Shown here: piece after piece, positions 1 to 12,220 of the stretch
How positions within the stretch are numbered: the stretch's first letter is position 1
How the letters are laid out: the number at the start of each line of letters is the position of its first letter
Assembly (NCBI GenBank): GCA_963771275.1
Contig: CAVYSW010000001.1
Span: 1 to 12,220 of the forward strand
From: an uncultured Gemmatimonadales bacterium
GTDB lineage: Bacteria; Gemmatimonadota; Gemmatimonadetes; Gemmatimonadales; GWC2-71-9
Reading direction: 5' to 3'
DNA length: 12,220 nt
The notes under the pieces: model-generated
Databases searched by the model: none
Told to the model about the DNA's origin: nothing
Seen by the model: only the letters and a program-made list of their open reading frames with translations
Program-made: the position numbers and the translations under genes

Positions 1-168
1 GCCGTGAAAGCTGAGGAGCGCAAAGTGAAAAGGGAATGCCCCCACATCCCATTGCGCGCCCTGTACGGCAGGCTGATCATTCGGCGCGGGATCACCCATC
101 TTGTCCAGAAGGTCCGACGCCTGGGGCAAGGGTAACGTTCGCAAGAACGGGCTGAGCACGAGCGTGGT

Positions 169-202
169 CTGTCATTCCGGCGTCATCGAGCGATCCTAGG
201 CT
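169..202 (+). promoter_or_regulatory. Activator box (CTGTCATTCCGGCGTCAT, 169-186) + 10-bp spacer + -10 hexamer TAGGCT (197-202); promoter of the two-component operon
   Basis: GTCAT direct repeat with 11-bp period. The same geometry recurs at three other gene starts. The ATG lies 7 nt after the -10. Confidence 0.8.
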
Positions 203-209
203 GGCAGCC

Positions 210-899
210 ATGCGGGTTCTGGTCGTGGAAGATGAAATCGAGATTGCGGATCTCCTGGCCCGCGCGCTGCACGACATCTCCTGGGCGTGCGACGTGGTCG
301 CGACGGGCGGCGCGGCGCTCGAGGCCGTAGCGGTCACGGAGTACGATATCGTCGTGCTCGACCTCGGTCTACCCGACATGGATGGGCTCGAGGTGTGCCA
401 CCGCTGGCGCGCGCGCGACGTCCGGACCCCGATCCTCGTGTTGACCGCGCGGAGTGGCCTTGACGATCGCGTCACAGGTCTCGACGCTGGTGCCGACGAC
501 TACCTCGCCAAACCGTTCGCCATCGAGGAGCTGCTCGCCCGCCTGCGGGCCTTGCTCCGCCGCCCGTCGTCAGCCCAGGCACCGCTCCTCCGGATCGCCG
601 ATCTGGAGCTCGACCCCGCGACCCGGTGCGTCCGGCGGGCCGGTGAACCCCTCCGCCTCACCGCCCGCGAGTACGCCCTGCTCGAGTACCTGCTCCGCAA
701 TCCCGGGCGCGTGGTGACCCGCGCACAGATCCTCGAGCACGTGTGGGACGACAACTTCGATCCCGTCGCGAACGCGGTGGATGTGCTGGTCGGGCGCGTC
801 CGACGCAGGATCGAGTCTCCGGACGGCACGCCGCTGATCCACACGATCCGCGGCGCCGGATACGTGCTGTCCGAGACCGAGCCGCCCAATGCCGTTTAG
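210..899 (+). CDS. OmpR/PhoB-family DNA-binding response regulator (CusR/CzcR-like clade)
   Basis: Receiver motifs MRVLVVEDE, VVLDLGLPDMDG (phospho-Asp), LTAR, GADDYLAKPF. Winged-helix motifs LTAREYALLEYL, VWDDNFDPVANAVDVLVGRVRRRI, IHTIRGAGY. Confidence 0.97.
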   Translation: MRVLVVEDEIEIADLLARALHDISWACDVVATGGAALEAVAVTEYDIVVLDLGLPDMDGLEVCHRWRARDVRTPILVLTARSGLDDRVTGLDAGADDYLAKPFAIEELLARLRALLRRPSSAQAPLLRIADLELDPATRCVRRAGEPLRLTAREYALLEYLLRNPGRVVTRAQILEHVWDDNFDPVANAVDVLVGRVRRRIESPDGTPLIHTIRGAGYVLSETEPPNAV

Positions 900-2253
900 T
901 CGCCTTCGGCTCCAGATCGCGCTTCGGTTCGCGGCGGCGGTGCTGATCGCCGCCGGCGTGGTGGACTTCGGCCTTTCCGCCTACTTGCGGCGCGATGCGG
1001 ATGCCCGGCTCACCCGCGACCTACAGGCAGCCGCGCGAGGGCTCCGCGACGCCGTTCTGCGGGAGGCCCAGGAGACCGGCATTACGCAGGCCCAGGCGGT
1101 GCACGACGCCCTGGAGGAATGGCCGGCGGGCCCGACGGCATTCGCGGTGTTCGGCGCCGACCGCGCCCGGCTTGGTGCAGTCGGGCCCGGGGAGCCGCAG
1201 CGTCTGCTGCGTCTGCCGGTAGCGCCAACGCCGGGCACGGTGCGGACCTATCCGTTGGACGACGAAGGCGACCTGCGCACGGTGGTGGACGGCGACACCG
1301 TCCCACCCCGTCTCTGGATCATCGCCGCCCGTTCGACCGCCGAGCTGCGGGAGCATGAGGAGCTGCTGACCGGCTGGCTCCTGCTCAGCGTACCCGGCGT
1401 CGCGCTGTTCTCGCTCCTCTCGGGGTACTGGCTTGCGCGGCGCGCCTTGCAGCCCCTGCGTGACACGGCCGATGCCATTGAACGGATCGCGCCCGACGAC
1501 CTCCACCGTCGCCTTCCGGTGCGGACCCCGCCTGACGAGATCGACCGCCTCGCCGACCGGTTCAACGGCCTGCTGGAGCGCCTGGCGCAGGCACGGGACC
1601 GCAATCGCACGTTCTTGGCACGCGCGGCGCACCAGCTCAAAACCCCACTCACGGTCGTCCGCGGAGAGAGCACCCTCGGCCTCGAGCGCCCGCGTGACAA
1701 CGATACGTACCGCGCCGTCCTCGAGCGCATCCGGCGCGCGGCGGACCAGATGACGCACCGCGTGGACGACCTGTTTCTCCTGGCTCAGGCCGAGGCCGGC
1801 GATCAGCCGCCCATGCAAGATGCGGTCGAGCTCGACGGCCTCGCCCTCGAGTGCGCGGACCTCATGCGTGGCCGAGCGCAGCGGGCTGGCCGCTCCTTGG
1901 AGCTGGACCGGGTTGAAGCGGCGCTGGCTCGTGGCAACGAGCCCCTGCTCCGCGAGGCCGTGCTGGAGCTGATCGAGAACGCGGTGAGGTACGGTGGCCC
2001 GGAGCGCCCCATCCGCGTGTCGGCATACTGCGAGCACGACCGGGCGCACCTGGCCGTGTTGAGCGCGGGTGGGCCCATTCCCGAAAGCATCATGGGGCCG
2101 CCCGCCCGGCAGGAGGAGGGATCTGGTCTGGGGCTCTCCATTGTCGCATGGATCGCGCGCGTGCACGGGGGGAAGCTGGCCTACCGCCATGCCGACGAGA
2201 CCAACACCCTGCAACTGGTCTGGCCCGTGCCAGGCCCAGCGAGCAGCGGGTAG
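889..2253 (+). CDS. Membrane sensor histidine kinase (2 TM, periplasmic domain, HAMP, HisKA, HATPase_c)
   Basis: Two hydrophobic segments, HAMP (LQPLRDTADAIERI...DEIDRLADRFNGLLERL), H-box AAHQLKTPL, N-box ELIENAVRYG, G2 GSGLGLSIV. Overlaps the regulator by 11 bp. Confidence 0.95.
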   Translation: MPFSRLRLQIALRFAAAVLIAAGVVDFGLSAYLRRDADARLTRDLQAAARGLRDAVLREAQETGITQAQAVHDALEEWPAGPTAFAVFGADRARLGAVGPGEPQRLLRLPVAPTPGTVRTYPLDDEGDLRTVVDGDTVPPRLWIIAARSTAELREHEELLTGWLLLSVPGVALFSLLSGYWLARRALQPLRDTADAIERIAPDDLHRRLPVRTPPDEIDRLADRFNGLLERLAQARDRNRTFLARAAHQLKTPLTVVRGESTLGLERPRDNDTYRAVLERIRRAADQMTHRVDDLFLLAQAEAGDQPPMQDAVELDGLALECADLMRGRAQRAGRSLELDRVEAALARGNEPLLREAVLELIENAVRYGGPERPIRVSAYCEHDRAHLAVLSAGGPIPESIMGPPARQEEGSGLGLSIVAWIARVHGGKLAYRHADETNTLQLVWPVPGPASSG

Positions 2254-2283
2254 GACCCCCAGGGTTCATCCCCCGAGGGGGTC
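2254..2283. terminator. Possible hairpin between convergent genes
   Basis: GACCCCC (2254-2260) is complementary to GGGGGTC (2277-2283) in the 44-bp gap between two stop codons. No U-tract on either strand. Confidence 0.3.
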
Positions 2284-2297
2284 TCACCACCGTCAAC

Positions 2298-2897
2298 TCA
2301 GCGTCCCGTCTCCTGCTTCACGGGGCTCACAGCACCCGTCATGGCATTGATCGTGACGTGCCAGACCCCTGGACGGCCGGGAACGGTGAGCGAGAAGGAG
2401 TAGGTCAGCGTCCCACTCTCTTCCTCCAGCTCCGCCTTGGTGATCGTGCCGTTGGGGACGGCCGCGCGCGCCAGGGTTCTCGCGCTGTCCCCGGAGATCT
2501 TGGCCCGTGCCGCGAGACCCGGATGCTCCTCCACGATCTGCACGGCTCCAGCAGCTCCCGACTCCTCGGCGTTCTCGCGTTCGACGGGCGCGACCTGGCC
2601 CGTGACCGCGTCCACGTTCACCTCGAAGATGCCCGGCTGCCCGGGCACGCGGAGATCGAACGAATAGATGAGCTTACCGTTCTCTTCTTCGATCTCGGCC
2701 GCCGAAATCCGCCCCTTCGGCACCGCCTTCCGCGCTAGCACGATCGCGCTGTCGCCCGCCACCTTGGCGCGGGCCATCAGCCCCGGCGTTTCCTCTTTGA
2801 TCGTGACGCGGGTGCCCTGCTGCTGGGCCCAGGCGGTGGCCGGCGCACCTCCCACCACCACTGCCGCGGTGACGACCATCAGCTTCATAGCCCTCAT
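2298..2897 (-). CDS. Secreted protein with two tandem PepSY-like domains
   Basis: Signal peptide ending AWA|QQQ, upstream GGAGGA. Two repeats with the PepSY pattern (A..LARxAVP.G.I..AELEEE.G.L.YSF.L......V.(V/I)(D/N)A.TG.V). Confidence 0.88.
   Translation of the reverse strand: MRAMKLMVVTAAVVVGGAPATAWAQQQGTRVTIKEETPGLMARAKVAGDSAIVLARKAVPKGRISAAEIEEENGKLIYSFDLRVPGQPGIFEVNVDAVTGQVAPVERENAEESGAAGAVQIVEEHPGLAARAKISGDSARTLARAAVPNGTITKAELEEESGTLTYSFSLTVPGRPGVWHVTINAMTGAVSPVKQETGR
2310..2807 (-). repeat. Intragenic tandem duplication: aa 31-108 (nt 2807-2574) and aa 119-196 (nt 2543-2310)
   Basis: Ungapped manual alignment gives 47/78 identical residues. Confidence 0.9.
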
Positions 2898-2940
2898 TGC
2901 TCCTCCGTGGGTGGAAGCCCGGTCCGGTCCCCATCCACCA

Positions 2941-2974
2941 AGGCTACCGCCGGCACATGACAGACTCCTGACAG
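2941..2974 (-). promoter_or_regulatory. Activator box (CTGTCAGGAGTCTGTCAT, 2974-2957) + 10-bp spacer + -10 TAGCCT (2946-2941); promoter of the PepSY gene
   Basis: Perfect CTGTCA direct repeat at 11-bp period in a 100-bp intergenic gap, same geometry as the other three. Confidence 0.82.
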
Positions 2975-2997
2975 TGGCGCGGTGAGAAACGCCGACA

Positions 2998-3936
2998 TCA
3001 CTTCGGGAACGAGAGCATCATGCCAATCTGGGGTGCCCAGTCGGTGGCCTTGGACGAGATCCCGACCGCGTTGTCGAGCTTGAAGAAGAGGAAGTCCGCA
3101 ATGCGCCAGTGCGTGCCGAGGACGAGGTCCCACTCGTCCGGCGCGCCGGTTTCACCGCCCTCAACTCCGAAATACACGCGCCAGGAGGGTGACAACCGCT
3201 TGAGGTATTCGAGGGAACTCTCCCCGAGATCGAGATGCTTGTTGTCATGATTGTACTCTACGGTGGTGCGAAACGTCATCGTGCCCCAGGAAAACCCCCT
3301 CACGATGCCGATGCCGGGCTTGAAGTCCCACTCTGAAGCGCCGATCAGCACTTTCGTCTTCTGCGACGGAGGCGTCACCTCCAGGAACCCGAAGAGGCCG
3401 GGGCGATGGTCACCCTCCCGCATCACATGCATGCGAAGCTGTCCCTCGATGTCTCCCAGCCCCGATTCCTCGATTCTCGCCGGCATGGCGGACGGGTCGC
3501 TGGGCGACCTCTCGAGTGTAGCGCGCACGAAGCCTGCCTCGAACTCGAGCGCGAGCCAGTCGGTCAGGCCGTAGGCGACGAAGATCAGAGCCTCGGAGCT
3601 CCGGTACTTCCCGCGGAAATCCTGATCCAGTCCGAAGCCCAGCGCGGCCGGCTGGTACTCACGGTTGTTATCGAGGGAGTACGCGAAGAACGGGTGGACC
3701 ACCAGCTGGCCTCGGCCGATGTAGGTCCCGAACAGCGAGGCTGGGACGCCGGCGCCTCGGTCCGTCAGATACCTCGGCAGGGCACCGTCCTGGCCCGCGA
3801 CCGTGCCGGGCAGACCGGCCACCCCCGCGACGACGACGAACGCCCCAAGCGTGCGCCGACTCATGTGTGTGACCTGAAGCGGACGTCGCGATTCGCGGGG
3901 GTTTCGCAAGGCGCGGAAGGCCCGTAGTATGGTCAT
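2998..3936 (-). CDS. Putative outer-membrane beta-barrel, COG4313 / Phenol_MetA_deg-like 'transporter'
   Basis: Signal-like hydrophobic segment, AYGLTDWLALE and SGLGDI motifs, alternating amphipathic strands, C-terminal GMMLSF. GAGGTG precedes ATG 3936; an alternative ATG at 3864 sits nearer the signal peptide. Confidence 0.7.
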   Translation of the reverse strand: MTILRAFRALRNPRESRRPLQVTHMSRRTLGAFVVVAGVAGLPGTVAGQDGALPRYLTDRGAGVPASLFGTYIGRGQLVVHPFFAYSLDNNREYQPAALGFGLDQDFRGKYRSSEALIFVAYGLTDWLALEFEAGFVRATLERSPSDPSAMPARIEESGLGDIEGQLRMHVMREGDHRPGLFGFLEVTPPSQKTKVLIGASEWDFKPGIGIVRGFSWGTMTFRTTVEYNHDNKHLDLGESSLEYLKRLSPSWRVYFGVEGGETGAPDEWDLVLGTHWRIADFLFFKLDNAVGISSKATDWAPQIGMMLSFPK

Positions 3937-3984
3937 CTGTCACCTCGTCGTGAGTCGGCCATCCCGTGGCCGGCCGGCTGTGCC

Positions 3985-4018
3985 AAGCTATCCCGCCCAC
4001 GTGACAAGCCGGTGACGG
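3985..4018 (-). promoter_or_regulatory. Activator box (CCGTCACCGGCTTGTCAC, 4018-4001) + 10-bp spacer + -10 TAGCTT (3990-3985); promoter of the beta-barrel gene
   Basis: GTCAC direct repeat at 11-bp period with the same spacing to a TAnnnT hexamer. Confidence 0.78.
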
Positions 4019-4021
4019 ACG

Positions 4022-4055
4022 CTGTCACCCGGATGTCATGCACGCCGGCTATGAT
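4022..4055 (+). promoter_or_regulatory. Activator box (CTGTCACCCGGATGTCAT, 4022-4039) + 10-bp spacer + -10 TATGAT (4050-4055); promoter of the rightward run
   Basis: TGTCA direct repeat at 11-bp period and a -10 with 5/6 match to TATAAT. Confidence 0.83.
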
Positions 4056-4103
4056 GATCCGTTGCCCACGGGTCTTCGCTAGCCCACAACCCTGGAGGAC
4101 ATC

Positions 4104-4580
4104 TTGAAGCTACTCGCGATCACCGCCATCCTGTCCGTGGCGGGCCCCACCGGCTGGGCTGGCTTGCCGTCAACCCCCGCGCAGGATCCCCCGACCTACG
4201 CGCAGCAGCTCGTCAATCAGATGGTCGCCGCTCACGCGGAGCTGGCGGCAATGGAGCTGGCGCTCCAGTTGACAGAGGGCTGCAAGACCGTCGCCGCAAC
4301 CGCTGCGGAGGACATCGGCGAGAAATGCGACGACGACGAGCTGGGGCCCATCCGCACCGGCGAGCCCGACGTGGAAGAGCCGACCAAGGACGACCCCGTG
4401 TACGACATCACGCAGGCGCTCCACGACAGCGCTGGGAACCTCATCGGGGCGGTGGGCATGGACCTGAAGCCCGCGCCCGGGAAGGACCGGGCGGCGATGG
4501 TGGCCCAGGCTCGAGCGATTCTGCATGAGCTCGAAGCGCGGATCCCCTCGAAGCAGAAGCTCCTGGAGCCGGCGTCGTAG
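4104..4580 (+). CDS. Secreted acidic protein, probable stand-alone Cache/PDC (periplasmic PAS-like) domain
   Basis: GGAGG at 4094-4098 before a TTG start, signal peptide. YDITQALHDSAGNLIGAVGMDL resembles the terminal beta-hairpin of Cache/PDC domains. The CDS is well supported; the fold call is by eye. Confidence 0.65.
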   Translation: MKLLAITAILSVAGPTGWAGLPSTPAQDPPTYAQQLVNQMVAAHAELAAMELALQLTEGCKTVAATAAEDIGEKCDDDELGPIRTGEPDVEEPTKDDPVYDITQALHDSAGNLIGAVGMDLKPAPGKDRAAMVAQARAILHELEARIPSKQKLLEPAS

Positions 4581-4693
4581 CCGCGGCATCTTGTGGGCGG
4601 CGGGGGTGGCATAGGGCTCGCGTGGTCGCCTTCCCCGTGACCGCAGCGTAGAATACGGCCGACCCCTCATCCGGCGGCGCCGGAGCCCACGTC

Positions 4694-5971
4694 ATGATGC
4701 TCGCGCTCCTTCTCATCGCTCGCGGACTGCTGCCGCAAGGTCCGCAGGACTCGCTCACCCTCGACGCCGCGCTCGCCCTGGCGCGGGCGCACCGCGGACA
4801 GGTGGCCATCGCGGCCGCCGTGGTCGCCGCCGCCCGCGCCGAGCGGCGGGTGCTCCTCTCCCTCCCCAACCCCACGGTCTCATACTCCTACACGGGCGAC
4901 CCGCCGCGCCAGCACGCCACCGTCGACCAGCCGCTGGACTGGCTGCTGCGCCGCGGCAGTGAGGCCGTCGCGGGACGCGCTGGCATCGGCGTGGCGCTGG
5001 CCGATTCCACCCGTCTCTTGGCGGACGTCGCCCGCGAGGCGCGGAGCGCGTTCTACACGGCGCTCGGCGCCACGCGTCGACTCGCGCTCGCCGAGGATGA
5101 GGCCGCCCTCGCCGACTCGCTCGCGGCCATCGCCGCGCGGCGCCGGGCAGCGGGCGAGATCCCCGAGCTGGAACAGGCCCAGGCCGCGCTCGAAGCCGCC
5201 CGGGCGCGGCAACTCGTCTCCGCCAGCCGCGAGGACCATGCGCTGGCGGCCGCCGAGCTGGGCCGGGCGCTGGGCGTGCCGCGCGAGTCGCTGCCCGCGC
5301 CGGCCGGCGCGCTCGATCGGGAGCTTTCGGCAGTAGCGCCGGCCATGCCTCCGGCGGAGGAGCTCCCCATGGTCGTGGCCGCGCGCGCCGACTCCACCAT
5401 GGCGCGCGCGGTGTATCACGCCGCACAGTGGAGCCGGGTTCCGTTCCCGTCCGTGCAGGCCGGTGTCGAATGGAACGACCCCACCAACCCGACGGCCGGC
5501 TCCACCGTGCTGCTGGGCCTCTCCCTGCCGCTCCCGCTGTGGCAGAGCGGCGGCGCATTCACCGCCGCCGCGCGGGCCCGCGCCGACCAGGCGGCGGCCC
5601 AGCTCCGCGAGGTGCGGGCCGATGCCGCGCGGCTCCTCGCACAGGCGGCCACGCGCGTGCGGGAGACGGCGCGACGCGCCCTCGTGGCGCGCGATTCCAT
5701 TCTCCCGCTCGCCACGCGGCAGCGGGAGCTCGCGCTCGTCGCGTACACGGCCGGCGAGACCGGGATCGTGCCCGTGCTCGACGCGCTCCGGGCGGAGCGC
5801 GAGGTGGTGCGCGATCTCGTGAACGACCTCGTGGCCTACCAGGTGGCGCGGGCGGACTGGCTGGGACTGATCGGCACGACGAATGAGGTCCGGACTCTCA
5901 GGCTACGGCAACGTGGAGCCGAACGATGGATAGACGGCGGGCAGTGGCGAGCCTCGTTGCCGCCGCGGTGA
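4694..5971 (+). CDS. TolC/OEP-family outer membrane efflux protein
   Basis: Signal peptide then SLTLDAALALA. Two OEP repeats (RRRAAGEIPELE / AYTAGETGIVPVLDA), GLSLPLPLW strand. Directly upstream of MFP and RND genes. Confidence 0.92.
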   Translation: MMLALLLIARGLLPQGPQDSLTLDAALALARAHRGQVAIAAAVVAAARAERRVLLSLPNPTVSYSYTGDPPRQHATVDQPLDWLLRRGSEAVAGRAGIGVALADSTRLLADVAREARSAFYTALGATRRLALAEDEAALADSLAAIAARRRAAGEIPELEQAQAALEAARARQLVSASREDHALAAAELGRALGVPRESLPAPAGALDRELSAVAPAMPPAEELPMVVAARADSTMARAVYHAAQWSRVPFPSVQAGVEWNDPTNPTAGSTVLLGLSLPLPLWQSGGAFTAAARARADQAAAQLREVRADAARLLAQAATRVRETARRALVARDSILPLATRQRELALVAYTAGETGIVPVLDALRAEREVVRDLVNDLVAYQVARADWLGLIGTTNEVRTLRLRQRGAERWIDGGQWRASLPPR

Positions 5972-6993
5972 TCGTGGCGGCGCTCATCGCCCTCAGGCTG
6001 AAGGGCTCCGGAGCTGGAGACGAGGCGGTCGTCACGGACGTCGCCGTGCACGTCGGCACCGTGCAGCGGGCCACCCTGCATCGCTACGTCACCGCCTACG
6101 GTTACGTCGAGCCGGAGCCGGCCGGAGGCGGGCGCGCGCCGGGCGGCGCGCTGCTCTCCCCCATCGTCGGCGGCGTGCTGGCCGAGATCGACTGCGTGGA
6201 GGGGCAACGGGTGACGGCGGGGAGCGTGCTGTTCCGGCTCGACAGCCGGATGGCAGAGGTCGCGGTGGACAAAGCCCGGCAGCAGGTCGACTTCGCCGAG
6301 CGGGCCTTCAAGCGCCAGCAGGAATTGCTTCCCTCCAACGGGACGTCACAGCGCGCCTACCAGGAGGCGGAGCAGCAGCTCGACGCGGCGCGGAGCGATC
6401 TCTCGGCCGCGGAGACCGGGCTGGCGTATCTCCGGATCACCGCGCCGCTCAGCGGCACGGTGGTTCGGCTGAGCGCCACGGTCGGCCAATTCGTCGACGC
6501 CAACACCGTGCTGGCCGAGGTGGTGAACCTCGATCGTCTGGTCGTCACCGCCAACGTGCCGGCCCGCGAGGCCGCCGGGCTCGCGCCCGGGCTGCCGGTG
6601 TTCCTCGGCGCGGACAGCACGGCGCCGCGCGGCACTCTGCGGATCGTCGGCAAGGACATCGACCCCCGCACCGGGACGTACCGGGTCCAGGCCTCGGTGC
6701 CGGCGGGCTCCGCGTTCACCCCCGGCCAGTTCACCGACATCCGGATCGTGGCCGAGGAGCGGCCCAACGTGCTGGTCGTCCCCGAGGTGAGCCTGGTGAC
6801 GCGGGCCGGCGAGGGCAGCTGGATCATGGTCGTGGAGGGCGACAGCGCGGTGCGCCGGCCCGTCACCGTGGGAATCCGGGACGGGGGCCTCGTCGAGGTC
6901 GCGGGAGCCGGTCTGGGCGACGGTATCACGATCGTCACCGACGACGCCTACAGCCTCCCCGAGGTGACCAAGATCCGGATCGTGGGGCGCTGA
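5926..6993 (+). CDS. RND efflux periplasmic adaptor (membrane fusion protein)
   Basis: N-terminal anchor, lipoyl halves (GVLAEIDCVEGQRVTAGSVLFRLD; ITAPLSGTV), IDPRTGTYRV, FTPGQF. GGAG at 5915-5918. Confidence 0.95.
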   Translation: MDRRRAVASLVAAAVIVAALIALRLKGSGAGDEAVVTDVAVHVGTVQRATLHRYVTAYGYVEPEPAGGGRAPGGALLSPIVGGVLAEIDCVEGQRVTAGSVLFRLDSRMAEVAVDKARQQVDFAERAFKRQQELLPSNGTSQRAYQEAEQQLDAARSDLSAAETGLAYLRITAPLSGTVVRLSATVGQFVDANTVLAEVVNLDRLVVTANVPAREAAGLAPGLPVFLGADSTAPRGTLRIVGKDIDPRTGTYRVQASVPAGSAFTPGQFTDIRIVAEERPNVLVVPEVSLVTRAGEGSWIMVVEGDSAVRRPVTVGIRDGGLVEVAGAGLGDGITIVTDDAYSLPEVTKIRIVGR

Positions 6994-6994
6994 G

Positions 6995-9900
6995 ATGCTC
7001 GGGCGCCTCGCGACGCGGTCGTCCCTTTCGATCTTCTTCATCTCCATCGCGCTGTGCCTGGCCGGCGTCTACGCCGCGCTGACGCTCGCCTCCTCGGTCT
7101 TCCCGCAGACCGACTTTCCCAGGGTCGTAATCCTGGTGGACAACGGCGTCATGCCGGGCGACGAGATGATGGCCACGATCACGCGCCCGATCGAAGAGGC
7201 CATGCACGACATCCGCGGCGTCACCACGGTAAAGTCGGCCACGGGGCGCGGATCGGCCGAGATCAACGTGTTCTTCACGTGGAACGTGGACATGATCCAG
7301 TCCGAGCTCTACGTGCTGAGCCGCCTCGCGCAGATCCGCAGCACTTTGCCGGCCACCGCCGTGACGACGGTGTACCGGCTCACGTTCGCGGCCTTCCCCA
7401 TCCTGGGCGTGAGCCTGACGAGCGACACGCGCAGCATCACCGAGCTGTGGGAGACGGCGCGCTACAACCTCAAGCTGCGCTTTCTGAGGATCGCCGGCGT
7501 GGCGCGCGTGGACCTGGTGGGGGGCCGGGCGCCGGAGTACCACGTCGTGGTGGATCCCATCCTGCTCGGCGCGGCGGGGCTCAGCCTTCAGGACGTGATC
7601 GCCGCGCTCGAGGCCAACAACCTCGTGGCGTCGGCGGGGATGCACGAGGAGAACCACACCCTCTACCTCACGGTGGTGGACGGACGGGTGCGCTCCATCC
7701 GGGAGATCGAGGACTTCGTGGTGACCGCCGCCGACGGCCACCCGGTGCGGATCCGGGACTTCGCGACGGTGGTGCGGGGACCCGAGCCGGTGTTCAACGT
7801 GGTCACCGCGGACGGCCACGCCGCCGTGCTGCTCAACATCCGGAGCCAGCCGGACGGCAGCACGCTCCACATCGCGCGGGACCTCCGGCGACAGATCGCC
7901 GAGCTCCGCCAGGAGCTCCCGCCCGACATGAAGCTGGCGTTCTTTTACGATCAGTCCGAGATCGTGCGGGCGTCGGTGGAGAGCGTGTGGGAGGCCATCA
8001 TCTTCGGTCTGATCCTCTCCGTCGGCATCCTCTACTTCTTCCTCAAGAGCTGGGACACGACCCTGGTGGCGACCACCGTCATTCCGGTGACGGTGCTCAT
8101 CACGCTCGTGTCGATGAAGCTCACCGGCCTCACCTTCAACCTGATGACCCTGGGCGGGATCGCCGCGGCGATCGGCCTCGTGATCGACGACGCCATCGTC
8201 GTGGTCGAGGCGATTCACACGCGTCTCACCCATGGCATCGGCCGGGCCGAAGCCGTCGTGGCCGGGATCGGCGAGATCTTCCGCCCGCTCGTGGGGTCCA
8301 CGCTCACGCCGGTCGTCGTGTTCATCCCGCTCGCGTTTCTGCGCGGCATCACCGGCGTGTTCTTCCGGGCGCTCGCGCTGACGATGGTGGTGTCGCTGCT
8401 CACCTCGCTCGTGCTGGCCGTCACGCTCACCCCGTCGCTGGCCGCGCGGCTCACGCGGCGGCGGACGGGGGCCGAAGGGACGGCGCGGGCTGAGCTGGGC
8501 GGACCCCTGCTCCACCGCGTGATCGAGATCTACGAGCGCGCGGTCCGCCCCGCTCTTCGGAATCCCTGGCGTGTCATGGCCGCCTGCGCCCTCATCCCGA
8601 TCGCCGGGGTGCTGGTCTACGGCCAGCTGGACAGCGAGTTCCTCCCGCCGATGGACGAGGGCGGGTTCGTGATCGACTACTTCACGCCCCCCGGCACGAG
8701 CCTCCAGGAGACCAACCGCCAGCTGCTTCAGGCCGAGGCAATCCTCCGCACGGTGCCCGAGGTGGAGAGCTACTCGCGGCGCACGGGCGCCCGCCTCGCG
8801 CTGGCGATCGCCGAGCCCAACACCGGCGATTTCCTGGTCAAGCTCCGCACCAACCGCAGGCGCAAGACCGACGACGTCATCGGCGAGCTGCGGCAACGGT
8901 TCAACACCGAGCTCCCGGGGCTCAACTGGGAGTTCCCGGGCATTCTCGGCGACCTGATCGGCGACCTCATGTGGGCGCCCGCGCCGGTCGAGGTGAAGCT
9001 CTACTCGACCGACCAGGCGTGGCTCGAGCAGAAGGCGCCGGAAGTGGCCGCCCGGCTCGAGGCCATTCCGGGCGTGGTGGACCTGTTCAACGGGCTGGTC
9101 TACACCGGACCGACCATCAGCCTCCGCACCCGGGCGGCCGACGCGCGCCGGTTCGGCCTCACGGCGGACGACATCGCCAACGCCGCCAACAGCGCGATGC
9201 TCGGCCAGACCGCCTCCTCCGTGCTCGAAGGCGACCGGGTGGTGGACATCCGGGTGAAGGTGGACTCGGCCCGGATCCGGACCCTGTCCCAGATCCAGGA
9301 TCTTCCGATTCGCACGCCGGCCGGGACCCTGGTGAAGCTGTCACAGGTAGTAGACGTCGTGGAGGAACCGGGGCAGCTCGAGTTGCGGCGCGAGGACGCC
9401 CGTCAGGACGTTGCGGTGACGGCGCGCCTCGAGGGACGCGACCTCGGGAGCGCGATGGCCGAGATCCGCCAGGCGCTGAGCACCGACTCGTCGATCCCTC
9501 CGGGCGCCATCGAGTACGGCGGGCTCTACCAGCAGCAGCGGGAGTCGTTCCGCAACCTGGTGTTCGTGCTCCTCATGGCCGTCTCCCTCGTGTTCACCGT
9601 GCTGCTGCTCGAGTTCGGCTCGTTCAGCGAGCCCATCGCCATCGTGTTCGGCGCCCTGCTCGCCATGTTCGGCACGGTGCTCGCCCTATGGCTCACGGGG
9701 ACGTCGTTCAACGTCGTGTCGTTCCTCGGCGCGATCATCGGGGTGGGGATCACCGCCAAGAACGGGATCCTGATGCTGGACTACGTGCGGCACCTCAGGA
9801 GCGAGGGGCTCGATCTGGTGGAAGCCCTGGTCCGCTCCGGGCGGCGGCGTCTCCGCCCCGTCCTGATGACGTCGCTCGCCGCGGCGCTGGGGATGCTGCC

Positions 9901-10078
9901 CCTGGCGTACGGTCTCGGCTCGGGCGCCGACATGCTGCGGCCGCTCGCCATCGCCGTGATCGGCGCGCTGTGCATCTCGGTTCTGTTGTCGCTCGTGGCG
10001 ACTCCGACGCTCTACTTCCTCCTGATCCGCCGGAGCACCCCGCCCCGCGGAAGCAGCGAGACACCGGCAACGGCCTGA
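6995..10078 (+). CDS. RND efflux permease (AcrB/CusA/CzcA superfamily)
   Basis: 1027 aa with two large periplasmic loops. TM4 AIGLVIDDAIVVVE, TAKNGIL, RRLRPVLMT, PLAIAVIG motifs. Confidence 0.97.
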   Translation: MLGRLATRSSLSIFFISIALCLAGVYAALTLASSVFPQTDFPRVVILVDNGVMPGDEMMATITRPIEEAMHDIRGVTTVKSATGRGSAEINVFFTWNVDMIQSELYVLSRLAQIRSTLPATAVTTVYRLTFAAFPILGVSLTSDTRSITELWETARYNLKLRFLRIAGVARVDLVGGRAPEYHVVVDPILLGAAGLSLQDVIAALEANNLVASAGMHEENHTLYLTVVDGRVRSIREIEDFVVTAADGHPVRIRDFATVVRGPEPVFNVVTADGHAAVLLNIRSQPDGSTLHIARDLRRQIAELRQELPPDMKLAFFYDQSEIVRASVESVWEAIIFGLILSVGILYFFLKSWDTTLVATTVIPVTVLITLVSMKLTGLTFNLMTLGGIAAAIGLVIDDAIVVVEAIHTRLTHGIGRAEAVVAGIGEIFRPLVGSTLTPVVVFIPLAFLRGITGVFFRALALTMVVSLLTSLVLAVTLTPSLAARLTRRRTGAEGTARAELGGPLLHRVIEIYERAVRPALRNPWRVMAACALIPIAGVLVYGQLDSEFLPPMDEGGFVIDYFTPPGTSLQETNRQLLQAEAILRTVPEVESYSRRTGARLALAIAEPNTGDFLVKLRTNRRRKTDDVIGELRQRFNTELPGLNWEFPGILGDLIGDLMWAPAPVEVKLYSTDQAWLEQKAPEVAARLEAIPGVVDLFNGLVYTGPTISLRTRAADARRFGLTADDIANAANSAMLGQTASSVLEGDRVVDIRVKVDSARIRTLSQIQDLPIRTPAGTLVKLSQVVDVVEEPGQLELRREDARQDVAVTARLEGRDLGSAMAEIRQALSTDSSIPPGAIEYGGLYQQQRESFRNLVFVLLMAVSLVFTVLLLEFGSFSEPIAIVFGALLAMFGTVLALWLTGTSFNVVSFLGAIIGVGITAKNGILMLDYVRHLRSEGLDLVEALVRSGRRRLRPVLMTSLAAALGMLPLAYGLGSGADMLRPLAIAVIGALCISVLLSLVATPTLYFLLIRRSTPPRGSSETPATA

Positions 10079-10099
10079 CCATCACCGGGAGGTGACCCA

Positions 10100-11155
10100 A
10101 TGAGACGATACCATCGACCCCACCTGACGCTGCTGCCGGCGCTGGCACTCGCAATCGCGGTCGGCACCGTGTCCCTGGCCGCCCAAACGCCCACATACCG
10201 ATTCATCAGAGAAATCACGGTGGGCGGCGAAGGTGGCTGGGACTATCTCGCCGAGGACGCCGCCGCCCACCGGCTCTACGTCAGCCACGGCACGAAAGTC
10301 GTCGTGATCGACATGGCGCAGGGCACGGTAGTGGGGGAGATCGACAGCCTGCCGGGCGTGCACGGGTTCGCGGTGGCCCCCGAGCTGGGGCTCGGGTTCG
10401 CGAGTAACGGCCGAGAGAACACGGCGGCCTTCGTGGATCTCAAGACGCTCGCGGTCACCAGGCGGGTCGCGACGGGCGAGAACCCCGACGCCGTCCTCTA
10501 CGTCCCGGGCTTCCAGCAGGTCTACACGTTCAACGGCCGCGGCCATTCGGCCACGGTAATCGACGCCAAGACCGGCGCGGTGGTCGCCACGATCCCGCTC
10601 CCGGGCAAGCCCGAGTTCGCCGTGTTCGACCCGGCGGCCGGCCGGATCTACAACAACATCGAGGATCAGAACGAGATCGTCGCGATCGACGCCAAGACCC
10701 ACGCCGTCGTCGCCACCTGGCCGATCGCTCCTGGCGAGGAGGCGTCGGGTCTCGCAATCGACCTGGCGCACCACCGGCTGTTCGCCGTCTGCGGCAATCA
10801 GTACATGGTGATGCTGAACAGCACGACCGGCGCGGTGGTGGATACGGTGCGGATCGGGCAGGGCGCCGACGCGGCGCGGTTCGATCCGGCGACCGGCCTC
10901 GCGTTCGCCTCCAATGGCGAGGGCACGGTGACGATCGCCCATGAGGAGTCTCCCGACCACCTCGAGGTGATCCAGACCCTCACCACGGTCCGGTCGGCCC
11001 GCACCATGACGCTCGACCCCACGACCCACCGGATCTACCTCTCGGCCGCGACGTACGAGGCGCCATCGCCGGCCGACTCGGCGACTCCCCGCCAGCGCCC
11101 GCGGATGGTGCCGGGATCGTTCCGGGTGCTGGTGTACGGGATCGACGAGCGGTAG
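10100..11155 (+). CDS. Secreted YncE/YVTN-like beta-propeller protein
   Basis: GGAGGTGA RBS, signal peptide (SLA|AQ), GGEGGWDYL. Repeated blades (VIDAKTGAVVATI, AIDAKTHAVVATWPI, HRLYV/HRLFA/HRIYL). Confidence 0.88.
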   Translation: MRRYHRPHLTLLPALALAIAVGTVSLAAQTPTYRFIREITVGGEGGWDYLAEDAAAHRLYVSHGTKVVVIDMAQGTVVGEIDSLPGVHGFAVAPELGLGFASNGRENTAAFVDLKTLAVTRRVATGENPDAVLYVPGFQQVYTFNGRGHSATVIDAKTGAVVATIPLPGKPEFAVFDPAAGRIYNNIEDQNEIVAIDAKTHAVVATWPIAPGEEASGLAIDLAHHRLFAVCGNQYMVMLNSTTGAVVDTVRIGQGADAARFDPATGLAFASNGEGTVTIAHEESPDHLEVIQTLTTVRSARTMTLDPTTHRIYLSAATYEAPSPADSATPRQRPRMVPGSFRVLVYGIDER

Positions 11156-11164
11156 GCGATCGCG

Positions 11165-11923
11165 GTGAGCGAGCTCGCGCTGCACGGCTGGGCCGTCCGC
11201 GCCGAGCTCGCGCTCGCCGCCGTCACGCTGGTTGCGCTGCTGTTCGTGGCGGCGCCGTACGGCCGCTACGAGCGCCGAGGCTGGGGCCCGACGCTGCCTG
11301 CGGCGCTCGGCTGGATTCTGATGGAGCTGCCGGCGGTCGCGCTGTTCGCCGTGTTCTTCTTTACCGGCGACCACCGCTTCGAGGTGGTCCCCCTCGTGCT
11401 GCTGGGCGTGTGGCAGCTCCACTACCTGAACCGGGCGTTCGTCTTCCCGTTGCGCATGCGCGCGGGGGGACGCAGGATGCCAGTGCTCATCGCGTTCCTG
11501 GCCATCGGCTTCAACACGCTGAACGCCTACGTCAACGCCCGGTGGATCGGGCACTTGGGAACCTACCGGAGCGCGTGGCTCGCGGACCCCCGCTTCCTGC
11601 TGGGCGCCACGTTGTTCCTCGCCGGATGGCTCGGGAACCTCCATGCGGACGCCGTCCTGCGGCGCCTCCGGCGGCCCGGCGAGACCGGATACGAGATTCC
11701 ACGCGGGGGCCTCTACCGCTGGGTCTCCGCGCCAAACTACCTGTGCGAGATGCTCGAGTGGAGCGGCTGGGCGGTCGCCACCTGGTCGACGGCCGGCCTT
11801 GCCTTCGCCGTCTATACGGCGGCGAACCTCGGGCCGCGCGCCGTCAGACACCACGCCTGGTATCGGGAGCGGTTCGCCGACTATCCGGCGGAGCGCAAGG
11901 CCTTGATTCCCGGTCTACTCTGA
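11165..11923 (+). CDS. Steroid 5-alpha-reductase-like membrane enzyme (3-oxo-5-alpha-steroid 4-dehydrogenase; SRD5A/DET2 family)
   Basis: APYGRY, WILMELPA, HYLNRAFVFP, LRRLRRPGETGYEIPRGGLYRWVSAPNYLCEMLEWSGWA, HHAWYRERF.DYP..RKALIP. GTG start. Confidence 0.92.
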   Translation: MSELALHGWAVRAELALAAVTLVALLFVAAPYGRYERRGWGPTLPAALGWILMELPAVALFAVFFFTGDHRFEVVPLVLLGVWQLHYLNRAFVFPLRMRAGGRRMPVLIAFLAIGFNTLNAYVNARWIGHLGTYRSAWLADPRFLLGATLFLAGWLGNLHADAVLRRLRRPGETGYEIPRGGLYRWVSAPNYLCEMLEWSGWAVATWSTAGLAFAVYTAANLGPRAVRHHAWYRERFADYPAERKALIPGLL

Positions 11924-12220
11924 CCGAACGTACTTCGCCTTCAGCTCGTCATACACCGTCATACGGTCGGTGACGTTACCCTCCCGGTCGAACAATCCGC
12001 TCCTCCAGCCGAGGGGCTCCCAGATCGCCGTTCCCTTCCCCAGGTCGTTGGGGAGGTCGAACACGATGTCGTTGACCTCTCGCTTGACATCGGAGTATTC
12101 CACGACGTTGACCGGCTTGCGATAGCGGTCGATCAGGTCATGGAGGTTGCCGTAGAGGTCCTCGAGGGTGCCGTGCCAGCGGGGATAGTACGACAGGCCG
12201 ATGATGTCGAACTTGACGCC
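11915..12220 (-). CDS. C-terminal part of a glycoside hydrolase family 53 protein (arabinogalactan endo-1,4-beta-galactosidase-like); 5' end outside the window
   Basis: The frame is open from 12220: GVKFDIIGLSYYPRWHGTLEDLYGNLHDLIDRYRKPVNVVEYS...GTAIWEP. SYYPxWHG and KPVxVVE (nucleophile) are GH53 hallmarks. Overlaps the preceding gene's end by 9 bp. Confidence 0.85.
   Translation of the reverse strand, partial: GVKFDIIGLSYYPRWHGTLEDLYGNLHDLIDRYRKPVNVVEYSDVKREVNDIVFDLPNDLGKGTAIWEPLGWRSGLFDREGNVTDRMTVYDELKAKYVRSE

Follow-up and report, generated by a model that had tools for sequence, protein, structure and literature searches.

The window analysed here, 12,220 bp in length, carries four promoters of one architecture, and raises the question of which regulator reads them and how that regulator is switched on. 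A first-pass annotation had described four 18-bp boxes, each set by a 10-bp spacer from a −10 hexamer; all coordinates and strands were verified.

169 to 202, plus strand: box 1 (18-bp direct repeat), N10 and −10 TAGGCT, before the response regulator (RR) gene
2941 to 2974, minus strand: box 2, N10 and −10 TAGCCT, upstream of the PepSY gene
3985 to 4018, minus strand: box 3, N10 and −10 TAGCTT, upstream of the barrel gene; the sole site also fitting a Pho-box matrix
4022 to 4055, plus strand: box 4, N10 and −10 TATGAT, upstream of the PDC-like gene

All four sites are intergenic and each faces a gene. The half-sites repeat at 11 bp and the box lies 10 bp upstream of the −10, which is the geometry of Pho boxes, and no TTGACA-like hexamer lies 17 nt upstream of any −10, in keeping with the claimed lack of a −35. 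Boxes 3 and 4 stand back to back with a 3-bp gap, and the same gap was found in the relative G003.

To judge how particular this pattern is, the genome (3,860,783 bp, both strands) was searched with the expression GTCA-N7-GTCA-N11-TAnnnT, which matched exactly four times, all within 169–4055. The other 131 of 132 tested spacing combinations gave 0–2 matches apiece in the same genome, and first-order Markov resampling of the window (1500 runs) gave no match in 1499 and a single match in one. When each site in turn was left out of the matrix, it ranked 3rd to 5th across the genome, with at most one outside site above it; a matrix built independently from relatives placed the four window sites at ranks 1–4 genome-wide. 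Candidate distal members of the regulon were rejected: the next-best matches C10:523981 and C6:65390 both lie inside ORFs, and C3:1728861 and C3:983934 drop off the orthologue-trained list. The matrix scan of the assembly found no intergenic site of equal score outside the window. The proposal that the local regulon is complete holds to that extent, qualified by the window being a whole contig of an assembly that is 96.7% complete, and a box-less TAGAAT may be a fifth promoter. The genes of the window, with the TAGAAT, are as follows.

210 to 899, plus strand: OmpR/PhoB-family RR of 229 aa (Pfam Response_reg and Trans_reg_C)
889 to 2253, plus strand: membrane sensor, HAMP-HisKA-HATPase, with degenerate kinase motifs (profile matches, motif alignment)
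2298 to 2897, minus strand: secreted protein with two PepSY domains (PF03413, two stretches)
2998 to 3936, minus strand: 312-aa protein without a Pfam match, the barrel gene (language-model neighbours)
4104 to 4580, plus strand: secreted stand-alone PDC/GAF-like protein of 158 aa (NCBI names of homologues)
4649 to 4654, plus strand: box-less TAGAAT, possible fifth promoter upstream of the OMF gene, kept in a pairwise alignment with G003, the one relative aligned
4694 to 10078, plus strand: tripartite RND exporter, comprising OMF (4694–5971), MFP (5926–6993) and RND permease (6995–10078) (profile matches)
10100 to 11155, plus strand: YncE-like beta-propeller, found repeatedly in the module (profile matches, orthologous loci)
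11165 to 11923, plus strand: steroid 5-alpha-reductase-like membrane protein (PF02544), starting 9 bp after the propeller gene

The −10 hexamers end 43, 48 and 48 nt before the start codons of the PepSY, barrel and PDC-like genes. The −10 of box 1 ends 7 nt before the RR ATG, so the RR is probably translated from a leaderless mRNA and probably controls its own expression; a box with its −10 ending 8–10 nt before the RR start was present in 7 of 40 orthologous loci. The RR has an intact winged helix, and its receiver residues D8, D51, T79 and K101 are intact and were conserved in 41–42 of 42 sequences. The PepSY protein has little excess of acidic residues (22 D+E, 19 K+R), and metal binding, as in UipA or lanpepsy, was set aside as unsupported. 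Language-model neighbours of the 312-aa protein include Phenol_MetA_deg (17% of cluster members); as a lead, it is possibly an outer-membrane barrel, and its gene is absent at the same-genus locus. Invariant columns of the PDC-like protein hold a Cys pair and an acidic cluster; its model (pLDDT 91) gave weak GAF/PAS-like fold matches, and at TM ≤ 0.50 the fold searches named no ligand. The RND permease scored under all NCBIfam cut-offs (NF033617, 597 of 1250; TIGR00914, 508 of 701). The steroid 5-alpha-reductase-like gene had no tblastn match in orthologous loci and is therefore probably a passenger.

Conservation of the motif was examined in orthologous loci. The regulator as bait returned mostly non-orthologues of 41–54% identity and one close locus; few relatives have the PDC-like protein (3 of 60 and 4 of 400, this genome not counted), and the sensor was therefore chosen as bait. 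Box and −10 were conserved in 31 of 40 orthologous Gemmatimonadales loci, where they mark the starts of transcription units despite gene shuffling, and 45 sites were found in the 40 loci against 0.28 expected. Box placement tracked whichever gene opened the unit (RR, PepSY, OMF, propeller or a large receptor-like gene). Nine of the 40 loci had no site at a score of at least 18, extension included; two of these have sites at 16.9–17.9, and some are cut by contig ends. Among eight extended loci the distant operon start carried a predicted box in three, and no further box was found in the other five. By hand count, just 18 of 53 genomes with the sensor had the strict pattern at its locus.

The relatives' loci also show which repeat is the unit. 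The direct repeat peaked solely at N7 (48, against 6–18 at other spacings) and the −10 solely at N11 (29, against 0–4), while inverted-repeat spacings were flat. The gap between divergent boxes varies from 3 to 73 bp, which points to the direct repeat as the unit. A fixed inner palindrome, TGAC-N7-GTCA, was accordingly rejected as the true site; 6 of 38 sites had a TGAC in the 14 bp upstream.

The first-pass annotation regarded the adjacent regulator as CusR/CzcR-like rather than PhoB-like, and a direct repeat as notable for such a protein. The likeness stands as a best profile match; both proteins fall below the family cut-offs (TIGR01387, 218.9 of 279.2 bits, best NCBIfam for the RR; TIGR01386, 164 of 292.55 bits for the sensor), and the profiles do not support metal specificity. 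The direct repeat itself is unremarkable and expected OmpR biology, because E. coli cusC and many other OmpR-family loci carry the same repeat. The E. coli cusC promoter has TTGTCAT-N4-CTGTCAC overlapping its palindrome, the same 18-bp direct repeat, although the protein shown at that 18-mer is PhoB (PMC9934606, in part). Direct-repeat binding is described for C. glutamicum CopR (PMC3140484, in part), and AgrR needs inverted and direct repeats together (PMC7380067, in part). In metagenome loci, the back-to-back pattern adjoined an OmpR-type regulator in 20 of 58 matches.

The adjacent regulator is the best reading of who controls these sites, which are unique, conserved and distinct from Pho boxes, and we infer that it very probably binds them. 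The suggested alternative of control or cross-talk by PhoB, in which the sites would be Pho boxes, has several points in its favour: their geometry equals that of E. coli Pho boxes (PMC1906773, in part), a near-identical 18-mer mediates PhoB binding and activation at E. coli cusC (PMC9934606, in part), 6 of 58 metagenome matches adjoin pstS, and the phoB/DUF47 box of this genome has GTCAC half-sites. However, the relatives' Pho boxes are mostly of GTTAC type (18 of 27), xAnnnT at N10 occurs in 3 of 27 of them against 35 of 49 local boxes, and 219,754 bp of pst/phoB loci held no match. The local matrix was favoured by 11–16 bits at three of the four window sites; the site at 4018 is ambiguous (local-minus-Pho log-odds +1.5). 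Leave-one-out classification separated local from Pho boxes in 47 of 49 and 22 of 27 cases, respectively. The genome's own PhoB is encoded elsewhere, at C9:387188, and forms a separate clade in the tree, so that the local regulator is not PhoB. With the pst boxes of relatives being of GTTAC type and lacking a −10 at that distance, PhoB was rejected as main reader, and even a share in control seems very improbable.

A stronger rival than PhoB, missed by the first-pass annotation as was the degenerate sensor kinase, is a core paralogous OmpR regulator (C6:109546-110214) that would read the boxes mainly or in addition, the local pair merely modulating. It appears to use a related box, TTGTCAT-N4-TTGTCAT; its kinase was found in 30 of 30 tested genomes with canonical motifs, 15 of 30 have a GT[CT]A-N7-GT[CT]A repeat immediately downstream of the paralogue, and related Pseudomonas regulators have sites in common (PMC11195947, in part). 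Yet the paralogue's boxes differ in their flanks and only 1 of 15 has a −10-like xAnnnT at N10, the two kinds of box were separable (46 of 49 local, 13 of 15 paralogue), and the local matrix scored all four window sites higher. Without the local sensor the strict pattern fell to background (hand counts, 71 of 347 genomes against 77 of 401 in the reversed control). We regard this rival as improbable. Most likely the four promoters are real and read by the neighbouring regulator, an ordinary design apart from the sensor.

The sensor is the unusual element: by its motifs it lacks residues needed for switching the regulator on, and may be capable only of switching it off.

1630 to 1644, plus strand: H box, H248-Q249-L-K-T252, with Gln in place of Glu/Asp at H+1 and the phosphatase Thr at H+4

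All 46 orthologues have Gln at H+1, where the acidic residue is absent, and none has the G1 Asp or the F box. A full G2 is present in eight, including the window's own sensor (GSGLGL). The phosphatase Thr at H+4, the phospho-His and the N-box Asn are each invariant (46 of 46). The 150 nearest library representatives show the same association: 72 with HQ had DxGxG in 5, the F box in 0 and GxGLGL in 8, against 47, 33 and 55 among 63 with HE or HD, and the H+4 Thr was kept in all 72. A Glu-to-Gln change after the phospho-His left the tested HisKA kinase CrdS (E372Q) kinase-dead and phosphatase-competent, NtrB E140Q behaves as kinase-negative (PMC3510030), and a missing H+1 acid marks the natural phosphatase DrBphP (PMC8292422, in part). 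Natural HQ kinases also occur outside the clade (three, with one more in this genome), a point against the phosphatase-only reading. A fold search matched the sensor through its cytoplasmic part only; in the periplasmic domain E59, E77, W78, P79 and G99 are conserved, and the orthologue alignment shows no conserved His or Met there.

On these motifs the sensor would be phosphatase-only by a modest balance of probability. Residual kinase activity is possible because the phospho-His and N-box Asn are invariant, the window's sensor retains GSGLGL, and E. coli CusS by sequence comparison also lacks the G1 Asp. The same regulon and local regulator might thus work with a functional, perhaps slow, kinase as a fully ordinary autoregulated two-component system. 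The CA domain, whose fold is predicted to be intact, and the canonical receiver agree with this, as does the tolerance of CusS for a non-Asp G1. Against it stand the clade-wide joint loss of four kinase-linked features with the phosphatase Thr retained, and the CrdS, NtrB and DrBphP precedents for loss of the H+1 acid. We consider a working kinase unlikely, though less so than either rival reader of the boxes.

In the OmpR/PhoB family a phosphorylated head-to-tail dimer over the −35 position recruits sigma70 RNA polymerase, as PhoB does. We favour, with some confidence, an autoregulated class II OmpR-type envelope-export regulon, probably gated by a phosphatase-only sensor and charged by an outside phosphoryl donor. 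The phosphorylated RR dimer would occupy YYGTCAT-N4-YYGTCAY over the −35 position and recruit the polymerase, and activation and start sites are predicted at all four promoters. Its targets would be the PDC-OMF-MFP-RND-propeller operon, the PepSY and barrel genes and the leaderless operon that encodes the RR and sensor themselves, all switched on as a joint envelope export and binding response. Before a signal, perhaps a periplasmic cation or small toxic molecule, the sensor most likely acts as a signal-gated phosphatase that would hold RR~P low. An outside source, a non-cognate kinase or acetyl phosphate, would supply the phosphoryl group; the genome encodes an acetate kinase. Further points count against this reading: a universal regulator is compatible with the co-occurrence of motif and module, since sensor-less genomes also lack most targets, and in P. 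aeruginosa CopRS the donor was not acetyl phosphate (PMC7763554, in part). More tentatively, at rather less than even chances, a Gemmatimonadales-wide OmpR-type family may have a kinase-dead, phosphatase-only sensor and a regulator charged in trans, the regulon being an AND gate of an outside phosphoryl source (acetyl phosphate, or the core paralogous kinase with its related box) and a periplasmic signal that closes the phosphatase. Literature searches outside subscription sources (H-box strings, pseudokinase/OmpR, Gemmatimonad regulators) found no description of such a system.

The sites resemble E. coli class II Pho promoters in their 11-bp-period direct repeat, TGTCA core and 10-bp distance to TAnnnT (PMC1906773 and PMC9934606, in part). 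They differ in the GC-rich spacer, in targeting export and envelope genes, in a recognition helix of NAVDVLVGRVR instead of PhoB's RTVDMHMQRLR, and in that the lineage has Pho boxes of another kind, of GTTAC type. E. coli CusRS-cusCFBA and CzcRS/SilRS share the best profile matches and an adjoining tripartite RND exporter, and CusR shares a similar recognition helix and the cusC direct repeat; unlike them, the present pair falls below the family cut-offs and has no fixed inverted repeat, the RR clade groups apart from CusR (weak deep support), the sensor domain lacks conserved His/Met, and the RND protein is nearer NF033617 than CusA/CzcA. CusS, unlike the present sensor, keeps the H+1 Glu and the F box. 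P. aeruginosa CopRS is likewise an OmpR-family pair in which a signal would shut off the sensor phosphatase, but CopS is thought to retain autokinase, binds copper and goes with a palindrome-like box (PMC7763554 and PMC11195947, in part), whereas the kinase motifs here are degenerate across the whole clade. The Deinococcus bacteriophytochrome DrBphP is a natural HisKA sensor without the H+1 acid and a signal-gated phosphatase, but it is soluble, senses light, has His at H+1 and works with a single-domain regulator, and it is without a DNA-binding partner or such a regulon (PMC8292422, in part). C. metallidurans AgrRS, C. glutamicum CopRS and Caulobacter UzcRS are OmpR-family metal or envelope systems, each controlling a small set of periplasmic proteins and exporters; direct repeats are used by CopR (PMC3140484) and partly by AgrR (PMC7380067), and secreted proteins, pumps and TonB receptors are abundant in the UzcR regulon (PMC8963506). 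They differ in half-site sequence, AgrR is active unphosphorylated, and the available portions of these descriptions mention no degenerate kinase.

The locus gives a little-studied phylum a clean, conserved regulon, set apart from the lineage's Pho boxes. If the regulator binds as we infer, pure head-to-tail boxes can serve regulators close to the CusR group, which suggests that some 'palindromic' cus/cop boxes may be inner halves of back-to-back direct repeats and are worth re-examining. If the sensor is indeed phosphatase-only, the clade would be a natural one in which kinase loss is encoded in the sequence and retained. It would then offer a tractable case for the question left from P. aeruginosa CopRS, namely who phosphorylates a regulator when its cognate sensor does not, and the four promoters would be a ready, sharply defined reporter for that reading.

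The four promoters described in the first-pass annotation agreed exactly with the sequence. Each consists of an 18-bp direct repeat, a 10-bp spacer and a −10 element:

169..202 (+), box 1, upstream of the genes for an OmpR-family regulator (210-899) and its sensor (889-2253)
2941..2974 (−), box 2, upstream of a gene for a secreted double-PepSY protein
3985..4018 (−), box 3 (site 4018), upstream of a gene for a 312-aa protein with no Pfam match
4022..4055 (+), box 4, upstream of the gene for a stand-alone PDC/GAF-like secreted protein, the first in its series

The PDC/GAF-like gene is followed by genes for an OMF, an MFP, an RND permease and a YncE-like propeller, and by a steroid-reductase-like gene. 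The −10 element of box 1 ends 7 nt upstream of the regulator ATG, which implies a leaderless regulator message. The regulator, sensor and pump each scored under their NCBIfam cut-offs, and among named relatives the regulator was closest to a Gemmatimonadales MAG protein (71%). The 312-aa protein is possibly an outer-membrane barrel, which we offer as a lead. The PDC/GAF-like protein (4104-4580) contains a conserved Cys pair and an acidic cluster (C75-D76-x-D78-E79, D97, D108, D120), and PepSY fusions occur among its homologues (P0011, P0015, P0064, P0072). An inverted repeat (GACCCCC...GGGGGTC, 2254-2283) lies where the sensor and PepSY genes converge and may be their common terminator. A glycoside hydrolase family 53 gene, convergent with the operon, runs off the contig edge and is represented here by its C-terminal end (11915-12220, −).

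The pattern GTCA-N7-GTCA-N11-TAnnnT had four matches in the 3.86-Mb assembly (96.7% complete; the window is a complete contig), every one within 169-4055. Each of 131 alternative spacing combinations gave 0-2 matches in the same assembly, and when the window was resampled 1500 times under a Markov model, just one resample contained even one match. The check proposed in the first-pass annotation, a matrix scan of the genome and orthologous loci, bore out the motif. With a matrix from 35 orthologue sites, window excluded, the four sites ranked 1-4 genome-wide and the next two matches were intragenic. The evidence for the four promoters is good, and we regard them as real. A TAGAAT without a box (4649-4654), upstream of the OMF gene and kept in the same-genus genome G003, is a possible fifth promoter.

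A search of 400 genomes of the order found relatives of the sensor in 53, and loci were fetched for 40 of 55 sensor matches. The window-trained matrix (score ≥ 18) detected 45 sites, against 0.28 expected, in 28 of these loci; extension of 8 loci added 3 more loci, so that the box was present in 31 of the 40. Gene order was freely shuffled, and the box remained at unit starts, upstream of the regulator, PepSY, OMF or propeller gene. Divergent boxes were separated by 3 to 73 bp. In G003, which lacks the barrel gene at this locus, the back-to-back boxes with their 3-bp gap were kept and the pair faces PepSY directly. A loose, matrix-free search gave a repeat peak at N7 only and a −10 peak at N11 only, with no peak at inverted spacings. 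By hand count in the 400 genomes, the strict pattern occurred in 28 of 53 sensor-bearing genomes, 18 of them at the sensor locus; it occurred in 71 of 347 genomes without the sensor (including G393, flagged unpublished), and the reversed control pattern in 77 of 401, kin not being independent in these counts. Matches of the class GTCAC-N5-GGTCAC-N10-TAnnnT recurred, most of them where the local sensor was absent (G361, G408, G510, G526, G574, G627, G635 and others), and may belong to a different regulator or be class II sites of PhoB. In L129 and L131, a short regulator fragment is apparently joined to an HQ-type (Gln at H+1) kinase domain in one ORF beside a box; these appear to be natural fusions or deletions.

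The genome encodes five OmpR-family regulators, with PhoB outside the window, and co-occurrence alone would also fit reading of the boxes by a universal regulator. For PhoB, the alternative raised earlier, repeats at pst/phoB loci differed from the local boxes in sequence and in the −10. Upstream repeats of pstS/phoB in relatives were mostly GTTAC-N6-GTTAC, with a −10 at N10 in 3 of 27, versus 35 of 49 local boxes. Leave-one-out scoring assigned 47 of 49 local and 22 of 27 Pho sites to their own set. At the four sites the local score exceeded the Pho score by 14.3, 15.6, 1.5 and 11.1 bits, so only site 4018, at +1.5, could be shared with PhoB. A core paralogous regulator/kinase pair was present in 30 of 30 genomes (L292-L321 in relatives), with a related repeat, TTGTCAT-N4-TTGTCAT, just downstream of the kinase in 15 of the 30. 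Its flanks were unlike those of the local box, a −10 at N10 occurred in 1 of 15, and all four window sites preferred the local matrix. Because Pho and core-paralogue repeats differ from the window boxes, we infer that the local regulator is the best candidate reader.

The core pair probably governs a core OmpR regulon of its own, the second here, whose box is related to the local one. In this genome its repeat lies upstream of TonB/ExbBD-like genes (C6:108067, −; locus L224). The candidate Gemmatimonadales Pho box GTTAC-N6-GTTAC (C9:387030-387188, C9:413850-414100 and pstS loci L225-L254) often has a third half-site, CGTKAC, 22 bp after the second, and GTCAC variants sit between a DUF47-like gene and phoB. 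At C3:983934 (−), TTCAC-N6-TTCAC-N10-TAGCTT has the box geometry with a different half-site; the second paralogous regulator is encoded ~10 kb away (C3:994516), and the site may be its target.

A direct repeat, earlier considered notable for a CusR-like regulator, is not very unusual. Pho boxes have the same geometry (PMC1906773), the binding site of C. glutamicum CopR is a direct repeat (PMC3140484), and AgrR requires both inverted and direct repeats (PMC7380067). In the E. coli cusR-cusC region, TTGTCAT-N4-CTGTCAC overlaps the published palindrome, and this 18-mer is reported among the PhoB ChIP sites, with positive regulation of cusC (PMC9934606). Past the palindrome (L151:2510-2567), GTCA/GTCA/ATCA follow one another every 11 bp in the direction of cusC, so the site may equally be viewed as a single inverted half-site combined with tandem repeats. 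When metagenomes were scanned for the back-to-back form, 58 loci matched and were tallied by hand. An OmpR-type regulator adjoined 20 of them; several of these regulators were paired with canonical HE/HD (Glu/Asp at H+1) kinases and placed outside the local clade. The others comprised 6 by module genes without a visible regulator, 6 by pstS, 13 of one low-GC repeat family and 13 unassigned. The box architecture is generic to the OmpR family. The low-GC family is TGAC/GTCA-rich and fits the pattern (L098, L100, L105, L107, L110, L113, L115, L125, L126, L132, L136, L139, L146); no bacterial module genes were found near these loci.

In all 46 orthologous sensors, window included, H+1 was Gln, and the phospho-His, N-box Asn and H+4 Thr were each kept. 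The G1 Asp and the F box were found in none of the 46, and the full G2 in 8. E. coli CusS likewise lacks the G1 Asp, but it has Glu at H+1 and keeps the F box and G2. The two paralogous kinases of the genome were canonical, and the phospho-acceptor pocket of the local regulator was intact. Among the 150 nearest in a full-library search (fragments among them, and 15 without such an H box), DxGxG, F box and GxGLGL were kept in 5, 0 and 8 of 72 HQ representatives versus 47, 33 and 55 of 63 HE/HD representatives. No conserved His or Met was found in the sensor domain among orthologues. TctE-type kinases carry HQ. A second kinase with H+1 Gln (SHQLKTP) and Thr at H+4 is encoded at C10:65761-66969 (−).

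The sensor probably keeps the phosphorylated regulator low until a periplasmic signal comes. Phosphorylated head-to-tail dimers would then most likely occupy the −35 position and most likely activate all four units, their own operon among them. In CrdS, an H+1 Glu-to-Gln change abolished kinase but not phosphatase activity (PMC3510030), and DrBphP is a natural H+1 variant acting as a signal-gated phosphatase (PMC8292422). P. aeruginosa CopRS offers a precedent for signalling in which the phosphatase is shut off (PMC7763554, PMC11195947). An acetate kinase gene is present in the genome; the acetate-kinase route was excluded for P. aeruginosa CopR (PMC7763554). Against the phosphatase reading stand the invariant His and Asn, the intact CA fold of the predicted structure and the HQ kinases known from sequence beyond the local clade. 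The tandem PepSY proteins UipA (PMC8963506) and lanpepsy (PMC9988556) are reported to bind metals. No published description of this system was found in searches of open-access text. The promoters alone are a known kind of architecture, and the distinctive part of the system is its kinase-degenerate sensor clade.

Follow-up and report, generated by a model that had tools for sequence, protein, structure and literature searches.

A gene cluster joining a two-component sensor, an RND pump and secreted helpers: a probable envelope-stress regulon

In BaeSR-MdtABC, CzcRS-CzcCBA and CusRS-CusCFBA, an OmpR-type sensor pair adjoins and controls an operon of outer-membrane factor (OMF), membrane-fusion protein (MFP) and RND transporter, an arrangement that recurs in the locus described here. 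The targets of BqsRS/CarSR include the periplasmic propeller CarP, a feature shared with the present cluster. In MmpL3-TtfA, a mycobacterial lipid exporter without OMF, a seven-bladed periplasmic propeller reportedly acts as stabiliser and accessory of the RND-superfamily transporter.

As described in PMC12714742, the PepSY protein DbfQ binds and regulates DbfS, and in some PepSY-plus-two-component modules the PepSY gene lies on the opposite strand. Microbacterium UipA, which adjoins the two-component system UipRS (PMC9988556, PMC8963506), is reported to bind UO2(2+) and Fe3+, and LanP (Lanpepsy), a soluble PepSY protein, to bind Ln3+ (PMC9988556). ExxE-type motifs have been tied to Fe or Zn sensing in ColS (PMC4074579) and BqsS (PMC4358008), the latter source mentioning the HExxE of PmrB alongside BqsS.

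Gene content and a shared promoter box

The cluster of sensor, pump and helper genes comes from a soil bacterium, with a genome of 3,860,783 bp (3.86 Mb) that is 96.7% complete. The window, by which we mean the whole 12,220-nt stretch of DNA that was analysed, contains the following features; the domain and profile searches and the open reading frames confirm the gene content given in a preliminary description of this DNA.

170..202, plus strand: promoter P1 of the regulator and kinase genes (TGTCAT-N5-CGTCAT, 11 nt, TAGGCT)
210..899, plus strand: OmpR/PhoB-family response regulator (Response_reg 93.3 bits, Trans_reg_C 92.9 bits)
889..2253, plus strand: sensor histidine kinase (HAMP, HisKA, HATPase_c)
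2298..2897, minus strand: secreted tandem-PepSY protein, 199 aa (PF03413, two stretches, 76.5 bits)
2941..2973, minus strand: promoter P2 of the PepSY gene (TGTCAG-N5-TGTCAT, 11 nt, TAGCCT)
2998..3867, minus strand: outer-membrane 12-stranded beta-barrel (AF2 fold, FapF/COG4313-like; alternative start at 3936)
3985..4017, minus strand: promoter P3 of the barrel gene (CGTCAC-N5-TGTCAC, 11 nt, TAGCTT)
4023..4055, plus strand: promoter P4 of the GAF-like gene and pump operon (TGTCAC-N5-TGTCAT, 11 nt, TATGAT)
4104..4580, plus strand: secreted 158-aa GAF/PAS-like (below, GAF-like) protein (AF2 model)
4694..5971, plus strand: outer-membrane factor, TolC family (OEP, 100 bits, two stretches)
5926..6993, plus strand: membrane-fusion (periplasmic adaptor) protein (TIGR01730, 182.4 bits, cut-off 94.9)
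6995..10078, plus strand: RND inner-membrane transporter (domain and NCBIfam profiles)
10100..11155, plus strand: secreted YVTN-type beta-propeller (domain and NCBIfam profiles)
11165..11923, plus strand: steroid 5-alpha-reductase family membrane reductase, SRD5A (PF02544, 170.7 bits)

The PepSY and barrel genes are on the minus strand and the locus therefore comprises four transcription units, not one. From 4694 onward the genes are as tightly spaced as had been claimed (the first two overlap by 46 bp and the later intervals are 1, 21 and 9 bp), and 113 bp separate the GAF-like gene from the OMF gene downstream of it. The barrel ORF as called has 312 aa (2998-3936, minus strand); its start is likely M24 (2998-3867), since relatives align from about residue 28.

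Upstream of each transcription unit (sensor genes, PepSY, barrel and pump operon) lies one copy of a shared site with the consensus YGTCAY-N5-YGTCAY, followed 11 nt further by a -10 hexamer. The composite promoter GTCA-N7-GTCA-N11-TANNNT has four copies in the genome, all of them inside the window (171-202 and 4024-4055 on the plus strand, 2941-2972 and 3985-4016 on the minus strand), and its reversed control pattern has none in the whole genome. Of the shorter GTCA-N7-GTCA the window contains four copies where 0.38 would be expected, and no shuffle out of 200 had as many as four. As P1 stops 8 nt before the regulator ATG, the regulator mRNA is possibly leaderless or nearly so. The box of P1 is also found directly upstream of the regulator genes in the orthologous loci L048 and L050, a P2-like arrangement precedes the PepSY genes of L009 and L050, and the P4 box is present in L009, where two divergent box copies lie between the PepSY and GAF-like genes; a version with a 12-nt spacer precedes the GAF-like genes of L023 and L026. 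With spacers of N10-12 the motif occurs only six times in 100 related loci (1.40 Mb). Acidobacteriota loci carry a different half-site (TTCA) ahead of the same kinds of gene, an independent replicate of the design: TTCA-N7-TTCA-N7-NTCA is found four times in L012, twice in L018 and once in L020, and every copy precedes a GAF-like gene, an OMF-MFP-RND(-propeller) operon or one unknown ORF. The earlier claim that a shared promoter motif links the genes holds, and the uniqueness of the motif to the cluster in this genome supports co-regulation of the cluster genes.

We consider it probable that the whole locus is a self-contained envelope-stress regulon, in which the sensor pair would switch on the pump together with secreted and outer-membrane helpers. 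In our reading, a PepSY-kinase module resembling DbfQRS/BqsRS is combined here with a pump that has undescribed accessories. We infer its functional steps from context. Because the repeat occupies the -35 position, the phosphorylated regulator would bind it and recruit RNA polymerase, probably in the manner of PhoB and BqsR, and would turn on four units: its own genes, the PepSY gene, the barrel channel and the GAF-like-OMF-MFP-RND-propeller operon.

Secreted proteins, with gene neighbours and fusions in other bacteria

The PepSY protein has a signal peptide ending AWA/Q and, among solved structures, comes closest to the tandem-PepSY 9vy3 (E 1.3e-7); its orthologues adjoin sensor genes in L009 and L050. 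The 158-aa protein has no Pfam match, and its AF2 model (pLDDT 90.2) has a GAF/PAS-like fold, a likeness and not a family membership, which displaces the earlier label of a free Cache domain. Its family is unnamed and highly conserved (invariant residues C60, C75, D76, D78, E79, D97, D101, H107, D108 and D120), and some relatives are labelled 'PDC sensor domain-containing' by NCBI. The propeller ends in a conserved C-terminal RPxMVPGSF tail and matches NF048007, the MmpL3-TtfA-type propeller, weakly (E 7.3e-4, 18.8 bits, cut-off 600).

The gene neighbourhoods show that the components co-occur elsewhere, which supports the preliminary interpretation. Among 20 GAF-like loci, sensor genes are present in 6, an RND gene in 7 and a propeller in 6, and in 28 of 58 propeller loci an RND gene lies no more than 8 kb away (0/15 in the barrel loci that served as control); counting MFP genes as well gives 32/58. 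A co-directional RND gene immediately precedes the propeller in 14/58, and 14/58 have sensor genes. Against the main reading, only 6 of the 25 loci in a Verrucomicrobiota-rich set show the propeller linked to a pump. The GAF-like family is rare in the phylum (3 of the 201 genomes sampled), is found in 0/58 propeller loci and, within the DNA examined, has no sensor or pump gene nearby in 8/20 loci (L013, L015, L017, L019, L022, L023, L025 and L027).

Fused genes of other bacteria point to the helpers as a link between sensor and pump, and give indirect support to the earlier idea that the accessory proteins cooperate with kinase and pump. PepSY is fused to the GAF-like domain (P0011, P0015, P0064, P0072 and L026), GAF-like to PepSY and propeller (P0274, P0275) and propeller to GAF-like (P0276), the propeller and GAF-like parts thus being joined in two opposite orders. 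Five protein clusters (P0278, P0279, P0281, P0282 and P0283) are OMF-propeller fusions with seamless junctions that contain no signal peptide; they are close relatives and may come from a single fusion event. In L118, a MacA-ABC-MacB pump is followed by OMF and propeller as neighbouring, unfused genes. P0280 and P0286 look like kinase-propeller 'fusions' but retain a signal peptide at the joint and may instead be two merged gene calls. Judging from the fusions, the propeller would join the tripartite pump as a fourth component, an accessory in the periplasm placed at the periplasmic end of the OMF, and the GAF-like protein may cooperate with the PepSY protein and the propeller. By what is known of its family, the PepSY protein would be the periplasmic partner of the kinase sensor loop, like DbfQ of Vibrio cholerae.

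The secreted proteins could also be outputs of the regulon only, periplasmic protectants or cation sponges with no kinase or pump contact, a reading that we consider unlikely and for which CarP and CarO, products of the BqsRS/CarSR regulon, are the model. Each secreted protein has its own regulator box, as target genes have, the GAF-like gene is often solitary elsewhere, at times behind a regulator-type box (L023, L026, and L015 with TTAAG-N6-TTAAG), the mature secreted proteins are acidic (pI 5.53 for the PepSY protein, 4.41 for the mature GAF-like protein), and LanP and UipA are reported to bind metals (PMC9988556). However, the seamless OMF-propeller fusions and the two-order propeller/GAF-like fusions argue for physical cooperation with the pump, and a PepSY protein adjoining the kinase is known as a direct kinase partner in V. 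cholerae (PMC12714742).

Barrel, reductase, pump substrate and signal

Neither SRD5A nor the barrel belongs to the conserved core of the module. SRD5A is clearly homologous to 7c83, a bacterial steroid 5-alpha-reductase (313.6 bits), and has the same direction as the propeller gene; it is found in 0/20 GAF-like, 0/58 propeller and 0/15 barrel loci, and L009, the closest syntenic locus, has neither SRD5A nor barrel. It would be a passenger at the 3' end. The barrel matches no Pfam family even at E<=10, and its AF2 model (pLDDT 91.7) aligns with FapF and the COG4313 channel 4rl8 at TM 0.56-0.63, so the name 'COG4313 barrel' stands at the level of fold and falls as a family membership. Its link to the module is occasional (L016, L048 and L050) and not that of a regular member. 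With SRD5A and the barrel distributed in this way, it is very unlikely that the cluster is a module for hydrophobic compounds (steroids or terpenoids), in which the COG4313-like channel imports, SRD5A reduces and the RND transporter expels, even though the homology of SRD5A to 7c83, its position 9 bp after the propeller, the channel fold of the barrel and the multidrug/amphiphile type of the transporter would all suit such a pathway.

A Czc/Cus-type heavy-metal efflux operon with a CzcRS/CopRS-type sensor is hardly to be expected. The best NCBIfam subfamilies of the regulator (TIGR01387, 218.9 bits, cut-off 279.2) and kinase (TIGR01386, 164 bits, cut-off 292.55) are heavy-metal ones, and the transporter counts ZneA and CusA among its solved relatives. 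However, both scores, like that of the transporter against the heavy-metal model TIGR00914 (508 bits, cut-off 701.45), are below the curated cut-offs, and CusF- or CzcI-type genes are absent. The transporter, itself below every curated NCBIfam cut-off, scores better against the multidrug subfamily model (596.9 bits), has MdtB as its nearest solved relative and carries in TM4 (GLVIDDAIVVVEA) the DD pair of multidrug pumps, from which the TM4 motif of heavy-metal RND pumps differs. A metal substrate for the pump is unsupported because of the TIGR00914 score, the DD pair and the proximity to MdtB. Least probable of all is lanthanide handling by a LanP-like tandem PepSY and a PedA2-like YVTN propeller: the PepSY protein is most like 9vy3, LanP is reported to bind Ln3+ (PMC9988556) and the best NCBIfam match of the propeller is the PQQ-associated TIGR03866, but that match, at 64 bits, falls far short of the 287.3-bit cut-off, the 96.7% complete genome yielded no PQQ dehydrogenase of the methanol/ethanol family, the transporter is an exporter and the PepSY protein has a higher pI (5.53) than is reported for LanP (4.6; PMC9988556).

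For the envelope-stress regulon that we favour, the kinase offers an indication of the signal. It has two transmembrane segments and a periplasmic loop (about 125 aa) that contains R58-E59-x-x-E62; E59, E62 and E77-W78-P79 are invariant in five of five orthologues, and apart from ExxE and EWP the loop has no invariant polar or aromatic residue. The invariant ExxE, as in BqsS, ColS and PmrB, hints at a cation signal, although ExxE is a short motif in proteins where Glu is frequent. Most tentatively, the kinase would use the ExxE to read too high a level of a hard metal cation (such as Fe, Zn or Al), or the envelope damage that results, and the acidic GAF-like and PepSY proteins would bind or report the cation.

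Comparison with described systems

Literature searches returned no characterised operon that matches the cluster gene for gene, in line with the earlier remark that no characterised system of this combination was known; the PepSY-plus-two-component part is already published as DbfQRS (PMC12714742). The earlier interpretation is supported for co-regulation, co-occurrence and the BqsRS analogy, but not for the Cache and COG4313 labels or a regular barrel link, and SRD5A lies outside the conserved set.

The BqsRS analogy is borne out by the tandem-repeat box abutting the -10, the RExxE-like kinase motif, the adjacent PepSY gene and the propeller in the regulon. As described in PMC4358008, BqsRS/CarSR of Pseudomonas aeruginosa (bqsPQRST) has an RExxE-type periplasmic kinase motif, a regulator acting on a tandem repeat of 11-bp period that overlaps the polymerase site, and PepSY genes beside the sensor genes. 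The present cluster, however, has a YGTCAY box in place of TTAAG, a soluble tandem PepSY protein and a YVTN-type propeller; the RND pump would be its main output, and its regulon is limited to one locus. With DbfQRS of V. cholerae, as presented in PMC12714742, the cluster has in common a Sec-secreted small PepSY protein encoded beside an OmpR-type regulator and kinase, and self-regulation; it differs in that its PepSY protein is tandem, on the opposite strand and under its own promoter (DbfQ is single-domain), and in a regulon of four local promoters that includes the RND pump, propeller, GAF-like protein and barrel.

A conserved ExxE in the periplasmic loop is likewise present in ColRS and PmrAB, metal sensors of the ExxE kind with a role in envelope remodelling (PMC4074579). 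Orthologous sensor genes lie beside GT-C type glycosyltransferases (GT87 in L048, PMT_2 in L042), a setting that recalls lipid A modification; no lipid A modification genes were found in the window, and the output is a pump with secreted proteins. LanP and UipA also have a signal peptide followed by two PepSY domains (PMC9988556, PMC8963506), but the PepSY protein here is less acidic and its sequence likeness to them weak; 9vy3, the only solved PepSY relative found, is not equated with LanP. FapF (5o65) and the COG4313 channel Pput2725 (4rl8) share with the barrel about 12 strands, a similar size and an N-terminal segment before the barrel, at a sequence identity of 12-14%, and no amyloid (fap) or aromatic degradation genes lie near the barrel gene. 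Compared with MmpL3-TtfA, to which the sequence likeness is weak, the fusion partner of the propeller is an outer-membrane factor. Finally, BaeSR-MdtABC includes the nearest solved relative of the RND transporter, and from this system, as from CzcRS-CzcCBA and CusRS-CusCFBA, the cluster differs in having PepSY, GAF-like, propeller and barrel genes under the same promoter box.

Gene layout and shared promoters

The window takes up bases 1-12,220 of contig 1 in a genome of 3.86 Mb that is 96.7% complete, and its G+C content is 65-76%. Its genes, identified from an ORF table together with Pfam and NCBIfam scans, are the following.

Genes of the window (coordinates, strand, product; from the Pfam/NCBIfam scans and the ORF table unless another basis is given)
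210-899, +, OmpR-type response regulator
889-2253, +, histidine kinase
2298-2897, -, secreted tandem-PepSY protein (PF03413, 76.5 bits, two stretches)
2998-3936, -, 312-aa ORF without family (barrel); likely 2998-3867, from M24
4104-4580, +, 158-aa ORF without family (GAF-like protein)
4694-5971, +, outer-membrane factor (OMF)
5926-6993, +, MFP
6995-10078, +, RND
10100-11155, +, secreted YVTN propeller
11165-11923, +, steroid-5-alpha-reductase (SRD5A) homologue (PF02544)
11915-12220, -, 3' part of a GH53 gene (arabinogalactan endo-beta-1,4-galactanase family), cut by the window end

The M24 start of the barrel is preferred because its relatives align from about residue 28. From 4694 onward the genes are as tightly spaced as the preliminary description had stated, with a 46-bp overlap followed by gaps of 1, 21 and 9 bp, and SRD5A is probably co-transcribed with the pump operon. 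The GH53 gene runs towards SRD5A, and the ends of the two genes share 9 bp. Within the 113-bp gap between the 158-aa and OMF genes (4581-4693), terminator prediction gave no site, and a TAGAAT at about 4650 may be a second pump promoter. The terminator scan of the whole window (4 terminator-like sites versus 3.7 expected) and the sigma-70 scan were both uninformative. Public sequencing runs comprised seven DNA runs, with small shares of 0.05-0.11, and no RNA run was listed.

The repeat GTCA-N7-GTCA is found four times in the window versus 0.38 expected, a number reached in none of 200 shuffles, and each copy is followed exactly 11 nt downstream by TANNNT. Across the genome the composite GTCA-N7-GTCA-N11-TANNNT has four occurrences, all inside the window, and its reversed control pattern has none. 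One of the four promoters faces the regulator gene, one the PepSY gene, one the barrel gene and one the 158-aa gene, the first of the pump operon; the shared motif that had been proposed to link these units is thereby confirmed. The window boxes read YGTCAY-N5-YGTCAY. Since the repeat occupies the usual -35 position, the arrangement given for BqsR in the accessible text of PMC4358008, we read it as a predicted class II activator site. At the regulator promoter the -10 element TAGGCT (197-202) ends only 8 nt before the ATG at 210, a spacing at which the regulator mRNA may be leaderless, and a Shine-Dalgarno sequence is absent from promoter to ATG (197-212); the regulator gene of related locus L050 is spaced alike (box at 1995, ATG at 2033).

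Conservation of the box and of the gene kinds

With a spacer of 10-12 nt the box occurs six times in 100 related loci (1.40 Mb): twice in L009, the closest syntenic locus, where the two divergent copies are retained between the PepSY and 158-aa genes, and once each in L023 (before a 158-aa homologue), L026 (before a PepSY-fused homologue), L050 (before the regulator gene) and L042. A box also lies upstream of the regulator gene of L048, whose product is 67% identical, and a second one upstream of the PepSY gene of L050. The Acidobacteriota half-site differs, being TTCA-N7-TTCA-N7-NTCA, with four copies in L012, two in L018 and one in L020; all of them precede a 158-aa homologue, an OMF-MFP-RND(-propeller) operon or one unknown ORF. 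That two lineages show the same wiring under different boxes argues more strongly than any other finding that these kinds of gene form a set. One further Acidobacteriota 158-aa homologue (L015:9700-9976) stands behind the published BqsR-type box TTAAG-N6-TTAAG, with TATCCT after it; this pattern was seen only in L015, and sensor genes (regulator and kinase) were not seen within the DNA examined at that locus.

Co-occurrence of the genes in other genomes was found from two starting points. Twenty 158-aa loci, several of them cut by contig ends, were scored by tblastn with the window proteins and by Pfam. Sensor genes were found in six (L009, L011, L012, L018, L020, L024), an RND gene in seven (the same six and L021) and a propeller in six (L013, where it lies about 7 kb away, L014, L018, L020, L024, L028); PepSY is adjacent or fused in L009, L010, L014, L026 and probably L011, and the barrel is present in L016 alone. 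Neither sensor nor pump genes were seen in eight (L013, L015, L017, L019, L022, L023, L025, L027). Propeller and barrel loci were gathered with single-protein queries, and 58 of the 63 propeller loci found, those in which the hit spanned 45% or more of the query, were counted. ORF calls in related loci are crude and OMF detection by tblastn is insensitive. An RND gene lies within 8 kb of the propeller in 28/58, directly upstream on the same strand in 14/58, and an RND or MFP gene is present in 32/58, versus an RND gene in 0/15 barrel loci as a rough control. Sensor genes accompany the propeller in 14/58, PepSY in 5/58, the barrel in 1/58 and the 158-aa family in 0/58. By their record titles the pump-linked loci come from several phyla, including Gemmatimonadota, Acidobacteriota, Verrucomicrobiota, Planctomycetota and Proteobacteria, and the propeller set as a whole also contains Aminicenantes loci (L064, L066); the linkage is weaker in a Verrucomicrobiota-rich set found with protein cluster P0278, where any pump part was seen in 6 of 25 propeller loci.

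Several of these proteins are also joined in single chains. An N-terminal PepSY domain is carried by four of the 120 158-aa relatives listed (P0011, P0015, P0064, P0072) and by the L026 homologue. P0274 and P0275 run from GAF-like domain to PepSY to propeller, and P0276 runs from propeller to GAF-like domain; the two opposite orders imply at least two fusion events. Among 28 longer propeller relatives (E<=1e-10) screened for fusions, five clusters (P0278, P0279, P0281, P0282, P0283) carry an OMF followed by a propeller, the joint consisting of the OMF C-terminal '...LIKALGGGW', 4-16 residues and the start of the mature propeller, with no signal peptide between. In the close relative L118 the OMF and propeller are separate genes 10 bp apart, the propeller having its own signal peptide, and both follow a MacA-ABC-MacB pump. 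From the sequences of these fusions and from the MacB-type setting, the propeller seems to partner the outer-membrane factor, or else the pump as assembled, and not the RND as such. The kinase-propeller joints of P0280 and P0286 and the TonB-receptor-propeller joint of P0284 keep a signal peptide and are adjacency at most, and the apparent fusion P0285, which runs into wrong-frame sequence, is not counted as one either. A counterpart of the L014 GAF-like-PepSY-propeller fusion (L028:9818-11764) is broken by frameshifts and one stop, so that it represents a pseudogene or else a mistake in the assembly.

Components of the module

The regulator and kinase score best against heavy-metal subfamilies of NCBIfam, below their cut-offs. 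Across five orthologous kinases (window, L009, L048, L050 and L096; 39-67% identity) the only periplasmic loop residues in common are L45, A55, E59, E62, E77-W78-P79 and A146, and L160 at the C-terminal edge of the loop is likewise shared. Within the stretch R58-E59-A-Q-E62 the two glutamates are invariant in all five, and R58 is present in four. Motifs of the ExxE/RExxE type are needed by ColS to sense Fe3+ and Zn2+ (PMC4074579) and by BqsS to sense Fe2+, with the HExxE of PmrB also cited (PMC4358008), as far as the accessible portions of these papers go. By analogy the motif is a lead towards metal sensing by the window kinase, a lead qualified by the shortness of the motif and by the Acidobacteriota kinases, which lack a shared loop. 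The latter are 24-27% identical to the window kinase over the whole protein, and since their sensor loops share little with it the two systems are treated as analogous, not orthologous. The ATP-lid region of the window kinase (residues ~395-412) is about 9-13 residues shorter, as it is in the L009, L048 and L050 orthologues; this region is filled by 'IF(D/E)RFYR' in the L011 kinase and three Acidobacteriota kinases. The HATPase_c score of the window kinase is modest (44.2 bits).

The PepSY protein has an N-terminal hydrophobic signal ending AWA/Q, and its gene ends 45 bp past the kinase gene on the opposite strand, as in L009 and L050. PepSY beside a kinase is a published module: DbfQ binds to DbfS and determines how active it is, and neighbourhoods of this sort are reported at more than 60 times the chance frequency (PMC12714742). 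Soluble or anchored PepSY proteins bind Ln3+, UO2(2+) and Fe3+, according to the available parts of PMC9988556 and PMC8963506. A reading in terms of lanthanide use was rejected, since a methanol/ethanol-family PQQ dehydrogenase was not found in the genome.

The 158-aa protein had been described as a free Cache domain. Its AF2 model (pLDDT 90.2) has a PAS/GAF-like alpha/beta fold, whereas no Pfam family, the Cache and PDC types included, was matched at E<=10; the fold class thus stood and the family did not, and "secreted GAF/PAS-like domain" is therefore the better name. Foldseek gave TM values of about 0.5 to GAF, LOV and IclR-type domains and DcuS, and the best VIA-align matches were GAF domains (Z 11.3, rmsd 3.2, 121 residues), versus Z 8.8 for the WalK extracellular domain, so the modelled sub-type leans to GAF. 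Among 228 candidates 145 relatives were found at E<=0.001, mostly of about 160 aa and 55-87% identical, in records of Gemmatimonadales, Terriglobia, Acidobacteriota and Calditrichota; NCBI names some of them 'PDC sensor domain-containing protein', and a Protein Atlas search returned unnamed clusters only. In an alignment of thirty sequences 27 positions are invariant, including C60, C75, D76, D78, E79, D97, D101, H107, D108 and D120. The family is rare, occurring in 3 of 201 sampled genomes of the phylum including that of the window; in G094 a 40%-identical paralogue is directly followed by a propeller, and in G016 a paralogue stands alone. A second, divergent paralogue (36% identical) lies between the RND and propeller genes at L024:1647-2018(-), and given their position beside propeller genes the L024 and G094 paralogues may form a distinct propeller-coupled subfamily. 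Complex prediction for propeller residues 28-351 with GAF-like residues 27-158 scored 0.00 against a mark of 0.32 and weighs neither way.

Other genes were observed around the 158-aa homologues. A family without Pfam match adjoins the gene in two Acidobacteriota loci, L012 (8615-9802), behind its own TTCA triple box, and L013 (9067-9789), with 33% identity over 194 residues. TonB-dependent-receptor-like genes with CarboxypepD_reg, Plug and barrel domains (Plug not matched in L020) follow it in the Acidobacteriota loci L012, L018 and L020 (~10500-15100). Cupredoxin genes lie nearby in L016 (8019-9868) and a multicopper oxidase gene in L025 (3918-5492), and large FGE-sulfatase-domain proteins and an aldehyde dehydrogenase are encoded immediately downstream in L023 and L026.

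The propeller exceeds the cut-off of the YVTN repeat model TIGR02276 (43.3 versus 27.85 bits) and is matched by the YVTN propeller 1l0q at E 4.6e-19. It falls below the cut-offs for YncE (PF21783, 25.6 versus 27.1 bits; NF052280, 56.9 versus 400) and for the PQQ-associated TIGR03866 (64 versus 287.3 bits).

The RND protein, whose TM4 is GLVIDDAIVVVEA, scores 596.9 bits to a multidrug subfamily model, below the cut-off of that model, and its nearest solved chain is MdtB (326 bits), ahead of ZneA (294), CusA (267) and AcrB (265). The L009 RND is 87% identical, and the closest related loci are from Gemmatimonadota or Gemmatimonadaceae records. By sequence the window RND is a deep-branching pump of multidrug or amphiphile type. 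The data do not support a metal substrate, the CusA/CzcA model TIGR00914 giving 508.1 bits against a cut-off of 701.45, lower than the multidrug model, and MdtB being nearest; signal and substrate of the pump may therefore differ, as they do in BaeSR-MdtABC.

The barrel, previously assigned to COG4313, retains that likeness in its predicted fold only. Its model (pLDDT 91.7; about 12 strands, with 13 DSSP strand segments, two of them contiguous) resembles FapF (5o65, E 3e-10, TM 0.57-0.63) and the COG4313 channel 4rl8 (E 8e-9, TM 0.59-0.63) in Foldseek, with TM values of 0.56-0.63 overall and 12-14% identity, but no Pfam family of any kind and no PDB sequence was matched at E<=10. At E<=0.001 it has 384 representatives. 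It is not a regular part of the module, with which it recurs in three loci only: beside the 158-aa gene in L016, directly before the propeller in L050, and in L048 after orthologous sensor genes and a GT87 glycosyltransferase. The barrel homologues of L042 and L048 are followed by a DUF4345 membrane protein and have glycosyltransferases on their flanks, of GT-C type and others (PMT_2, GT87, GT4; L042:2831-6067, L048:5825-10416). In L048 this group comes directly after the orthologous sensor genes, a setting that hints at envelope glycan or lipid modification. SRD5A clearly belongs to its family (PF02544, 170.7 bits versus a cut-off of 22.6) and has an evident homologue in the bacterial steroid reductase 7c83 (313.6 bits). 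It has to be set apart from the module, being absent from all related loci examined, including 0/20 158-aa loci and 0/58 propeller loci; in L009 the operon terminates at the RND gene.

Interpretation and comparison with known systems

The cluster is real, co-regulated and partly conserved, and we infer a function that couples efflux to the sensing of cations or of envelope stress. Efflux pumps under two-component control are known, and so are PepSY-kinase pairs. For the route by which pump state or substrate reaches the kinase, far less described so far, the window is a compact, self-contained test case, with four promoters, one box and nine core genes, and the fusions chain together the kinase partner (PepSY), the GAF-like protein, the propeller and the OMF. 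Two nameless families are also defined, a very conserved secreted GAF-like protein and a pump-linked YVTN propeller.

It is conceivable, though we consider it rather unlikely, that the three secreted proteins connect pump and sensor as a relay. In this scheme the YVTN propeller would dock on the periplasmic end of the OMF as a fourth component of RND- and MacB-type tripartite pumps, the GAF-like domain would be a sensor domain supplied in trans, and the PepSY domain would hand its state on to the ExxE kinase. Pump synthesis would then be tuned to the load or ligand that the cell detects at its own efflux pump. If this relay were true, there would be a so far unrecognised class of 'propeller-assisted' efflux pumps in at least five phyla. 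Should the propeller prove to be a genuine subunit of the pump, a fourth part would have to be added to models of tripartite efflux for many soil bacteria.

No description of the combination of PepSY, two-component, RND and propeller genes was found in the full-text literature searched, which covers few subscription journals. PepSY-kinase modules are treated in PMC12714742; PMC10434189, on the iron stimulon of Bacteroidetes, describes no such module, and RExxE, PepSY and TTAAG are absent from the preprint 10.1101/2025.04.06.647434. What is undescribed is the variant in which a pump has a propeller and a GAF-like protein as partners linked to one another by fusions; the sensor and PepSY core is a new member of the known PepSY-kinase kind. 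As in DbfQRS, a small secreted PepSY protein is encoded next to the kinase gene, and as in BqsRS, the kinase has an RExxE in its periplasmic loop; the window boxes differ from the TTAAG-N6-TTAAG box of BqsRS.
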